Position numbers and translations under genes: made by a program | Virus record (IMG/VR): IMGVR_UViG_3300025897_000012 | Coordinates: 15,755-79,754 of that record | Strand: one strand, 5' to 3' | Length of the DNA: 64,000 bases | Origin: a virus | Shown here: one piece after another, positions 1 to 64,000 of the stretch | How the letters are laid out: each line of letters starts with the position of its first letter | Position numbering within the stretch: position 1 is the stretch's first letter | Notes under the pieces: generated by a model | The model's database searches: none | What the model saw: the letters and a program-made list of their open reading frames with translations, nothing else | What the model was told of the DNA's origin: nothing

Positions 1-499
1 ATATTTCACGTAACCCCCACCCGTAACTTCCAAAAAATCGTGTGTCATTTAAAATTATATAATCAGGTTTAAATTTTTTGTACTCAGTTAAAGGATCAAC
101 TAAATCAGTTAACGTATCTGCAGGGCTAATATTTAAATAAGAAGCATTTAATTTTTTTGCTACAATATAAGGAAAACTATCCTCAACGTTAATACCTGTT
201 CCTAACAACAAACTTCCGCCGGCGAATATTATTTTTGTACTAGCAGTATAGTCTATTTCTGGACCTCTTAATCCTAAGCTATTCCAAATATACTTTATAT
301 CACTCTTAGGTAATTCAGTTTGTACAATATGATGAGTAAAAGGATCTCTGCCATTACCACCAACTAAAGGCTTACTATTTTCTTTACTATCTTTACCGTG
401 CCATAAATCTATTGTATTAGGAGTATTAAACAATTTTTTATGAAATTTAGGTTTCTGCGTAGTAGTTGGATTTGTTAAAGGAGCAATAATCTCAGACAT
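1..499 (-). CDS. SGNH/GDSL hydrolase-like protein (3'-truncated by window edge)
   Basis: Not in the ORF track. Manual translation from ATG at 499 (overlapping the upstream stop) gives MSEIIAPL...WNSLGLRGPEIDY...IIFAGGSLLLGTGINVEDSFPYIVAKKLNASYLNIS, which resembles the NSxGxR / GxS block I of SGNH-like proteins. Open to position 1. Confidence 0.55.
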   Translation of the reverse strand, partial: MSEIIAPLTNPTTTQKPKFHKKLFNTPNTIDLWHGKDSKENSKPLVGGNGRDPFTHHIVQTELPKSDIKYIWNSLGLRGPEIDYTASTKIIFAGGSLLLGTGINVEDSFPYIVAKKLNASYLNISPADTLTDLVDPLTEYKKFKPDYIILNDTRFFGSYGWGLREI

Positions 500-1460
500 T
501 TATAATATGGTCCTTTGTACCATTGTTCATTAAATCTGTAAACTTGTCATTTATAAATCCTGTAGCTTGTAACGTAATACGTGGCGTATAACCCATATTA
601 GATGCAGCATGAGGCATATTACACCAGTCATATACTACACATTCTCCTGCGTCATACCCTTGGTAATATGTATTTCCAAACTGCCATACATGACCGTAGT
701 CCCACGGAGTTAAAGCTATTAGTATTCTACGTAACATTAAAGGATTCTTATCTGCGCCAGCATTGGTCCATCTTTCTCTCCATTCTGGCCTAGCATATCT
801 CATCTGCTGATCAATATGAAAAGGTGTAACTTCTCCTAATCTTTGTATATGAACTCTTGATTGATGTACATCATACATTCCAATTTCTTCAAGCATTCTA
901 AAAAATACAGCAGTATCAGGATGTGTATCTCTCTTTTCAATATTAGCAATTTGATGGTGGTACATACAAGATACATCATCTTTTCCGGATGCACGTTGTA
1001 TGTCCATTAGCTCACCATCATGTAAATCTTTATCTTGTTGACTTGAATTGCGAGGTCTATAATTTCCTATTGTATGCTCTTTACATTTTCTAAGAGCTCG
1101 TTGCACTCCTGCCTCCCAGTCGCCTTTAAATTTACACATTACTGTAAAAGTCTTTTCTTGCGGGTCAGCTTTTGGGTCAAAATGCCAAGTTGATCTTAAT
1201 TTATTATGATACCATCTACTAGGTATACCATCAACTGTATATACGTTCATATTTGATTTTTTATGACGTTCTAATTGTTCGTTTGAGTGAATTTCATCTT
1301 GATAATTGCTATCAGTAATGTTTACGCCTTCCTCCAATGGAGGAACTGTATCTGGAATTAGATCTTTTACTAAGTCTCCTGAATAATAATTTACATTCTT
1401 ATCATCGCCTTCAACAGATTTCTTAAGATTTTTATTTGCTTCGTTTGCGTAATTTTTCAT
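492..1460 (-). CDS. 2OG-Fe(II)/cupin-fold hydroxylase (Asp/Asn beta-hydroxylase-like)
   Basis: HxD (FHID), distal His (MPHAASN) and Arg (PRITLQ) facial-triad pattern. Paralog of 5582..6298. Confidence 0.7.
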   Translation of the reverse strand: MKNYANEANKNLKKSVEGDDKNVNYYSGDLVKDLIPDTVPPLEEGVNITDSNYQDEIHSNEQLERHKKSNMNVYTVDGIPSRWYHNKLRSTWHFDPKADPQEKTFTVMCKFKGDWEAGVQRALRKCKEHTIGNYRPRNSSQQDKDLHDGELMDIQRASGKDDVSCMYHHQIANIEKRDTHPDTAVFFRMLEEIGMYDVHQSRVHIQRLGEVTPFHIDQQMRYARPEWRERWTNAGADKNPLMLRRILIALTPWDYGHVWQFGNTYYQGYDAGECVVYDWCNMPHAASNMGYTPRITLQATGFINDKFTDLMNNGTKDHIINV

Positions 1461-1468
1461 TATTGATC

Positions 1469-2176
1469 CTAAAAGTTATATTCACAAATATTAATATCAA
1501 GTACGTATCTTCCGTTAAAATTATTAACCTCTTTTGGTTGACTCTTTTCTAAAGAAGAAATGTAGAAATCTAAAAAGTCGTATTCTTCTTTAGACTCTAG
1601 TCCCCAACGATCTTTAAAATAATGCCTATCACAGACACTTAGTTTTAATCTATTATCGCCTACAAAGTTATTTGCTGCTGCTACTTCTTCATGTATTTTT
1701 TCTTTAAGTAAATCGTAATTTTTATAATATGTATGGTAATCAGGGTAATCTATAGATTCAAAGCCGCCTGCACCTTTCCATCCTCTAAAATTTTTAACTT
1801 CTGTTCGTAACACTAAAAATATTTTTGCTAATGGAAAAGTTTCTCTAATATAATCGAGTTGCAAACTAAAATGATGACTTTTAACAATCCTATACTTATC
1901 CCAAGATTTATCAGTATAAGCAGCATCTATTTCTGAAATTATTTCTTCTTTAGACAACGTATCTAATTGATCAAACTTCTTACCATGCTCGTTACCTGGA
2001 CCCCAGTACGCTCCTAAATGTTGTACAGGTGATCTTGTGTGTGTATAAACTCTATCATCCCTATGATCAGATATGTTAATAGGCATTATTTCATTTTTTG
2101 AAATAACATTAGATACTGCACTCCATTTACTTCCTGGGGCGCCTGTAAAGAATATCAGTTTACTTTCGTCGTACAT
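1469..2176 (-). CDS. Sulfotransferase-like P-loop fold protein
   Basis: N-terminal IFFTGAPGSKWS resembles the PAPS-binding loop, followed by IVKSH and FLVLR strands typical of the sulfotransferase fold. Confidence 0.5.
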   Translation of the reverse strand: MYDESKLIFFTGAPGSKWSAVSNVISKNEIMPINISDHRDDRVYTHTRSPVQHLGAYWGPGNEHGKKFDQLDTLSKEEIISEIDAAYTDKSWDKYRIVKSHHFSLQLDYIRETFPLAKIFLVLRTEVKNFRGWKGAGGFESIDYPDYHTYYKNYDLLKEKIHEEVAAANNFVGDNRLKLSVCDRHYFKDRWGLESKEEYDFLDFYISSLEKSQPKEVNNFNGRYVLDINICEYNF

Positions 2177-2200
2177 TAATTTTTTTTCCTATACTAATAT

Positions 2201-2941
2201 TTATTCTGGCTTGTAAAACTCAAAATATAATCTGTCACCGTTGTCTTGCTTAAATTTTTCTAATTCAAGATTGTGTGTTTTTGCTTGTTCATACGCTACT
2301 TCAAATGTCCAAGGAAATATATCAACATAAGGACCTTTAGGCCACAAATGTCCTGGATTAGCTCTAAAATACATTCTGCCTCCTGGCATTAGTATTTCAA
2401 CTAGTTTTGCAAACCTTTTATCAATGTCATTTCTATCGCCAAAGTTAAGGCTACCAAATACAATAATATGATCATAACTTTTAGGCTCTACAGCAAAATC
2501 TAATATATCAACCATGTAGTCTGCACTATTGTTAAAAGGGTCAATACCAATAAGATTGTTTATTCTACTCTTAAAAGGATTATAACCGCATCCAAAGTCT
2601 AGTACTGCTTTCGGATTTGCATTGTTGATGGCGTCAACTAAAGCCCATCCGCTGTATTGATATATCTCGGTTTTAGGTTGCCAAATCTCCCCAAAGAACC
2701 TATGCATATATTTTTTGTCAAGATCAGCTACAAGTTCTTTAACTGTCACATCAACGCTGTCTATGTCAAGTTGTAACTTAGATGTAATACTGTCTTTAAA
2801 CTTGCGTAGTCTAGCTGGTGACCAAGGTAACGAACCTATGTGTGTATTTTCTGTAATCTGTTCATTAATATTGTCATATTTAGGTAAATTGAAGGAGTTC
2901 TTTAAATTTTCGTCTATTAAACTAAAAATTCGAGTGTTCAT
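2201..2941 (-). CDS. Class I SAM-dependent methyltransferase with small N-terminal helical domain
   Basis: VLDFGCG motif I, IGID, YDHIIVFGSLNF, LMPGG. Confidence 0.8.
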   Translation of the reverse strand: MNTRIFSLIDENLKNSFNLPKYDNINEQITENTHIGSLPWSPARLRKFKDSITSKLQLDIDSVDVTVKELVADLDKKYMHRFFGEIWQPKTEIYQYSGWALVDAINNANPKAVLDFGCGYNPFKSRINNLIGIDPFNNSADYMVDILDFAVEPKSYDHIIVFGSLNFGDRNDIDKRFAKLVEILMPGGRMYFRANPGHLWPKGPYVDIFPWTFEVAYEQAKTHNLELEKFKQDNGDRLYFEFYKPE

Positions 2942-3066
2942 AAAAAATTTCTCCTTTTTGCTAAATAAATGTATACAAAGATAAAAAAAGACTCACTTTT
3001 AAAAATTTTTTTATCCGTTTCATATAATTACTTATATAAGATGTAAATTAAAAGGTTAAGGTCTGA

Positions 3067-4506
3067 ATGGAAGAAATTTTAGCATTACTAGCAGGAACAC
3101 TATATGGACTAATTATAGGTATTATTCCTGGTGCAGGTGCAACTACAGGCCTCATTTTTATATTTTCTTTTATTACATTATTTCCAGATCCGTACTTAGG
3201 AGTTATATTTTGCATGGCAGTAGTGGCAGCAAGCACAACAGGTGATACTTATACCGGAGTATTGTTAGGTATTCCTGGGGCAAATAGTGCCGCTGCAACT
3301 ATGGTTGACGGCTTTCCGTTAGCACTACAAGGCAAGGCTACCTATGCAATATCTGCCGCGGTAACCACAAGTACAATAAACGGACTACTTTGGGGTGCTT
3401 TAGTATTCTTTTTACTTCCTTACTATACAAGCCTTATAATGGTATTTGGAGTGCCTGAACTATGGGCGTTCACTTGTTTAGCATTAGTAACCGTAACATT
3501 TATTACAAACAAGTGGTGGGTGAGAGGTGTTATAGCACTTGCTGTAGGAATTTTTATTGGTATGATCGGTGTTGATCCTAACACTAACGCAGATAGGTTT
3601 ACTGGAGGGATTGAATACTTAGGTGCAGGAGTACAACTATTACCATTAGTAGCAGGATTGTTTGCAATACCAGAACTTTTAGACGGATTAAAAAATAGAA
3701 AAAATACTGCTACTGTTTCTCTTTCTAATGGGGAACAAACAAAACAAGGATTTAAAGCAGTTTGGCAAAATAAATGGCTAGCCCTTAGAGGTGGTGCAAT
3801 AGGAGCATTTATAGGAATTCTACCTGGCTTAGGTGGTGCAATGGCAGATTGGATGGCTTATGGGCAAGCTGTCGCAACAACTAAAAATCCAGATGTACCA
3901 TTTGGAAAAGGAAACATTAGAGGTGTAATTGGACCAGAAGGTGCTAACAATGCTCAAAAAGCTACAAGTATGATTCCTACTGTACTTTTTGGAATACCCG
4001 GAGCACCATTCGCAGCAATACTAATTGGATTATTCATGTATTTGGATTTTGAATTAGGTACTGTAGACCTTGCTAATGACCCTAAGTTCTTTGACAGTAT
4101 GTTGTACGGGTTTATGCTTGCAACTGTGCTTGTAGGCGCTCTATGCTTGCTTACGACACCTATTATAGCACGTATAGCACAAATACCCTACAAATATTAC
4201 TTTCCGCTACTATTAGGTTTTATAACACTCGCATGTGTACAATACACAGGTGGTTGGGAAGATTACGCTATTTTGGCAGTATGCTCAGTAATTGGAGTAC
4301 TTGCCAAAAATTACAAATTTAGTAGACCAGCTCTACTATTTGGGTTCATTCTATCAGATAGAATTGAACAACTTACATTACAATTATCAAGTTTGTATAG
4401 TCTAGATAGACTTATTGATAGACCAATATTCATTGGACTTATCTTGCTAATTTGTGTTGTACTAATTTGGGGACTTACCCAAAGAAATAAACTAGAATAT
4501 GCATAA
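3067..4506 (+). CDS. tctA: Tripartite tricarboxylate transporter large permease subunit
   Basis: 479-aa hydrophobic protein with the duplicated TctA motifs GIIPGAG/GILPGLG, LLGIPG/LFGIPG, DGFPLA and GPEGANNA. Confidence 0.93.
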   Translation: MEEILALLAGTLYGLIIGIIPGAGATTGLIFIFSFITLFPDPYLGVIFCMAVVAASTTGDTYTGVLLGIPGANSAAATMVDGFPLALQGKATYAISAAVTTSTINGLLWGALVFFLLPYYTSLIMVFGVPELWAFTCLALVTVTFITNKWWVRGVIALAVGIFIGMIGVDPNTNADRFTGGIEYLGAGVQLLPLVAGLFAIPELLDGLKNRKNTATVSLSNGEQTKQGFKAVWQNKWLALRGGAIGAFIGILPGLGGAMADWMAYGQAVATTKNPDVPFGKGNIRGVIGPEGANNAQKATSMIPTVLFGIPGAPFAAILIGLFMYLDFELGTVDLANDPKFFDSMLYGFMLATVLVGALCLLTTPIIARIAQIPYKYYFPLLLGFITLACVQYTGGWEDYAILAVCSVIGVLAKNYKFSRPALLFGFILSDRIEQLTLQLSSLYSLDRLIDRPIFIGLILLICVVLIWGLTQRNKLEYA

Positions 4507-4524
4507 CAAAGGAGAAAAAATATT

Positions 4525-5571
4525 ATGAAAAAGTTTATTACATCAGTGCTTTTAGCACTTACTTTATCAACGCCGGCATTCGCTGATTACACGTTTGTGG
4601 TTCCTCAAAAGCCAGGAGCAGGTACATCACAATGGGCTGAGATTATCGCTAAAGAACTAGAACCGTTCTTAGGTGAAAAAATTGTTATTAAATTTATTCC
4701 AGGAGCAAGAGATATTCCTGGGTTCAATAAATGGCATAACACAATGCGTGACAACGACAAGGCTGTAATGGTATCACACGGCGGAAATGGTGTAAGTTTT
4801 CTACAAGAAGAAGTAGACTATGACTACAGGCAATATGATAGTGTAGGATTAATGAATCTTAACATTATTGCTGGTAAAGCATCAGGTGCTGATATGAACA
4901 AGCCAAGTTTTGCAGCAGGTTCAGGTATGGTTCCTGAAGCATTTGCTTTTACAATGCTTATTTGTGGACCAGACAAAAGTATTGAAGAATATACAGCATG
5001 TTTTAAAGAAAATGTAACATGGGTTAAAGGTATGAGTGGTGCTGAACGTAGACTAGCTTTTAAAAGAGGCGAGTTGACTGGTACTAGAGAAAATCCTGCG
5101 GCTTATAAAAAGCATGTTGCTCCTAATACAAAAGCAGAAATTTGGTTCCATCATGGTATTTTACAAGCAGATGGTTCGCATGCTGATGATCCAAACTATC
5201 CAGGATACCAGTTTGAAACTTTGTTTGAAAAGCGTTGGGGTGTAGCACCAAGTGGTGATATGTACAAGGCTTATAAACTTGTAAAAAGTTTCCGTGATGG
5301 TATGCAAAAAGCTCTATGGGTTAACAAAGGTAATCCTAATAGACAAGCACTAGTAGATGCTTTAACTGCTATGAGTAAGGATAAGTCAGCAATGGCTAAC
5401 ATTCAGAAAAAAGTAGGTAAGTATGATTGGCTTATTGGAGAAGCTGGTAACAATCATAGAGACACACTTATGACTTTTGTTACTACAGATGCTTTAAGTT
5501 CTCTAGTTAAGTTCAATCGTAACGCACTAGGATTAAATAGTGTAGAGAAGATTGAATTAGCATTAAAGTAA
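4525..5571 (+). CDS. tctC: Tripartite tricarboxylate transporter substrate-binding protein (TctC/Bug family)
   Basis: Signal peptide (…TPAFA|DY), FVVPQKPGAGT (VPxxPGGxxD-like), IPGA and AFKRGEL. GGAG RBS; directly follows tctA. Confidence 0.85.
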   Translation: MKKFITSVLLALTLSTPAFADYTFVVPQKPGAGTSQWAEIIAKELEPFLGEKIVIKFIPGARDIPGFNKWHNTMRDNDKAVMVSHGGNGVSFLQEEVDYDYRQYDSVGLMNLNIIAGKASGADMNKPSFAAGSGMVPEAFAFTMLICGPDKSIEEYTACFKENVTWVKGMSGAERRLAFKRGELTGTRENPAAYKKHVAPNTKAEIWFHHGILQADGSHADDPNYPGYQFETLFEKRWGVAPSGDMYKAYKLVKSFRDGMQKALWVNKGNPNRQALVDALTAMSKDKSAMANIQKKVGKYDWLIGEAGNNHRDTLMTFVTTDALSSLVKFNRNALGLNSVEKIELALK

Positions 5572-5581
5572 GGAAGTATAT

Positions 5582-6298
5582 ATGGCGTTTAAATTCAACA
5601 GAAGTAAGATGAAATATTTGACCAACCCTGATGATTATAAAAGTAATTGGGAGTGGACAAAGAGTAACAGTAACTATCATTTTGATAAAAACACAGTTGA
5701 CGGCCTAGGTGAAACATTTCGTGTATGCGGAACATTTCATGGAGACTGGGAAGCTGAGTTACAAGATGTTATAAAAGACAGCAAAGCTGTTACTTGGGCC
5801 ACTAGGGGTAAGAAAGGTGAACGAAAAGACAAGTTTATCAAACAGGAAGAATATGATCTAACTTCTGTTGGCGCTAACGTTAACTTAGAAGTATCTAACT
5901 TTAATAGAAACTGTGAGAAATATACAAAAATAAATGAGATGGCAGAATATTTCCATCTTGAAAATTTTCAAAAAAGAATACATGTGCAAACTACAGGACA
6001 GCTTTGGAATTTGCATATAGATAAATTATACCAATGGAATCCTGAGGACCCATCAAAAGTAATTAGAATTACAATTATGCTAAATGACTGGGAACCAGGA
6101 CAATTTTACATGTACGGCAATCGTATATATGATAGATGGAAAACTGGAGAAATACATATTTTTGATTGGCCAAATACTCCACATTCAACAGCTAATACAA
6201 GCTACGTACCAAGAATAAGTTTACAGTTAACAGGTATTAGAACTGAAGATACTAATAAAATATTAAACGAACGAGATCATTACTATTCTGTGGAATAA
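5582..6298 (+). CDS. 2OG-Fe(II)/cupin-fold hydroxylase
   Basis: LHID…TPHSTAN…PRISLQ; paralog of 492..1460. Confidence 0.7.
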   Translation: MAFKFNRSKMKYLTNPDDYKSNWEWTKSNSNYHFDKNTVDGLGETFRVCGTFHGDWEAELQDVIKDSKAVTWATRGKKGERKDKFIKQEEYDLTSVGANVNLEVSNFNRNCEKYTKINEMAEYFHLENFQKRIHVQTTGQLWNLHIDKLYQWNPEDPSKVIRITIMLNDWEPGQFYMYGNRIYDRWKTGEIHIFDWPNTPHSTANTSYVPRISLQLTGIRTEDTNKILNERDHYYSVE

Positions 6299-6302
6299 AT
6301 GA

Positions 6303-6656
6303 ATGGTAGAATTATTAGTTGCTAACATAGTCTATGTATTATATAGATTACTAGTAACTGCTCATATAGTTAAGTTTTTATACAAGTATATACCTTACGG
6401 GTTTGCTGTTTTAGTATCAGCACAGTTAAGTTTTTTATATGACGGTGGTGTTTTTGCCTACCTATTCCAAGCACAAGCATTACCGGAACTAGCAGAGTTT
6501 ATACAAGCTAACGTATTATATACACTAAGAGTTGGTATAGCGTGGTGGATTATAAAGATACTATGGGACCGGCTAGATAATTACTACCTATCAGTGTTTA
6601 TAGGTGCAGAGCTTACATTTGTAGTAGACTACTTTATTTTTGAGGGAGTGTACTAG
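6303..6656 (+). CDS. Small ~4-TM membrane protein with internal two-fold repeat
   Basis: Hydrophobic. Halves ANIVYVLYRL…SAQLSFLYD and ANVLYTLRV…GAELTFVVD are similar. Confidence 0.6.
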   Translation: MVELLVANIVYVLYRLLVTAHIVKFLYKYIPYGFAVLVSAQLSFLYDGGVFAYLFQAQALPELAEFIQANVLYTLRVGIAWWIIKILWDRLDNYYLSVFIGAELTFVVDYFIFEGVY

Positions 6657-6675
6657 TAGGTAAATATAATAAAGG

Positions 6676-7341
6676 ATGCTATTAATGAATCATGATACAA
6701 TAAAAGAATTTGAAGATTTAAGTAAAGAATATTTTAATGTGCCCGGACATAAAAAATTAAGACAAGGACAGAAAAACAGATTACCAAAATATTCCTTTGT
6801 AGTAGAGAAGTTTAACAAAGAAGATAACATAGTCGATGCAGGTTGCGGTGGCAGTTACTTTAAAGGTATTTTTCCAAATTTAATTGCATTTGATATAGTC
6901 GACTACAATAATCAAGATTACGTTTGTAATATATTAGATGCTCCTATACCAGAAGATAGCCAAGATGGAGTTTTTTGTTTTGGTGTACTACATGAATGTC
7001 CAGATGAATATCATCTACCTAATATAGAAAAAATGTTAACGTGGTTAAAGCCCAACGGACAATTAGTAATGAGATGTAAAGCTAAACTAGTTACAAACAA
7101 ACATCGTAAAGAACGACTATATGAACGTAAGTATAATGAATACTTTGATCAAGGATTATGGAGTAGAGAAAGAATTGATCAATTTACACAACAATTAAAT
7201 TTAAAACTTAATTGGGTTATACATAGAGAAACTCTACGAAAAGATCAACGAACTAATGTTAAAGGGACTAACTTTGATTCATCTCATGACAATGATGTAG
7301 TTTTTAACGGACATATCTGGAGTTGGAGTAAAAATGTTTAA
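6676..7341 (+). CDS. Class I SAM-dependent methyltransferase (copy 1)
   Basis: VDAGCG, IAFD, FCFGVLH, LKPNG. Confidence 0.85.
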   Translation: MLLMNHDTIKEFEDLSKEYFNVPGHKKLRQGQKNRLPKYSFVVEKFNKEDNIVDAGCGGSYFKGIFPNLIAFDIVDYNNQDYVCNILDAPIPEDSQDGVFCFGVLHECPDEYHLPNIEKMLTWLKPNGQLVMRCKAKLVTNKHRKERLYERKYNEYFDQGLWSRERIDQFTQQLNLKLNWVIHRETLRKDQRTNVKGTNFDSSHDNDVVFNGHIWSWSKNV

Positions 7342-7978
7342 AGAATTTGAAGAAATCTCAAGAATATACTTTAGTGCTAATGGCAGTAGGGAATTACGCA
7401 GAGGTTCTAAAATTCATAAAAATACTAGTAATGATTTTTTATATTCTTTACCTAAAAATGCAAATGTTGTTGATGCTGGATGCGGGCCAAATGCGTTTAG
7501 AACTATTTTTCCAAATTTAATTGCTTTTGATATAGTTGATTATGGTAATCAAGATTATGTTTGTAATATATTAGAAGCACCTATACCAGAAAGTAGCCAA
7601 GATGGCGTTTTTTGTTTTGGTGTACTACATGAATGTCCAGATGAATATCATCTACCTAACATAGAAAAAATGCTATCTTGGTTAAAACCAGGTGGTAAAC
7701 TAATAATGCGTTGTAAATCAAAAGAAGTAGTAGATAAACACCCTCGTAACAGTAATGCCGTTGGAGAAATGCATGAATATTTTGATCAGGGATTGTGGCC
7801 AATAGAAAGAGTTAATCAATTCACGCAACAATTAAATTTAACGCTTGATTGGATTGAGCCTAAAATAATAACACGTAAACAACAGTGGAATTCTAATCCT
7901 AAAAAACGTTTTCATTCGTCTCATGACAATGATATAATCTTTGATGGACATATTTGGTGTTGGAGTAAAAATGTTTAG
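7334..7978 (+). CDS. Class I SAM-dependent methyltransferase (copy 2)
   Basis: VDAGCG, IAFD, FCFGVLH, LKPGG; core nearly identical to copy 1. Confidence 0.85.
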   Translation: MFKEFEEISRIYFSANGSRELRRGSKIHKNTSNDFLYSLPKNANVVDAGCGPNAFRTIFPNLIAFDIVDYGNQDYVCNILEAPIPESSQDGVFCFGVLHECPDEYHLPNIEKMLSWLKPGGKLIMRCKSKEVVDKHPRNSNAVGEMHEYFDQGLWPIERVNQFTQQLNLTLDWIEPKIITRKQQWNSNPKKRFHSSHDNDIIFDGHIWCWSKNV

Positions 7979-8216
7979 AAAAATAAAAGAGCATTTAGAA
8001 GAAACTGAATGGAGCTATTGGAAACACTTAACTCATAGTGTTCATCAAAGTAATAAATTAATAGCATGTGCTATTAAGTCTTATATACATGGAATATTTC
8101 CGTGTTGGTTTAAGGCCGATGGGCCTGTAACAGTAGCAAAAATGTATCATCAAATAAACAAAATACATCATGTTCACAAAATGATTAAACAGATGAAAAA
8201 AGACGGAGACATATAA
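7971..8216 (+). CDS. Small protein, DUF6356-like
   Basis: HLEET.WSYWKHL…IHGIFP.WF pattern. Start moved to ATG 7971, which has a GGAG RBS and overlaps the previous stop. Confidence 0.55.
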   Translation: MFRKIKEHLEETEWSYWKHLTHSVHQSNKLIACAIKSYIHGIFPCWFKADGPVTVAKMYHQINKIHHVHKMIKQMKKDGDI

Positions 8217-8800
8217 TGGACACAATGAGCTTACATAGTATACTATGCTCATATGGAGATGTAGTAGAACTTGATTATAAATTTAGTGACGATACAATAA
8301 ATGAACTAAAAAACATACAAGAATGGTTACCTGGACCAAACGGAAAAACTGCTATTAACTTAACTGGTCCTATTGAAGATTTAGGGCTTGATGTATCAGC
8401 AGAGGTTAAACATCAAAGAAATCAACCATATAACGAAAATTTATTAAAATGTCCAACGCTTAAAATATTTTTTGATCAATGGACTGAACTAGCTAGGTGC
8501 AGAGCAGCTACTATGAATAAAGGTAGTTTCTTTAGGTTGCATAGAGATGCATTTAGACTAAATGATCAGTTTAGGATTTTTATACCATTAAATAAAACAA
8601 ACGACGACGAATGGATATTTATATATGACGGAGAAGTTCAAAGATTCAAACAAGGGGTTCCGTATATATTAAATACTAGAAAAACACATGGTAGTTTTGC
8701 TATGGCAGACGGTATATATCACGTACTAATGAGCCTGTTTATAAACGAACAAAATATTAAACAAGTATCTAAGATGCTACCAAACTGTAAAGAACATTGA
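8216..8800 (+). CDS. Aspartyl/asparaginyl beta-hydroxylase-like 2OG-Fe(II) oxygenase
   Basis: LHRD, FRIFIPL, NTRKTHGS. Confidence 0.75.
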   Translation: MDTMSLHSILCSYGDVVELDYKFSDDTINELKNIQEWLPGPNGKTAINLTGPIEDLGLDVSAEVKHQRNQPYNENLLKCPTLKIFFDQWTELARCRAATMNKGSFFRLHRDAFRLNDQFRIFIPLNKTNDDEWIFIYDGEVQRFKQGVPYILNTRKTHGSFAMADGIYHVLMSLFINEQNIKQVSKMLPNCKEH

Positions 8801-8834
8801 TAAATAAGTATAATAGAGTTAACGGAGAAAAAAT

Positions 8835-9566
8835 ATGAATTATTATTTAATTGCTGGTGTAGGCTTTACTGAAATGCGTACTGTCGCAAGCAAATTAATG
8901 GATAAACTAAGTGCGTTACATGGTGCAGATACTGTAATAAGAGCTCCTTTTGGTGCATTAAGATTTTGGAGTCATAATGCAGAACAGCCTAATGATGACT
9001 TTGTATGTATGCCATCCGGCGTCGCCGGGTTAGGTACAGCATACGGTCCTCGAATACAAACCGAAATAACTTCTGATACTCAACACATAGTTATGCATGG
9101 TCCAGGAATTCTTAATAACTTAGAAACTATTACAACGTTTTTAAGTAGTAATAATAGCGAATCACCGACTAAAACTAGAATGACTGTTGGATCAACAGTT
9201 AACACTTACTTAATTAAAACTAATGAAAGTTCATCAGCAATGGCGTTACGTTTGCAAGAAGATTGGGATACAACTGTAGACAATATGCCATATAAAGGAA
9301 CTGGAATTGTAAATCCTACAAATGAAGACATTCAAGCATCAAAAGATGCATACTTTGCATGGTGTGTTAAGCATGCAAATACTGCTGCAAACTTATTTGG
9401 CAGCTACGACGAAGAGGTGTGGAATGCATTAGGTGGCTGGAACGCTGACGGAACACCTTCGCAGGTAGGTGTAGGAATTACTGATGTTACTACTTTTGAA
9501 AGAAAAGACGGTACAACAGCAAACTTCACAAACCATACTCATCAACTTTACATTACACAATACTAA
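8835..9566 (+). CDS. Hypothetical protein (late-promoter driven)
   Basis: 243-aa ORF with GGAG RBS and ATAAATA at 8800-8806. Confidence 0.7.
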   Translation: MNYYLIAGVGFTEMRTVASKLMDKLSALHGADTVIRAPFGALRFWSHNAEQPNDDFVCMPSGVAGLGTAYGPRIQTEITSDTQHIVMHGPGILNNLETITTFLSSNNSESPTKTRMTVGSTVNTYLIKTNESSSAMALRLQEDWDTTVDNMPYKGTGIVNPTNEDIQASKDAYFAWCVKHANTAANLFGSYDEEVWNALGGWNADGTPSQVGVGITDVTTFERKDGTTANFTNHTHQLYITQY

Positions 9567-9568
9567 GT

Positions 9569-10210
9569 TTATTTTATACCAATTCTCATAAATCTTGTAT
9601 AATTAACATGTTTACTTAGGTCTAATTCACCTTCATATAATATTTCTGATAGTGGTGCCATACTTGCAAAATCATCTAAATCGTTTACACAGTTAATATG
9701 TTCGTCTAATTCAAAGAAATTATTACTTTGTAGTATAACTAATTTACCTGCAGGTATTTTATTATACCATTCATTAAAATTTGGAATATGTTCGCAACTA
9801 GTGTTTATAATTGTATCTGGCATATCTGTTAATTTTACTTTATTTCCTTTGTCATTTAATGTATCATATGTTAAAGGATAAGTTAAGTTAAAGATATCCA
9901 ATGTTGTAGCTTTAAACTTCCATTCGTCTGTTAACCAAGGCATATTAAACTCCTCGGCTATTTCACAACAACTTTCATCTATATCAAAACTTCTAATTTT
10001 TGTAATAATTACTTTCGATTCAAATAACATAGTAGCTAATGTAGCATACCAACCTGCACATAAAAATACTATTCCTAAATCAGGACAATGTTCTTGTACT
10101 TTTTCAACAAGCCATTCTTTACTTTTAATTTGACCATTAGATAAACAATCTTTATTAAACTTAGGATTATCAAATACTCGATATATGCCGTTAATCAGTT
10201 GTGTTGTCAT
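9569..10210 (-). CDS. Class I SAM-dependent methyltransferase-like protein
   Basis: LCAGWYA glycine loop, SFDID acidic strand, INTSCEH. Confidence 0.7.
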   Translation of the reverse strand: MTTQLINGIYRVFDNPKFNKDCLSNGQIKSKEWLVEKVQEHCPDLGIVFLCAGWYATLATMLFESKVIITKIRSFDIDESCCEIAEEFNMPWLTDEWKFKATTLDIFNLTYPLTYDTLNDKGNKVKLTDMPDTIINTSCEHIPNFNEWYNKIPAGKLVILQSNNFFELDEHINCVNDLDDFASMAPLSEILYEGELDLSKHVNYTRFMRIGIK

Positions 10211-11234
10211 TAAATTTTCTTTCTAACCATTCAAAGTTGTTTATTTTTTTAAGAGCAGATGAATCATCTTTATATTTTTCTCCGTATTCTTTACCAGCAA
10301 GTGCTCCTGCAATACAGTAGTTTCCAAATGGCTTGTCTTTGCCTTTGGTACACCATTGTGTTAACCTAATTTCTGTCTCTTTATCTTCTTGTCCTTGTAT
10401 AATCTTACTAGATAGTTTAACACACTCCCTAAATGCACTTTTCCAAGTGTTAAAAGGATCAGTATTAAACGTAGAAATGTTACTTACTTCGGGCATTGCT
10501 TTAAAACGCACACTAATGCTTGTGGTCATATCAGTGCTTGTAGTATCTACATTTAAAGTTAATTTTCTTGGTAGTAATTTAACGCCGCCGTTTCCATATG
10601 TAAGTCTGTTTATAGGATTTAGACTACGCCAAACATACACAATATTCATTTCATCTTCACTAAGATAATTCATTGATGTAAAATCAAAGGTATCGTTTAT
10701 ACGAGCGTCTCCATCAACTACATAGAACATATGTGTTTTACATAATTTTGCAGCTTCAATATGTGCTTGATGTATTCCTTTGACACCATGAACACGCTTT
10801 GCTGACGGTATCATGCTTAATAAATGTTTATAATTTTCTTCACAGTTTGGTTCTTTGTAGCTTATAAACACTATGTCATATTTAGATCTATATGGAGTAC
10901 TAGCAACTATGTCTACTTCTTTTTTATTAATAAAAAATCTATACTGAGCTTCTCGAGGATGAATTTCTACTCTTTTAGGATATAAGCATATTCCGTCATA
11001 CTTGCCAGCAGTATTTTTAAAAACATGTATAACTTTTTGATCCCATTCTTCAGGAGTATAAGAAAAATCAAAGTCTTTTTTAACTAATGTGTCGTCCCAT
11101 ATAACCCAAAACATTTTTGTGACAACCATTGCCTGAGCTTCAGCAAAATTAGGAGCATATTTCAATCCAAAAAACTTATCTTTAAGTTCAGTATAGTGAG
11201 GAGTTTTTTCTCCAACAAAAATTATATCATACAT
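10191..11234 (-). CDS. Glycosyltransferase, GT-A (GT2-like) fold, with degenerate duplicated N-terminal domain
   Basis: YDIVFISYKEPN, AHIEAA, VVDGD (DxD), YGNGGVKL, WKSAFRECVKL. The N-terminal 115 aa echo the same pattern. Confidence 0.7.
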   Translation of the reverse strand: MYDIIFVGEKTPHYTELKDKFFGLKYAPNFAEAQAMVVTKMFWVIWDDTLVKKDFDFSYTPEEWDQKVIHVFKNTAGKYDGICLYPKRVEIHPREAQYRFFINKKEVDIVASTPYRSKYDIVFISYKEPNCEENYKHLLSMIPSAKRVHGVKGIHQAHIEAAKLCKTHMFYVVDGDARINDTFDFTSMNYLSEDEMNIVYVWRSLNPINRLTYGNGGVKLLPRKLTLNVDTTSTDMTTSISVRFKAMPEVSNISTFNTDPFNTWKSAFRECVKLSSKIIQGQEDKETEIRLTQWCTKGKDKPFGNYCIAGALAGKEYGEKYKDDSSALKKINNFEWLERKFNDNTTD

Positions 11235-11239
11235 TTCTT

Positions 11240-11268
11240 ATTATATACTCTTTTAGTTACTATGTCAA
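11240..11268 (-). promoter_or_regulatory. sigma70-type promoter (TTGACA-17-TATAAT), likely leaderless transcript
   Basis: TTGACA at 11268-11263, TATAAT at 11245-11240, ATG at 11234. Confidence 0.75.
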
Positions 11269-12428
11269 CCATATCTTATTTCATCAAACAAATTTAAAAA
11301 CAAAGGCATGTGAGATCTTTCTAAAAATTTTGCTCTATTTATTTTACCAAATTTTCTCATTGTCTTTAGAGCAGTTTTTGTCTCTAATGAGTTTTTATTA
11401 TTTTCTATTCTATTTAATTCATGACAAATTAAATCAGCACGTATATCAAAGTCTAAATATGTATCATATTTTTCATTTATAAGATCATAGAAAGTAAAAT
11501 ATCCTAACTTATTAATATACTTTATTGTTTGTTGACATCCTAGTGCAATAAACGGTTTACCCATTACTATTAATTGCCATATACTGAGATTTGTAAATAA
11601 GGCATTTACTTCACTCATATAAATTCGGTGGTTGTCGGGTGCCCAAGGAGTTAATATTGTAAAAAGGCTATTAGAATGATAGTCTAACTTATCATCTTTA
11701 TCAATAATTGTACCACGAGTATGCAAGTTATTCGATTCTAAAGATTTACGCAAGGCTAAGCAATTATCAGCTTTTGGAAATTCAGAATATGTATGATATA
11801 GTAGCTTAGGATTAAAAGTTTCCATATCATAGTCTTTGACTGGCATAATCTTATTAATAGGTTCAAAGAAATTTGTGTATTTTTCGGTATTATTATTAAT
11901 AATTAACTTAGCTTCTATTTGCCACCAATCAATACTGTATGACTTATATGGTTGTAATAATTCTCTATAACTATTATTAACATCTGATGTAACAATTAGT
12001 ATATTTTCTATTGGTACTTGACATCTCATAAACATTTCTGCTACATGCCTAGTACGAATTACTTCATTATACCCCTGTAATGTCTGTCCTAGTATTAAAA
12101 CTTTCATTTTTCCATCTCGTAAATGGTCTAATGTTTTATTTGGTATATTAATGTTTATTCCATAAGACACTTCAAATGGATAAAATACATAATCTTCTAC
12201 TGTACTAAAAGGATTACCTATTACATCTCCTGTATATAACGTCATTTCACAATTATTTTTTTTCATTGTATAATAGAAACTAGAAATAACTTCAGTCATT
12301 GCATCTTTACTATCTGGCCATTTGCCATAAGGATAGGGCCAAGTGTCTTTATTAAAATTGTAACTAGTAATTCCGTTCGGTACAGGGCCGTCGTCTGTTA
12401 TAATATCATAATAAAAATTAATCGACAT
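11265..12428 (-). CDS. Putative glycosyltransferase (GT-B/GT10-like C-terminal domain, degenerate)
   Basis: C-terminal GKPFIALG…KLGYFTF…INEKYD pattern; the usual S/T-E-K residues are not conserved. Confidence 0.4.
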   Translation of the reverse strand: MSINFYYDIITDDGPVPNGITSYNFNKDTWPYPYGKWPDSKDAMTEVISSFYYTMKKNNCEMTLYTGDVIGNPFSTVEDYVFYPFEVSYGININIPNKTLDHLRDGKMKVLILGQTLQGYNEVIRTRHVAEMFMRCQVPIENILIVTSDVNNSYRELLQPYKSYSIDWWQIEAKLIINNNTEKYTNFFEPINKIMPVKDYDMETFNPKLLYHTYSEFPKADNCLALRKSLESNNLHTRGTIIDKDDKLDYHSNSLFTILTPWAPDNHRIYMSEVNALFTNLSIWQLIVMGKPFIALGCQQTIKYINKLGYFTFYDLINEKYDTYLDFDIRADLICHELNRIENNKNSLETKTALKTMRKFGKINRAKFLERSHMPLFLNLFDEIRYG

Positions 12429-13701
12429 ATTCTTTTAACCACTGTTTCCATATTTCAGTAAACTTAGGATGAATTTTTGTAACATCTTGATTTCTAATTC
12501 TATCATATGTTAGTGTTCTTTTTACAAGGTGATTTCTATAACCCTTGTGTCTTTCAATTGTTTCAAGATCATCATACGGAGTGGTTAATCTACTTAAAAT
12601 ATGGTTTAATCGACTTATTCTTATTTGTTTATCAGTTAATAAAGGCAATCGTTTTTTTAAATCTTCTGCAATTTCTATTCTATACTCATAAGGAATAATG
12701 TCTAAAATTAAATCAATTGGTCCATTTACAGGATTGAATACAAAATTTCCTCTTTTACCATGATCAATCCAGTAATCAAGTAATTTAGGCAATTCCCATG
12801 CATTGTAAACTTGTGCAGTAGCTAGAAAATGTACATGTATTTTAGGCATTGACAAGTAATGTTTATATGCTTTATCTAGTTGTTCCCAGTTTGCTCCATA
12901 TCTAATATAATCGTTAGTATAACCTATACCGTCCATACTAAAGTGTAATTCAACTTGCTTAAATTTAGACAACAATGGCGTAACTTTACTCTTTATTCTA
13001 CTTCCGTTAGTAGTAATATCTAAAACTAAGTGTGTGTTTCCGCTTTCTACACACCATTTTAATAGAGTATATACTCCAGGCATGAACAATGGCTCTCCGC
13101 CTGCTATTTTAATTGTGTGGAGATGTGGTATTTGTTTTTTTATACTTTCAAAACAAACTGGATCTTCTATCCATTCGTCTACATCTGTCCATTCTTCAAA
13201 CATAATATCTTGTGTTTCAGGATGTGCTAACTGTTCTTTAGCTATTGTACTACTAATTGCACCAAAACACATTCTACAGCCAAAGTTACATAACCTACCA
13301 GGACGTAGATCTGACCATACTGGATATCCTGTAGTGTTTCCTTTTTCAATATCTATGTGTATAGGATCTGTTTTTTGCCTATTACTACGTATAAAATTAG
13401 TATTTTGACTTTCTCTATCAGAACCTCCACCCTCTCTATCTTGCTTGTAACAAGTTCCGCATCTACTTTCAAATTTACCCTCTAACATATTTTTTCTAAC
13501 TTCTTGCATATCTTTTCCAGTCCAGATATCTTGAAGATCTTTTCCTTTAACATCATCTACGATATTATTGTTATAATCTCCTAAACAACATAAGTTTACA
13601 AATCCATTTGTAGCTACATATTGATGAGTAAACGGCATAGCACAAAATGCAGGATTATTAGCAATTTGAGACTCAAAGTTTAAATCATAATTTTTTTTCA
13701 T
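12418..13701 (-). CDS. Radical SAM enzyme with N-terminal twitch/SPASM domain
   Basis: CAMPF…LCC…CGTC, then CNFGCRMC, AGGEP, TTNG, SMDG, YIR. Confidence 0.92.
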   Translation of the reverse strand: MKKNYDLNFESQIANNPAFCAMPFTHQYVATNGFVNLCCLGDYNNNIVDDVKGKDLQDIWTGKDMQEVRKNMLEGKFESRCGTCYKQDREGGGSDRESQNTNFIRSNRQKTDPIHIDIEKGNTTGYPVWSDLRPGRLCNFGCRMCFGAISSTIAKEQLAHPETQDIMFEEWTDVDEWIEDPVCFESIKKQIPHLHTIKIAGGEPLFMPGVYTLLKWCVESGNTHLVLDITTNGSRIKSKVTPLLSKFKQVELHFSMDGIGYTNDYIRYGANWEQLDKAYKHYLSMPKIHVHFLATAQVYNAWELPKLLDYWIDHGKRGNFVFNPVNGPIDLILDIIPYEYRIEIAEDLKKRLPLLTDKQIRISRLNHILSRLTTPYDDLETIERHKGYRNHLVKRTLTYDRIRNQDVTKIHPKFTEIWKQWLKEYVD

Positions 13702-15928
13702 TACATTCCTCTATCATCTGTGCTACATCCGGCAATGATGTTTTCCAAGACTCGTTTCTAATTTTATCTAAACTTTCCATCCAAGGCCATAAACGGTTAT
13801 ACTCATTAGCATCAGGTTCTTTGTCCCATAAGTGCATTAATATACTTTTGCATCTTTGCTCAACCTTACGACAAAATGCTTTTTCATCTACACTATTATT
13901 CCATTTATCATTTATACGTTTTATAAAATTTTTATATTTTTTATCTATATATCGTTTGTATTCTATAGGCAAGTTTTGTATATTAAGTGTAGCAGGTCCG
14001 TATAGATTATGTACAATTATAACAGGTTCAATCCGATTCCAATTTTGCTCTTTCATCCACCATTGCATTTCTGGATAATGTAAAACGTTTTGTAGACTTA
14101 AAGTAAGTGTAACACTAGCAATTAATCTTTCAAATCCTTGTTCCTTATCAATCCTACGCATATTCTTTAGGACAGTACTAAATTTTCCTGGGTGTCGGAT
14201 GTATTCAAAATGAGAATTAATACCGTCTATACTCATTCCTAAATTTACTTGTTTAAAAGATTTCCATTGATCAAATACTTTGCTAGGAACACCTGCCATA
14301 TTAGTATTATAATCTAACGTAACATTATTTGCTGTTCCTCTTTTTATATAACAATCTAACAGTTCTCTATGTTTTAAATTTATAGTTGGCTCTCCGCCTG
14401 TAAAATAATACCTTTTAATTGTATCTAAATTATTCATAATATGCGACCATAACTTTGTAAAAGTTTGATCTGGTTCAAAAAGATCAGGAACAGTATTTGT
14501 ACCATCAGGTAAAGTTTCAATCTTAACTGTGTTATGCCCTCTATAATTAAAAACTCCTGAAGGCTGTAACTTTACCCAATCATCATACCATAAATTACTA
14601 TCAGTTGGTCCACAGCTTCTACACTTTAAATTACATTTATTACCAAATCTTAAATCCATATATGTTATAGGGAATTCTTCATCTTTTATGGTTCCGTCTT
14701 TTTTAGTAAGTGTAACTGCTTTGTGATATACATCTTCATATAATTTTCTGGTCCACTGGCGTTTACTTCCTATCCCGTTTTGTTCTTCATTCGTACACAG
14801 TTTACATACTTCTGGATCAATGCCATTCAGCATTTCTTGTCTTAGTTTCTTCCATACAGGTGCATTTCTATGCTGTGTAACGTCATCTTTTCCTGTAAGC
14901 ACAGTACCATCTTCTTTGTATACTGTACCATAAGGATCATTAATCATTTGACAACACATGCGAATACTTCCATCAGCGTTTGTTGCTAAGTGATTCCATG
15001 CAATAGGACAAAATGCCTTCCATCTATCTTTGTTTACTAACATATTCTCCTGTGTTTTTTCTATTTTTTCTACAGGTTTATCTAATCTTAGTTTTAACAA
15101 TGTTCTTATTTTTCTTCCTCGAGGGGTATCTATACTAGGAAGATCTTTCTTTAGCCATAGTGCTTCAAGAACTTCTTGATCTTTGTCATACTCTGCAACA
15201 ATCGCCATAACCTCAACCGGACAATCTGGGTGTAAAACCATTTCAATTCTTTCTTGTGAAGTACGAACAATATCTAAATCAAAAGACATAGGTTTTTGAG
15301 GCCACGTAAAATCAAAAGAAAAATTATTATTTTGTTTTATCCATTTGTCCATAGTTTTCTGGAACTTCTTTCTATCCAAAGTTGGAAATATATGCAGTAG
15401 CTGATCTGTTAATTTTACAGCAGAAATATTTAACTCGTCTAAGTTTATAATATATGACTTTTTAAAATAATCAGTGTAATGACTTGTATTATCATGATCT
15501 CTTTTCATATTGTCTGAATGTCTTATCATCCAATGTTCAGTAAGGTTTTCTTGCTCTTTTAATTTTTGATATCCTAATTGTGCCCAGTAATTGTAATTAC
15601 GAGTAATAACAAAACAGATAACAGTCATACTACTATCCCAGTATTCTTTAATAATGTTAGGATTATAACTGTGATAATGATCCTTGTACAGATCATACTT
15701 GTTAGGATCGTTTTCACCTTCATATATATGTTCTTTTTCGACTAAAGAATATTTTATTTTACAAAATGACTTCCATCTATTTGTGCCTATAGGCTGTGCT
15801 TCTTTTCTAGGTATTTTGTTAATTTCAGGTACACATTCGCTTAACAAACTAGTAATCATTTCGCCACCAGTTCCAGCAGAATATAATAAAAGATAATTAT
15901 GATTGTTGTTGGAAGAATTTAATTTCAT
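13685..15928 (-). CDS. Radical SAM/twitch enzyme with long N-terminal extension
   Basis: CPIAW…MCC…CKLC, CNLKCRSC, TGGEP, YNTN, SIDG; about 300 extra N-terminal residues. Confidence 0.9.
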   Translation of the reverse strand: MKLNSSNNNHNYLLLYSAGTGGEMITSLLSECVPEINKIPRKEAQPIGTNRWKSFCKIKYSLVEKEHIYEGENDPNKYDLYKDHYHSYNPNIIKEYWDSSMTVICFVITRNYNYWAQLGYQKLKEQENLTEHWMIRHSDNMKRDHDNTSHYTDYFKKSYIINLDELNISAVKLTDQLLHIFPTLDRKKFQKTMDKWIKQNNNFSFDFTWPQKPMSFDLDIVRTSQERIEMVLHPDCPVEVMAIVAEYDKDQEVLEALWLKKDLPSIDTPRGRKIRTLLKLRLDKPVEKIEKTQENMLVNKDRWKAFCPIAWNHLATNADGSIRMCCQMINDPYGTVYKEDGTVLTGKDDVTQHRNAPVWKKLRQEMLNGIDPEVCKLCTNEEQNGIGSKRQWTRKLYEDVYHKAVTLTKKDGTIKDEEFPITYMDLRFGNKCNLKCRSCGPTDSNLWYDDWVKLQPSGVFNYRGHNTVKIETLPDGTNTVPDLFEPDQTFTKLWSHIMNNLDTIKRYYFTGGEPTINLKHRELLDCYIKRGTANNVTLDYNTNMAGVPSKVFDQWKSFKQVNLGMSIDGINSHFEYIRHPGKFSTVLKNMRRIDKEQGFERLIASVTLTLSLQNVLHYPEMQWWMKEQNWNRIEPVIIVHNLYGPATLNIQNLPIEYKRYIDKKYKNFIKRINDKWNNSVDEKAFCRKVEQRCKSILMHLWDKEPDANEYNRLWPWMESLDKIRNESWKTSLPDVAQMIEECNEKKL

Positions 15929-17294
15929 TATCGCTATATCCTACTAATTCACTACTATTGTCTATTCCTCTAATAGGAACTAAACTGGTAGCGCCAATTT
16001 GTCTTCCGTTTGCACCGTTGTCAAAAATTCCAAGTTCTATAATTTTTTCATTAAATGATTGAGCTCTTTCTAACATACCCGGTGGTGTCATTAATTTAAT
16101 CTCTAACCAAAAGTCATCATTTACACTTTTATGGTGATCAATTATAATTTTACAATTTTCAATAAATCTTTGTTCGTTTCCTTTGTATAAATCCATACTA
16201 CCAAAATGGGCACTCATATTTATACTGTTAATATACTGACATGCTTCTTTCCAATATTTTGTACTTCTACTTCCATTAGTAGTAACAAGTATCCATTGAT
16301 CTCGTTCCTTTAAATGTTTTAGTATATCTAAAAACTTTGGATTCATTGTTGGCTCTCCGCCCCCAAAGTTCCATCTTATACTAGCACCTTTACTCCATGT
16401 ATCTATTGCTTTATCTATAGTTTCAATAATTTTATTATATGAGTGATGTTCTTCTGTATTATTATGAACACTTGGCCAACAGTAGTCACAATCGTAATTA
16501 CAACGTCTAGTAATGTCCCATAAAATTTGATACTCAATTGGAAAATTCATTTCTATTCCAACAGGAATAGTATCAAATGCTATGTGTGGATTTTTTACTG
16601 CATCTTGTAATTGTCCTTTGTCTTGTCCATCATACCCATATTTTGTTACATTTAAATTTTCTAAAGCTAACTCGTCTTTAGCTTTACTTAAAATTACATC
16701 GGCTCCACAACCACAACTTGTTAACGGACATGTAGTCCATTTTTTAGGAGCTTCCCATCCTGTAAAAATACTACCTTGTAATCCCCATACTTTAGTATCT
16801 TTTTGTGCTTTCCACTGCCAAGTTGCTGGATCTTTCATAAACTGTTTGTAAGGATCGTCAAAAAATATTTTTTCTAACCTTCCAATTTCTGCCATTAATT
16901 TATGTTGCTGTTCACTGTTCTTGTAATCATGCTTGGGCATAGGCCAACCGTTTTCAGTATTAGCATTTATCCAATCTTTACGTTTATCACTGCCGTCTGC
17001 TCCTATAATAGATTCTCTATATTCTTGCCATTGCCTATCTATTAACTTTGGATCTTGATTCGTATAGGTTGTTACACGCTGATCATGAACTTTACCGTAA
17101 TGAGATGCACTTGCACAATTTGCAATCCATACATTACCATCATAATCTATGTATAAACTTCGCACTCCAGCACTACACTTCCAATCTTTCCATTTGTTTA
17201 AGTTATTTGCAATTACTTCATCAACACTAAAAAGACTATACTGATTATTTTTGTTATAAATTCTAAGTTGTTTATTGTCTGTAGGTTGATCCAC
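15897..17294 (-). CDS. Radical SAM enzyme, Cys-rich auxiliary domain N-terminal (GTG start)
   Basis: WKCSAG…NC…CPLTSCGC, then CNYDCDYC, GGGEP, TTNG, SAH. Confidence 0.9.
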   Translation of the reverse strand: MDQPTDNKQLRIYNKNNQYSLFSVDEVIANNLNKWKDWKCSAGVRSLYIDYDGNVWIANCASASHYGKVHDQRVTTYTNQDPKLIDRQWQEYRESIIGADGSDKRKDWINANTENGWPMPKHDYKNSEQQHKLMAEIGRLEKIFFDDPYKQFMKDPATWQWKAQKDTKVWGLQGSIFTGWEAPKKWTTCPLTSCGCGADVILSKAKDELALENLNVTKYGYDGQDKGQLQDAVKNPHIAFDTIPVGIEMNFPIEYQILWDITRRCNYDCDYCWPSVHNNTEEHHSYNKIIETIDKAIDTWSKGASIRWNFGGGEPTMNPKFLDILKHLKERDQWILVTTNGSRSTKYWKEACQYINSINMSAHFGSMDLYKGNEQRFIENCKIIIDHHKSVNDDFWLEIKLMTPPGMLERAQSFNEKIIELGIFDNGANGRQIGATSLVPIRGIDNSSELVGYSDNEIKFFQQQS

Positions 17295-18263
17295 TTATAC
17301 ACGCTCCTTCTTACTCATTATATCAAAGTTACAATGACAATAGCTTTTATTGCATATAACAGGATCAATAGGCCATGCTATGTTATCAGGATCTTTCATA
17401 TTTCCTAAAGAACCACCAACACGGCACCAACCAATCATTACAGTTCCATCAAAGTCTACAACAATCTGTTCAACGCCACTATAACACTTCCAGCCCTCCC
17501 AGTTGTTAGTATTTTCAGCAATAAATCTATGTGCGGCACTATTTTTTGTTTTACCTGTTACTGTATCAATCATATCCATACTGCCTCTATAAAGTTTAAA
17601 GTTGTTGCTTTCTTCAGTATACTTTATATGTTTTCCAAAATCTTGCCATTGCCTATCAATAACATCAAGTTGGTCTTGTGTGTAAGGAAATCGTTCATTA
17701 CCAAAGTCGATTACAAGCGGTTGCAACGCTAAACTAAAATTTTCAGCTTCTTTAACTAATCTTTTTGTAAGATTTACTCCATTATTAAATCTATCTTTAT
17801 CAGTATGCATCATAATGTTTACATGAGTTCTACAAACCTTTGACATAATTTTTACTACTTCTAAAAAGTGGCCTGCTTCTGCACTTTCAGGATGAAAACT
17901 TAAACAAACATGATCAAAATTATTTTTATTCTTTTCCCACCAACGAATAGTTCTACTAGCGTTACTAATAAATCCTATATCGTGTCCTTTAGACTTAATG
18001 TACTGAGCACACTTTATAAAATCTTTCCATAAAGTTACTTCGCCTCCAGTAAACTCAAAATAAACTTTCCTTGGAGCATAATGTGTTTCACAAGCATCAA
18101 TAAATTTTTTAATTACTTTAAAATCTTGCCAACCAAAACTACCATTATTTAAAATAGGAGGACAGTAACTACAGGTATAGTTACACATGTTTCCTAAATT
18201 CCAGTTTACAACAACCCAGTCTTTAGCTTCTTTATGATGATGGTCTAAGATATTATATTGCAT
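17295..18263 (-). CDS. Radical SAM enzyme with C-terminal Cys-rich (twitch/SPASM-like) domain
   Basis: CNYTCSYC, TGGE, ISN, SFH; WKCYSG…WC…CNKSYCHC. Confidence 0.92.
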   Translation of the reverse strand: MQYNILDHHHKEAKDWVVVNWNLGNMCNYTCSYCPPILNNGSFGWQDFKVIKKFIDACETHYAPRKVYFEFTGGEVTLWKDFIKCAQYIKSKGHDIGFISNASRTIRWWEKNKNNFDHVCLSFHPESAEAGHFLEVVKIMSKVCRTHVNIMMHTDKDRFNNGVNLTKRLVKEAENFSLALQPLVIDFGNERFPYTQDQLDVIDRQWQDFGKHIKYTEESNNFKLYRGSMDMIDTVTGKTKNSAAHRFIAENTNNWEGWKCYSGVEQIVVDFDGTVMIGWCRVGGSLGNMKDPDNIAWPIDPVICNKSYCHCNFDIMSKKERV

Positions 18264-18266
18264 ATA

Positions 18267-19202
18267 TTATTTCTTTCCTAATCCGCTTATTCCTCTGTGT
18301 CTATCAACACGATCAGGTTGTCGGTAAATTGTTTTAAAGAATTTACTAGCACCTTGAGAGAACGGTTCTTTGTCTATAGGTATTTGAAGTTCATTAATTA
18401 ATTTTGTTCCGTAATTTGTAGATAATTCTAAAATTTTATCTTCAGGTATGTCTGCAAATTCTTCTTCCCATAAATTATTTAAATATTTAAAATCTCGTAC
18501 ATTAATGTAATTCCAATCTGTACACATTGTTTTATATACTGCGGCTCTAGTTCCTAATATAGCCCAGTTTCCGTTTTCTACATCTGCGCCAACCATTGCC
18601 CAAATATACATCCAATGTAGACATCTCCAATGAAGATTTAAATATTCTTCTTTGTTTGGTTTTATACCTTGATTAAGAGATAATTTAACTCCTTCTCTAA
18701 ACCCAGCTCTCCATGCTTGTTGAGGAGTTTCGTTATTATATACATCTGAAAAACAACTATTCATTTGTACATATTTTAAATCCCAACAAAAATCTACTTG
18801 AGCAGCTATGTTATTTGGATCTGCATTTTCGTGTGTCCGCATATTTAATACATGTTGTTTAGGCCAACATTTTAAGCCGCCGTTTCCATATAGTAATCCG
18901 TTAATAGTATTTTTTCCTGCCCAGCTTATTACAGAATTTTCTAACTCAACATCATCATCAAAACTAATTTCTTCTTTTAAAAAATCATTTTTAATTCTGT
19001 TGTCGCCGTCTACTGTAATAAAGCGATCAGTTTCTGATAATTCTGCACAGGCTTTGTGTGCCGCGTCACTACCGTCTACCCCGTGTACACGTTTTGCCCA
19101 CGGAACTTTAGTTAAGAGATCTGCATAGTTCTTCTCAGCATTAGGTTCATCATAACTTAGATAAATTACGTCATAATCTAGTACTTTAAATTTATTAGAC
19201 AT
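18267..19202 (-). CDS. Glycosyltransferase, GT-A (GT2-like) fold
   Basis: YDVIYLSYDEPN, AHKACA, TVDGD, YGNGGLK, WRAGFREGVKL; paralog of 10191..11234. Confidence 0.7.
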   Translation of the reverse strand: MSNKFKVLDYDVIYLSYDEPNAEKNYADLLTKVPWAKRVHGVDGSDAAHKACAELSETDRFITVDGDNRIKNDFLKEEISFDDDVELENSVISWAGKNTINGLLYGNGGLKCWPKQHVLNMRTHENADPNNIAAQVDFCWDLKYVQMNSCFSDVYNNETPQQAWRAGFREGVKLSLNQGIKPNKEEYLNLHWRCLHWMYIWAMVGADVENGNWAILGTRAAVYKTMCTDWNYINVRDFKYLNNLWEEEFADIPEDKILELSTNYGTKLINELQIPIDKEPFSQGASKFFKTIYRQPDRVDRHRGISGLGKK

Positions 19203-19206
19203 ATAA

Positions 19207-19788
19207 TTATTCCTTTACAACGTGATAAAAGATTTCATTAATAACAGGACAATACAAACTTATATTGTCTAGTATGACTAAAGAATCATTATCACACTTG
19301 ATATCAAACATTTTCTTTTTAGTAAATTTTCTCATATCTATAAATAGTTCTCCTATTAAGATATTAGGGTTATGTTCTTGTGTAATATACACTCGTTTGA
19401 TTTGACTTAAATATTTATTTGTCTCTAGGTTGTTACGTATTAGGTCTGAAACTTGTGCCTTTGCTTGCCATTTTTTCTTTTTTTTGTCTTGAAAGATATA
19501 GAATGATTTTGGATCATATTTAGAGATTTTATCTAAAACTGTAATTTCATGAATACTTTTATCAACATCAAAATTTTCAGGAGCATCTTTTCTTACAAGC
19601 TCTGGAGGATCTGTACTTGTTATATTTGTAACTTTGCAAATATAGTCAACAAGATTAGCTTTGCCTGAAACAAATTTAACATACTCTTCTTTAGAAATCA
19701 CAATATAAGGTTTATCTTCATTCAATTCATTTGTAACTGATAATAATTGTCCTGAAACATCATCATAATATACATAAAATGAAAACAT
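19207..19788 (-). CDS. Hypothetical protein
   Basis: 193-aa ORF translationally coupled within the operon. Confidence 0.7.
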   Translation of the reverse strand: MFSFYVYYDDVSGQLLSVTNELNEDKPYIVISKEEYVKFVSGKANLVDYICKVTNITSTDPPELVRKDAPENFDVDKSIHEITVLDKISKYDPKSFYIFQDKKKKKWQAKAQVSDLIRNNLETNKYLSQIKRVYITQEHNPNILIGELFIDMRKFTKKKMFDIKCDNDSLVILDNISLYCPVINEIFYHVVKE

Positions 19789-20621
19789 TACAATAACTCC
19801 AATCTATCAACTATTCTATCAGTTAAAAATTCTGGCTCTACGTAATGTAATATATTACGTTGTAAAAAATTACCAATTAACATAGTTTTATCATTAGTTA
19901 AGTATCCGCCTAATACTGTAGTCCATTTTTCTGGCACTTCATGCCAATTTTGACAATGAGGTTTCATATGGGTAAATGTTATAAAAGAATTAGAATCAGT
20001 TATTTCAAGAGTATTATTTAATATTTTACTTACAATACTACAACTTAAATCCATACTACACCATTTTTGATAATAGTTACTTGCAAACTTTCCGTAAAAT
20101 AATTCCCAATTTATCATAACTATTTCTAAAAGTTTAAAAAATTCATGTGCAACATCTCCTTTTTTAAAATAATAAAATGCACTATATAAATTAGGCAAAT
20201 TATTTTCATTAAAGGTTTTTCTATAGTACACTGAATCTACAATTTCATTTCGATAATTCTTTACATTACTTACAAAAAATAAATCTCTCTTTTTAAGTTC
20301 TGTCCACCAATGTGTAATATCATGTAACACTAACATATCTACATCCATAACAATGGTATGATCATATGGAGATGCATGATATACTTTCCATCTATTTTCA
20401 ATTTTCCAGTCTGTTTCTTGTGCTTGGTCAGTCCACGGTATTTTTATAATTTTATCAAATACTGGTCTATACTTCGTAGGAACTTCATCGTTAGTAACCA
20501 AAGATACATTTTGATCTTTATTAAACTTATGTATACTTACTGCAAGAGCATATGCTTGCTTAATATAATCTACAGTAGCATTATTCTGTGCTAGTAAACA
20601 AAAACCTTCACTCATTTGCAA
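19788..20621 (-). CDS. Glycosyltransferase, GT-A (GT8/nucleotide-diphospho-sugar transferase-like)
   Basis: AYALAVSI, SPYDHTIVMDVD (DxD), FTHMK, LHY. Confidence 0.72.
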   Translation of the reverse strand: MQMSEGFCLLAQNNATVDYIKQAYALAVSIHKFNKDQNVSLVTNDEVPTKYRPVFDKIIKIPWTDQAQETDWKIENRWKVYHASPYDHTIVMDVDMLVLHDITHWWTELKKRDLFFVSNVKNYRNEIVDSVYYRKTFNENNLPNLYSAFYYFKKGDVAHEFFKLLEIVMINWELFYGKFASNYYQKWCSMDLSCSIVSKILNNTLEITDSNSFITFTHMKPHCQNWHEVPEKWTTVLGGYLTNDKTMLIGNFLQRNILHYVEPEFLTDRIVDRLELL

Positions 20622-21477
20622 ACTCTTTATCGCTATCTATTGCTCTACTTAAACTAAATTTATTCATTACATGTACGTTTGAGTCTTCTACTGTTACTCC
20701 TACATAATAACCACCGCTACTAGTATAGTCGCAAATAAAAGATAATTTATCACCATCTACAGAATGTAACATATCTGCATCAGATGCCATATACATATTA
20801 CCTGGCATTTTTATAGGCCAATTTGGGTTAAGTTGAAATCCTCGTAAAATATGTATTGCTATACTAAACGAAAAGTCGTTTCTATAAGTGCTATGTGGAA
20901 TTTGATATATTAGTCTATAATATGGCCAGTTGTCTTTTATGTGTTGTATTAATTCAAAATACATTTTCATAAACGGTGTCTTCTTAAAGTAAAAACCTGT
21001 AGCCCACCACATATCAATTGAACGGTCGCTTATCCTATCAAATTTTTGTATCTTTCTTAATGTACTAGCAATATCTGTTGGATTTCTGTATATTAAAAAG
21101 TCTTGATTTAATTTAAAACAGTTTAATAAACTATCATTGCCAATAATATAGTCTGCATCTAATACTATAGTTTCATCAAATGGTGTTAGGTTATAACAGT
21201 CTGGACGACTGTGATTTTTCCACGGTAGTTTTCTTATAGAATATACTCCATCTAAGAATCTTTTTGTTTGAGGTGTAAAAACTTCAGGAATATCTATTAT
21301 TTGGTCTATATATTTTTCAAAGAAAGGAAATCGTTTTGTAAGATAATTACGATTGTCAGTTACTACTGCAACTGGTAATTTTAAATGATTTTTAATTTTC
21401 TTTGCACAAAATATTGCTTGTTTGATATAATCAACATCTTTATTATTAAGTGCAAAGAGCAATACTCCTTGCGTCAT
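20608..21477 (-). CDS. Glycosyltransferase, GT-A (GT8-like), paralog of the adjacent gene
   Basis: TPFDETIVLDAD, YRNDFSFSIA, HVMNK. Confidence 0.72.
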   Translation of the reverse strand: MTQGVLLFALNNKDVDYIKQAIFCAKKIKNHLKLPVAVVTDNRNYLTKRFPFFEKYIDQIIDIPEVFTPQTKRFLDGVYSIRKLPWKNHSRPDCYNLTPFDETIVLDADYIIGNDSLLNCFKLNQDFLIYRNPTDIASTLRKIQKFDRISDRSIDMWWATGFYFKKTPFMKMYFELIQHIKDNWPYYRLIYQIPHSTYRNDFSFSIAIHILRGFQLNPNWPIKMPGNMYMASDADMLHSVDGDKLSFICDYTSSGGYYVGVTVEDSNVHVMNKFSLSRAIDSDKEFANE

Positions 21478-21821
21478 ATGTTAAGAATACCTTCTACTGA
21501 TCTATTTTTTTTAATTTCGTTAAATTTTTGTAAATATTCATTCATGTTTTTTGAATATATACTAAGTATTTCATCTAAAAAATCTTCTAGTTCTTTAACT
21601 TCAATTGGTGTATTATTATCATCTAATAGAATTGCATCTTTTTGGCCGTTTTGAATTAGTGTATGACAAAAATTAATAATATCTCTATTAACATTAAACT
21701 TACCACCGTTTACATAATGTACACAATTTTCTAAAAACTTTTCGTGAATAAGATTACGTTGATTGTTTAACGTAATCATAAGATTGGAAAAATCTAATGC
21801 TTTTTCTAGTCTATCATCCAT
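21474..21821 (-). CDS. Hypothetical protein, first gene of the GT/radical-SAM operon
   Basis: 115-aa ORF with AGGAG RBS. Confidence 0.75.
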   Translation of the reverse strand: MDDRLEKALDFSNLMITLNNQRNLIHEKFLENCVHYVNGGKFNVNRDIINFCHTLIQNGQKDAILLDDNNTPIEVKELEDFLDEILSIYSKNMNEYLQKFNEIKKNRSVEGILNI

Positions 21822-21846
21822 AGAGTACTCCTTTAATAATACTACT

Positions 21847-21875
21847 AGTATATACTAAAAAAAGCGATTTGTCAA
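21847..21875 (-). promoter_or_regulatory. sigma70-type promoter (TTGACA-17-TATACT)
   Basis: TTGACA at 21875-21870, TATACT at 21852-21847, upstream of the 21821 start. Confidence 0.75.
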
Positions 21876-21888
21876 TGGAATATGTGGC

Positions 21889-22905
21889 TTATGCTATGCC
21901 AGAACCAACAAATGCATATGTTGGAGTAACTATAGAAATTGGTCCATTGCAACGGACTTGTGACATAGTAAGATCAATATCTAGATTTACAGTTTCGTCA
22001 GTAAATGGATCACCTGAGTCAGCATCTGTCCAACTAAATTTAAAAGTAATAACACCACTATTGTTGTGTTTGGCTTCTACTTTAATACTATTTTCTGCAT
22101 ATAAAGAATCTGATCCAAATTTTACTGCAATCTGTTGGTAACTAGTAGTCAAATCTTCCGATCCAAATCCTGCACCAACTGTAGCTGTACCTGTTGTAGT
22201 AGTAGCACTATTTTTAAATGTAATAGTGCCAAAATTAGATAGCATTGTTGCCCAATCTGCATCTTTAGTTCCTGAGCCGTTAGTTCCTGCTGTTGAAAAT
22301 CTTATTTCTCCACCAGTATTAAAAAAGTGTCGTCTATGATCATCACCTGTTGCTGTTACATTTGCGCCGGCATTATTTTTACAAACTGCTCCTCCTGCAA
22401 AAGATACATTTACCTCAGCAGTTAAAGATTGCCAACCGCCAGTATAAGATGCTCCGCCTGTTGCTGGAGTAATTTTAGATTCTAGCACTAAATGGCTAGC
22501 AAACACTTGTTCTGGATCTGCTTCAATAGCAGCAAATAGTCCACTAAAATCATTAACACCCTTATTAACATCAGGATTAACAATAGTAAAGGCATCACTA
22601 GCATCACGTAATACAGTACTACCTGTGCCTACATTTGATTCATCTGCACCAATTATGTTTCCAGTAATTATTTCGCCAACACTAGTTGATGTATTTAACT
22701 GGTGTGCATGGATTAAATTAAGATCTGTGCGTAATCCTGCCCATTGTGCGGCTGTAATATCAGTTGTTCCTACTATTGCTTGTCCAGTATTAGCCATAGC
22801 AACACCATATCCGCTTCTGCCGGAGCCAATACCTAGTATGGCATTAACACGAGAAACATAATCATTATATTCTGTTGCTTCAACATTTCCGCCTACTGAA
22901 ACCAT
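21889..22905 (-). CDS. Virion structural protein (tail-fibre/baseplate associated)
   Basis: G/A/T/S-rich; SGYG and RRHFFNTGGEIRF; paralog of the next gene; late promoter upstream. Confidence 0.7.
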   Translation of the reverse strand: MVSVGGNVEATEYNDYVSRVNAILGIGSGRSGYGVAMANTGQAIVGTTDITAAQWAGLRTDLNLIHAHQLNTSTSVGEIITGNIIGADESNVGTGSTVLRDASDAFTIVNPDVNKGVNDFSGLFAAIEADPEQVFASHLVLESKITPATGGASYTGGWQSLTAEVNVSFAGGAVCKNNAGANVTATGDDHRRHFFNTGGEIRFSTAGTNGSGTKDADWATMLSNFGTITFKNSATTTTGTATVGAGFGSEDLTTSYQQIAVKFGSDSLYAENSIKVEAKHNNSGVITFKFSWTDADSGDPFTDETVNLDIDLTMSQVRCNGPISIVTPTYAFVGSGIA

Positions 22906-22939
22906 TAACTAGTAACCTCCATTATATTACGTTATAATG

Positions 22940-22946
22940 TATTTAT
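22940..22946 (-). promoter_or_regulatory. Late promoter ATAAATA
   Basis: T4-late-like TAAATA box recurring upstream of structural genes. Confidence 0.65.
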
Positions 22947-22971
22947 CGAATACATCATAGGCAACAAATTT

Positions 22972-23871
22972 TTACAGTTCAGAAGTGTTATTATAAATTG
23001 GGGATGGAATTGACACATATGTTCCTGAAGGACGTCTATGTGTAATAGAACTTAAAATATCGCCCGATACGTTAGGATCGCCGCCACCATCAGCATTATC
23101 TTGAAATTGTATTTCAAACTCTATAATATTATCTGCTAGTGTTTTTGCGTTTACTGTATACATATTGTTAGCGTAATCGTATGCTGTTCCTAACTTATGG
23201 AATATTCTTTGTGAGGAAGATGTAAGTTCAAAATTGCCAATTGCTGTTGGAACGCCTGATCCACTTTGTGTAGTTGCATGAGACGCTATTGATATTGTTC
23301 CCATTGCTGCTAACATAGCAGCCCAATCTGAATCTTTGGCTCCTGAACCATTTGATAAATTAGCTTGGAATCTAATTTGTCCGCCAGCATTAAAAAAATG
23401 CCGCCTTGCTTCAAAATTTGTAAATGTTACTGTAAATTTATGAATGATTGTACCGTTCCATTCTGATACTCTAGTACTAGATAAAACTGCTTCAACTGAA
23501 GCTTGTGTATCATCACATAATTGTTTATCACCTTCAATATCGTTAACCAACGCTAAGTAATCATTGATGCCTTTTGCTGTATCTGCAGCTCCGTCTTTAT
23601 CTATAGACTCTGATGCACCAATTCTGTCTGTTGAAGCAATAGTTGATAAAGTAGTTAAACTACCGGTTTGATGAGCTCTGCACTTATCAATATCTGATTT
23701 TAAATTTGTGAGGTGTAATGCTGTTATAACTGTATTTGCTGCAACAATTGAACTGCTTAACGTTTGACCGTATCCTGTATCACTAAAGCCTTGGCCTAAT
23801 ACAGTTTCAATTCTACTTTGCAATCCATTAAATGTTGCGGCTGTGATTACTTCTTGGGCGTTAACTGTCAT
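22972..23871 (-). CDS. Virion structural protein (paralog of 21889..22905)
   Basis: TGYGQ, RRHFFNAGGQIRF, KDSDWAAML. Confidence 0.7.
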   Translation of the reverse strand: MTVNAQEVITAATFNGLQSRIETVLGQGFSDTGYGQTLSSSIVAANTVITALHLTNLKSDIDKCRAHQTGSLTTLSTIASTDRIGASESIDKDGAADTAKGINDYLALVNDIEGDKQLCDDTQASVEAVLSSTRVSEWNGTIIHKFTVTFTNFEARRHFFNAGGQIRFQANLSNGSGAKDSDWAAMLAAMGTISIASHATTQSGSGVPTAIGNFELTSSSQRIFHKLGTAYDYANNMYTVNAKTLADNIIEFEIQFQDNADGGGDPNVSGDILSSITHRRPSGTYVSIPSPIYNNTSEL

Positions 23872-23889
23872 AACAAGCTAATCCTATTT

Positions 23890-25416
23890 TTAAACTTTCA
23901 ATACACATTCAACCAGCTTCTCACTTTCGTTATCATTAGACTCTAATGCAATTCCTACAATACTTCGTCCTTCTGAATTAGCTGATTGACATACACCGTT
24001 TTCTCCTACATAAACAGGATCGCCTTTTACTACTGAACCTATAACACGTACTGGAACTCTTCCTTTTAATCCAACAATTTGACCTTCACTATCAGCGTTC
24101 ATAAGATATGCAGGCGAATCTGAAATTACACCAATACTTATATCTACATCTGATGCTGGGTCAACTTCATGACTTGGATGTCTACAAATAGCCATTGCTG
24201 TTCCTACTGGATGTTCTTCAGCAGTAGTGTATTTTTCCGCTAAATCAGCATATTGTGCTTGTGTTGAAATACCAACAAAATAATTTGCTTTAAGTGAACC
24301 AGCTGGAATAGTTTGTGCATTAATAACTTCTGATGCAGCTGTTCTTGTTGCAACTGTACCATTAGCAATAGTCTCTGAACCTGCTCTATTAGTTCCATCT
24401 ACAACTAAGTTTGTAGCTTTTTCTGCTAATCCTGTAAAGTTACTTGCATAAACATTACTAAACTGATGATCAACATTACCTAAAGTAACAGTTTCAGTTG
24501 AAACTCCATCACTAGCTAATCCTGGAATTACTGAGTTTGCTTGAATTTTTAAAGTATTTTTAATAGAACCTAACGTGTCTTTTGCTCGGATAGTAATTAA
24601 ACTACCTATTTCATTAGCAATAACTGCTTCGTTCCCGTTTTCAATTTTGATTCTAAAATCATTTGAGTCACCAACTGCAATACCAACATCTGCAAATTCT
24701 GCTAACTGTGTAAAGTTTGCATCACCAACTTGAATATATCCAGAAGCATCAACACCACCTAGTTTATCTGCATTAGATGCTGTTCCCCAATATCTAAAGT
24801 TTGTAGAAGTAACACCGCCTGTTGCATTAACAGTATTCTTAAGTGTCATACCTTGTTTAACAACATCAAACCCTGCTAAAGCATTTGTAGCATCTGTACT
24901 ATCAATCGTAAATGCTTGATTAGATACAATCATTACAACTTCATCGTTAATAATAGCTTTTATTATTGAACGTGAAGCACCTGTATTATCGTTAATTGTA
25001 TCACTCTTCCATTGTGTTAAAAGAGAGCCTGCATCTTGTGGACCAACTAGTACAAAACTTGAACTGTTAAAAGCATAAAGCTGCTCGTTTACAGTATCCC
25101 ACCAAAAGTCACCTTCTGTTAAGCCTGCTGGTTGTGTAGCACTTACTTCTGCTCCACCTGTTGTACGGAACTTAGTTCCATCATAAAATTTTAATTTCTT
25201 CGTTGAACTATCAAACCAAATTTGCCCTGAAATTGCTTTAGGAGGTGCTGATGTTCCTGAAAAGTTTTCTAAAAGAAATACAAAGTTTTCGTTTTGTATT
25301 TCTCCGTATCCGGCATAATTTTTACCAACTAACTTTAAGTCGGTAGTTTGGTCAATGGTTCCATCTTCGACAACTGTAAGTTGAGAATTATTATATCTGT
25401 CAATTGTGTATGCCAT
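23890..25416 (-). CDS. Tail fibre/baseplate protein with C-terminal YADLAE (peptidase G2/IMC-like chaperone) domain
   Basis: N-terminal LVGKNYAGYGE…LLENF…GQIWFD module; C-terminal QYADLAEKY…GRVPVRV…IVGIALE. Confidence 0.75.
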   Translation of the reverse strand: MAYTIDRYNNSQLTVVEDGTIDQTTDLKLVGKNYAGYGEIQNENFVFLLENFSGTSAPPKAISGQIWFDSSTKKLKFYDGTKFRTTGGAEVSATQPAGLTEGDFWWDTVNEQLYAFNSSSFVLVGPQDAGSLLTQWKSDTINDNTGASRSIIKAIINDEVVMIVSNQAFTIDSTDATNALAGFDVVKQGMTLKNTVNATGGVTSTNFRYWGTASNADKLGGVDASGYIQVGDANFTQLAEFADVGIAVGDSNDFRIKIENGNEAVIANEIGSLITIRAKDTLGSIKNTLKIQANSVIPGLASDGVSTETVTLGNVDHQFSNVYASNFTGLAEKATNLVVDGTNRAGSETIANGTVATRTAASEVINAQTIPAGSLKANYFVGISTQAQYADLAEKYTTAEEHPVGTAMAICRHPSHEVDPASDVDISIGVISDSPAYLMNADSEGQIVGLKGRVPVRVIGSVVKGDPVYVGENGVCQSANSEGRSIVGIALESNDNESEKLVECVLKV

Positions 25417-25450
25417 GTTTATCTAACCCCTATATGCATTATATTAATAG

Positions 25451-25457
25451 TATTTAT
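25451..25457 (-). promoter_or_regulatory. Late promoter ATAAATA
   Basis: In the intergenic gap upstream of 25416. Confidence 0.65.
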
Positions 25458-25462
25458 CAGCA

Positions 25463-27376
25463 TTACGGATAATTACTCGTGCTACCGTGTGACCAAGAAG
25501 TTCCATTACTAGTAAAAGTCATAGTATATCTTGTTGGTGTAATTGTTGCTGAACCTGACACTCCAGCGGCATCTACTGCAAGATCCTGCATTACTGATGT
25601 GGAAGATGATACATTGTCTTTATCTACTGCTATATAGGACTTATTTAAAGCCCCTGCAAGCAATCCTTGGCTAATATTAATACTTGCACCTGCATAGTTT
25701 GTGCAATGTACAGTAGCTATTGCTCCATTTTTTGTATTTGCAGGATATAAAGTTTGTAAAACTGCAATTACATCAGCTGTTGGTCCATTACCTGTACCTG
25801 CTGAGTTTGGATTTGAAAATCCAGTAATATCTAGTGAAAATCCAACATTTTCTGCATCAATAGTTATATCAACATAATTTTTTGTTGCAACACCTTGTGG
25901 ATCTGTTGGATCAGTTACTCCAGTAATCTTTTGTGTATTTACTGCTATGTCGCCTGATGATACAATATTAAGGCCACCGCCAGTAATAGTAATAGTTGAT
26001 CCGTCAAACCCTAAATTATCAATATTTAGACTTCCTAAAGTACCAATATTAACTAATCCTGTTGCTGTTGTTACTGTTGATGCTAGTTCTGTCTTACTTA
26101 AAACTGTTATGCCATCAATTTTAAAAGAAGGATCAGGATTAATTTCATTTGTAATTAAATCAATATTTTGATTAAAAGTCCAACTATTTGTTGCATCAAA
26201 CCATATAATATCTTTACTGCCTTGTGACGAAGATAAAGTTATACCTCCTCCGTCGATAGCAGCATCGTTACCTTCTGTACTATCACCTTGCAATCCTAAT
26301 TGTATATTTTTATCTTCTACTCGTAAAGTTGTAGTATCTAAATATGTTGTATCACCCGATACAAGTAAGTTTCCACCTACTGTTACGTTTCCAGAAAATT
26401 TTCCTGCTCCAGTAACGTCTAATTCAACTGTTGGATTATCAGTAAATACACCAACTCTTTCGTTAGTTGCATCAACAACTATACCTGAAATATATGCGTT
26501 ACCTTTTCTTACTTTTAAATTAATATCTGTGTCAGCTTGTTGTGCTTCTATTTCTAATTGGTTAGTACCTGAATTAACTTTTAAAATTCCATATTCAATA
26601 TCACCAACACCAACTGCTAATCCTGCTTGGTTCTTAATTGAAAGTTTACCAGTAGTTTGAGTTGCACCTACTGCACTCATAAAACTAGTTGTGTTAAATT
26701 TAGTACCACCTGCATCAATTAAGTTTTCTGCTGATTCTGCAATTCCTAAATACTTAAAGTCTGTAGCAATAGGATTAAATCCTTTTTTGTATAATTGTCT
26801 TTTAGGTGTTTGTGTATCATTAACATCTTGTGGATAACCTGGAATGCCGTTTACAAGTTCAACATAAAATTGACTGTCTGCAAATACGCCTACTAATTGA
26901 CCGCCTATAAATAATTTTAATGCTGTGCGTGTTACGTTTACTGAGTCAATAACTGATTGTACTTCAAAACCTGTTTTTTGTTGTCCTGCTTGATACGGTG
27001 GTCCAGCTAATACTAAATCTGTTCCGTCAAAAAAGTATAACTGATTATTTTTACTATCTATCCAGAGATCGCCTGCAACCATTGTAGGTTGTGTTGTAGA
27101 AACAATAGGCCCGCCTGCTGATTTAAAAGCAGTACCGTTATAAATTTTTAAACGTTGTTCGGTTGAATCAAACCAAAGTTGTCCTGTAATTGGTGTACTA
27201 GGAGCTGTTGTATTTGAAAAGTTTTCTAAAAGTTTTACAAAGTTTTCATTAACAGCTTCACCAAATCCTGTATAGTTTCTACCTACAAGTGTTAGACTTG
27301 ACGATGTTACATCAATTTGACCATCTACTAAATCTACTAGTAAGTCACCGTTAGCTTTATTAATTCTATAACTCAT
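25463..27376 (-). CDS. Tail fibre protein
   Basis: Same N-terminal module; RVGVFTDNP..ELDV and ITGVTDP…ATKNYVD fibre motifs. Confidence 0.8.
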   Translation of the reverse strand: MSYRINKANGDLLVDLVDGQIDVTSSSLTLVGRNYTGFGEAVNENFVKLLENFSNTTAPSTPITGQLWFDSTEQRLKIYNGTAFKSAGGPIVSTTQPTMVAGDLWIDSKNNQLYFFDGTDLVLAGPPYQAGQQKTGFEVQSVIDSVNVTRTALKLFIGGQLVGVFADSQFYVELVNGIPGYPQDVNDTQTPKRQLYKKGFNPIATDFKYLGIAESAENLIDAGGTKFNTTSFMSAVGATQTTGKLSIKNQAGLAVGVGDIEYGILKVNSGTNQLEIEAQQADTDINLKVRKGNAYISGIVVDATNERVGVFTDNPTVELDVTGAGKFSGNVTVGGNLLVSGDTTYLDTTTLRVEDKNIQLGLQGDSTEGNDAAIDGGGITLSSSQGSKDIIWFDATNSWTFNQNIDLITNEINPDPSFKIDGITVLSKTELASTVTTATGLVNIGTLGSLNIDNLGFDGSTITITGGGLNIVSSGDIAVNTQKITGVTDPTDPQGVATKNYVDITIDAENVGFSLDITGFSNPNSAGTGNGPTADVIAVLQTLYPANTKNGAIATVHCTNYAGASINISQGLLAGALNKSYIAVDKDNVSSSTSVMQDLAVDAAGVSGSATITPTRYTMTFTSNGTSWSHGSTSNYP

Positions 27377-29400
27377 TACGTACTCCTACCAGTGTATATG
27401 ATATAGTTAATTATCAAATGTGGATTCATTAAATTCAAAGGTTGTCCAACAGCAGAATCAGATTCAATTCCGCCACTGTTTGGTAGATACTGTCCACCAT
27501 TTGTTGCTGTAGGTCCGTCACCTCTAAATGCTCCTGTATCCGTTGTTGGAGCAGCTAAATCGTTAATAGCATAAAACTGTGTTAATGCATCGCCTTTTAA
27601 ATCGTGTTTGTGATCTGGTAAGTTAGTAACAGCAATATCTGTTTTTTCTTGTCCGTCTTGTGAACCTATAATATCTGCTGATTCATCTGTAATAACATTA
27701 GCACTAGTTCCGCCCATATTATCTTTACCAACAGTAGTTCTACCTCTTAAATCAGGAACTTTAAAAAACCCTGTTGTTACTGATGCTTCAGCACCAAAGT
27801 TATATCCAATTGCTGTAAACAAAGCAGTATAATCAGAAATTCTATATTCTGAACCATCACATAATAACCAATCTTGTGGTGATGCTGTGCCGCCGTAAGC
27901 CATCATTACTCCTGCAGGGTTAGTTGCTACAGAGGAAAATAAATTTGCTCTTGAAATTTTAGCTAAGCCAGTTGCACCTGTTACTCTGTTTAGTAAAAAT
28001 TCATCATCAGCTTGTGATGCTACTGTTGCACTTTTACCACCAATAATTGTATTACTAATTGTAGCATTAAATATCTTAGTTGATCCGCCAGTTTGTCCGT
28101 CAAATGTAAATGCTGGTGCAGTAACGTCTCCTGACAGTTGAAAATTAGTTGCAGTAGTTAACTTATCTGCAGATCCTGCTCTACCTGATACTGTACCACT
28201 TACATTTCCTACAAGGTTTCCAGTAAATGCTGTTGAATAAATATTCTTCCATTTAACAGCAGCAGTTCCTAAATTATACGTATTATGAGCAGTTGGCATT
28301 AAATCGCTTAGTGTTGACGTTCCTGCAACGTTTAAAGTACCACCTGTGTAAACATTCTTAGCAACTCCAAGTCCACCTTTTGTTACTATAGAACCTGTAC
28401 CTATAGTTTCACTTTGTGTAGTTGAGTCTATAGCCGCTGTTCCACTAGCTTTTATGTTGCCTGTAATATCTAAAGCTTCATCTGGAGCAGTATTATTAAT
28501 ACCAACTCTTAAATTAGAATCAACTCTTAAAACTGTTGTTAATATGCCATTATTTTTTACACGAACATCAATATTAGAACCTTCAATTTGATGTTGTATA
28601 ACTCCAGCTGATCCTTCAATACCAATATTTAATTCAGCATTAACACCGTAATTGATTCCTGTGTTGTTTTGAACATTAATAGGATAGTTTGTTGTACTAG
28701 TAACATCTGATCTTAAAAAGTTTGCTGCAGGAATAGCTGACCCTGCAACTATTAAACTTTCTGATTTTTCACTAGTTCCTCTGTATTTTAAGAATCCAGC
28801 GCCAGTAATATCAACGCTACTTAAATTAACTCCTGGTGATATTGTTGAAAATCCAGGAATAGCTGTCTTTGGTGTAAATGCGTGTGTTGAAATTATTGCA
28901 GCTGGCTTTGATAAAACATCAAGTTGTATAACTGTATAAGATACGTTATCGGTACCAACAATAGTTGCTGGGGTTACTCCGGTTGATAAACCATCACTAA
29001 ATTCTGGACCAATTAAGATCCAGCCAGATCCTGAAAACAAATATAGTTGCTGATTATCTGTATCTACCCAAAGATCACCTAACTGTGAAGTTGATACGTC
29101 AGGAGCAGAAACTGCTTTTTTAATACCTGCCGCTGATACCCAATTAGTTCCGTCAAATACTTTTAGTGTTTCTGCACCTCCTGTATTGTCGTACCATAGT
29201 TGTCCTTCTATACCATTACTTGGCGCTGTATTAAAAGCAAAGTTTTCTAATAGATGTAAAAAGTTTGTTGCAATAGCAGACCCATATGCTGTAGTATTTC
29301 TACCCGGAATCTGTAACGTTGTACTAGTATTTAAAGAATTATCTTCTACTACTATAGTACCTTTATTTGCAGCGTCTGTATATGATATAGTATAAGCCAT
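27376..29400 (-). CDS. Tail fibre protein with phage tail collar domain
   Basis: Same N-terminal module; PAGVMMAYGG…WLLCDG…LFTAIG…VPDLRGR collar; LPDHKH tip motif. Confidence 0.88.
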   Translation of the reverse strand: MAYTISYTDAANKGTIVVEDNSLNTSTTLQIPGRNTTAYGSAIATNFLHLLENFAFNTAPSNGIEGQLWYDNTGGAETLKVFDGTNWVSAAGIKKAVSAPDVSTSQLGDLWVDTDNQQLYLFSGSGWILIGPEFSDGLSTGVTPATIVGTDNVSYTVIQLDVLSKPAAIISTHAFTPKTAIPGFSTISPGVNLSSVDITGAGFLKYRGTSEKSESLIVAGSAIPAANFLRSDVTSTTNYPINVQNNTGINYGVNAELNIGIEGSAGVIQHQIEGSNIDVRVKNNGILTTVLRVDSNLRVGINNTAPDEALDITGNIKASGTAAIDSTTQSETIGTGSIVTKGGLGVAKNVYTGGTLNVAGTSTLSDLMPTAHNTYNLGTAAVKWKNIYSTAFTGNLVGNVSGTVSGRAGSADKLTTATNFQLSGDVTAPAFTFDGQTGGSTKIFNATISNTIIGGKSATVASQADDEFLLNRVTGATGLAKISRANLFSSVATNPAGVMMAYGGTASPQDWLLCDGSEYRISDYTALFTAIGYNFGAEASVTTGFFKVPDLRGRTTVGKDNMGGTSANVITDESADIIGSQDGQEKTDIAVTNLPDHKHDLKGDALTQFYAINDLAAPTTDTGAFRGDGPTATNGGQYLPNSGGIESDSAVGQPLNLMNPHLIINYIIYTGRST

Positions 29401-29404
29401 CTAT

Positions 29405-30019
29405 TTACGCCTCATTAAACCCAGTTAAACTTTGAATTCTAACTGTATAATCTATTTGTATAAGTCTGTTAAGTGATTTTTGTACTGGATGAAAAATAAC
29501 ATGAGTAAGTAATCTTCCAGTTCCGTCTGCGGAATAGGCTTTTAATCCTAATTCATCAAAAACATATAAACTTGAACCATCTGTAGCAGTATCGTAAGCA
29601 TCTTGCCCACTAGGTTCGCTATAATCAAGTAAACATGTAACTAATACATCTGTATAGTTTGTGCCACTTACATGTCTTGTTTCTATTTTATTTCTTACAG
29701 GATCTAAATTGTTTACACTTCTATCATCAACTACTTTTGTATGAGTTTGATTGTATAAACTTGCATTTGTTCCTGTTGAATTTGGTGTTAAGTAAGTAAT
29801 AATACCTGTTGGGTCAACGCTAGTGCCACCGTTACCAAAACTCATTTCATAAATCCAACCTGCGCCACCGTTACCAATACTTTCTGCAAGGCTTAAACTC
29901 ATGTTTTCATAATGAATTGCATTACGCTTATCAACAAACGTATGATTTGATTCTGGATCGTGGATCTTGATATGTCCTTGTATCAAAACTCCGCTCATAT
30001 CATTTAATTTGTCTGTCAT
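29405..30019 (-). CDS. Baseplate/tail-fibre attachment protein (putative)
   Basis: FDELGL…LLTHVIFHPVQKSLNR; start moved to ATG 30019 (AGGA RBS, downstream of the late promoter at 30039-30045). Confidence 0.6.
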   Translation of the reverse strand: MTDKLNDMSGVLIQGHIKIHDPESNHTFVDKRNAIHYENMSLSLAESIGNGGAGWIYEMSFGNGGTSVDPTGIITYLTPNSTGTNASLYNQTHTKVVDDRSVNNLDPVRNKIETRHVSGTNYTDVLVTCLLDYSEPSGQDAYDTATDGSSLYVFDELGLKAYSADGTGRLLTHVIFHPVQKSLNRLIQIDYTVRIQSLTGFNEA

Positions 30020-30038
30020 ATTTTTTTTCCTGTCATTG

Positions 30039-30045
30039 TATTTAT
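30039..30045 (-). promoter_or_regulatory. Late promoter ATAAATA overlapping the stop of the giant gene
   Basis: CGATAAATAC on the minus strand. Confidence 0.6.
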
Positions 30046-33000
30046 CGAGGTAGGTCAACACTTGTAGCTCGTAAGAATCTACCTATATCAGTATCTGCTT
30101 GGCTAAGTGCTATACCTGGATCTGTCCATTGTTTTCCTTGTTTTCTTATTATAATAACCTTTTGATTTTCGCCTGGCGTAGTTAATAACGATAATGTACT
30201 ACCTAAAATTGAAAATTCTGCTGGTAATATTTCGTCACCTTCTGGGCTATCTTGGGCTATACTGCTTGTTTTTACACCATTTATAGTAGTTTCAAACTTA
30301 TAAGAAGAAATTGAATTTTTTCTTAATCTCTTTCCTGCTACAAATACATCAAACTCGTTAACTCCGCCTGTTCCTGGTGTAAAGTCTAAATCAAACGTAG
30401 AACTTGTGCCGTCTGCTGTAAATACTGTACTAATTGTTTCATCTTTATATGGTATTGATGCATTAATACTTTGATCATATACTTCTGTACCACTTGTATG
30501 CAAATCATTTACTCCTGTACCTAACGTACCTCTTTGTAACTGTTTAAGTAAATTTCCTTCTTTAATTCTATACTCAATTCTTTCACCGTTAACAAATATA
30601 ATTCCTGGATACTCTGATCCTGCTGTTGGATCAGTTATTCCACTAGCGTCAACTAATTCTATTGTTTTATCGTAAGGTGTTAAATCTTTTCCAAGAATAT
30701 AGTTTTTATCTCCATCTATTCTCTTGTAATGTGTTCTGTTAAGCATATCCTTAAATTGTCTAAATCCAAATTTAGTAATTACTGTTGGATTACCAAAATG
30801 TAATACTTCTATTCTATCACCTTGGTTTAAAGGACTTACTAATTTAATAAAATTCTTGTCTGTAGTAACACTATAGTCTACATCTGCAAGTAAAAGTTTG
30901 TTATTTAATATTACCCAAACATATTTAGAATCAACTGCTGGACTTCTTAATTTAAATAATCCTGCACGTAAATTATTTAAGAAATAGTATTCAGGTGTAC
31001 CTTTTGTAATTGGTGTATTCTCTTGGACTTGATAAGATTCTCTTTCAAATTTTTGAGCTGTACTATTACTAAACTGATAAACTTTCATTCTAGTTCCAAT
31101 TGGCCTATCTACTTCAAAAGAACAAATAGTTGGCGTTGGAACAAATACGTTTGATGAATCACCTTGTTGTTCAAAGTAACCAAATCTATATTGACTTTCA
31201 GTAATAATGTATACTAATAACGTATCTCCAGCTACACCAATGTTATCTGAAAGTTTTACTGTGTTGCCTTTTTGTTGATCTAAAGGCGTATCACTATCAA
31301 ATGCTTCAGCTGATGTAAATGTCCAGTCTGTTGCATACTCTAACATTCTACCATTTAGGTAAACTTGAATCTGTGAACTTTGTACTAATGCAATAGGTAT
31401 TTGCCAAAGGTCTAATTTATAATCTCTTGCTGACGAAACCGTAAACTGCTGATTAAACCCAGAATGTAAAATATCATCTCCTATTTGTACAAGTGTGTGT
31501 ATGCCTGCAGGACCGTATGAGAAAGGTGCTTGACTTAATACAAGTGTATCGTTTCCTTGTGGAGTTGTAGCAATAAATTCATCTACTACTACTTGACTAA
31601 ATGAATCTAATTCAGATCCGTCACCAATAAACAATGCAAATCTAACAACGTCTCCTGCCTTTAACGGAGAAGCTAATACTAGTTCAACATTGTTTGGATG
31701 CGATCCTGTACTTTTTACAAATACAGATTCTAATTTTTTACCATCACATGTTGCAATACCTTGAACATTATCAGTCCATCGTACATTTGTTTCAAAGCTA
31801 TTTGAACTGCCATCACTTACAAAACTATCTATATCTAAAATTTGCAAGCCTGCTACTTCAACAAGTGTTAAATTAATTTTAGAACCTTCTGCTGGTGCAA
31901 CTTCAAAGTCTACAGTTTTATTAACATAGTTTACTGTATAACCTAAAGTTGAATCATCTGTAGTAGGTTCAAGTATATCAGAGCCTACTTTTACAAATAA
32001 TGAACTTCCAGTAAATGGCGTCTTTCCTAAATCAAACGATTTAGTAGATCCATCACCATTATAATTTCTATTTACAACTATACTACTTCCGCCAACTGGT
32101 CTTTCAAAAACACTTATATCAACAGAGTCTAAAACTTGTCCTGGAACGATTTCTTCAGGACCTTTGCTTGTAGTAGGAGTAACAAACCCGTCACCGTCTA
32201 CAGTAATATCTTCTGACTTTAAACCTGTAGCTGAATTGTAAGCAAGTGTGCCGCCAACTATTGAAGTATCATAACTTTCAGGGTCGTTAATAAAACTACC
32301 ATCACTTGTTTCTTTTCTTACAATAATTGTATCATCAACTTGAGTTGGTACTTCTAACTCTTGTAATTCTATAACTGTAGTTGTGCCGTCACCAGTAATG
32401 CTTTGCATTATTGCATTAGGATTTTTTACTAGTGCTGAATCGTATCCTGGTTCTGGTGCCCAGTTTGGATCGTCTAATCTTATACCGTTTCGATATAAAT
32501 TATAAACTACTCCATTTTCTAAAGGCTTGCTTAACGTAATACTTATTGTACTGCCATCAAGTTTGAATACTTCATCTTCGTATGTAGTATCGTATGTATC
32601 CCAGGTATCAGTATACCAAGGAGCTGAGTCCCAACCAGTGTTACCTCCAAATTCAAAACTTTTTACTTCTACTCCGCCGTAATCAATACCGTCCATAACT
32701 TGTGATAAATCATTACCAAACTGTCCAGCAATTGGATTGTATGATAAGTTAACTCTATCTGCTGCTGTTAGATATTCAATTGGTTTTTTATATTTTATTA
32801 CTATAGAAGAATTACTTGCTGGTGGTTTAGTAAATGTAACTCTACCAAAATATCTATCATATCCTTTTGTAGTATCTTTTATATTTTCATATGTATATTC
32901 ACTTTGTAAAGAAAGTTCACCTGCAATAGTTATTTCTACAGTATTTGTTTTTAAGTCCATTGGAAAGATTAAATCAAATACATAAGAACTACCTGATCCA

Positions 33001-36000
33001 ACAAATGTCTGCGATTCACTTAGTTTAGTTACTACAAATTTTCCTATAACTCTGTCAAACTTAACAGTAGTGTGCATTCCTCTAACTAACCCGTCACCTA
33101 ATATTGCAACTAATTTTGCAGGTTTTCCGCCTTCTCTAATTGAACCATTTATTTCTACTACTGGAGGATTTAAATAACCAGTTCCTTTATTAGTAACTTC
33201 AATAGAAGCTATCTTGCCGCCTTGACCTAATCTTGCAATAGCAGTAGCGCCTGTGCCAGTTTCCGATGTACTTAAATCTTGTCCAACAAAATTAATTTCT
33301 GGCGGCTGTGTATATCCACTTCCAGCATCTGCTATTTCTACACGATTAATTTTATAAGATAAATTATCTACCCAATTTTTATTTGGATATGTTGTAAGGT
33401 CTGCATCAGTTCCTACAATAGCATTGTCAATAACTTTAACAGATAATGGCGTAATTGATTTTGTTTCATTATCCCATCTTGGAGGCAAATCAAAATCTGT
33501 AACTAAGTTAGCAGATACATTAAGTTGATTATAATCACTAATATATTCACGTAATTTAGATTTAAACGGTTTTACCTCTTTTAGGTATTCTTCGTAACTA
33601 GGTAAGTTATCATTTTGGAAAGTTATCTTTTTACTTAGATCACCTACATTGTGTCTTGCTTTAATAAAGCTAGTTTTAAATGCCCAATCTACTAAACTTT
33701 GTTCAGTAAAGACATACTTTAAACTTGATAAAAATAAATTATTGTATTCTACTGCTAGTTCATCAACGAATAAGTTATCTCTTAACGCCTCAAGAATAAT
33801 CCTTGTTTCTTTAACCGGCTGTACATCGTAAACTTTAATATCATAACTTGCACTATCAAAGCCTGAACCAACACTGGTGTTAAACAGTGAAGGAAGGAAT
33901 TTAATTGTTCCGTTTTGTCTACCAACTGTTTTATAATTTATTGTGTAATCAATTGAATCAGCATTATCAATTTTTTCTAATAGTAGCCAACCGCCTGAAC
34001 CAACATTTGCTATTTTAACTATATCTCCTGTACTATCATCTAACGATTCTAATTGATAACTTGAATCAATTAAATAATTAATATCAGTAAATTCGTTATA
34101 TCCTGTATCGTACCAATCTATATAATTCCAAAATAAAGATACATCAAACACTTGGCTAAGTTTTCTTACCCATAAAGTATTGTTTATATTTCTTTCGTAA
34201 ACTGACCATTTACCTGATAGCGTACTATCACTTTTTACAAGAACTGCAAAAGGCCTAACACTTAAAGTTGTTAAAGTTGAACTATATCCGCTTCCTTGAC
34301 TATTAACTGTTGCTGAGGTAACCGTGCCAACACTATTAATTGTTAATGTGATATCTGCAGCTGTTTCGTATCTCCCATTAATAATAACTTTAGGAATAAC
34401 TTTATAACCTCTACCAGGGTCTGTAATAGTAACCCTAACTATTTTTCCATCAATTATTACTGGCGTTAATACTGCTTGTTTAACTTTTGCAGTACCTACA
34501 AATTCTAAATCTTCAAAAGTATCTACAACTAAATCATATGTATTGTTTGAAGCAGGCGGTATTTCTTGTTTTGAAAGTAAAGGCGTAATAATTTTATCGT
34601 CAACAATTAAGTTTTCTTTTAAGACTCCGTTAACTCTATCTATAACTTGCTTTAATGCTTCTGTTCTATTAACAAACCAACTTTGTCTTGGATCATTAAG
34701 AATGCCATATTTTTCTTTAGCTGATAAATTTGGATCAGGAACTATTCTACCTGCATCGTCATATCCAATTAAACTATCAAACCATTTGCGTTCTATATCT
34801 GCATTTGGTTTACTTGTATCTAAGCCTGCTGTATATAATTGATATTGATTATGAATATTAATATCTTGATTTTCAATAGTCCAGTATTGTATGCTAAGAG
34901 CAACTTCTTTATCTTTAAGAAGACTTTCACAATTATGTAAAACAAAACTTGTAGGACTTATGAAGTTAATAAATCTATATCCCATGCCTGCAGGATCATC
35001 TATGTACCGTGCAACATTAAATGAACTTAGTTTTCTTGATTCAATATTAGGTGCGGTAATTTTTCCTTTAACCCAGTAAAAATATTTGTTTGAAAATGTT
35101 TGTGCTATATCATCGTATACTCTTTTAGTTGAATAAATTGTATCATCATATTTTGTTGTACCAGAGATGCCTTCAGTTACTCCTTCAGTAGTTGCTGCTG
35201 TTGCATTCCATTCTGATGGTAATAATGTAGTTTCAATCCATTCGTATACGTCTATACTATTTCCTGTAAATTGTGTGTTCCAATTATTAACACTAAAAAT
35301 AGTATTATTTTGATAAGCATTTAAAAATTTAGCTGTTGATAAATCCCACCAAAGTTCGCCAACTTGCTCTTGTCCCCAAACTTCTGATTTGTTAGTGTTT
35401 ACATCTGAAGTTCCAACTGTGTATACTGCTGGATCATAATGCAACTTATATGAAAGTTCTTGTTCAGCTATACCAGGAATTTTTCCTTGTATAGGATCTA
35501 AGTAATCTATATAACTAATTAACTTATTTTCTTTTGTATTATACAATAACACTTTTTTAATTTTTGCTACATCAACAGTATCTTTAGGTAATGAATAAGT
35601 TGACCAAATATTCTTGTTAGTATCTTTTCTAAAATCTATTACTGCACCGTTTTCGCCTTCAAAAACTGTATGTTTTGGTAGTCCTACATATACATGACTA
35701 TTGTTTGTATATAAATTTAAACCAAAGTCCCTAATACTATTATTAGGATTAGTATTTGCTACAGCTTGTGTAGAGTCTGCTAGTTCGTTATAAGCAATAG
35801 TTTGCCCGTAAACTAAATTTCCATCAATATTCTCATAAAGATAAACAACTCCAGTATCTATAAACTTCTTAGCAAAAGTAGTAAAGTTATTATCCCAAGT
35901 TGTTTGTGGTATACCATTTAAAGAATCAAATGTTGTCTTAGAATCTGAATCTCCATTTTTTGCTGTAATAGCTAGTACATTATTATCAAACGAAAGTTTA

Positions 36001-39000
36001 GTACCAAATAATTCTACCTTTTCGTTTCCTCTACTGAATAATGTTTGTGATAATTCAAATAATCCAGTAGTTGTATTTTTCTTCATTACAAATACTCGAC
36101 CTTGATCAAGTTGTATACGTGACGGGTCAGCTTCACTACGTTGTGTTTCTGCAAAAGGTTCACTTATTGCAATCATAGTACCGTCATTGTTGATAGCTAT
36201 AGCTTCGCCCCATAGCGTCTTATTAATTGACCAAATATCATCAGCATCAGTTGCAGTAGAGAAGCTGGTCTCTAGTATACTTTGAACTCTTTGATAATTT
36301 CCATTCTTATTTCTGTATACAACTACTTGATTGTCTGTTTCTGTTAAGTATTTGGCGACTCCTATAAGTACTTCACCATCATCAGAAACATCTACTTTAC
36401 TAAAGTTATATATTCCTTCTTGGTCTTGAACTGTACTAGGATCAGCACTATCAAATATTGGTAGTATTTCTGTATTATTTGGTACATAACCTAAATAATC
36501 TATAGGCTGTGTTTGTTGTGTCCAGTTTGCTCCATTAAATATTCCTGGAGATAAGTTTGTATTAGCTTTATAAATGCCTCTGTCAAGGTAAATTATATCA
36601 TTAGTCTGATAACTTACTAATGAAGAATATGTTCCTTGGAAATTTTTATCTTTAGCTAGTTCCCAATCCCAGACATTGCTATCAGCATCTGTTCCATGCT
36701 TTATAAAATAAGTTCGCCCTGGCAAGAAAGTACTGTCATCTAACCTTTTGTCTAATCTCTTAAAATCACCACGTCGTGAATAACTTTCGCCTGCATGTAT
36801 AAACAATCTATATAAATCATTTTTCTTTGCACTTTTTATTTCAGATCCTAAGTAAAAGTCTTCTATTGCTTCTGGTACAATATAACTATTTAAAAGACCA
36901 AATCGATTAGTAGTACCTGTACCAAAGACCGAATACATTCCTTGATTTTCATAATCACTTGCTGTTGCTCCGTCTACAGCCGGAATACTATAAACATTTA
37001 TCCAATCGTTATTTCCTGCTGAAGGTAAATTAGCTACAACAGGCACACCTGAAACTACGTTTGCTTCATAGAACCAATATTCAGTATCAGTCATTACAGA
37101 TGTTGTAGGTAATAAAATATCAGCTCCTGAATCAACTACTATTAATTTTCCAATTCCTTCAGAAGCTAGTCCTAATGATTTTGCTTGTACTTCGCCCATC
37201 ACACGATCAACTTGATATATTGGACTAGGATCTGTTGGTGTTCCTAAAAATTCTATTTCAGCATTATTATTAAACAAAGATCCGTTTGAGAAATTACCAA
37301 CTACATCTTTTACAAATATCGTTGCATTTAATGCATCTCTTTGATAAAAAGTTACTTCTGCTGTTGCTCCTGTAGTTATATCTCTAACAGTATCTCCAAC
37401 TCTAGGTTCAAAAGGTTCTCCGAATAAGTTAAACTTAGTAAATCCAAATTTAATATATCCGTCCCATAAGTCATGGACAGTTAATTGTTTGTTAGTTTGT
37501 GCATATGATAACCCAATAACAGCAGGGTCGTTGCTAGTACCTGACGCATACCTTGCTAATGAAGGAATAAACATATTAAAGTTACTGCCATTTGATAACG
37601 TATCAGTTAGTGCTTTAGGAGCTCTTAATACAAAGTACGGACTTAGGAAAGCAGTAGTTGTGCCGCCTGCACCTGGAAGTCCTTGATATGTTAATGTTTC
37701 TAAATAACTTGCTAAAGTATCTTGACTTGAAATAGTTGTTGTTTCATAGTCTCTTGAATTATAGTAATAATTAGAAGGTGCCGAACTATCAGTAATAGCT
37801 TCTTGGTATACTAAACCTTTACCTTGATCTGATGTTGTTGTAAAAATATTATATCCGCCCGGAACAGTAATCATAAAATAGCCACCGTAGTAACTACTTA
37901 CATCTAATGCTTCTGAAGGTGCAGATGTAGTATATTCTCCAACAAAGTCACCGTTTGAAAGGAACAGACTATCTGTAGAGTCAAAACTACCTGTAACGCT
38001 ATTAATGTATAATCCAAGGCTTCCGTCAACTTCATAAGAATATGCTACTGTACCTGATCCTGTTTGAGTTTGAACTGTATCGCCAATAGCTGGTTGATTT
38101 GTAAATGCATTAATATTAAGAATTAAATCAATCTTCATTTGTACTTGATGTGTACCGCTAAAGAAAGTAGAACTTAATTCTGACATACCGCCTCCTGGAA
38201 ACGGCTCTTTACTTGTATAAGTTGTTTGCTCTTGATTTGCTATTGTTTTTGTATTCCACTTTAACTTAATTTCATCATTTATATCAAGGCCAGCGTATTG
38301 TAACTTTGGTACTTTAAGTAGCACGTGATCAACATTAATTTCAGTAAAAGGATACTTACCTGTTAGTATTACATCTACTTGTTCCGAAGCTTGTGTTGTA
38401 TTACCAATTGATTCAATTTGTTGGACTACGCTACCAAAACTAGTAAATTGGATACTAGCAGATTGTGGTACAATTGATGTAGTTGATTTCCATAATTTAT
38501 TATTATAAGTTACAATATCGTCTTGTACATACGCGATGCTAGGATCATAATTTGCTTTATATCTTGTTTTTACGTTACTTGCGTTAGGCGAACCAACAAT
38601 TAAATATTTTCCATCTTCTGTTAAAGATACAGATGCACCAAATTTCTGTAAATTAGGCGGAGTTGTTAATATTGTATGCTTTGCAAGATCAAAGTCTTGT
38701 CCTGCTATATGTGTTTCTGATACTGTATAAAAATTATTGTTAAACTGTACTAAATCACCTACAGTATATGTAGCACCTGTATAAAATCTTTTATATGTAA
38801 ATGTTGTATCTGTTGGAGCTGCAATAACTTGTGATAATACAAAATTTCCGTTTGACGAACCTCTTGTGTAAATATAAACTTTTCCATCATTTTCGTCTGG
38901 TGATCCTACTGCTAATACTGTATTACTTTTATTTGCAGACATAGATATTGCAAAGGTTTCGTTGGAAATGCTTTGGCCACTACTTAGATCTTGTAATTTT

Positions 39001-42000
39001 GTAAATGCTTGCGTATTTTCATATACAGTCCATTTACTGTCTTGGCCTTTATCTACCCAAAATTTTGATTTAATATTTGCTAATTTTTGTGCAATAGTAT
39101 TTAGATTAATTAACGAGTCTGTTCTAACAGATACAAGTTTACTTAACCTTCCTATACATTCATCTATATCTTCAACTTTGTCTGAACTTTCAAATGTAAT
39201 TTTTTCTAAACTTATAGACTTTACTTTAAAAAATGCACCAACAGCAGCTTTAGCAGTCTGAGCAGTTGCAAATGAACTATCTGCTGTATCTAGTGTTGTA
39301 GAAATTAAATCATAAACTCCAAATATATCTCCTACATTAATATCCTGCGGAGTTGAATTTAATGATACAGTAAATTCAGTATCACCTCCTGTTACTTTTT
39401 CTACTCTTAAATCTGTATCATCATGTCTATATATGTTCCAGGTAAGTTTATCATTACCTACCCAGATAAGATCACCCCGATTGCAATTTTTAAAATCAAT
39501 GTTTAAAATTGAATTAAAATCTTCAACAATAAATTTTACATCATCTGGATTTACATACCCACTATCTTTTGCATATCCATCTTCAGAAGCAATATATTTT
39601 TTTGGAAAAGGTGCATGTGTATAATTTTTTGGTTTTAGATAAGTTTCGAACGGAGGTATTCTATAAACTAAATCTGTTTCTTCACCAGTAACACTCTGTA
39701 CTAATTCAATAGGCTGAGGTGAAAGTCTAAATTTGCTTTCGTCTAGTTTAAATTCTACTTCATCATATCCTGCAGAGGCGCCGTACTGGCCTCGTTTAAT
39801 TGCCCACTCTTCATAAAATTCTAAACTATCTTTATCAGCATTACCTAAAACATCAAATAACTTAGTAAGAGCATTTTTTGTACCTTTATCTTGAATAAAT
39901 CCTTGATAAAATTTATACTGACTAACATCGTCGTTAATAATGTTTTCTAAATACTTACGTTTTTGATAACCAATAAGATGTTGTGCTAACCTTTGTTGCT
40001 CGCTATCAAAATTATCGCTGTCTAAATCGTAAAAGTCTGCAAACTGATTTGTTTTATATTCAAAGTTAGCAGTTAATCCAGACTTAGGTTTAGAGTCTAA
40101 TCTTGTCCATTGTGTTGTAATAAATGATTCAGTTCCAGGAATTTTACTATTTGCTGTATAAAAGAATTCTTTGTGCTTTACAATATCACCTATAAAGTAA
40201 TCTTTGTTTGATTCCCAATCTGATATTGTTGCTTGGTCATATACAAATCCTTCTATATTTAAACTGCCATCCCAATTTGTTGTTCTATATCCTAAAACTT
40301 TTATTCTTTCTTGCCTGTACCCTGGCTCAGGGTCGTATATAATATCGTTAAATACAGTCTTGTTATCTAATAAAACAACGTGTTCTTTTTGTACACAAGG
40401 TAACTTTATAGAAAAGATTCCGTCTGCCGAGCTTTTTGGTCTTAGAATAAATTCATTTGGATCTTGTCTATCAACTTGTATAAAATCAGAAGTTAATTTT
40501 TGTCCGTCAACTTTAAGTAAGGTATATCCAAAAAATCCGTCAAATATATTATCAACAACGCTATAGGTTGTTCTAAATTTTAGTTGATTTGCACCTGGAC
40601 TTAAACTAATTAAAGTTCCTTCTGCCCAATTATGAAGCGTCCAAAAAGCAAACTCCTTTGTTGAAGTTTCCCAGTCATCTACTACACTAGCACTTGTTCT
40701 AAAATTATCAAATACAAATCCAATAGACTCTAAATACTTTCCATACCCTTGAATAAAGTCACATACATCTTGTATTGTTGGAAGTATACTTCCATATGGT
40801 AATTCTAAAGGTGCAAATGTTGCAAACTCTCTTCGAAGCGTAATTTCTCTACCACCATTAACAGGTAGCTTAGGTACACTTGCAAAATTAGATTCATCAA
40901 AAGTATCACTAGCTAAATGATTTTTTGTTACTCGATAATATTTTCCTGAATGTTCTACTATAGCACCTACTGTATAAGTACGCCCTCCTTCAAACTCTAA
41001 GAATGGTTCTGAAGTTCCGCCAATAGTTATTACAGGATCTCTATCTCTTTCAAAATGAGGGAAATATTTAAACGTTGTCGAAGTATCATCATAACCTTTA
41101 ATTTTATAACCGCTTGCTCTTCTTTCAATTATTAATCCACTATAGGAAACTGTTTTAATTGGAGAACTTTTGTTAAGAAATATTGAATAATTCTCGTCAG
41201 GTACAAATACGTTTCCTTCATTAAGTGGTGTCCTACTATCTAAAATAAGTTTAAATTTATTTTTATCTGTATATCCGCCAACTTTAAATCCTATTTGATT
41301 AGTAATTGCTTTAATATTTTCTTTATATTCAGTATATGATGTAACAACACTAGATGCCATATATCCTGCAATATAATTTACAAGTCCTGATGTAAAAGTT
41401 TGTGTGCTATCTAAATGTGTATTAGGAAAAATTATATCTTTTAACTTAATTTGATTATTTTGTGTTTTATATACTATTTGTTTAGTTAAGTTTCTTACTT
41501 GATTAACCCTATCAAATCCTGTAGCTAATACTTTTGAAGGCTGACTTAGTGTCCAAGCAGTAATTAAGCTAAATGGATACTCACTACTTCTTCTCCATGC
41601 TGTTTCAACTGGTGCTTCGTCTCCAAATACAAACGAATCTGTTAATTTAGATGAATCAAAACTCTGTGCATATCCTGAATCGTTTGGACTTAATAATTGT
41701 CCGTTTTCATTAACAGGTAAATGTGTCAATAATCCTGGTCTTTTATATTTGTTTAAAATTTTTATTTTTTTGTTAGGCTGTCTTACAACACCATTTTGTA
41801 AATCAGTCCATAAAACTAAGTTATCTCTTGTATAAGGTGCCGGTCCATATTGTTTTTCCCACCAATCTGGTTTTATACTAAAACCTAACATTTCCCAAGG
41901 ATGAGTATGCGGCCTGTCTGTATCATATGCTTCTCTATAAGCTGCTCTCCAAAATCCTGGTAATGAAACACCATTAGGAGATACTGCTGAAGAATAATTA

Positions 42001-45000
42001 AACGTCCAAGAATTTGTTCTATTATGAAAATCGTTTAATGTATAATCTTTGTCTACTAACTTTGACCATTGTATAAAGTCTGAAAGCATTGGGCTATCTA
42101 TTTCTGATTTATTAAAATCAGTTTTTCTAAATTCGCCGCCTTGAAAATCATGAATATCAAATAAATCAGTATCATAGGCTACTTTAATATTATTAAAGAT
42201 TCTTAGTTCTAATTCTAATAAAAGTTCATCTCTATAATCTTTAAAAGCTACAATTTTACTTCCGTCGTGTCCTTGTATTATAGGAGTGCCTTCTATCCAT
42301 TCGTTAATATTTCTTTCTGAATCAGTAGTTCCATGATTGGATCCAGTGTTTGGCATATAAAATGTTCTATTAAGTCCTACAAAGGTATGTATATGAGAAA
42401 CACCTGATCCGCCTAGTTCTATATCTTTAGCTTGGGCTTCTGATTGTGTAGCGTATAACGGATAAAACCATCCTAGTTTACCGGCACCTTTCTGATTAGG
42501 TCCTGCTGTTCCGTAAAATTTATATTCACCGGAAGGTGATTGTGGAGCTTCACTTTGTGTAGTATTATCAATATATAATTCTGGTTGGTAGCTAGGGTAT
42601 AATCCTAACTTTGTAGGAGTTGGTGGAACATAACTTCCATTAGTTGTTTCGTATTCGTATATATCAAGTAGATCATCTTTTGCTTTAGTTGCGGTAACCC
42701 TACAAAAACCTTCACTATTAAACGTATAATCTTTATTATGTATTAATTGTTTTCCGTTTAGATACACTTGTACTGCATCTCTACTAGCAGTACTTAAACT
42801 AAAAGTTTTAGATAGTAAAAAATACTCTTGTGTATTATCATCTACTTTGTGCGTAGTTTTATTAAAAGATCCTTGTGGAATCATGTCTGAGAAATAATAC
42901 GGCATTGAGTTAATTTTATCTTTATTAAGATCGGCCATTATTTTATCAACATGATCTTTAGTTGGGCCTTCCCATCCTAAGTCGTGTGCAACTTGTAAGA
43001 ACATTCTTTTAAATTTACTATACTCTCTTCTTGCAAAACGCATTGATGATATTAAATTTGAATCTTTATCTAACAAACTATACATTGCTAAATTTAACGG
43101 TGAACTATGTTTTACAAACCTGTTACCAAACCTAGTTACATCACCTAAATCTCTTAAGTTACTACTTCCAGGAAATTTTCCTGTAAAGTCTGATAAGTCT
43201 TCTACAATACTAGATACATGATTGTTTACTTCACCTACCGTAAATTCATTAAGATTATTATTAAGAGGATTTCTTTCTAAGTTACTAGGAAACTCATAAA
43301 ACCCGTTATCATTCTTTAGTGCAATTGAGTTTGTTTTTAAAACAACTGTATCTCCAATAGTTAACCCATTTGCTGATGTAAATGCTGGTTTTAAAAATGT
43401 AACTGTAGTTGCATTATTTGGTGACGTTCCTAATGTGTAATCTACATCTTTTAATTTAAGTTGATTATTTAAGAATACTGTTAAGTTTAAATCTGCAAGC
43501 GAAGCACTATTTTCATAAACATCTACTTCAAATGTTGACGTAGAATTGTCAAAAACATATTGTCTTGAAACTAGTTGTTTACTATCGGTAGGTGCTTTTG
43601 TCCATGCATTTTCATTAGTATACGATGCTATAGCAGAGTACTTTTGAAGGAATCCTATATCAGTATTTTTATAATATAATTGACTTCCAATTAAATATTC
43701 AAAATACTCTGTAAGTAAATCAAATTTAAAAGTAATATCACCTACGTTAGTAATTGTTCTATACGATAGAACAAGTCCAACTTCACTATCTGCTGTGCCT
43801 ATAGTGCCTTCTTTGTAACTAAAAATTTTGTTACCTTTAAAGGTTGATGAATTGTATACTGTTATGTCGCTAAAACTCTTATTGTTTTCGTCAAACAGAT
43901 CAAACAAGGGTGCTTGGTTTACGCTTGTTTTAGTTTGTGCTTGTTTCCATTCTGTACCATTGTAATAATACATTAACCCTTTATAAGCAGTACCTTGACT
44001 TACTAAAACAACTTCATTTGTTATAGGTTTAGAATCTGTTACTTCGATTAATGAAATTTGTTTTATATTTTGGTTTACTTCAATTTCAGGGCCATCAAAT
44101 TTAAAAAACTTAACTTGAAAAATTCTTCCGTTTACTAAAGGATCTGGATCTGCTGTAAATAGTATTCTCATACCGTCAATTAAATCTACGCCATCAATGT
44201 TATATCCTGTACTACCTTCAATGGTAGAAAACACATCTTTTGTGTGTGTATCTAAAAGATTTACATTAGCTTTAGTTTGAGTACCAAAGTTAAATAACTT
44301 TAATCCTTTGTTAAATTCAATAATTGGTCTTTTTGCTCTAGCAGACTCGTCAATACTAACCGGTTGATCATTTAGCGTTGCACTTTGTTCAATAACAGAT
44401 TTATGGAACCATCTATTATATCTACTCCATAAGTTTCCGTCGTTAGCTGAACGATTTATAAGCATGTAATCTCTTACTGTAGGATAACCTATAGCAGTAT
44501 CAAACGGCTGTCTATCAAAGCCTTGTTTATCAAAGTCTACATCTACATCAGCTACAAATGCACTAGGTACTGTTAATTCGTCTTCATTAATTAAAACAAT
44601 TTTATCACCAACACCTTCAACATAATATTCTCCTTCAGCGTATTTTGCAGGTGTTACTTCTCCAATAAATTTAATCTTCATTCCATTACTAAGATCAAAT
44701 CCGGCGCCTGTTGTATATGTTTTTTTACCTAATACTTCTGCATCAATATCAATAGCTGAGGATTCTTCAATATTTGCAACTTTTATTAACCCTGCTGCTT
44801 CTATGTCATTGTCAGCTACATAATATAATATATTAGGTGTAGTATCAGTTGGTGTAAATGTAATTACACCTTCTTCTGTACCTTGATTATCAATTAAATT
44901 ATTAGTAGCAGATAACATATCTGCTTCATTTAGACTACGTTTTGTTCTAATAGTAAACGGCAACCCAGGTGTGTTAATATCAAACTTATATGTAACACCC

Positions 45001-45593
45001 CTAAATAATTTAATAGTAGGATTTTGTGTAAGTCCGTCAGGAGAAAATACATATCCAAAATTATCTAAATTATCAGCAATACTTACTGTGTATGTACTAA
45101 CTACTTCTGTAGTTTGTCCTCTGACATCAATTGTTTGCGGACCACTTGGAAGCCAATAATATTCTCTAAAATTAATAAACTTATCCCAATTGATATGGGG
45201 ATTCCAACTATAGTATTCTTGCTTATTAGCTATATTATGATCTTTAACTTTATCATTAAAACTAATAAGTTGATTCATATAATCATTATAGTCTTTATAA
45301 AATTTTACAGAATCTAAATTATCTTTAATAACAGCTGCAGGTTCAAACTGATAATTTTTTCTACTATCAGAAAAATCTCCTATATAATTGTCATCTTTGT
45401 CAAATGACGCTGAAGCCTCACGTCCATAATATCCGTTTAGCTTTTCAAGAACTCCTGGTTGAACTAACTGATCTAAAGTACTAGATAAAAATTTACTATT
45501 AGGTACTGTTCTAAAATATTTTGGAAGATGCTGTTCTGTTTTTCTTTTGCTTGGATTAGCTTTTCCGTCGTTTTGGTTGTTATCGTATGACAT
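30042..45593 (-). CDS. Giant multidomain baseplate wedge protein (gp7-like position), 5183 aa
   Basis: Follows gp6. HLPKYFRT N-terminus, KPFKSKLR motif, FG-GAP-like repeats, YxxGDxV carbohydrate-binding-like motifs, GSGY..P and GDGST..F repeats. Confidence 0.8.
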   Translation of the reverse strand: MSYDNNQNDGKANPSKRKTEQHLPKYFRTVPNSKFLSSTLDQLVQPGVLEKLNGYYGREASASFDKDDNYIGDFSDSRKNYQFEPAAVIKDNLDSVKFYKDYNDYMNQLISFNDKVKDHNIANKQEYYSWNPHINWDKFINFREYYWLPSGPQTIDVRGQTTEVVSTYTVSIADNLDNFGYVFSPDGLTQNPTIKLFRGVTYKFDINTPGLPFTIRTKRSLNEADMLSATNNLIDNQGTEEGVITFTPTDTTPNILYYVADNDIEAAGLIKVANIEESSAIDIDAEVLGKKTYTTGAGFDLSNGMKIKFIGEVTPAKYAEGEYYVEGVGDKIVLINEDELTVPSAFVADVDVDFDKQGFDRQPFDTAIGYPTVRDYMLINRSANDGNLWSRYNRWFHKSVIEQSATLNDQPVSIDESARAKRPIIEFNKGLKLFNFGTQTKANVNLLDTHTKDVFSTIEGSTGYNIDGVDLIDGMRILFTADPDPLVNGRIFQVKFFKFDGPEIEVNQNIKQISLIEVTDSKPITNEVVLVSQGTAYKGLMYYYNGTEWKQAQTKTSVNQAPLFDLFDENNKSFSDITVYNSSTFKGNKIFSYKEGTIGTADSEVGLVLSYRTITNVGDITFKFDLLTEYFEYLIGSQLYYKNTDIGFLQKYSAIASYTNENAWTKAPTDSKQLVSRQYVFDNSTSTFEVDVYENSASLADLNLTVFLNNQLKLKDVDYTLGTSPNNATTVTFLKPAFTSANGLTIGDTVVLKTNSIALKNDNGFYEFPSNLERNPLNNNLNEFTVGEVNNHVSSIVEDLSDFTGKFPGSSNLRDLGDVTRFGNRFVKHSSPLNLAMYSLLDKDSNLISSMRFARREYSKFKRMFLQVAHDLGWEGPTKDHVDKIMADLNKDKINSMPYYFSDMIPQGSFNKTTHKVDDNTQEYFLLSKTFSLSTASRDAVQVYLNGKQLIHNKDYTFNSEGFCRVTATKAKDDLLDIYEYETTNGSYVPPTPTKLGLYPSYQPELYIDNTTQSEAPQSPSGEYKFYGTAGPNQKGAGKLGWFYPLYATQSEAQAKDIELGGSGVSHIHTFVGLNRTFYMPNTGSNHGTTDSERNINEWIEGTPIIQGHDGSKIVAFKDYRDELLLELELRIFNNIKVAYDTDLFDIHDFQGGEFRKTDFNKSEIDSPMLSDFIQWSKLVDKDYTLNDFHNRTNSWTFNYSSAVSPNGVSLPGFWRAAYREAYDTDRPHTHPWEMLGFSIKPDWWEKQYGPAPYTRDNLVLWTDLQNGVVRQPNKKIKILNKYKRPGLLTHLPVNENGQLLSPNDSGYAQSFDSSKLTDSFVFGDEAPVETAWRRSSEYPFSLITAWTLSQPSKVLATGFDRVNQVRNLTKQIVYKTQNNQIKLKDIIFPNTHLDSTQTFTSGLVNYIAGYMASSVVTSYTEYKENIKAITNQIGFKVGGYTDKNKFKLILDSRTPLNEGNVFVPDENYSIFLNKSSPIKTVSYSGLIIERRASGYKIKGYDDTSTTFKYFPHFERDRDPVITIGGTSEPFLEFEGGRTYTVGAIVEHSGKYYRVTKNHLASDTFDESNFASVPKLPVNGGREITLRREFATFAPLELPYGSILPTIQDVCDFIQGYGKYLESIGFVFDNFRTSASVVDDWETSTKEFAFWTLHNWAEGTLISLSPGANQLKFRTTYSVVDNIFDGFFGYTLLKVDGQKLTSDFIQVDRQDPNEFILRPKSSADGIFSIKLPCVQKEHVVLLDNKTVFNDIIYDPEPGYRQERIKVLGYRTTNWDGSLNIEGFVYDQATISDWESNKDYFIGDIVKHKEFFYTANSKIPGTESFITTQWTRLDSKPKSGLTANFEYKTNQFADFYDLDSDNFDSEQQRLAQHLIGYQKRKYLENIINDDVSQYKFYQGFIQDKGTKNALTKLFDVLGNADKDSLEFYEEWAIKRGQYGASAGYDEVEFKLDESKFRLSPQPIELVQSVTGEETDLVYRIPPFETYLKPKNYTHAPFPKKYIASEDGYAKDSGYVNPDDVKFIVEDFNSILNIDFKNCNRGDLIWVGNDKLTWNIYRHDDTDLRVEKVTGGDTEFTVSLNSTPQDINVGDIFGVYDLISTTLDTADSSFATAQTAKAAVGAFFKVKSISLEKITFESSDKVEDIDECIGRLSKLVSVRTDSLINLNTIAQKLANIKSKFWVDKGQDSKWTVYENTQAFTKLQDLSSGQSISNETFAISMSANKSNTVLAVGSPDENDGKVYIYTRGSSNGNFVLSQVIAAPTDTTFTYKRFYTGATYTVGDLVQFNNNFYTVSETHIAGQDFDLAKHTILTTPPNLQKFGASVSLTEDGKYLIVGSPNASNVKTRYKANYDPSIAYVQDDIVTYNNKLWKSTTSIVPQSASIQFTSFGSVVQQIESIGNTTQASEQVDVILTGKYPFTEINVDHVLLKVPKLQYAGLDINDEIKLKWNTKTIANQEQTTYTSKEPFPGGGMSELSSTFFSGTHQVQMKIDLILNINAFTNQPAIGDTVQTQTGSGTVAYSYEVDGSLGLYINSVTGSFDSTDSLFLSNGDFVGEYTTSAPSEALDVSSYYGGYFMITVPGGYNIFTTTSDQGKGLVYQEAITDSSAPSNYYYNSRDYETTTISSQDTLASYLETLTYQGLPGAGGTTTAFLSPYFVLRAPKALTDTLSNGSNFNMFIPSLARYASGTSNDPAVIGLSYAQTNKQLTVHDLWDGYIKFGFTKFNLFGEPFEPRVGDTVRDITTGATAEVTFYQRDALNATIFVKDVVGNFSNGSLFNNNAEIEFLGTPTDPSPIYQVDRVMGEVQAKSLGLASEGIGKLIVVDSGADILLPTTSVMTDTEYWFYEANVVSGVPVVANLPSAGNNDWINVYSIPAVDGATASDYENQGMYSVFGTGTTNRFGLLNSYIVPEAIEDFYLGSEIKSAKKNDLYRLFIHAGESYSRRGDFKRLDKRLDDSTFLPGRTYFIKHGTDADSNVWDWELAKDKNFQGTYSSLVSYQTNDIIYLDRGIYKANTNLSPGIFNGANWTQQTQPIDYLGYVPNNTEILPIFDSADPSTVQDQEGIYNFSKVDVSDDGEVLIGVAKYLTETDNQVVVYRNKNGNYQRVQSILETSFSTATDADDIWSINKTLWGEAIAINNDGTMIAISEPFAETQRSEADPSRIQLDQGRVFVMKKNTTTGLFELSQTLFSRGNEKVELFGTKLSFDNNVLAITAKNGDSDSKTTFDSLNGIPQTTWDNNFTTFAKKFIDTGVVYLYENIDGNLVYGQTIAYNELADSTQAVANTNPNNSIRDFGLNLYTNNSHVYVGLPKHTVFEGENGAVIDFRKDTNKNIWSTYSLPKDTVDVAKIKKVLLYNTKENKLISYIDYLDPIQGKIPGIAEQELSYKLHYDPAVYTVGTSDVNTNKSEVWGQEQVGELWWDLSTAKFLNAYQNNTIFSVNNWNTQFTGNSIDVYEWIETTLLPSEWNATAATTEGVTEGISGTTKYDDTIYSTKRVYDDIAQTFSNKYFYWVKGKITAPNIESRKLSSFNVARYIDDPAGMGYRFINFISPTSFVLHNCESLLKDKEVALSIQYWTIENQDINIHNQYQLYTAGLDTSKPNADIERKWFDSLIGYDDAGRIVPDPNLSAKEKYGILNDPRQSWFVNRTEALKQVIDRVNGVLKENLIVDDKIITPLLSKQEIPPASNNTYDLVVDTFEDLEFVGTAKVKQAVLTPVIIDGKIVRVTITDPGRGYKVIPKVIINGRYETAADITLTINSVGTVTSATVNSQGSGYSSTLTTLSVRPFAVLVKSDSTLSGKWSVYERNINNTLWVRKLSQVFDVSLFWNYIDWYDTGYNEFTDINYLIDSSYQLESLDDSTGDIVKIANVGSGGWLLLEKIDNADSIDYTINYKTVGRQNGTIKFLPSLFNTSVGSGFDSASYDIKVYDVQPVKETRIILEALRDNLFVDELAVEYNNLFLSSLKYVFTEQSLVDWAFKTSFIKARHNVGDLSKKITFQNDNLPSYEEYLKEVKPFKSKLREYISDYNQLNVSANLVTDFDLPPRWDNETKSITPLSVKVIDNAIVGTDADLTTYPNKNWVDNLSYKINRVEIADAGSGYTQPPEINFVGQDLSTSETGTGATAIARLGQGGKIASIEVTNKGTGYLNPPVVEINGSIREGGKPAKLVAILGDGLVRGMHTTVKFDRVIGKFVVTKLSESQTFVGSGSSYVFDLIFPMDLKTNTVEITIAGELSLQSEYTYENIKDTTKGYDRYFGRVTFTKPPASNSSIVIKYKKPIEYLTAADRVNLSYNPIAGQFGNDLSQVMDGIDYGGVEVKSFEFGGNTGWDSAPWYTDTWDTYDTTYEDEVFKLDGSTISITLSKPLENGVVYNLYRNGIRLDDPNWAPEPGYDSALVKNPNAIMQSITGDGTTTVIELQELEVPTQVDDTIIVRKETSDGSFINDPESYDTSIVGGTLAYNSATGLKSEDITVDGDGFVTPTTSKGPEEIVPGQVLDSVDISVFERPVGGSSIVVNRNYNGDGSTKSFDLGKTPFTGSSLFVKVGSDILEPTTDDSTLGYTVNYVNKTVDFEVAPAEGSKINLTLVEVAGLQILDIDSFVSDGSSNSFETNVRWTDNVQGIATCDGKKLESVFVKSTGSHPNNVELVLASPLKAGDVVRFALFIGDGSELDSFSQVVVDEFIATTPQGNDTLVLSQAPFSYGPAGIHTLVQIGDDILHSGFNQQFTVSSARDYKLDLWQIPIALVQSSQIQVYLNGRMLEYATDWTFTSAEAFDSDTPLDQQKGNTVKLSDNIGVAGDTLLVYIITESQYRFGYFEQQGDSSNVFVPTPTICSFEVDRPIGTRMKVYQFSNSTAQKFERESYQVQENTPITKGTPEYYFLNNLRAGLFKLRSPAVDSKYVWVILNNKLLLADVDYSVTTDKNFIKLVSPLNQGDRIEVLHFGNPTVITKFGFRQFKDMLNRTHYKRIDGDKNYILGKDLTPYDKTIELVDASGITDPTAGSEYPGIIFVNGERIEYRIKEGNLLKQLQRGTLGTGVNDLHTSGTEVYDQSINASIPYKDETISTVFTADGTSSTFDLDFTPGTGGVNEFDVFVAGKRLRKNSISSYKFETTINGVKTSSIAQDSPEGDEILPAEFSILGSTLSLLTTPGENQKVIIIRKQGKQWTDPGIALSQADTDIGRFLRATSVDLPR

Positions 45594-48500
45594 TAGTAAC
45601 CTCCGCTACTACTGGAACCTGAGCTACTTGAACTTGAACTCGAACTTGAACTTGAACTTGAACTACTACTGCTTGAAGATGTTGACGTTGTGTTTGTCGC
45701 AGTGGTGTTTGTTGAAGTTGTTGAACTTTGTATACCAGCAGATATTCGTGTACTTGCTGTTACAACACCGCCCTCTTGAGTTCGTAATCGTGTTGCTGTA
45801 ACTGCATCTATAACATTAACGTTATCTACAGTTGCACCACTTATAAAAATTTCATCGCTTTCTGATTTTATTTCGTATAAGCTACCAAATACTTGCGACG
45901 TTTGATTTGGAACAATAATAAATGTAACTAAATCAGGTGTCATTTGCGACATAACATAATTTGCCATTTCGGAGAAGAAAAATTTATCTCCAAAATCCCA
46001 GTTTTCAAGTGCAAAATATTCGTTTATTGCTGAAACAATTCTAGATTTAATATCATTGTCGTTTAACACAATATCAGGATTTTTTACTACTTTAAATGTT
46101 GCTTGCAAATCTGCGTCTGCCCTTTCTCCAAATAACACTTTGTACTTAACTGGATGGTAAATTATTTCATCTGATAATGATTTAATTTTAGATAGTTGCG
46201 AATTATACGATAATGATAGTGCATCAGAACTTGGTGGTAAAGGTAAAGTTCCTGCACCATTTAAAAATAACCTAAAATCTGTATCATAGCTTTTAGTTAA
46301 GATGTATGTATCAATTAAATTACTTGCACTTGGGTCAATTCTAGAACTATCATCTGCTCCGTGAATATAATGGAATGTTAGATCATCTCTACCAACCCTT
46401 GCTCTATAATCTGTTGTTTGTTCTAGTACACCTATTGTACTATTATATGTTTTAAAAATATTGTTATTAGTAAAGTAAAATAATTGTCCATTAGTATATG
46501 TACTTAATGCTTGTAATGATGCTTCTAAACTTAAAATTATTATTCCTAATGTTGTTGCAGATACATAATTAAAGTCTTCTACGCCGTCAGTTGTAGTGAC
46601 CTTTTTTTGAAATATATACTTTGTTAAAGGGTTTGTAGTTTCATCAACAATAGTATCAAAGATATCAGGATCGTCTACAACTCCGTCATCATCACTATCA
46701 AAGAATGTAATTTCAATTTTTTTACTATCAACATAACCTTCTGCATCTCTATATTCTTCAGTTAATTCCCAATCATAGTTAACTGTAAATGGTAATGCAC
46801 TATCAGGTTTAGTATTAATGTTTAATACACTAATTTTATCTTTAACAATTTTACCAGTTAAATTATTATAAATTTTATCTGTTTTATCAAAGTAAAATCT
46901 CATTTCTTGATCGCTTTCAAAAATGTATCTCATTCCTCTATGTTTAATAGTATATGTTTCACCGTTAGTTTCAAATAATAGCATCCAACTAGCGTCTAAT
47001 TGTTGGTTTGATATGTCGCCAGTTTTACCTGTGCTAAAATTAGCACTAACATTTAAGTTATTTTCTGTAACAATTCTCCAAGATCGTGTATCAGTACTAT
47101 AACGTAATCCAAATGTTTTGTAAGCAAATACTTGATCAATTAATTGTGTTGATACGTCTGCTTCTAAAGAGCCTGCTAATCCTGGAACAATTTCAGATAA
47201 TCTAGCACCTGTTGGAATAATATCATTTAACGAAACTGGGCCTGCTCCTGTTGTAGCAGTTATAGTACCATCACCGGATACAGCAGCTATCTTAACCCAT
47301 TTATAATCAACTACACCTTTTTTACCTTGATAACCTGTATTACTTACTAAATCAGTATTTAAAAAACTCTGTCCTACTGGTGGTAAAAACTTAACTAACG
47401 ATCCTGGAACCATTAATTTTAATAAAGATGAAGTAAATGAACCTAGTTGAGATCTTACATCAGCAGAGTTTTTAAAATATCCTGTACTTAAATTTGTAGT
47501 TTTAGTTAATTGTGTCCATGTTATTCCTAAATCAACAGTAGAAATTTTAGGAAAATTATTGTAGTAATAATTTCTAACTTTTTTATCTCTTAGTATAGGT
47601 TGTATTGTGTTAACTATTGCTCCTTCAACGTCTGTCTTTGTAATAAAAGTAAACGTAGTTTTTGGTTCTAAATTTTCCTTAAATATAATACCGTCTGTAC
47701 CATATAGATTTGTTTTACTATACTTTCCTGTTGCATCAATTAAATCAAAATATCTAGATATTCCGCTTGAGGTTCTATTAATTGATTTAACTTTAATAAT
47801 TTCTTGACTTACTGCTAACGGTGAAATTTGATAATCTTCGCCGGTTACCATTCTATTTTGTGTGTAATATGTTGCTGGAGCATTTTGTTTAATACTTGCA
47901 TTTGACTCACTTTGTGTTGAGTTATCAACTGTGTACTTTAACTCGTATGTCATTGTTAGTGTTTCAACTTTATCAGTCTTTGACAAATACGGTATAGCAA
48001 CAGTTATACCTCTCATATCATCAGGAGTAATGATTACTCTTTCATTTTTACTTACTCTATAAAATATACGGAAGCTGCCTTTGGGTAAATTTCCAAACAC
48101 CCCATCGGAAAACATTAAACTAATTCTATCGTCAACCCTAGTTAGAACTGAATAGATATTATTAATACTTTTATTTAAATTATTATAAACAACGTTGTTT
48201 CCTTCTACAGAATCAACCCTTGTCCACAATTCTTGTTCTGCTCCAAAAGAATCCAATTTATAAAGCCAAACATCAGTATTATTAACATTAACAGCATCAA
48301 TTGAAACAACTTGGTTTGTACTTGGAGTTGTTATATTAAAGACACCTTCGTCAATTGATCCTTCTCTAAAATGACTAAAAAATCCTGTATTTGAACTTGC
48401 TGAGCCTCGGCCGTCATCTCTATATAAAAATGCAAAATTGTTTCCTGGAAACGGTGCTTCTTCTTGAATAACCTTATCAACTACATCTGTTGATACAACC

Positions 48501-49138
48501 TCAAATCTAACAGAACGTCCGTCTATATTTTTTGAAAAACTGTATACTGGAACTTCTGCATTTGTACTTAACATACGATACTGTTCAGTTGGAATACCGT
48601 CAGCAGTATCTTTTTTAATTGGTCTACCAAATTTAGCATTTACAGGAAGAGTTGAATTCATTACTTTTACAAATTGCTCATACCAGTCTGGATTAGTAGG
48701 ATCGTTCCAAACAATAGTTTGGTTTGCTAAATTAACATTATTTGAATCTAATATTTCTTCTGTAGTAGTTACACTTTCAACTTTAAGTAACCCGTTAGCA
48801 GCTTGATTACGCTTTGGGTTATAAGATAGCAAACGAGCTAATCTTAGTACACTTTCTCTACGTTCAGCTAATTCTAAATAGTTTTCTCTTGCGTTTAAAT
48901 CAATACGGAATGATATATTTTGACCCATATATGCAATTAGGTCAATTAGTGCTAGATATTCGCTAGATTCAATATAATCATTAAAATCTTCTGGATAGTT
49001 TTCTCGAAGATAATTAATCATCGTACGGCGAAGATTGTCAAAGTCATAGCTTTGAAAATCTGCATTACGGAAAGATTGATAGACTCGTCTCCAATCTTCT
49101 GCAAGTAATAATCTATTCTGTCTATCTGTTGCCGGCAT
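45593..49138 (-). CDS. Baseplate wedge subunit gp6-like
   Basis: [73 protein letters not shown]. Confidence 0.9.
   Translation of the reverse strand: [1181 protein letters not shown]
45600..45730 (-). repeat. Poly-Ser/Thr coding microsatellite (TCAAGT-type hexamers) at the gp6 C-terminus
   Basis: Tandem CTTGAA units on the + strand at about 45627-45662, encoding a run of about 19 consecutive Ser within an S/T-rich tail. Confidence 0.9.
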
Positions 49139-49159
49139 ATGTAATATTCCTTATTGTAC

Positions 49160-49166
49160 TATTTAT
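49160..49166 (-). promoter_or_regulatory. Late promoter ATAAATA
   Basis: Upstream of the gp6-like start at 49138. Confidence 0.65.
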
Positions 49167-49191
49167 TGTATATAGTAAAGTACGTATATAA

Positions 49192-49641
49192 TTAGGACTT
49201 TAAAAAGCCCGCATCTTCGTCAAATCTCATCCTTAATGTTTCTGAGATATTAAACGGAAGATATGTAATAGTACATTCAATTTGTATTCCTTGTTCGTAT
49301 TGATCAACTACTATCTTATCTACATTTGTTCTTGGATCACTGTTGACTATCTTTGTAACATTGTTTATAATTGCTTCTTTTAACGTTTCAGTTAGCGGTT
49401 CAAACAAAGCGTCCCATATAATAGTTCCAAATTCAGGATTACTTAATTTTTCTCCTTGTCTAATATGAAAGTGATTAATTAGATCTTGTTTGATAAGAGA
49501 AATATCATATAAACTTACACTATTGTTTTCAGGATTTACTGTACTCATACCTCGATAGGTAGTTTTAGTACTAACAGAATCGTTGCTTCTGTTACCCGGA
49601 ACTGTTATTTCTGCATATATTTTTTTCTCTACTGAGCTCAT
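49192..49641 (-). CDS. Baseplate wedge subunit gp25-like
   Basis: DISLIKQDLINHF.IRQGEK..NPEFGT.IWD.LFEP. Confidence 0.9.
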   Translation of the reverse strand: MSSVEKKIYAEITVPGNRSNDSVSTKTTYRGMSTVNPENNSVSLYDISLIKQDLINHFHIRQGEKLSNPEFGTIIWDALFEPLTETLKEAIINNVTKIVNSDPRTNVDKIVVDQYEQGIQIECTITYLPFNISETLRMRFDEDAGFLKS

Positions 49642-49645
49642 ACTG

Positions 49646-49652
49646 TATTTAC
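49646..49652 (-). promoter_or_regulatory. Late promoter GTAAATA (leaderless)
   Basis: GGTAAATACAGTATG, 4 nt before the ATG. Confidence 0.55.
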
Positions 49653-49659
49653 CTTAATT

Positions 49660-49953
49660 TTAATCACCAACAAACACATCAGGAGATCCTTGGGCTGTTG
49701 CTGGGCCGCAATGAGCTCCGCCTGCTGATGGACATAAACTGTCTGGATTTGCTCCATCTGGTGTGTGATTTACTACAAGTAAGTTATTAATAAAAACTTG
49801 TTTTGATCCGGCTATTAACGCTCCTGCTCCGTGACTATTTGGATCGTTGTTAACTGATACTAATAAATTATTAGCATACACTTTACCTTGTCCTGCAACT
49901 ACTGTTGTTGCCCCACATGATCTTGCATCACTATGTCTGTGTATAGCTGGCAT
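49660..49953 (-). CDS. PAAR-like spike tip protein (gp5.4-like)
   Basis: MPAIHRHSDARSCG…H…GS..VF.N…HCG…GSPDVFVGD; start at ATG 49953, just after the gp5 stop. Confidence 0.88.
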   Translation of the reverse strand: MPAIHRHSDARSCGATTVVAGQGKVYANNLLVSVNNDPNSHGAGALIAGSKQVFINNLLVVNHTPDGANPDSLCPSAGGAHCGPATAQGSPDVFVGD

Positions 49954-49957
49954 TATC

Positions 49958-51601
49958 CTACTCCGGGTTTCCGGTGGCGGAGCTGGTATTGGCTTCTGGA
50001 TCAGGAACTGCTCTGCTAGTGCTAGTACTGGCTGTTGTTGGTGCAACTGCACATTTTTTCTTCATAGTATCATCATCGGCGTTTTTCTTTTCTACTGCTT
50101 TAGCTGTTGCTGCCGCTGTTAACGATGTTGTGCCTGACGCTGTTGTACCTTTAGGATTTAATACATTTAAAGATTTTGGATTGCCGCCGGTAGCTGTGTC
50201 AGTACTACTATTACTAGCTAAACTATCTGTTCTTGCAGGAGTATGTTCTGTTGGATCATAATTTTCATGGCCTGCCCAAGGTTCTACTTGCGGTGATCTA
50301 AATGGTAAATTTGCTGTTTCAGCAGTTGAAGCTACTTTAGCTGGTGGTCCATTCATATCAATTTTATCTGCGGTTTCAAGATGATATTTACTTTTAAGAT
50401 GAAGACCTTTATCAACTGTAATTTTTCCATCATACCCTGCATTAATCTCCCAATCAAATTCACAAGTTTGTCTAATATTATTACCTGTTTTTAGATCAAA
50501 ATCTAGTCCGGCATTTAGTCTAATATCTTTTCCGGCTGTAAAGTTAATATCTCGTTCAGCTAAAAAGTTTATATCTCTATCAGCAGTTACATTATAGTCG
50601 TTTTCAGTATGTACACTTACACTATCTTTTGCATAGATATCAATTTTACCGTTTGAGGTTAATTCTATCCAAGTTGTACCTCTTGCATTTCCAATATAAA
50701 TTAAATCTTCAGAATTATGCATTAAGATTTGGTGCCCGGTTCTTGTTTTTAAACGTATTAATTCGTTTTGAGGAATACTAGGATCGCCTCCCGTTTCCAT
50801 ACTTTCTACATTTGCATATTCTGATTTTGTTGTTCCTGCTGCACCTTTGCGTAAAAAACTAGCATCGCCATCATCCATAACAAACGAAGAACCGCCTAGT
50901 CTAGATGCTGGTACTTGTGTTTGAGAACCAATGTTACCGTATTTAAATTTTGGAGCACCTTTACGCCTATCATAAGGTCCTGGAGTATTCATTCCAAATA
51001 CCATACTAGGTAATTCTCTCCTAGCACTAGATGAACTTATTCCTCTTGTATTATCTTCAAGTAATCCTGCAGATTTTAGCTGTGCTTCAAGATCAGTATT
51101 TACAGGTTTTACAAATTTTGTAGGATCCTGTCCTTTATGTTTTTTTAATTTTTTATTGTATTCGCCTACAGGAAGATTTTTAGTTTTATCTTTATCATTA
51201 AAAGTTGTAGCTGCATTTCCTGGAATTTGAAAGTTCATATACTCATCAGGAACACATCCTATCCAAAATCCCATGTTGATCTTGCCTTCAACAAATATTA
51301 CTAATACTAAGTTTCCTATATCAGGCGGCACCGCCCACATACCATAACTTTGTTGCGAATACTTGTATCCTTCGTTGTCGCTATTTGCTTCGTAAGGTGT
51401 TACTCCGTAGAAACCTGGCAGGTATTTTACCTGTGCAGTTTGTCCAGTAGTTGCTGTATTATTTCCTTCTTCAGAAGTTTTAAGAATTTCAACTTCTAGT
51501 CCGCCCATATAACTAGTATCAAGGTGACTTACTATTCTAGCTAAAAACGGTCCTGGATCACCTTTTAAATTTATACTACTGGTTCTAGATTCTACTGCCA
51601 T
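49958..51601 (-). CDS. Baseplate hub/central spike gp5/VgrG-like (no lysozyme domain)
   Basis: OB-fold YGMWAVPPDIG.LVLV.F, RLKTRTGHQI, and beta-helix repeats ADRDINF/AERDINF/AGKDI. Confidence 0.85.
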   Translation of the reverse strand: MAVESRTSSINLKGDPGPFLARIVSHLDTSYMGGLEVEILKTSEEGNNTATTGQTAQVKYLPGFYGVTPYEANSDNEGYKYSQQSYGMWAVPPDIGNLVLVIFVEGKINMGFWIGCVPDEYMNFQIPGNAATTFNDKDKTKNLPVGEYNKKLKKHKGQDPTKFVKPVNTDLEAQLKSAGLLEDNTRGISSSSARRELPSMVFGMNTPGPYDRRKGAPKFKYGNIGSQTQVPASRLGGSSFVMDDGDASFLRKGAAGTTKSEYANVESMETGGDPSIPQNELIRLKTRTGHQILMHNSEDLIYIGNARGTTWIELTSNGKIDIYAKDSVSVHTENDYNVTADRDINFLAERDINFTAGKDIRLNAGLDFDLKTGNNIRQTCEFDWEINAGYDGKITVDKGLHLKSKYHLETADKIDMNGPPAKVASTAETANLPFRSPQVEPWAGHENYDPTEHTPARTDSLASNSSTDTATGGNPKSLNVLNPKGTTASGTTSLTAAATAKAVEKKNADDDTMKKKCAVAPTTASTSTSRAVPDPEANTSSATGNPE

Positions 51602-53997
51602 TAGTTGGGGCCTCCCTGATCAATTTGATTTTCTTCATTGCCGTCGATGAATAACGCATTGTCAGTATTTGCTGCTGGGTCTGGAATTGACCTGTTTACG
51701 CCCGGATCTTTTGGCGCAACTTTTTTAGGTGGTTCTTGGTTTCTTCGTCTAACTAAATTTAAATTTTGTTCAAATTTTCCGTTACTGAATTCGCTTGCTA
51801 CTCCTATACATTGATATAACCCGCTAAATGCTTTTGTTGGTATTGTCTTGCCGTTGAACTCCATGAATCCGCTTTCGTTTAAATCAAACGGAGTTCTAAA
51901 ATTTAAAATACAATCAATTTCAGAACTTTGAAAATCAGCACTTCCGTCTTTTGTAATATTAATAAACTCTGTTTGTTCTGCTGTGTAATTTCCAGCACCG
52001 CTATCATTAAGCCAGAAAGGATCTCCCCAAATTTTTAATTCAACTTTTATTAAATCAGCTGGGCTATCTAATAATGCATCGTTAAAATCTCTAGCAACTT
52101 GTGTTTCGCTCCACTCTTGACCTCCTCCACCTGTTGGTGCAACAGTTCTTTTTGCTTTTTCTGAAGTTTTAGCAGTTCCTTCTTTAGGAAGATTACTTGC
52201 ATTGCCTGGATTTTGTTTATTTGCTGATTCTTTATCCTTTGCTACTGCTGATCCTTGTGATCCAGTTTTACTATCTTTTGATGCTTGGCCTCTTTGTGCT
52301 CCAATACCAACAAAGAATGCATTATTAAATGTAATATCAAAATCTATTATATCTTTATTTTTACCAGTGTATATATAATTGTATTCTTTAGCAGCTTGTA
52401 ATTTTAGCTCTTCTATTTTTGGAGTTGGTTGACTAGGAGAAGCAAGTCGAGAAGCATGTACCTTATAAGGTACAACTCTATATACAAATACTTTAGGATT
52501 TTTACCAGTAGCATCTACAGTTGCTGAATCATTTGACTCAAATACTTGAGATTCAATTTTAAACCAGTCTACCATATTATTTCTGTCGGTATTGTTAGCA
52601 CGGCGTTTTAAATCTCTACCGTATTCGCTTGCTATTATAATTTCTTCAATGATATCTTGTACTTTTGTGCCAGCTTTAAATTGAAAGGTTCTAAGTGTCT
52701 CCGGTACTTGACATTTTGCTCTACACACTACTCCGTTGGGCATTGTTGCAACAATAGGTTCTGTTTGCGGTTTTGTTCCAGAATCGTTTTTTGACTTTAC
52801 AATTTTTGCTTGCCCAATAGAATTTATATTTTCTGGGTTTTCTGCAAATTTTCTAATAGTTTCTCCAACTTCAGATCGCTGGATTGTAATACCTAACAAT
52901 TTATCTATAGTTTCATCAAATTTCTGAGGTACAGCTCCTGCTTGTATTCCAGCAATACTTTCAAATATTTCTTGTTTTCTTTCTTGACTTAAACTTTTTA
53001 ATTCTCCTTGTGCAGGAGTTGAAGTAGTTGCGCCTGTTGCAGATTCGCTAGGTTTTCCTAGTATTGACTCTTTAGCACTACTTCTTTCTTTTGGAAACAT
53101 AACAATATATTGATCTGTTTTATTGACTTGTTTTGCTTCTTTACCTTTTAATAGTCTTTCATTTAATATGCTTGTTAAACTTTTGCCGCCACTTTGTAAA
53201 AGTTCTTGTACTGTACTTCCGGCAAGACTTAAATCATTTTTTGCAGCTTGTTGATTGTCGCCGAATGATTGATCATTATGCTTAACATACTCTACATCAT
53301 ATGTACTACCTTGCTCAGTTACATTAAAAGTACTGTTAATAACATGTATTGGAAAATATCTAGTTGATCCTGGAACTATACTTACATTACCGTTATCGTC
53401 CCAACCTTTAAAATGTAAAGTAAGCATAAACGGTGCATCAATATAATTTTTATATCCGCAACTTAAAGCTGCAATTTGCAATGTTTCGTAAAATAATCCC
53501 ATACTGTATGGTTCAAATATTTTAAACGAACCATTTATAGCATCAGCTTGTTTAGTTCCTTTATTATGAGTAATAACTGTGTTTACTGTTACATCATCAA
53601 TATAGAATTCGACTCCTCCGTAAGCTAGTTCTGATGACGTTTTAACTTTTGCAGATCCAGAACCGCCGGAACGACAAATAATCTTCCTTGGACCGTACCG
53701 TCTGTAAGTACTGTCTGGACGATTTAACTCATCAACCGTTAAACAAGATAAAGTCCAGATATAATTAACTGTTGCATACGGCTCTAACGGGTTAGCAAAG
53801 GGCGGTGCGCCAACTGCACGAGGAAGTATAGTCCTAAAAGCCTTTGTAATTAGTTCAGGACCTGCTAATGAAGATGCTAATGTCTCAACACTTTGAGCTT
53901 TTGATAGAATGGCTCCTTTAACTTCGTTAATTGAACCTTCAACCGAACTTCTAACAGCATTAATATCTATGTTTGGGGAAATTAAAAAAGGATTCAA
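51601..53997 (-). CDS. Baseplate hub protein (gp27-like)
   Basis: Position upstream of gp5; KEYNYIYTGKN, LKIWGDP, FSGLY…SEFSNGKFEQ.L.L.R; TTG start. Confidence 0.65.
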   Translation of the reverse strand: MNPFLISPNIDINAVRSSVEGSINEVKGAILSKAQSVETLASSLAGPELITKAFRTILPRAVGAPPFANPLEPYATVNYIWTLSCLTVDELNRPDSTYRRYGPRKIICRSGGSGSAKVKTSSELAYGGVEFYIDDVTVNTVITHNKGTKQADAINGSFKIFEPYSMGLFYETLQIAALSCGYKNYIDAPFMLTLHFKGWDDNGNVSIVPGSTRYFPIHVINSTFNVTEQGSTYDVEYVKHNDQSFGDNQQAAKNDLSLAGSTVQELLQSGGKSLTSILNERLLKGKEAKQVNKTDQYIVMFPKERSSAKESILGKPSESATGATTSTPAQGELKSLSQERKQEIFESIAGIQAGAVPQKFDETIDKLLGITIQRSEVGETIRKFAENPENINSIGQAKIVKSKNDSGTKPQTEPIVATMPNGVVCRAKCQVPETLRTFQFKAGTKVQDIIEEIIIASEYGRDLKRRANNTDRNNMVDWFKIESQVFESNDSATVDATGKNPKVFVYRVVPYKVHASRLASPSQPTPKIEELKLQAAKEYNYIYTGKNKDIIDFDITFNNAFFVGIGAQRGQASKDSKTGSQGSAVAKDKESANKQNPGNASNLPKEGTAKTSEKAKRTVAPTGGGGQEWSETQVARDFNDALLDSPADLIKVELKIWGDPFWLNDSGAGNYTAEQTEFINITKDGSADFQSSEIDCILNFRTPFDLNESGFMEFNGKTIPTKAFSGLYQCIGVASEFSNGKFEQNLNLVRRRNQEPPKKVAPKDPGVNRSIPDPAANTDNALFIDGNEENQIDQGGPN

Positions 53998-53998
53998 A

Positions 53999-54301
53999 CT
54001 ATCCTCCTAATACTTCAGTTAACTTTGATCCTTGAGGTAGATATATTCTTGTACCTGGAACCATATCATACACAGGATCTTTAATTACATTCATGTTTCG
54101 TTGAGCAAATACCCACCAAAGTTTTGTAGAACCATATAAATCGTATGCTAACAAATCTGGTCTATGTTGATATTGAGCTTCAATAGTGTATAAAATATCG
54201 TCATCGTATGCTGGCACTGGCCTAATACTTAAAATGTCTAAGTATTGACCATTAATAGTGTCTGTATTAGCATACGGACTTTGATTTTCATAAGTAGCCA
54301 T
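53999..54301 (-). CDS. Baseplate wedge gp53/LysM-like protein
   Basis: RPDLLAYDLYG..KLWWVFA.RN…G..IYLP. Confidence 0.85.
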   Translation of the reverse strand: MATYENQSPYANTDTINGQYLDILSIRPVPAYDDDILYTIEAQYQHRPDLLAYDLYGSTKLWWVFAQRNMNVIKDPVYDMVPGTRIYLPQGSKLTEVLGG

Positions 54302-55149
54302 TAAATAAATCCATCTTGATCTACAAGACTTCCGCCGTTAACAAAATCATCTAAGCTAAATCCTGCAACTTTGCGTCTGCTGTAAATTGGTTGACATGTT
54401 ACTGCAATTATACTTGATACTGGTACCCAAGAACCTTTTGCTCCTACATCAACTTTTATGTAGTCAACATCAGGCTCAAGGTTTACTGTAAAGTTTGTTA
54501 TAATTACTGGAACATTAGGCAAAACGTAATCTCCGTAACCTGTTAGTTTTACTAATGGTGGCGGTGCTCCTTGATTGCTTGTGTCACCGTATGCCATTTT
54601 GGTTACAGAACGCAAATAATGTACAGCTGCAATCCAATATAATCCTTCTAGTGTATTTTCTATCATAAACTGTCCGTTAATAACCATTGCTTTCGGATCT
54701 GAGTTCTGATAAGCAAAATAAGGATAATTACTATGTACAGGGGTAACAGACTGATAAGATGCATCATGTTGCATCATTATTTGTGGAGTATATGGAAATA
54801 CAAAGCCGCCAGTTTCTTTTAAAGGTGCTAACATAGGACTATTAGCCATTGTGGATGGAACACTTAATTTAACTCGCCAATCATATTCTGAAGACGTGCC
54901 AAACGTTGCACCTACAATGCTTCTTGCAGATGGGTTTGCACCTGGTAATAAGTTTAATGCTCTTAGAGCTGTTCCGAATCCGGTATCTGATACAAAATCA
55001 GTTGCACGTTGGACTGCTTGTCCGACAGCACCGGAAGCTATGTTTAATGCGTCTGAACCAACTGTTGCAGAAACACTTGCTACTGCATTATTTAATTGGT
55101 TTCGCCCTGTCGCTAAAGCGCCACGTATTGTTGAATTTACTGTTGCCAT
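54301..55149 (-). CDS. Tail tube initiator/baseplate junction protein (gp48-like)
   Basis: FPYTP, GAPPPLVKLTGYG, VPVIITNF. Confidence 0.65.
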   Translation of the reverse strand: MATVNSTIRGALATGRNQLNNAVASVSATVGSDALNIASGAVGQAVQRATDFVSDTGFGTALRALNLLPGANPSARSIVGATFGTSSEYDWRVKLSVPSTMANSPMLAPLKETGGFVFPYTPQIMMQHDASYQSVTPVHSNYPYFAYQNSDPKAMVINGQFMIENTLEGLYWIAAVHYLRSVTKMAYGDTSNQGAPPPLVKLTGYGDYVLPNVPVIITNFTVNLEPDVDYIKVDVGAKGSWVPVSSIIAVTCQPIYSRRKVAGFSLDDFVNGGSLVDQDGFI

Positions 55150-55171
55150 ATTTTTGGTAACTCCTATACAT

Positions 55172-55178
55172 TATTTAG
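55172..55178 (-). promoter_or_regulatory. Late promoter CTAAATA for the baseplate operon
   Basis: Upstream of the GGAG RBS and ATG at 55149. Confidence 0.6.
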
Positions 55179-55207
55179 TTGACAAAATTAAGTACATACA
55201 TTATAAT
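55179..55207 (+). promoter_or_regulatory. sigma70 consensus promoter (TTGACA-17-TATAAT) for the late sigma gene
   Basis: TTGACA at 55179-55184, TATAAT at 55202-55207. Confidence 0.85.
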
Positions 55208-55228
55208 AGAGTATAACCTGGAGAAAAA

Positions 55229-56062
55229 ATGAAAAAAATCAATTATTTGAATAATAAAGATATATTATCTGAGATACATAAGTCAAAAGGTACGTTTAGT
55301 AGCTTTACTGACGACTCATATCACCAATATGATATAATTTTACCGAGTTTAGAAAAAATTAATATTCGTACTATTGCTGAAGCTAAAAGAAACAAAGCTA
55401 AACGATTAGGTACTGCTGATTACGATAGTAAAAAAGCACAAGGTATTAAGGTAAAACTTGCTGAATGCGAAGTAGACTATAGGAAAATAACCAAACAAGA
55501 ACTAATTTTTAGGATAATGACGTTTGACCATATTCCTGAAGAAAAAGGTAGAAAGAAAAATCCTAAAACAATCGCTGATACTAAAACTAAACTAAACTTT
55601 CCCCCGTATCAACACTATAAGTTTAATGAAAATGATGAACTAGTATGTGTAGGGAAAAGTCATTGGACTGGTGGTATGGAAAATGGATATTTTACTAAGT
55701 CAGATGGTCAAGCTACACCTAAACTAGCAAATATGTGGATTAAGTTATGTGAAAGATATGCTACTAGAGGTAATGTTAGGGGATATACCTACAACGACGA
55801 GATGAAAGGTCAAGCAATTCTACAACTAGCACAAATTGGTTTGCAGTTTGATGAATCAAAATCTAATAATCCTTTTGCATATTACACGGCGGCTGTAACA
55901 AATAGTTTTGTGCGTGTTATTAATTTAGAAAAACGTAATCAAAACATCCGTGATGATATATTAGAACAAAACGGAATGGATCCTAGTTATACTAGACAGC
56001 ATCAAGGCGAATGGGAAGGCTACATGAAAAGAGAAGCAGAAGCCAGAGCTAAACAAAATTAA
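55229..56062 (+). CDS. Phage late-transcription sigma factor (gp55-like)
   Basis: NYLNNKD, RGYTYNDEM, FDESKSNNPFAYYT…NSF; located upstream of gp47/gp46 as in T4-like phages. Confidence 0.88.
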   Translation: MKKINYLNNKDILSEIHKSKGTFSSFTDDSYHQYDIILPSLEKINIRTIAEAKRNKAKRLGTADYDSKKAQGIKVKLAECEVDYRKITKQELIFRIMTFDHIPEEKGRKKNPKTIADTKTKLNFPPYQHYKFNENDELVCVGKSHWTGGMENGYFTKSDGQATPKLANMWIKLCERYATRGNVRGYTYNDEMKGQAILQLAQIGLQFDESKSNNPFAYYTAAVTNSFVRVINLEKRNQNIRDDILEQNGMDPSYTRQHQGEWEGYMKREAEARAKQN

Positions 56063-56065
56063 CTG

Positions 56066-56094
56066 TTGACTTTTAGTTAAAAATACCGTATAAT
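56066..56094 (+). promoter_or_regulatory. sigma70-type promoter (TTGACT-17-TATAAT)
   Basis: TTGACT at 56066-56071, TATAAT at 56089-56094. Confidence 0.8.
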
Positions 56095-56120
56095 AACAAT
56101 GAGATATAAAAGGAGTAACT

Positions 56121-57131
56121 TTGTTTAAAAAGGCAGCAGTATTCACTGACATTCACCTTGGTTTAAAAGGTAATAGTAAAGTACACAACGACGATTGTGA
56201 AGAATTTGTAGATTGGTACATCGAACAAGCGAAAGCAAACGGTTGTGAAACTGGAATCTTTTGTGGAGATTGGCATCATAACAGAAATTCATTAAACTTA
56301 ACTACAATGGACGCAACTATACGTTCAATGGAAAAATTAGGTTTGGCATTTGAACAGTTTTTCTTTTTTGACGGCAATCACGATTTATATTACAAAGATA
56401 AACGAGATGTTAACTCAACAGCATTTGCTAAACACATTCCAGGTATTACATTTATTGATGAAATTACTACCAAAGACGATGTAACGTTAGTGCCTTGGTT
56501 AGTTGGCGAAGAATGGAAAAAAATTAAAAACATTAAAAGTAAATATATGTTTGGTCATTTTGAACTTCCTAGCTTCTATATGAACGCAATGGTACAAATG
56601 CCTGATACTGGCGAATTACAGGCATCACACTTTGAACATCAAGAGTATGTTTTTAGTGGACACTTTCATAAAAGACAAAAAAAAGGTAAAGTACACTACC
56701 TAGGTAATGCGTTCCCGCACAACTATGCAGATGCATGGGATGACAAACGAGGAATGATGATACTGGATAGAGAAAACAATAAAGAACCAGAGTATCTTGA
56801 TTGGGAAGATTGTCCCAAATATAGAACAACAACTTTAAGTCAGTTGTTAGATCCTAAACAAGACATTATTAAAAGTAAAATGTATCTAAGAGTTACTATT
56901 GATGTTCCTATTAGTTACGAAGAGGCTAGTTTTATTAAAGAAACTTTTATTAATCAGCACAACTGTAGAGAAATTAGTTTGATTCCACAAAAACAAATTG
57001 AAGAAATATCTACTGAGTTAGATATACAACAATTTGAAAGTGTTGATCAAATAGTTGCAGGCGAGATTGCCGCAATTGATAGCGATAACTTTAACAAGAA
57101 AACACTTATGGACATTTATAGCGACCTATGA
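56121..57131 (+). CDS. Recombination endonuclease gp47 (Mre11/SbcD-like)
   Basis: DIH, GD, GNHD, GHFE and SGHFH metallophosphoesterase motifs; TTG start with AGGAG RBS. Confidence 0.93.
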   Translation: MFKKAAVFTDIHLGLKGNSKVHNDDCEEFVDWYIEQAKANGCETGIFCGDWHHNRNSLNLTTMDATIRSMEKLGLAFEQFFFFDGNHDLYYKDKRDVNSTAFAKHIPGITFIDEITTKDDVTLVPWLVGEEWKKIKNIKSKYMFGHFELPSFYMNAMVQMPDTGELQASHFEHQEYVFSGHFHKRQKKGKVHYLGNAFPHNYADAWDDKRGMMILDRENNKEPEYLDWEDCPKYRTTTLSQLLDPKQDIIKSKMYLRVTIDVPISYEEASFIKETFINQHNCREISLIPQKQIEEISTELDIQQFESVDQIVAGEIAAIDSDNFNKKTLMDIYSDL

Positions 57132-58900
57132 TAGAAATTAAAGACCTAACAGTAAAAAACTTTATGAGTGTGGGTAATCAAACTCAAGCAGTTGATTTTA
57201 ACCAACAACAACTAACATTGGTGCTAGGTGAAAACTTAGACCAAGGTGGTGACGATAGCGGATCACGTAATGGTACAGGAAAAACTACTATTATCAATGC
57301 TTTGAGCTATGCATTATACGGTCAAGCACTTACAAACATTAAACGCAACAATTTAATTAATAAAACTAACAGTAAAGGTATGTTAGTTACACTTCATTTT
57401 GAAAAAAATGGTGTAGACTACAGGATCGAACGTGGTAGAGGTCCTAATTTACTTAAATTTTATATAAACAATCAAGAACAAGAGCTAGTTGACGAAAGTC
57501 AAGGTGATAGTCGTAAAACACAAGAGTTTATCAACGACTTATTAGACATGAGTCATGATATGTTCAAACATATTGTTGCACTTAACACATATACTGAGCC
57601 GTTTCTTGCTATGAAGCAAAACGATCAACGTGCAATTATTGAACAGCTATTAGGAATTACTATACTATCTGAAAAGGCAGAGTCTTTAAAAGAACAAATT
57701 AAAAAAACTAAAGAATTAATTACTGAAGAAACTTTAAAGATCGAAGCAATACAAACTGCTAATGAAAAAATAAATGCAACTATTGAAAATCTACAAGGTA
57801 CGCAACGTGCATGGATGTCTAAAAAAGATCAAGATATTAAAAAACTACAAAGTAGCATAGACGAATTAGAGCATGTTGATATTAATATTGAACTTGACTT
57901 ACATGAAAAATTAAGTACATGGAACGAACATAATAATAAAATTATGGCTCTTAAAAAAGAACTAAGCACACTTGAGCCTGCATTAGTACGTGCTGACAAG
58001 ACTGTAGAAAAAGCATCTAAAGATATTGCAGATCTTGATAATGCTACTTGCTATACTTGCGGACAAGCACTACATGATGACAAAAAAGATGAAATTTTAG
58101 ATAGAAAAAATAAAGAACTTGAAGATGCTATAGCATATCAAACCGAAGTAGGTGATAAACTTATTGATGTTTCAAAAGGACTTGAGAATATTGGTGAGAT
58201 TAATGGAAAGCCTACAACATTTTACGATACAGCTAAAGAAGCGTATGAGCATAGACAGAACGTTGATAGCTTAAAACAATCGTTATCTAACAAAGAACAG
58301 GAAATTGATCCTTATCAAACACAAATTGACGAACTAAACAGTAGTGCGGTACAAGAAATTAATTGGGATTCTGTTAATCGATTAGATAACTTTAAAGAAC
58401 ATCAAGAATTCTTATTAAAACTATTAACAAACAAAGATAGTTTTATTCGTAAGAAGATTATTGATCAAAATTTAGCATATTTAAACAATAGACTTACTTA
58501 CTTCTTAGATAAACTAGGATTGCCGCATCAGGTTGTTTTTCAAAACGACTTAACTGTTGAAATTACACAGCTAGGGCAAGATTTAGACTTTGATAATCTA
58601 AGTAGAGGTGAACGTAATAGGCTTATACTTGGTATGAGCTTTGCATTCCGCGATGTATGGGAGAGTTTATATCAAAAAATTAATTTATTATTTATTGATG
58701 AGTTAATTGACAGCGGAATGGATACTGCTGGTGTTGAAGGTTCACTTGCAGTCCTTAAGAAGATGGGGCGTGAGGGTAAGAAAAATGTATATCTTATCTC
58801 TCATAAGGACGAACTTGTTGGTCGTGTTAATCATGTATTAAGAGTTGTAAAAGAAAACGGATTTACTAGCTACGCGAACGACATAGAAATTGTAGAATAG
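57128..58900 (+). CDS. Recombination ATPase gp46 (Rad50/SbcC-like)
   Basis: KNFMSVG, Walker A NGTGKTT, coiled coil with CYTC zinc hook, LSRGE signature, LFIDE, ISH. Confidence 0.95.
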   Translation: MIEIKDLTVKNFMSVGNQTQAVDFNQQQLTLVLGENLDQGGDDSGSRNGTGKTTIINALSYALYGQALTNIKRNNLINKTNSKGMLVTLHFEKNGVDYRIERGRGPNLLKFYINNQEQELVDESQGDSRKTQEFINDLLDMSHDMFKHIVALNTYTEPFLAMKQNDQRAIIEQLLGITILSEKAESLKEQIKKTKELITEETLKIEAIQTANEKINATIENLQGTQRAWMSKKDQDIKKLQSSIDELEHVDINIELDLHEKLSTWNEHNNKIMALKKELSTLEPALVRADKTVEKASKDIADLDNATCYTCGQALHDDKKDEILDRKNKELEDAIAYQTEVGDKLIDVSKGLENIGEINGKPTTFYDTAKEAYEHRQNVDSLKQSLSNKEQEIDPYQTQIDELNSSAVQEINWDSVNRLDNFKEHQEFLLKLLTNKDSFIRKKIIDQNLAYLNNRLTYFLDKLGLPHQVVFQNDLTVEITQLGQDLDFDNLSRGERNRLILGMSFAFRDVWESLYQKINLLFIDELIDSGMDTAGVEGSLAVLKKMGREGKKNVYLISHKDELVGRVNHVLRVVKENGFTSYANDIEIVE

Positions 58901-58908
58901 GTATAAAA

Positions 58909-59106
58909 ATGGAAGACGACATCCATGATAAACTGATAAAAGCATATTTAGAATACTATAAAGCAAACGAAGCGTTTGAAGATAGACATTCGCATCGTAC
59001 CCATGCTAGTAGTAGACGATGGCTTAGAGAAATTAGACGTTTGGCAAAACTTCGTATGGAAGAAATACATAATACGTTTAAAGTCAAGAAAGGCCAGGAC
59101 AACTAA
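58909..59106 (+). CDS. Small basic helical protein (histone H1-like Hc1-type, tentative)
   Basis: 65 aa, SSRRWLREIRRLAKLRMEEI. Confidence 0.5.
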   Translation: MEDDIHDKLIKAYLEYYKANEAFEDRHSHRTHASSRRWLREIRRLAKLRMEEIHNTFKVKKGQDN

Positions 59107-59115
59107 CAGTCACAG

Positions 59116-59122
59116 GTAAGTA
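59116..59122 (+). promoter_or_regulatory. Putative late promoter variant GTAAGTA (leaderless) for the GIY-YIG gene
   Basis: GGTAAGTACAGAATG is nearly identical to the gp25 leader GGTAAATACAGTATG. Confidence 0.45.
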
Positions 59123-59126
59123 CAGA

Positions 59127-59576
59127 ATGCAATGGACTTATCAAGGCAAAAAAATAGACAAAATACCAGATGAGTACGAAGGATTTGTTTATCTTATTAC
59201 CAATACTACTACAGGCCAAAAATACATAGGCAAAAAACTAGCAAAATTTAAAACTACTAAACCACCGCTTAAAGGCAAAAAGAATAAAAGGCGAGGAACT
59301 AAAGAAAGCGACTGGCGTGACTACTGGGGTAGCTCGGATAGGCTTAACGCAGACGTTGAAGCACTAGGCTCAGATAAGTTTACAAGAGAAATACTTTATC
59401 TTTGTAAAGGTAGAGGCGAAATGTCCTACATAGAGGCAAGAGAACAGTTTGATAGGCGTGTACTTGAAACTGATGAATACTATAATGGTATTATTAATGT
59501 AAGGGTAGGCGGATCAGACAAACTCAAACAGGCATTGCTAGAACACTCCATTAAGGCAAAACAATACAGCACATAA
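59127..59576 (+). CDS. Stand-alone GIY-YIG endonuclease (T4 EndoII/Seg-like catalytic domain)
   Basis: GFVYLITN…KYIGKK, YWGSS, FTREIL, E, YYNG. Confidence 0.88.
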   Translation: MQWTYQGKKIDKIPDEYEGFVYLITNTTTGQKYIGKKLAKFKTTKPPLKGKKNKRRGTKESDWRDYWGSSDRLNADVEALGSDKFTREILYLCKGRGEMSYIEAREQFDRRVLETDEYYNGIINVRVGGSDKLKQALLEHSIKAKQYST

Positions 59577-59579
59577 GGA

Positions 59580-59940
59580 TAGCGGGCCAGATCAATAATT
59601 CCGCTGTGTAAAGGGTGGCGTGAGAACCACACACGAAACATATTGATTCATACGAACCATAACGATCAATATAGGCTAGTTGCTGTTAGCCAAGAACCAC
59701 AATGTTCATAAAAACTCTTTAGCAATAGGAACGAAGCGAGAGGTATTATGCGGCGTAGCGTATATTCTGTGAATATGCGGTATATCGCATAAGATGTCGA
59801 CGTAGGTTGGGAAAGGTCAGAGCCCATTGAACAGTGAAAATACCTACTTCCGAATCTCGGCTGTGACGAACTCACATGAAGACCAAGATTAGATGGAACC
59901 AGCGAGTAGGTTCCGTCTGACTGAAACAATCTACATGAAG
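59580..59940 (+). ncRNA. Candidate large structured non-coding RNA
   Basis: About 44% GC by hand count of 59581-59940, clearly above the surrounding AT-rich sequence. At least 9 consecutive stem-loops, several with G-U pairs on the + strand. No credible ORF. Confidence 0.6.
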
Positions 59941-59946
59941 CAATTA

Positions 59947-60053
59947 CAATATTACTTCGTAATATTGCTTTAATTCATATCTATTACTTCTATCACAAAC
60001 GAAGTGATATAGTTTGAGCGTAAGCGAAAACAATTTGTTACGAAGTAACAAAT
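59947..60053. other. Cluster of perfect hairpins with GAA triloops in inverted orientation
   Basis: CAATATTAC-TTC-GTAATATTG (59947-59967) and ATTTGTTAC-GAA-GTAACAAAT (60033-60053), plus TATCAC/GTGATA (59991-60009). Confidence 0.7.
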
Positions 60054-60135
60054 CTTAATTGTTCTTATAGACTATCCACATTAGTACTACTGTTAAAACT
60101 AAGAAATAGAATATGGGCGAACACATAGGAGTTAT

Positions 60136-60321
60136 TTAGTGAAGATCAGGATCTCTTCCAAAGCCTGATTTAACATAACTGACTTCGACTGCTTCGTATC
60201 TGAGCTCTAGATGAGGTTGTGTATCTTGTAACGTTAAAATATATTGGTTAGCTTCATCAATTGAATTAACTACATCAATTTCGTTATCAAGATTGTCTAA
60301 TATTTTATATTTGGTGATCAT
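60136..60321 (-). CDS. Small hypothetical protein
   Basis: 61 aa ending GFGRDPDLH; TTAAATA box at 60336-60330. Confidence 0.6.
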   Translation of the reverse strand: MITKYKILDNLDNEIDVVNSIDEANQYILTLQDTQPHLELRYEAVEVSYVKSGFGRDPDLH

Positions 60322-60351
60322 TGAACTATTATTTAAATGTCTACTCGGGAC

Positions 60352-60358
60352 ATAAATA
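60352..60358 (+). promoter_or_regulatory. Late promoter ATAAATA
   Basis: Upstream of the AAGGA RBS and ATG at 60388. Confidence 0.65.
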
Positions 60359-60387
60359 CTACTAGTTAATAGAATTAAGGATTATCC

Positions 60388-61827
60388 ATGCGAGTTCTGG
60401 AAGTTATACAACCAAACAACGATAAACAGCAGTTAAATGAAATAGCTATTACTGGACTTTTGATAACAATAGCTGTTGGAGCTCTTGGTGCAGCAGCTAT
60501 TGAAGCTGGTATTGGATTAGTTAAAAATTGGGCTGACGATTGGGATATCAAAGGATTTAAGCCTACTGGCAATCATATTCCTGATCAAACACAAATTACA
60601 AAAGGTAAACAACGCTTTGTATATAATGCTAAGGAAGGCAAATGGGGCGTACAAGAAAGATCTAGACTAGGTAAATGGAAGTATAAAATGATTCCTGGTG
60701 TAGACGGCGCAAATCCAACTGCTAAAACAGTAGTTATTAGTGCTGAAGATTTAAAACAAGCTATTAAAAATAAAACATTAAGTTTTGGTAACAAAGCGGC
60801 TGTTGTAGACACTATGCAACGACAGTATATGGAAAAACAAATGAAAAGCGGAAAGCTACCCGCTGAAGTAAAAGCAGGCTTTGCTAAATCAGGTAACTTT
60901 CTTGATGATGTAATAAAAAGAGAAGAAGCTGGCGTAAGAAAAGGTGCAAGAGGAGTTTGGAACAGGATTAAAGCTGGAGGCACAAAGATCTTTAGTCGCA
61001 GAGTTTTTCAAGCAATTAATGTTTTTATGCCTGTTGCATTAGTTGTTAATACTGTAAGACTTAAAGCGTGGTATAAAACAAAATTAAACTGGGGCAAAGG
61101 AGATGGTTTAGGTACTAATCCTTTAGATACAGTTGATACGGGCGGAGTAGTAGGATATCCTCACCCATCTGGTGATCCTAATAAAGTCTATGGAAGATCT
61201 GAATACGATCAGGACATGATGAATCTAAGAACAACTACGGTTAACGCGGCAATTGCTTGGATGGCAGCTCAAGGTGTTAATGTTTTAGCAAGTGGAATAT
61301 TTTGGATATATGCACAACGCAAAGGTAAAATTATAGATAGAACACAAGATGGAAAAGTAATCTCCTTTTTAAAAAGATGGAATCCTTTAAAGCTCTTAAA
61401 AATGCCTGGAAAACTATTGAAGCTAGGAGCTGCTGGAGTTTCAGCAGGTTTAGTATACTCAGCGTTTGATAGAGCCTTTGCAGAAAAACTAGCTAATGCA
61501 ATGGCTGATTATATATTTAAATACGATGTGTTTTCACAAAAATATTCAACTGCTGAAGATATTACAGAGCATATGATAAAAGCATTAGGCGGCTCTGGAT
61601 ACGAACAGGCAATGGCCCAAATTGGTCTAGGAACAACAGGCGGTGACAAGTTAGCAAATCAAGACGGTAAGTTAGGTGGAGAGGTTAATCCTTTAGATAA
61701 TACTAGTCCAAGTGGAGAGGTTAATCCTTTAGATAATACTAGTCCAAGTAGCAGTAGCAGTGGTGGTGCTGCTTTAGATGCAATTAATAATCTTAGTAAG
61801 GATGATGATTTCTGGAAAATTAAATAA
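60388..61827 (+). CDS. Probable internal virion/ejection protein with hydrophobic helices
   Basis: Late promoter; MRVLEVI…QLNE N-terminus resembling prohead-protease-processed leaders; several hydrophobic A/G-rich segments. Confidence 0.55.
   Translation: MRVLEVIQPNNDKQQLNEIAITGLLITIAVGALGAAAIEAGIGLVKNWADDWDIKGFKPTGNHIPDQTQITKGKQRFVYNAKEGKWGVQERSRLGKWKYKMIPGVDGANPTAKTVVISAEDLKQAIKNKTLSFGNKAAVVDTMQRQYMEKQMKSGKLPAEVKAGFAKSGNFLDDVIKREEAGVRKGARGVWNRIKAGGTKIFSRRVFQAINVFMPVALVVNTVRLKAWYKTKLNWGKGDGLGTNPLDTVDTGGVVGYPHPSGDPNKVYGRSEYDQDMMNLRTTTVNAAIAWMAAQGVNVLASGIFWIYAQRKGKIIDRTQDGKVISFLKRWNPLKLLKMPGKLLKLGAAGVSAGLVYSAFDRAFAEKLANAMADYIFKYDVFSQKYSTAEDITEHMIKALGGSGYEQAMAQIGLGTTGGDKLANQDGKLGGEVNPLDNTSPSGEVNPLDNTSPSSSSSGGAALDAINNLSKDDDFWKIK
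61676..61749 (+). repeat. Perfect 36-nt tandem duplication (in frame, GEVNPLDNTSPS x2)
   Basis: GTGGAGAGGTTAATCCTTTAGATAATACTAGTCCAA at 61676-61711 and 61712-61747. Confidence 0.95.
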
Positions 61828-62059
61828 TTGGCATACCAGAGTCTTTAGCATTTTTAATATTTTCCATAACAATTTTATTCATTACTTCAAAATCTTCTAA
61901 GTCGGTATCATGCAATAAGGTATATGAATCTACACCTCCACGCATATACCAACATAACTGATAAACTTCGTGCTTAATATTTTTGATCTCATTTTCAAAA
62001 TCATCGGCTAATCCTTTGAGATCAGAATCCTTTGTTCTAATTAGCCTTGTACGAAAAAA
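61820..62059 (-). CDS. -1 frame extension of the gp26-like gene (gp51/gpGT-like part), no canonical start in its first 38 codons
   Basis: 79 open codons FFRTRLIRTKDSDLKGLADDFENEIKNIKHEVYQLCWYMRGGV…KDSGMPII*, entered at the slippery A-AAT-TTT-TTC. Confidence 0.7.
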   Translation of the reverse strand, partial: FFRTRLIRTKDSDLKGLADDFENEIKNIKHEVYQLCWYMRGGVDSYTLLHDTDLEDFEVMNKIVMENIKNAKDSGMPII

Positions 62060-62865
62060 TTTGAATAATCCAATTCAATATTCAATTTTGATTTATGACC
62101 ACAGTTAGCACAAGTAATGTCTGTCTCAGGAACAATAAACTGTTCATTATTACTCATAATAACTTGTTCAACTTTTATAAAAAAATCTTTATCAGCGTTT
62201 TCTATAAAATTAGCTATTTCGTTTAGATCAGTTTCTTCTTCGTTGTCAACTTCAATCTTTGCAATAGATGATATTACTGTATTTTTTCTTAATTCAGATA
62301 AAGCAGAATAAACTTTTTGTGTTTCTTCTCCTCTAATATTTTCATCTTCAATGTTTGGAATAGATTGCATTAATGCACGTTGGTGCTTAAAGTTTTGTTT
62401 GTTTATTTCATTTAACTCTTTAAAAGTTAAAGGGCGTAAATGAAACTTCATATTATCAACTACAAGACTTTCATTAAAGGTTCCCTTTGCAAAATGAGCT
62501 AATATGTTTTGAATATCTACTTCATAACTATTTTCTTCACTACATTCTGTACAAGTGTTGCTTGCACTTATATTAGCACCGTAACTAGCCATTCTGATTA
62601 CACTTAAAATTGTATAGATATCTATTAATGGAATTTGCCAAGGATCTTTTATACTTGGCACACAGTTTTTTATAATATTAACTGTTGTATTTCCGCTTAA
62701 TAAGGTATCAGGAGTTTTAGTTGCAATTTCATTACTAGCTGTCATACTAAAAACTTCTAAATCTTCAGTTTTAGCCAAAGATCCTTGACTATACCATTTT
62801 CCTTTACTAGGTAAGTCAATAGACTGCTTTGGTTGTCTCTGATATTTGGTTAATGGAGATGTCAT
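62041..62865 (-). CDS. Baseplate hub/tail assembly chaperone, T4 gp26-like
   Basis: IDLPSKG.WY, IRMASYG, two CxxC (CTEC, CANC), C-terminal NFF. Confidence 0.82.
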   Translation of the reverse strand: MTSPLTKYQRQPKQSIDLPSKGKWYSQGSLAKTEDLEVFSMTASNEIATKTPDTLLSGNTTVNIIKNCVPSIKDPWQIPLIDIYTILSVIRMASYGANISASNTCTECSEENSYEVDIQNILAHFAKGTFNESLVVDNMKFHLRPLTFKELNEINKQNFKHQRALMQSIPNIEDENIRGEETQKVYSALSELRKNTVISSIAKIEVDNEEETDLNEIANFIENADKDFFIKVEQVIMSNNEQFIVPETDITCANCGHKSKLNIELDYSNFFVQG

Positions 62866-62877
62866 TCGTTTTCCTTG

Positions 62878-62905
62878 ATAAATATATTCATATAATGTTA
62901 TTTAT
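62878..62905. promoter_or_regulatory. Crossed divergent late promoters (ATAAATA on both strands)
   Basis: ATAAATA on + at 62878-62884 and on - at 62905-62899. Confidence 0.6.
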
Positions 62906-62932
62906 GATCACAAAACCTAGGAAATATTAGAT

Positions 62933-64000
62933 ATGGCAGAAACCACAGACGCAGCCGCAAAGGCATTAAAAGAAACTAGTAGTTCCGCTCTAGGATTAGC
63001 TAAATCTCTTGCTTTAACCAAACCAAGTCTTACTGACTTTGCTTCTAAGATTCCCAAGGTTGGTAATTACTTAGGTGCTGTAGCCAAAGAACTTGAAAAT
63101 CAAGTTAGTCAATATCAAGTTTTAACTAAATCAGGAATAAATTTTAACGGCAATTTATCAGCAATGATAACTGCAAGTACTCAGGCAGGACTGAGTATTA
63201 AGGAAATGACTGGTCTAGTAGCTAGTAATAGCGAATTACTAGCAGGATTTGGCGGTAGTGTAGAAGCTGGAGCACAAGGATTCTTAAAGAATTTACAAGT
63301 AATGAATTCTGCCAACAACAAGTATGGCACACAACTTAGAAATATTGGCTTAACACACGAAGAAATTGGCGAAGCTATGATGCAGACCCAACGTATGGCC
63401 ATGATGTCAGGTAGACGAAATGCCGCTACTGACGCAGAAATACAACAGCGTACAGCAGAATACGCAAAAGATTTAGACTTATTATCAAAACTTACAGGTA
63501 AAAGCAATGATGCACTAAAGAAAGAGCAAGCCGCAATGCAAAGGCAAGGCGATTTTAGAGCTAAAACTATGGGCATGGAAGCAGATATGCAAAAATCTAT
63601 GCTTAATGCAGCCAGTGAAGCAGATGCTAGTGGTATTGGTGATCTATTTAAAGACATGATGATTAGAGGCTTTCCAAGTGGAGACCAAGCACAGTTAGCA
63701 GGTATGTTTAGTAACTCTATGGGTGTTATGAGGCAGATGAAAGCAGCACAAGATGCAGGTAACACAGCAGAATATGATAGATTAAAAGGAACACTTGCAG
63801 CAGCCGCAATCAAAGATAAGTCAGCTAACAAAGAAATAGCAATTCTTGGTAATACAAACTCAGCTAGTGCCGCAGTTGCCGAAGCATTTAGAAAAACTTC
63901 TGAGTCAATGATAGGAGTGCAAGCAGAGTACGAGCGTGGAGAAATTACATTAAGTGGACTACAAAAAGCAATACAAGATAGACGTATACAAGCTGCTAAG
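62933..64000 (+). CDS. Tape measure protein (5' part, runs off the window)
   Basis: Not in the ORF track. ATG 62933 MAETTDAAAKALKETSSSALGLAK…YQVLTKSGINFNG…; Ala/Gln/Lys-rich helical sequence, no stop seen to the window end, adjacent to the gp26-like gene. Confidence 0.8.
   Translation, partial: MAETTDAAAKALKETSSSALGLAKSLALTKPSLTDFASKIPKVGNYLGAVAKELENQVSQYQVLTKSGINFNGNLSAMITASTQAGLSIKEMTGLVASNSELLAGFGGSVEAGAQGFLKNLQVMNSANNKYGTQLRNIGLTHEEIGEAMMQTQRMAMMSGRRNAATDAEIQQRTAEYAKDLDLLSKLTGKSNDALKKEQAAMQRQGDFRAKTMGMEADMQKSMLNAASEADASGIGDLFKDMMIRGFPSGDQAQLAGMFSNSMGVMRQMKAAQDAGNTAEYDRLKGTLAAAAIKDKSANKEIAILGNTNSASAAVAEAFRKTSESMIGVQAEYERGEITLSGLQKAIQDRRIQAAK

What the first reader, a model, noticed from the sequence alone, without database searches (positions are those of the whole stretch)
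59116..59940. Stand-alone GIY-YIG nuclease immediately followed by a ~360-nt highly structured RNA: candidate nuclease-ncRNA system
Seen in sequence: just after the GIY-YIG stop (59576) begins a GC-enriched block (about 44%) made almost entirely of stems. These include AGCGG/CCGCT (59581-59605); GTGT+GTGG/CCAC+ACAC (59606-59634); ATATTGAT/ATCAATAT (59640-59672); GGCTAG/TTAGCC (59674-59691); TTATGCG…CGCATAA enclosing CGTATATTC/GAATATGCG (59746-59792); GTAGGT/ACCTAC enclosing TGGG/CCCA (59802-59847); CCGA/TCGG (59850-59860); TGTGA/TCACA (59862-59876); and AGATGGAACC/GGTTCCGTCT (59891-59918). G-U pairs favour the + strand. The nuclease gene has a late-promoter-like leaderless start and there is no terminator between ORF and RNA. 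Known: compact nucleases are paired with large flanking RNAs in IscB/HEARO and TnpB systems, and phages carry large orphan RNAs such as GOLLD and ROOL. However, T4 EndoII-type GIY-YIGs of this size work without RNA. Inference: this is an unclassified large ncRNA, possibly forming an RNP with the nuclease (which lacks a separate DNA-binding domain), or an RNA acting at an origin.
Basis: partly seen in the sequence, partly recalled or inferred. Interest (0 to 1): 0.88.

Follow-up and report, generated by a model that had tools for sequence, protein, structure and literature searches.

The report
Twin-box structured RNA behind phage nuclease
The gene-free stretch behind a small nuclease gene of this uncultured marine giant T4-like phage encodes a real, knotted RNA of about 480 bases that carries the same short word twice, always changed in step; nothing indicates that it guides the nuclease, and its function is unknown.

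Summary
Window 59571-60055 (+ strand) is a structured non-coding RNA of about 480 nt, not 360. On 80 relatives, 87.9% of cells pair against 34-41% in slid controls, and 61 pairs show compensatory changes. A covarying long-range helix crosses another helix, so the fold is pseudoknotted.

Two 11-nt direct repeats (59871-81, 59930-40) flank hairpin 59891-59918. Their 7-nt cores are identical in 149 of 154 distinct relatives, although 18 different words occur. No complementary partner was found in cis.

No Rfam family matches the window. In a sister clade, the Rfam orphan motif Polynucleobacter-1 (RF01718) sits at the same place behind the orthologous nuclease gene and is followed by the same twin-box core. 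The window RNA is therefore a divergent marine branch of a partly catalogued family.

The nuclease-RNP idea is not supported:
- The adjacency sits inside a fully conserved gp47-gp46-nuclease-RNA synteny.
- The RNA occurs without the nuclease (L115), and the nuclease without the RNA (Melnitz).
- Some relatives carry a promoter or an extra gene between the two.

This scan has already found the family on other genomes, where follow-up notes call it the twin-box RNA. Function is unknown. My best guess is two identical docking sites for one sequence-reading partner.

The parts
59127..59576 (+). SegE-type GIY-YIG nuclease gene (149 aa), the RNA's habitual upstream neighbour
   Evidence: Pfam PF19835 E 2.7e-35. 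phrog_447, a 148-position profile, E 1.9e-39, so 149 aa is the family's normal length. 808 phage records hold relatives.
59571..60055 (+). Whole structured RNA (twin-box RNA, marine branch)
   Evidence: Conserved at 70-95% in relatives over this span. Pair statistics. A conserved 5' word that contains the nuclease stop codon is kept even where no nuclease gene precedes it (L115).
59575..59695 (+). 5' domain: four hairpins (59581-605, 59606-34, 59640-72, 59674-91). The third has a length-variable tip.
   Evidence: Model R2 finds it in branch relatives and in L115, but not in RF01718-bearing loci.
59700..59708 (+). 5' strand of the long-range helix; pairs with 59828-59836
   Evidence: MI/APC top pairs 59705-59831 (UA 61, CG 22) and 59706-59830 (AU 57, UA 24). 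The 4-pair core is 97.9% paired and every pair has double changes.
59715..59742 (+). Hairpin with a conserved 12-nt loop
   Evidence: Five of seven pairs have double changes. This is the only 5' part that model R2 finds in loci L279 and L237.
59746..59792 (+). Hypervariable hairpin: 8 to over 100 nt in relatives, short forms end in GNRA loops
   Evidence: The base pairs covary (UA 36, CG 27, AU 12). RNA-library contigs carry 8-nt short forms here (table 5c).
59793..59847 (+). Invariant junction (59793-801), then helix 59802-07/59842-47 enclosing hairpin 59808-26 with its invariant 11-nt loop and the 3' strand of the long-range helix (59828-36). Together these form a pseudoknot.
   Evidence: The long-range helix crosses this helix.
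59815..59818 (+). Possible second pseudoknot: loop bases pair with 59919-59922
   Evidence: 98.4% paired. Only one-sided changes occur (G.U 63 to G-C 17; C-G 76 to U.G 4), plus 5 mismatches. There is no double change, so it is unproven.
59871..59881 (+). Twin box 1
   Evidence: Changes in step with box 2.
59891..59918 (+). 10-bp hairpin between the boxes
   Evidence: 96.9% paired. A-U to G.U and U.G to C-G changes occur on one side only, which fits + strand RNA.
59930..59940 (+). Twin box 2
   Evidence: Its 7-nt core is identical to box 1 in 149 of 154 distinct relatives, with 18 different words. In L115 the word is quite different but again occurs twice.
59947..60053 (+). 3' hairpins: 59947-67, 59986-60005, 60012-31 (tandem G.A inside, GNNA loop), 60033-53 (terminal)
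   Evidence: 9 of 9, 1 of 5, 6 of 8 and 8 of 8 pairs have double changes respectively.
60136..60321 (-). Convergent 61-aa ORF that bounds the RNA locus; not part of the RNA
   Evidence: Found at 37-80% identity in about 25 relatives. Other relatives have other genes here.

Best explanation
Window 59571-60055 is a gene for a stand-alone structured RNA of about 480 nt, read from the + strand. In this phage it is made by read-through from the gp47-gp46-nuclease operon. Some relatives give it a promoter of its own.

The RNA folds into about 15 helices with at least one pseudoknot. It belongs to a family found in aquatic giant T4-like phages. The freshwater branch of that family starts with the Rfam orphan motif Polynucleobacter-1.

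Inferred mechanism: the RNA acts in trans. A rigid, highly conserved core holds out two identical single-stranded 7-8-nt words on either side of a hairpin. These would be two equivalent docking sites for one sequence-reading partner, either a dimeric protein or two copies of one RNA loop. Both words must therefore change together.

The neighbouring GIY-YIG nuclease is a syntenic neighbour, not an RNA-guided partner.

Shown: the RNA fold, the strand, the family, the in-step boxes, and the separability of RNA and nuclease.
Inferred: trans action and the docking-site role (about 35% likely).
For: Fold:
- 87.9% of 7977 cells are paired, against 34-41% when partners are slid.
- 61 pairs have double changes, and the covariation score is 0.257 against 0.116 in shuffles (0 of 500 reach it).
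- The long-range helix with three covarying sequence types crosses helix 59802-07/59842-47.

Strand: 708 G.U cells on the + strand against 223 if read on the - strand. The hairpin 59891-918 changes only to G.U or C-G.

In-step boxes:
- Four positions show identical changes in the first alignment.
- 149 of 154 stretches have identical boxes, with 18 different words, using anchors that do not depend on the boxes.
- 61 of 68 sister-clade loci show the signature, against 0 in upstream and reverse-complement controls.
- L115 has a quite different word, again twice.

No cis partner for the boxes.

Family:
- RF01718 scores 79-119 bits directly behind the orthologous nuclease gene in 13 of 20 sister-clade loci.
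- Those loci match my 3' core model at the expected place, E 7.5e-5 to 5e-4.

Independence from the nuclease:
- L115 has the RNA but no nuclease.
- Melnitz has the nuclease but no RNA.
- Some relatives have a promoter or a gene inserted between them.

Not cis-regulatory: downstream genes differ among relatives and can lie on the other strand.

Presence in RNA libraries: contigs of four marine RNA libraries from four studies cover 59127-60048, with none laid from 60049 to 60800 and little laid before 59127. One 590-nt contig comes from a 4.6-Mb 454 cDNA run.
Against: No partner has been identified, and nothing shows that the boxes are single-stranded in vivo. The first two bases of each box can pair with a conserved UG about 10 nt upstream.

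The RNA-library data are assembled contigs, not reads. They cannot show ends, strand or level, and DNA carry-over is possible.

The strict adjacency to the nuclease gene holds in more than 110 loci, down to 48% protein identity. It is compatible with, though not evidence for, a functional link.

The very high conservation of junctions would also fit a ribozyme.
Confidence: 0.45

Rival explanations
1. Processing cassette. The two boxes are identical cleavage sites for one sequence-specific endoribonuclease or for the RNA's own catalytic core. Cleavage would release the hairpin RNA of about 59 nt between them, as ToxN cuts the ToxI repeats.
For: Identical words flank a conserved hairpin unit of 49-68 nt. 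The core junctions are invariant over tens of bases, as in ribozymes. A nuclease gene is next door.
Against: GIY-YIG enzymes are known as DNases (my own knowledge). No internal guide complementary to the boxes was found. RNA-library contigs run through both boxes (records 4 and 13), although contigs cannot exclude cleavage.
Confidence: 0.15
2. Ribozyme or self-assembling ornate RNA of the GOLLD/ROOL kind. The conserved palindromic words (59796-59801, the loop of the first hairpin, the centre of the boxes) would mediate contacts between copies.
For: Size, pseudoknot, GNRA-capped variable peripheral hairpins, invariant junctions and phage origin.
Against: No Rfam match to GOLLD, ROOL, RNase P, introns or other large RNAs, even at E up to 10. 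Box-to-box pairing fails for several observed words (reasoned from the words). No tool was available here to test assembly.
Confidence: 0.15
3. Copy-choice template. A polymerase copying the RNA jumps between the identical boxes, as the DRT2 reverse transcriptase jumps on its ncRNA or coronavirus polymerases jump at TRS words. This would give repeats or deletions of the 59-nt unit. Alternatively the RNA is a decoy for such a host enzyme.
For: Selection for identity of two direct words that flank a hairpin is what template jumping requires.
Against: No reverse transcriptase (PF00078) was found in five large relatives, including a 354.7-kb genome rated 100% complete. Unit length shows no mod-3 bias, and concatemers are not open in any consistent frame.
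Confidence: 0.08
4. Nuclease-RNA particle. The RNA binds the domain-poor GIY-YIG protein and supplies target recognition or regulation.
For: The nuclease gene lies 150-570 nt upstream of the RNA core in every relative with enough upstream DNA except L115, with protein identity from 93% down to 48%. No terminator lies between them in the window. One cDNA contig bridges both.
Against: The whole neighbourhood is syntenic. The RNA occurs without the nuclease in L115. The nuclease occurs without the RNA in Melnitz, and its family is spread over 808 phage records, of which only Melnitz was tested for the RNA. Promoter or gene insertions lie between them. There is no single-stranded variable guide. 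149 aa is the normal length of this protein family.
Confidence: 0.07
5. A DNA-level element: a replication origin, or the conserved homing target of a Seg-type endonuclease, as T4 SegB cuts within the tRNA gene cluster.
For: Seg genes sit beside conserved RNA genes in T4 (PMC2330249, abstract as listed). Invariant 30-36-bp blocks would make good nuclease targets. Many metagenome contigs end inside this locus.
Against: Compensatory changes, G.U-only changes and GNRA loops show selection on RNA. The nuclease gene behaves as a core gene of the lineage, not as a sporadic mobile one. This reading could be true in addition to the RNA, but it does not explain it.
Confidence: 0.05

Closest known systems
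Polynucleobacter-1 RNA motif (Rfam RF01718; Weinberg et al. 2010, PMC2864571)
   Same: In the sister clade it lies in the same place, starting 25-75 nt behind the stop of the orthologous GIY-YIG gene. It is followed by the same twin-box core and 3' hairpins. Its first hairpin and loop start resemble the window's first hairpin by eye.
   Different: The Rfam model finds nothing in the window, its 79.7-kb record or 44 relatives. My 5' domain model does not find RF01718 loci. RF01718 covers only 141 positions, about a third of the RNA, and was listed as possibly cis-regulatory (PMC2864571, table read). The variable downstream genes here argue against that.
GOLLD and ROOL (large ornate phage-associated RNAs of unknown function)
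   Same: Hundreds of nucleotides long, many helices, pseudoknots, phage-borne, function unknown.
   Different: No similarity by Rfam models. Twin in-step boxes are not a described feature of those RNAs (my own knowledge).
IscB/HEARO and TnpB omega RNAs
   Same: A compact nuclease gene lies next to a large structured RNA.
   Different: The nuclease fold differs (GIY-YIG, not RuvC/HNH). There is no Rfam HEARO match, no single-stranded guide, no transposon ends, and RNA and nuclease are separable.
DRT2 defence ncRNA and coronavirus TRS words (identity-dependent template jumping)
   Same: Two identical short words flank a structured unit, and identity is under selection.
   Different: No reverse transcriptase in these phages. 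No coding potential in concatemers. The comparison rests on my own knowledge of those systems.
T4 SegB and the T4 tRNA / stable-RNA cluster (PMC2330249)
   Same: A free-standing GIY-YIG gene sits beside conserved RNA genes in a T4-like phage.
   Different: SegB is a full-length, sporadically distributed homing enzyme. Here the 149-aa protein is a core gene of the lineage, and the RNA is not a tRNA.

Membership tests
Rfam RF01718 Polynucleobacter-1 | Covariance-model score at or above the gathering cut-off (37 bits) | tested here: not met
   No hit in the window at E up to 10, in the whole record, in 44 relatives' records or in 9 diverse loci. The sister clade scores 79-119 bits.
Rfam RF01718 Polynucleobacter-1 | Same genomic place and the same downstream RNA parts as true members | tested here: met
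   RF01718 hits start 25-75 nt behind the orthologous GIY-YIG gene. They are followed by twin boxes in 61 of 68 loci and by weak matches to core model R1.
Twin-box phage RNA (working name in this scan; not a published family) | 3' core: invariant junction, nested hairpin with 11-nt loop, hairpin flanked by two identical 7-nt words | tested here: met
   The window is the founding row of model R1. Relatives score 74-156 bits. The boxes at 59871-81 and 59930-40 are identical over 9 of 11 bases.
Twin-box phage RNA (working name in this scan; not a published family) | Pseudoknot formed by a long-range helix with covariation | tested here: met
   59700-08 with 59828-36.
IscB/TnpB-type omega RNA (HEARO, RF02033) | Rfam match; RuvC/HNH nuclease; single-stranded variable guide at one end | tested here: not met
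   No Rfam hit. The nuclease is GIY-YIG. The variable segment 59746-92 is a paired hairpin.
tmRNA (including two-piece forms known from related marine myophages, PMC9004378) | tRNA-like domain and a conserved tag reading frame | tested here: not met
   ARAGORN finds none. No Rfam tmRNA hit. Candidate short frames are not conserved in frame or in peptide.
Group I intron carrying a GIY-YIG gene | Intron core match and flanking exons of one interrupted gene | tested here: not met
   No Intron_gpI hit at E up to 10. gp46 ends with its own stop, and downstream genes vary.
GIY-YIG nuclease, SegE-type domain (PF19835; phrog_447) | Profile match over the catalytic domain | tested here: met
   PF19835 at 121.7 bits, positions 1-123 of 123. 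phrog_447 at 135.9 bits.
Mobile Seg-type homing endonuclease | Sporadic presence among close relatives and a C-terminal DNA-binding domain | tested here: not met
   Present in every relative with enough upstream DNA, diverging in parallel with gp46/gp47. The domain fills 123 of 149 aa.
DRT2-like template-jumping ncRNA | A cognate reverse transcriptase | tested here: not met
   PF00078 is absent from five large relatives, one of them rated 100% complete.

The most novel reading that the evidence does not exclude
The twin boxes are the two ends of a unit that is copied, excised or circularised. The RNA would be either a new ribozyme that cuts and joins at two identical sites, or a template or decoy on which a polymerase jumps between identical words. 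Either would be a new kind of phage RNA machine, possibly aimed at a host system.
Probability: 0.12. Interest if true: 0.9.

Novelty: new variant of a known kind. Interest (0 to 1): 0.72.

Why it matters
Large, highly conserved RNAs of unknown function are rare, and they have repeatedly turned out to be new machines.

- This RNA is common.
- It belongs to giant T4-like phages of about 355 kb from sea and lake water.
- It shows a rare evolutionary signature: two short words kept identical through at least 18 different spellings. That points to a specific, testable molecular partner.
- It also shows that the orphan Rfam motif Polynucleobacter-1, barely mentioned since 2010, is only the first third of a much larger phage RNA.
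- Finally, it removes a tempting but unsupported 'RNA-guided GIY-YIG nuclease' reading.

Tried and rejected
- Rfam at gathering scores and at E up to 10 on the window and on 12 relatives gave only chance hits.
- tmRNA, prompted by the Melnitz paper PMC9004378: no ARAGORN or Rfam hit and no conserved tag frame.
- RNase P-like and group I-like resemblances seen by eye in 59808-59826 have no model support.
- A mini-ORF starting at box 1: the frame to the conserved stop splits 40/32/26 across the three phases.
- Coding concatemers of the unit: no mod-3 bias and no consistent open frame.
- A cis partner for the boxes: no exact or one-mismatch complement on the + strand in or near the RNA in the window. 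No third covarying column. Sites complementary at 7 of 7 positions with G.U allowed occur in only 36 of 93 sequences, in branch-specific inserts. No word-tracking complement within the flanking kilobases of 39 minor-word loci.
- Box-to-box pairing fails for several observed words.
- blastn and megablast against 50,697 phage records found no match.
- Core model R1 on the Phosso, PA5oct and Melnitz genomes found none.
- The Phosso 146-aa ORF behind gp46 is not a GIY-YIG homologue.
- Reverse transcriptase search: none.
- PDB sequence search with the nuclease found nothing useful.
- Laid RNA-library contigs give no ends, strand or level. Stretches without cover (60049-60800) are no finding.
- RNAalifold on the raw MAFFT alignment gave partly spurious long-range pairs, so I replaced it with hand-built helices and tested those.

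Full report
**What is there**

The window is a fragment of an uncultured viral contig of 79.7 kb, rated 22% complete. Around the finding the gene order is:
- gp47-like 56121-57131
- gp46-like 57128-58900
- a 65-aa ORF
- a 149-aa GIY-YIG gene at 59127-59576
- 559 bases without an ORF
- a convergent 61-aa ORF

The GIY-YIG protein matches the SegE-type domain (PF19835, E 2.7e-35). It also matches phrog_447, a family whose profile is 148 positions long. It is therefore a full-length member of a family of small proteins, not a truncated homing enzyme.

**Checking the observation**

G+C is raised to 0.42-0.435. The + strand folds better than shuffles (z -2.8), while the - strand does not (z -1.3). 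That alone would be weak, so I collected relatives.

A protein-seeded scan of IMG/VR gave 80 loci out of at least 599. A DNA-pattern scan of the RNA core gave at least 119 more. The non-coding stretch is conserved at 70-95% from the nuclease stop to about 60055. The RNA is therefore about 480 nt, not 360.

On an alignment of 80 sequences that are less than 93% identical, I tested 108 hand-assigned pairs in 20 helices:
- 87.9% of cells pair, against 34-41% when partners are slid by 1-3 columns.
- 61 pairs have changes on both sides.
- The covariation score is 0.257 against 0.116 in shuffles (0 of 500 reach it).

G.U cells outnumber the A.C cells that would be G.U on the other strand by 708 to 223. 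The 10-bp hairpin 59891-59918 changes only towards G.U or C-G. The RNA is therefore read from the + strand.

**Anatomy**

- A mutual-information scan found a long-range helix, 59700-08 with 59828-36. It occurs in three covarying sequence types. It crosses helix 59802-07/59842-47, so the fold is pseudoknotted.
- A second pseudoknot (59815-18 with 59919-22) is consistent with the data but rests on one-sided changes only.
- Hairpin 59746-92 is hypervariable. It runs from 8-nt GNRA-capped stubs to more than 100 nt.
- The tip of the third hairpin is also replaceable.
- Junctions 59793-59829 and 59908-59939 are almost invariant.

**The strange part: twin boxes**

The 11-nt words at 59871-81 (CTCACATGAAG) and 59930-40 (TCTACATGAAG) flank the 10-bp hairpin. 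Across relatives they change often, and they change in the same way. Examples of the 7-nt core are ACGTGAA, ACATAAT and GCATGAA, each present in both boxes.

- With anchors that do not use the boxes, 149 of 154 distinct stretches have identical 7-nt cores. There are 18 different words.
- In the sister clade, 61 of 68 loci show the signature, against 0 in two controls.
- In the most distant homologue, L115, the word is quite different yet again occurs twice.
- The sixth base is always A, and the three before it are mostly ATG, ATA or GTG.

Readings I tested and rejected:
- They are not pairing partners of each other, because several observed words cannot pair.
- There is no third covarying strand in cis.
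- There is no conserved mini-ORF.
- The unit has no coding periodicity.

Identity of two direct words means that one reader sees both. I cannot decide between these by computation. I rank the docking-site reading first.

**Relation to the nuclease**

In every locus with enough upstream DNA except one, the GIY-YIG gene precedes the RNA, with protein identity from 93% down to 48%. But gp47, gp46 and a downstream baseplate-hub gene are conserved in place as well. This is one lineage with fixed gene order, so adjacency proves nothing.

Against a functional pair:
- L115 carries the RNA (85.6 bits with core model R1, 64.2 bits with 5' domain model R2). It has no GIY-YIG, gp46 or gp47, and lies next to a terminase gene.
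- Phage Melnitz has the closest cultured nuclease (70% identity) in another context and no such RNA.
- Five relatives have an insert of about 100 nt with a perfect TTGACA-17-TATACT promoter between nuclease and RNA, and others have a whole gene there.
- No part of the RNA looks like a single-stranded guide.

**Expression**

Contigs of four marine RNA libraries from four studies cover 59127-60048. None was laid from 60049 to 60800, and little before 59127. One is a 590-nt contig from a 4.6-Mb 454 cDNA run that bridges the nuclease 3' end and the RNA. These are contigs, so this is only a hint of transcription and co-transcription.

**Comparison with the known**

Rfam 15 has no match in the window. 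Earlier notes of this scan said that freshwater relatives begin with Rfam RF01718, Polynucleobacter-1. I tested this.
- RF01718 is absent from the window's record and from 44 relatives.
- In a sister clade, fetched with the most divergent nuclease, it scores 79-119 bits in 13 of 20 loci, directly behind the nuclease gene.
- Those loci have twin boxes and match my core model weakly at the right place (E 7.5e-5 to 5e-4).
- My 5' domain model does not find them.

The 3' core is therefore shared. The 5' domain is either replaced or diverged beyond detection. The library holds only the 2010 paper for this motif.

tmRNA, group I intron, HEARO, GOLLD and ROOL are excluded by models and anatomy.

**Verdict**

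This is a real, large, pseudoknotted phage RNA. It is a divergent marine branch of a partly catalogued family, and the same scan has already found that family on other genomes. Its function is unknown, and it is very probably not the nuclease's guide. The twin in-step boxes are the feature worth an experiment.

Noticed in passing
59746-59792, and loci L007-L061: 27 of 80 related metagenome contigs end within 340 nt behind the nuclease stop, many at +139 to +147. That is just before the hypervariable hairpin. This locus seems to break assemblies, probably because neighbouring conserved blocks join many variant inserts.
   Followed up: partly
L041, L044, L055, L076, L077 (first 100 nt behind the nuclease gene); L063, L151: Some relatives carry an insert of about 100 nt with a perfect sigma-70-type promoter between the nuclease gene and the RNA. 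Two others have a further gene there.
   Followed up: partly
L115:6698-7041: A distant copy of the RNA lies in a different kind of phage contig. It sits after a rho-independent terminator and before a terminase large-subunit gene, with no T4-like neighbours.
   Followed up: partly
L204, L205, L206: The only three matches to the RNA's 5' word among 185,579 species genomes are contigs binned into Bacteroidota MAGs (Crocinitomicaceae, Flaviramulus, Flavobacteriales). L204 holds a complete RNA. This is either a host hint or mis-binned phage DNA.
   Followed up: no
L099:3914-4138 and its subclade (L084, L107, L134, L162, L163, L199, L233): The tip of the third hairpin is replaced by an insert of about 60 nt. 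In L099 and L163 (of the rows seen) it contains a T-loop-like word, as in tRNA T arms, and across the subclade a motif also seen in Polynucleobacter-1.
   Followed up: no
window 57128-58900; relatives L247, L166: The nearest cultured relatives of gp46 are jumbo phages (Phosso, PA5oct, Atu_ph07, 44-49%). One relative's contig of 354,680 bp is rated 100% complete. This lineage is therefore a giant T4-like phage group without a cultured member.
   Followed up: partly
downstream of the RNA in most relatives (alignment columns after 60055): A T4 late-promoter-like ATAAATA word precedes the next + strand gene in many relatives. The window lacks it and has a convergent 61-aa ORF instead.
   Followed up: no
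59862-63 and 59922-23: Each box is preceded at about 10 nt by a conserved CTG, so the repeat may be longer than the boxes: CTG, 5-9 variable bases, three pyrimidines, then the word.
   Followed up: partly

What the first reader, a model, noticed from the sequence alone, without database searches (positions are those of the whole stretch)
61820..62865. Hidden -1 programmed ribosomal frameshift in the gp26-like gene (lambda G/GT-style tail chaperone in a T4-like phage)
Seen: the gene ends TCA-AAT-TTT-TTC-GTA-CAA-GGC-TAA, containing two overlapping X-XXY-YYZ heptamers (A-AAT-TTT and T-TTT-TTC, 62062-62053). The -1 frame has a TGA five codons upstream, then stays open for 79 codons to TAA at 61822-61820 and exactly fills the gap to the convergent gene. 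It has no ATG/GTG/TTG until the Met inside LCWYMRGG, so the ORF track misses it. Known: long-tailed phages make gpG/gpGT tail chaperones by -1 frameshifting next to the tape-measure gene, whereas T4-like gp26 and gp51 are usually annotated as separate hub-assembly genes. Inference: a 274-aa protein and a fusion of about 348 aa are both made, the terminal NFF is the slippery site, and gp26/gp51-like genes are the G/GT equivalents. Here they are divergent from the tape-measure gene rather than upstream of it.
Basis: partly seen in the sequence, partly recalled or inferred. Interest (0 to 1): 0.8.

Follow-up and report, generated by a model that had tools for sequence, protein, structure and literature searches.

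The report
Frameshift in phage baseplate-hub chaperone gene
One tail-baseplate assembly gene of this uncultured giant T4-related phage very probably makes a 274-residue and a 348-residue protein, because some ribosomes slip back one base on an invariant TTTTTTC; phage T4 appears to make the same short/long pair from two separate paralogous genes, 26 and 51.

Summary
The PF12322 (T4 gp26/gp51 family) gene at 62865..62041(-) ends AAT TTT TTC GTA CAA GGC TAA. The -1 frame is open for 84 codons, down to TAA at 61822-61820.

Comparative evidence makes a programmed -1 frameshift very likely. All 97 distinct related DNAs carry T TTT TTY at the same codon: IMG/VR and metagenome contigs, plus Atu_ph07, Phosso, PA5oct, 121Q, XacN1 and RsoM2USA. 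Synonymous positions there are frozen. A homologous -1 ORF of 71-77 codons follows, usually with no start codon of its own. A stem-loop begins 6 nt after the heptamer and shows compensatory changes.

About 20 natural in-frame long forms (319-351 aa) exist. Their junction lines up without gaps with the predicted product ...LDYSNFF|RTRLI...

T4 gp26 and gp51 both match PF12322. gp26 ends where the short form ends, and gp51 aligns colinearly with the long forms. Four complete frameshift-type phage genomes have one such gene; T4 has two.

The lambda G/GT comparison is an analogy of expression logic only. I found no homology, and the tape-measure identity of the neighbouring gene is weakly supported.

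I found no paper reporting this signal. This scan has already noted it in at least 60 other genomes. No experiment has confirmed it.

The parts
62041..62865 (-). 0-frame ORF, 274 aa: the short form. It is a gp26-like baseplate-hub assembly protein with two CxxC pairs and the C-terminal motif LDYSNFF.
   Evidence: PF12322 at 57.9 bits against a cut-off of 24.5. phrog_150 at E 4e-20, matching profile positions 7-234 of 282. Invariant C105, C108, C252, C255, D266, S268, F270 and F271 in 26 homologues.
62069..62071 (-). GGA, 10-12 nt upstream of the heptamer. It may be a weak Shine-Dalgarno-like upstream stimulator.
   Evidence: The Leu codon here is TTG or CTG in 55 of 71 Leu cases, against 22% G-ending Leu codons elsewhere in the same genes. 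GGA is present in 66 of 97 distinct loci. The function is inferred.
62053..62059 (-). Slippery heptamer T TTT TTC (X XXY YYZ in the 0 frame). Both tRNA-Phe can re-pair one base back.
   Evidence: Present at the same codon in 97 of 97 distinct related DNAs: T TTT TTC in 95 and T TTT TTT in 2. The wobble base before the run is T in 97 of 97. The second Phe codon is TTC in 95 of 97, although TTC makes up 19% of Phe codons in these genes.
62047..62052 (-). 6-nt spacer between the heptamer and the stem.
   Evidence: The predicted stem starts exactly 6 nt after the heptamer in 27 of 71 folded loci, and 5-7 nt after it in most of the others that have the stem.
62006..62046 (-). Stem-loop: 5' arm GGCUAAU at 62046-62040, 3' arm AUUAGCC at 62012-62006. 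The 0-frame stop TAA (62043-62041) lies in the 5' arm.
   Evidence: Register A (24 sequences): 8 of 11 pairs show compensatory changes, 88.6% of cells are paired against at most 42% when the partner is slid, and 0 of 500 shuffles do as well. Register B (18 sequences): 4 of 12 pairs. In this window alone the stem is weak: -10.2 kcal/mol, z -0.43.
61820..62053 (-). -1-frame extension of 77 codons (RTRLIRTKDSDL...CWYMRGG...SGMPII) plus the TAA stop. Joined to residues 1-271 it gives the 348-aa long form.
   Evidence: The extension is 77 codons in 76 of 84 loci, and 71-77 in the rest apart from two cut by contig ends. The peptide is homologous across loci with invariant K27, W35, R38 and G39. After FF, the -1-frame residues R, x, R/S/K, L/I are conserved while the 0-frame residues are not. 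Natural in-frame long forms carry this domain at their C-terminus.

Best explanation
The gene at 62865..62041(-) encodes a baseplate-hub assembly protein of the T4 gp26/gp51 family and carries a programmed -1 ribosomal frameshift signal.

Most ribosomes read AAT TTT TTC GTA CAA GGC TAA and release the 274-aa short form.

A fraction of unknown size pauses with tRNA-Phe on UUU (P site) and UUC (A site), because the stem-loop begins 6 nt downstream. Both tRNAs slip back one base onto U UUU UU. Reading then continues with CGU ACA AGG CUA and onward for 77 codons. This yields a 348-aa long form, ...LDYSNFF-RTRLIRT...GMPII, with a helical C-terminal domain packed on the body.

One gene therefore supplies a fixed short-to-long ratio of two hub-assembly proteins. 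T4 appears to make the same pair from two paralogous genes, 26 (short) and 51 (long).

Shown by sequence comparison: the signal, the phase, the selection on the -1 peptide starting at the slip site, the covarying stem, and the colinear natural fusions.

Inferred: that the slip is ribosomal, how efficient it is, and that both forms are needed for hub and tape-measure assembly and then leave the virion.
For: (2) 120 of 125 fetched loci carry the signal. The other 5 are cut by contig ends. There are 97 distinct DNAs, with hub-protein identity down to 26%.

(3) Synonymous sites are frozen. The wobble base before the run is T in 97 of 97, against a 62-78% background. The second Phe codon is TTC in 95 of 97, against a 19% background.

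(4) The -1 ORF is 77 codons in 76 of 84 loci, and 71-77 in the rest apart from two cut by contig ends. The +1 frame closes within 0-30 codons. The first ATG is mostly the Met of WYMRGG.

(5) Residues encoded in the overlap are conserved in the -1 frame (entropy 0.54 and 0.51 bits for R and L), not in the 0 frame (2.3-3.3 bits).

(6) All 70 hub homologues found are 152-291 aa, with the full-length ones at 274-291. A profile of the extension finds about 20 proteins of 319-351 aa with the domain at their C-terminus. Their junction, for example LDFSNQF-RNKLIRM, is gap-free colinear with the predicted LDYSNFF-RTRLIRT. One of them hits Atu_ph07 in two frames across both ORFs.

(7) The stem-loop 6 nt downstream shows compensatory changes, for example stop TAA to TAG matched by synonymous Leu TTA to CTA.

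(8) In E. coli, H_HH.U_UU.Y heptamers are among the most efficient, and U_UU.U_UU.C is used by IS elements (PMC4066793).

(9) T4 gp26 and gp51 both match PF12322 (E 9e-64 and 4e-52). On phrog_150, gp26 ends at profile position 235, the window's protein at 234, and gp51 runs to 280. The gp51 family aligns colinearly with the long forms at probability 87.5%, E 3.6e-6 (50.6% against the natural forms only).

(10) PF12322 gene count: Atu_ph07 1, PA5oct 1, 121Q 1, XacN1 1, T4 2.

(11) The AF2 model of a natural long form is a single compact body (pLDDT 89.7, pTM 0.86).
Against: - There is no experimental evidence here or in any paper I found: no junction peptide, no reporter assay, no ribosome profiling.
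- The window's own stem is not significant by energy (z -0.43). I picked the two registers by eye, which inflates the percentage paired. About a third of loci show no obvious stem at the canonical spacing.
- FF is conserved as protein even in T4 gp26 (TTC TTT, no slip signal), so part of the motif's conservation is a protein constraint.
- In 121Q an ATG overlaps the stop (TAATG), so separate initiation is possible there.
- Homology between the extension alone and the gp51 tail is weak (tails alone 26%).
- I could not fetch the DNA of the in-frame long forms.
Confidence: 0.87

Rival explanations
1. Transcriptional slippage. RNA polymerase stutters on the T6 run and adds one U to a fraction of mRNAs. 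Ordinary translation of those mRNAs gives the same 348-aa protein.
For: The product would be identical. The run is homopolymeric. RsoM2USA has T9 and XacN1 has T7 at this site. Long U and A runs are known slippage sites (PMC5009743 and PMC4066793).
Against: Six T is shorter than the runs that usually give appreciable slippage. 95 of 97 lineages keep exactly T6C rather than lengthening the run. A covarying stem at the 6-nt spacing typical of ribosomal -1 signals has no role in this model.
Confidence: 0.07
2. Two separate genes. The downstream ORF is translated on its own, by an unusual start codon or by termination-reinitiation, as a small protein of about 70 aa (a mini-gp51).
For: Databases annotate it this way: 121Q gene 595, Atu_ph07 gp687, Phosso 319, XacN1 ORF316. 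121Q has ATG within TAATG. Gene callers produce many 41-98-aa ORFs from this region.
Against: No start codon is conserved in position. The first ATG is usually 36 codons in, which would remove the conserved RxRL...IK region. The -1-frame residues encoded upstream of the 0-frame stop are conserved. Natural in-frame fusions show the domain belongs to the same polypeptide. The frozen synonymous sites of the heptamer would be unexplained.
Confidence: 0.04
3. No recoding. The open -1 frame and the T run are by-products of AT-rich composition and a conserved Phe-Phe, or the gene is a decayed fusion.
For: The window is 33% GC. FF is a protein motif that T4 gp26 also has.
Against: No other -1-frame stretch inside the window's long ORFs reaches 84 codons. 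Phase, length and peptide are conserved in 97 distinct DNAs spanning lineages with 26-30% hub-protein identity.
Confidence: 0.02

Closest known systems
Phage T4 gp26 (208 aa) and gp51 (249 aa), listed as 'hub assembly chaperones' (Leiman et al. 2010, PMC3004832, Table 2)
   Same: Same protein family: all three match PF12322 and phrog_150. T4 gp26 ends 3 residues after a conserved FF (..KEFFELL*), as the window's short form does (..SNFFVQG*). gp51 carries an extra C-terminal tail and aligns colinearly with the long forms.
   Different: T4 uses two genes and has no slip signal (GAG TTC TTT GAG). Here one gene plus a -1 frameshift would give both forms. The window's proteins are larger (274 and 348 aa). 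The tail is only weakly similar to the gp51 tail when the two are compared alone.
Lambda gpG/gpGT and the conserved -1 frameshift of tail assembly chaperone genes in long-tailed phages (Xu, Hendrix & Duda 2004; reviewed in PMC5009743)
   Same: A -1 slip on an X XXY YYZ heptamer near the 3' end of a tail-assembly gene gives a short and a C-terminally extended protein in a fixed ratio. The family concerned (T4 gp26/gp51) is described as chaperones that are not in the virion.
   Different: I found no sequence or fold similarity to known chaperone families. The gene does not lie between tube and tape-measure genes. The slippery sequence is U UUU UUC, not G GGA AAG. Binding to the tape measure or the tube is untested. 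The review names T4 as the exception to this frameshift.
E. coli dnaX and IS3/IS911-type -1 frameshift signals
   Same: The signal may have three parts: an upstream SD-like element (here only GGA, 10-12 nt upstream), a heptamer, and a downstream stem-loop 5-8 nt away. U_UU.U_UU.C is among the heptamers used by IS elements (PMC4066793).
   Different: The upstream element is a 3-nt core inferred only from codon bias. In dnaX the shifted frame ends early, giving a shorter product; here the shift extends the protein.

Membership tests
Pfam PF12322 T4_baseplate (T4 gp26/gp51 family) / phrog_150 | Score above the curated cut-off of the family HMM | tested here: met
   57.9 bits against a 24.5 cut-off, residues 43-271. 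phrog_150 at E 4.2e-20. T4 gp26 and gp51 score 215.6 and 177.5 bits.
Pfam PF12322 T4_baseplate (T4 gp26/gp51 family) / phrog_150 | Two conserved Cys pairs (CxxC ... CxxC) and a C-terminal aromatic FF motif | tested here: met
   C105, C108, C252, C255, F270 and F271 are invariant in 26 homologues. T4 gp26 has C..C, CPEC and FF.
Canonical -1 programmed ribosomal frameshift cassette | X XXY YYZ heptamer in the 0 frame, conserved in homologues | tested here: met
   T TTT TTC at 62059-62053. 97 of 97 distinct related DNAs have T TTT TTY at the same codon.
Canonical -1 programmed ribosomal frameshift cassette | Long -1 ORF that starts at the site, has no start codon of its own, and keeps its phase and peptide in homologues | tested here: met
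   77 codons in 76 of 84 loci. The -1 frame is open for a median of 6-8 codons upstream of the site. The first ATG is mostly at codon 36. The peptide is conserved from the first residue after the slip.
Canonical -1 programmed ribosomal frameshift cassette | Downstream RNA structure 5-9 nt from the heptamer | tested here: met
   A stem starts 6 nt downstream. Compensatory changes occur in 8 of 11 pairs (24 sequences) and 4 of 12 pairs (18 sequences). Caveats: I chose the registers by eye, the window's own stem has z -0.43, and about a third of loci lack an obvious stem.
Canonical -1 programmed ribosomal frameshift cassette | Trans-frame protein detected, or frameshifting measured | not testable with these tools
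Lambda G/GT-type tail assembly chaperones | Short and frameshift-extended products from one tail-assembly gene | tested here: met
   As above; predicted products are 274 and 348 aa.
Lambda G/GT-type tail assembly chaperones | Gene located between the major tail (tube) gene and the tape-measure gene, same strand | tested here: not met
   The gene is divergent from its neighbour 62933..64000(+) and convergent with 60388..61827(+). That the neighbour is a tape measure rests only on a weak Atlas lead: 0.92-0.94 with few shared features. In PA5oct and 121Q the neighbour is a 'virion structural protein' next to the portal gene.
Lambda G/GT-type tail assembly chaperones | Sequence or fold similarity to known tail assembly chaperone families | tested here: inconclusive
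   No Pfam or PHROG chaperone family matched. Foldseek against the PDB gave nothing at E<=1e-3. VIA-align gave only helical-hairpin matches with Z<=8. BFVD hits are all T4-type baseplate-hub proteins.
Lambda G/GT-type tail assembly chaperones | Products bind the tape measure and tube proteins and are absent from virions | not testable with these tools
   One hint only: in the PA5oct record the neighbouring structural protein and the portal carry an 'ESI-MS/MS' note, and the hub gene gp336 does not.
T4 gp51 (long paralogue) | The C-terminal tail beyond the gp26 end is homologous to the -1 extension | tested here: inconclusive
   Full-length profile comparisons run colinearly to both C-termini (probability 50.6%, 87.5%). 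The natural long form extends 20 positions into the gp51-only part of phrog_150. The extension alone against gp51 gives nothing. Tails alone give 26%.

The most novel reading that the evidence does not exclude
The gp26/gp51 family is the missing counterpart of the G/GT tail-assembly chaperones in T4-like and giant myophages. It is not homologous to G/GT. A short and a long form, in a set ratio, would chaperone the hub and tape-measure complex. The ratio would be fixed by a -1 frameshift in most lineages (the ancestral state). In T4 proper, gene duplication would have replaced the frameshift, which would explain why reviews list T4 as the one exception.
Probability: 0.35. Interest if true: 0.8.

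Novelty: new variant of a known kind. Interest (0 to 1): 0.7.

Why it matters
[quoted passage not shown] This signal puts a strictly conserved -1 frameshift into the T4-type hub-assembly gene family, across giant phages that include cultivable ones: 121Q, PBECO4, PA5oct, Atu_ph07 and XacN1.

- It gives a testable reason why T4 has two essential paralogues, 26 and 51, whose roles have been unclear for decades.
- It corrects the annotation of many genomes, where the downstream part is listed as a separate hypothetical gene or missed.
- It adds a clean natural U UUU UUC plus stem-loop signal for studying bacterial frameshifting.
- The experiments are easy in E. coli and Pseudomonas phages.

Tried and rejected
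- blastn of the region against isolated phages: no match. Only protein-level searches worked.
- Extension peptide against Pfam and PHROGs: nothing usable. Against PDB sequences: only coiled-coil noise. Against T4 gp51 as a single sequence or as a family profile: nothing.
- HMM of the long forms against T4 gp26 and gp51: only weak N-terminal matches.
- RNAalifold on all 74 aligned sites: empty consensus, because the 3' arm sits in different registers. I then split the sites into two registers by eye.
- The window's stem alone: not significant.
- Rfam: no family.
- H-type pseudoknot: perfect loop-to-downstream complementarity of 6 nt or more in 22 loci against 9.9 expected. This is too weak to claim.
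Scans of viral and metagenome contigs with P0151 returned only more frameshift-type loci. So I could not check whether those lineages also carry a separate short paralogue.
- Fold searches for a tail-assembly-chaperone-like fold: none found.
- The -1 fusion protein of the window could not be handed to the fold server by reference, so I folded a natural long form instead.
- Literature searches for a prior report: none found. Subscription journals are not covered.
Full report
**Observation**

The minus strand carries a 274-aa ORF at 62865..62041 that ends TCA AAT TTT TTC GTA CAA GGC TAA. In the -1 frame a TGA lies at 62077-62075. The frame is then open for 84 codons, to the TAA at 61822-61820. 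The ORF ends 8 nt inside the convergent gene 60388..61827. Its first ATG is the Met of LCWYMRGG.

The window is 33% GC, so 84 open codons have P of about 2e-3. None of 2440 -1-frame stop-to-stop stretches inside the window's long ORFs exceeds 75 codons.

The conserved heptamer is T TTT TTC at 62059-62053.

**What the gene is**

The ORF matches Pfam PF12322 (T4_baseplate) at 57.9 bits against a cut-off of 24.5. It also matches phrog_150 'baseplate hub'.

The surroundings are a T4-type baseplate and replication neighbourhood: a gp6 wedge, a gp25-like protein, a PAAR protein, a gp5-like spike, a gp55-like late sigma factor, and gp46/47-like nucleases.

The record is a 79,754-bp IMG/VR fragment estimated to be 22% complete, which implies a giant phage.

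The nearest isolated relatives are all giant myophages, at 26-30% protein identity: Atu_ph07, Phosso, PA5oct, the Rak2/121Q group, XacN1 and RsoM2USA.

**Comparative test of the frameshift**

I collected 125 related loci from IMG/VR, metagenomes and isolated phages. 120 carry the full signal. The other five are cut by contig ends. Among the 97 distinct DNAs:

- The heptamer is T TTT TTC in 95 and T TTT TTT in 2.
- The codon before the run is AAT, GAT, AGT, ACT, CAT, GGT, GCT or GTT. Its last base is always T, although these genes use the C-ending synonym 22-38% of the time.
- The second Phe codon is TTC in 95 of 97, although TTC makes up only 19% of Phe codons in the same genes.
- The 0-frame stop follows after 3 codons in 74 cases, and after 1-12 in the rest.

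The -1 ORF after the slip point is 77 codons in 76 of 84 loci, and 71-77 in the rest apart from two cut by contig ends. The +1 frame closes within 0-30 codons. The -1 peptides are clearly homologous (RxRL...IK...SWYMRGGV...ENIExTKxxGMPLI), with invariant K27, W35, R38 and G39.

The first ATG is usually codon 36, and no start codon is conserved in position.

In the short overlap between the heptamer and the 0-frame stop, the -1-frame residues are conserved: R in 89 of 97 and L/I in 97 of 97, with entropy near 0.5 bit. The 0-frame residues are not conserved (2.3-3.3 bits). Selection therefore acts on the -1 reading from the slip site itself. This argues against separate initiation downstream.

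**Natural fusions**

All 70 homologues of the 0-frame protein found in the 5.8-billion-protein search are 152-291 aa; the full-length ones are 274-291 aa.

A profile of the extension, searched against 1.84 billion representatives, found 339 proteins. Most are 41-98-aa ORFs that gene callers started at internal codons. About 20 are 319-351 aa and carry the domain at their C-terminus.

These are divergent gp26-like proteins from independent sources (Logan, ENA, JGI; contigs up to 90 kb). They have no FF pair at the junction, so they are not homopolymer sequencing errors. Their junctions read LDFSNQF-RNKLIRM, LDLDFCNLF-RAKLV, and so on. These align without a gap to the product predicted for the window, LDYSNFF-RTRLIRT.

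One of them (P0151) hits Atu_ph07 by tblastn in two pieces, spanning the hub gene and the downstream ORF in the other frame.

This shows that the extension is a C-terminal domain of the same polypeptide. It also shows that a -1 shift on TTT TTC restores the homologous register exactly.

**RNA signal**

In most loci a stem-loop starts 6 nt after the heptamer. Across 71 distinct sequences the mean z-score is -2.2 against dinucleotide shuffles. The 3' arm lies in at least two registers, so a global RNAalifold consensus was empty.

Within register A (24 sequences, including the window), 8 of 11 pairs have compensatory changes. 88.6% of cells pair, against at most 42% when the partner is slid, and 0 of 500 shuffles reach the covariation score. 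For example, a change of the 0-frame stop from TAA to TAG is matched by a synonymous Leu change from TTA to CTA in the 3' arm.

Register B (18 sequences) has GCC...GGC in place of GGC...GCC and 4 of 12 compensatory pairs.

Caveats:
- I sorted the registers by eye.
- The window's own stem (62046-62040 with 62012-62006) gives only -10.2 kcal/mol, z -0.43.
- About a third of loci show no obvious stem at the canonical spacing.

Upstream, the Leu codon four codons before the run is TTG or CTG in 55 of 71 Leu cases, against a 22% background. This creates GGA 10-12 nt before the heptamer in 66 of 97 loci. It may be a weak SD-like stimulator of the kind known from dnaX and IS elements; that is my inference.

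U_UU.U_UU.C belongs to the H_HH.U_UU.Y class. That class is among the most efficient -1 heptamers in E. coli and is used by IS elements (PMC4066793).

**Relation to T4**

My first comparison of the extension with T4 gp51 was negative. Notes from earlier windows of this scan claim that T4 genes 26 and 51 are a short/long paralogue pair. I tested that claim here.

- Both T4 proteins match PF12322 (E 9e-64 and 4e-52).
- On phrog_150 (282 positions), gp26 ends at position 235, the window's short form at 234, gp51 runs to 280, and the natural long form P0151 to 255.
- T4 gp26 ends ..KEFFELL*, three residues after a conserved FF. The window's short form ends the same way (..NFFVQG*). The T4 codons are TTC TTT and gene 25 follows directly, so T4 has no slip signal.
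- A 24-member gp51 family profile aligns colinearly to both C-termini of the natural long forms (probability 50.6%, E 1.6e-4).
- It does the same with a profile of 114 long forms, made of 95 conceptual and 19 natural sequences (probability 87.5%, E 3.6e-6).
- The tails alone reach only 26%. The extension alone gives nothing.
- Complete genomes of four frameshift-type phages have one PF12322 gene each. T4 has two.

The reading 'one gene plus frameshift here, two genes in T4' is therefore well supported in topology and moderately supported in sequence.

**Structure**

AlphaFold2 on a natural long form, using 19 sequences, gave pLDDT 89.7 and pTM 0.86. The model is one compact alpha/beta body. 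The extension forms helices 257-266, 270-297, 304-307 and 312-332.

No solved structure resembles it:
- Foldseek against the PDB found nothing at E<=1e-3.
- VIA-align found only helical-hairpin matches with Z<=8.
- No PDB sequence relative exists.

Among predicted viral structures, it matches T4-type 'baseplate hub (assembly)' proteins of many myophages, including Aeromonas phage 25 gp26 and Acinetobacter ZZ1 gp51.

**The G/GT comparison**

The expression logic is the same as in lambda G/GT: a -1 slip near the 3' end of a tail-assembly gene gives a short and an extended product. T4 gp26 and gp51 are listed as hub assembly chaperones (PMC3004832).

I found no homology to chaperone families, and the gene order differs.

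The divergent neighbour at 62933..64000 resembles tape-measure clusters only by a weak language-model lead. It also has a faint match to the 121Q 'virion structural protein' family.

So the gene works like G/GT in how the two forms are made. It is not shown to be a member of that family, and its partners are unknown.

A major review says the G-T frameshift is conserved in long-tailed phages 'except T4' (PMC5009743). That statement is what makes this signal interesting.

**Prior knowledge**

Full-text searches found no paper that reports a frameshift in gp26, gp51 or baseplate-hub genes. The PA5oct omics paper does not mention one.

Database records annotate the downstream part as separate hypothetical genes, or leave it out.

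Within this scan, the same signal has already been noted in at least 60 other genomes and confirmed by follow-up agents. This window is a further instance, of the 274/350-aa giant-phage type, not a first sighting.

**Verdict**

A real, conserved, programmed -1 frameshift is very likely (about 0.87). The remaining probability goes mainly to transcriptional slippage, which would give the same protein, and to separate initiation of the downstream ORF.

The efficiency of the shift and the function of the two forms remain to be measured.

Noticed in passing
window 62069-62071 (-); 66 of 97 related loci: Synonymous bias creates GGA 10-12 nt upstream of the heptamer. The Leu codon there is TTG or CTG in 55 of 71 Leu cases, against 22% G-ending Leu codons elsewhere in the same genes. 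It may be an SD-like upstream stimulator, as in dnaX and IS elements.
   Followed up: partly
window 62018-62024 (loop, UGAUCUC) and 61984-61990 (GAGAUCA), minus strand: A 7-nt complementarity between the stem's loop and sequence 15 nt past the stem could form an H-type pseudoknot. Across loci, perfect loop-to-downstream matches of 6 nt or more occur in 22 against 9.9 expected, so support is weak.
   Followed up: partly
P0099, P0105, P0114, P0122, P0126, P0132, P0137, P0138, P0140, P0144, P0146, P0151 and others: A divergent lineage encodes the long form in one frame (319-351 aa) with no FF or T-run at the junction. I could not tell whether these phages also have a separate short paralogue, as T4 does, because their DNA could not be fetched.
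   Followed up: partly
L124 (XacN1) 1971-1977; L125 (RsoM2USA) 1973-1983: Two isolated phages have longer T runs at the site: GCT TTT TTT ATT (T7) and GTT TTT TTT TCC (T9). In XacN1 the 0 frame runs 10 more codons. T9 could also allow polymerase slippage.
   Followed up: partly
L003 3325-3534 (121Q gene 595); L001 3427-3549 (Atu_ph07 gp687); L123 2022-2252 (Phosso 319); L124 2034-2216 (XacN1 ORF316); PA5oct and RsoM2USA unannotated: Public records list the -1 extension as a separate small hypothetical gene, started at varying internal codons, or leave it unannotated. These are probably annotation errors.
   Followed up: yes
window 60388-61827 (+): The convergent 479-aa protein has no family match. 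It ends in a tandem duplication (GEVNPLDNTSPS twice) followed by a poly-Ser/Gly tail, and its stop overlaps the end of the -1 ORF by 8 nt.
   Followed up: no
window 62933-64000 (+), cut by the end of the record: The divergent neighbour has faint similarity to the 121Q 'virion structural protein' family phrog_14121 (E 4e-6). A language-model search points weakly to tape-measure clusters (PF06791, PF10145). In 121Q and PA5oct the corresponding gene lies next to the portal gene.
   Followed up: partly
T4 gp51 homologues P0226-P0317: The precomputed annotations give gp51 homologues a second Pfam family, PF28602, beside PF12322. It is absent from the local Pfam copy and from the window's short-form homologues. 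It is probably a model of the gp51-specific tail and worth comparing with the -1 extension.
   Followed up: no
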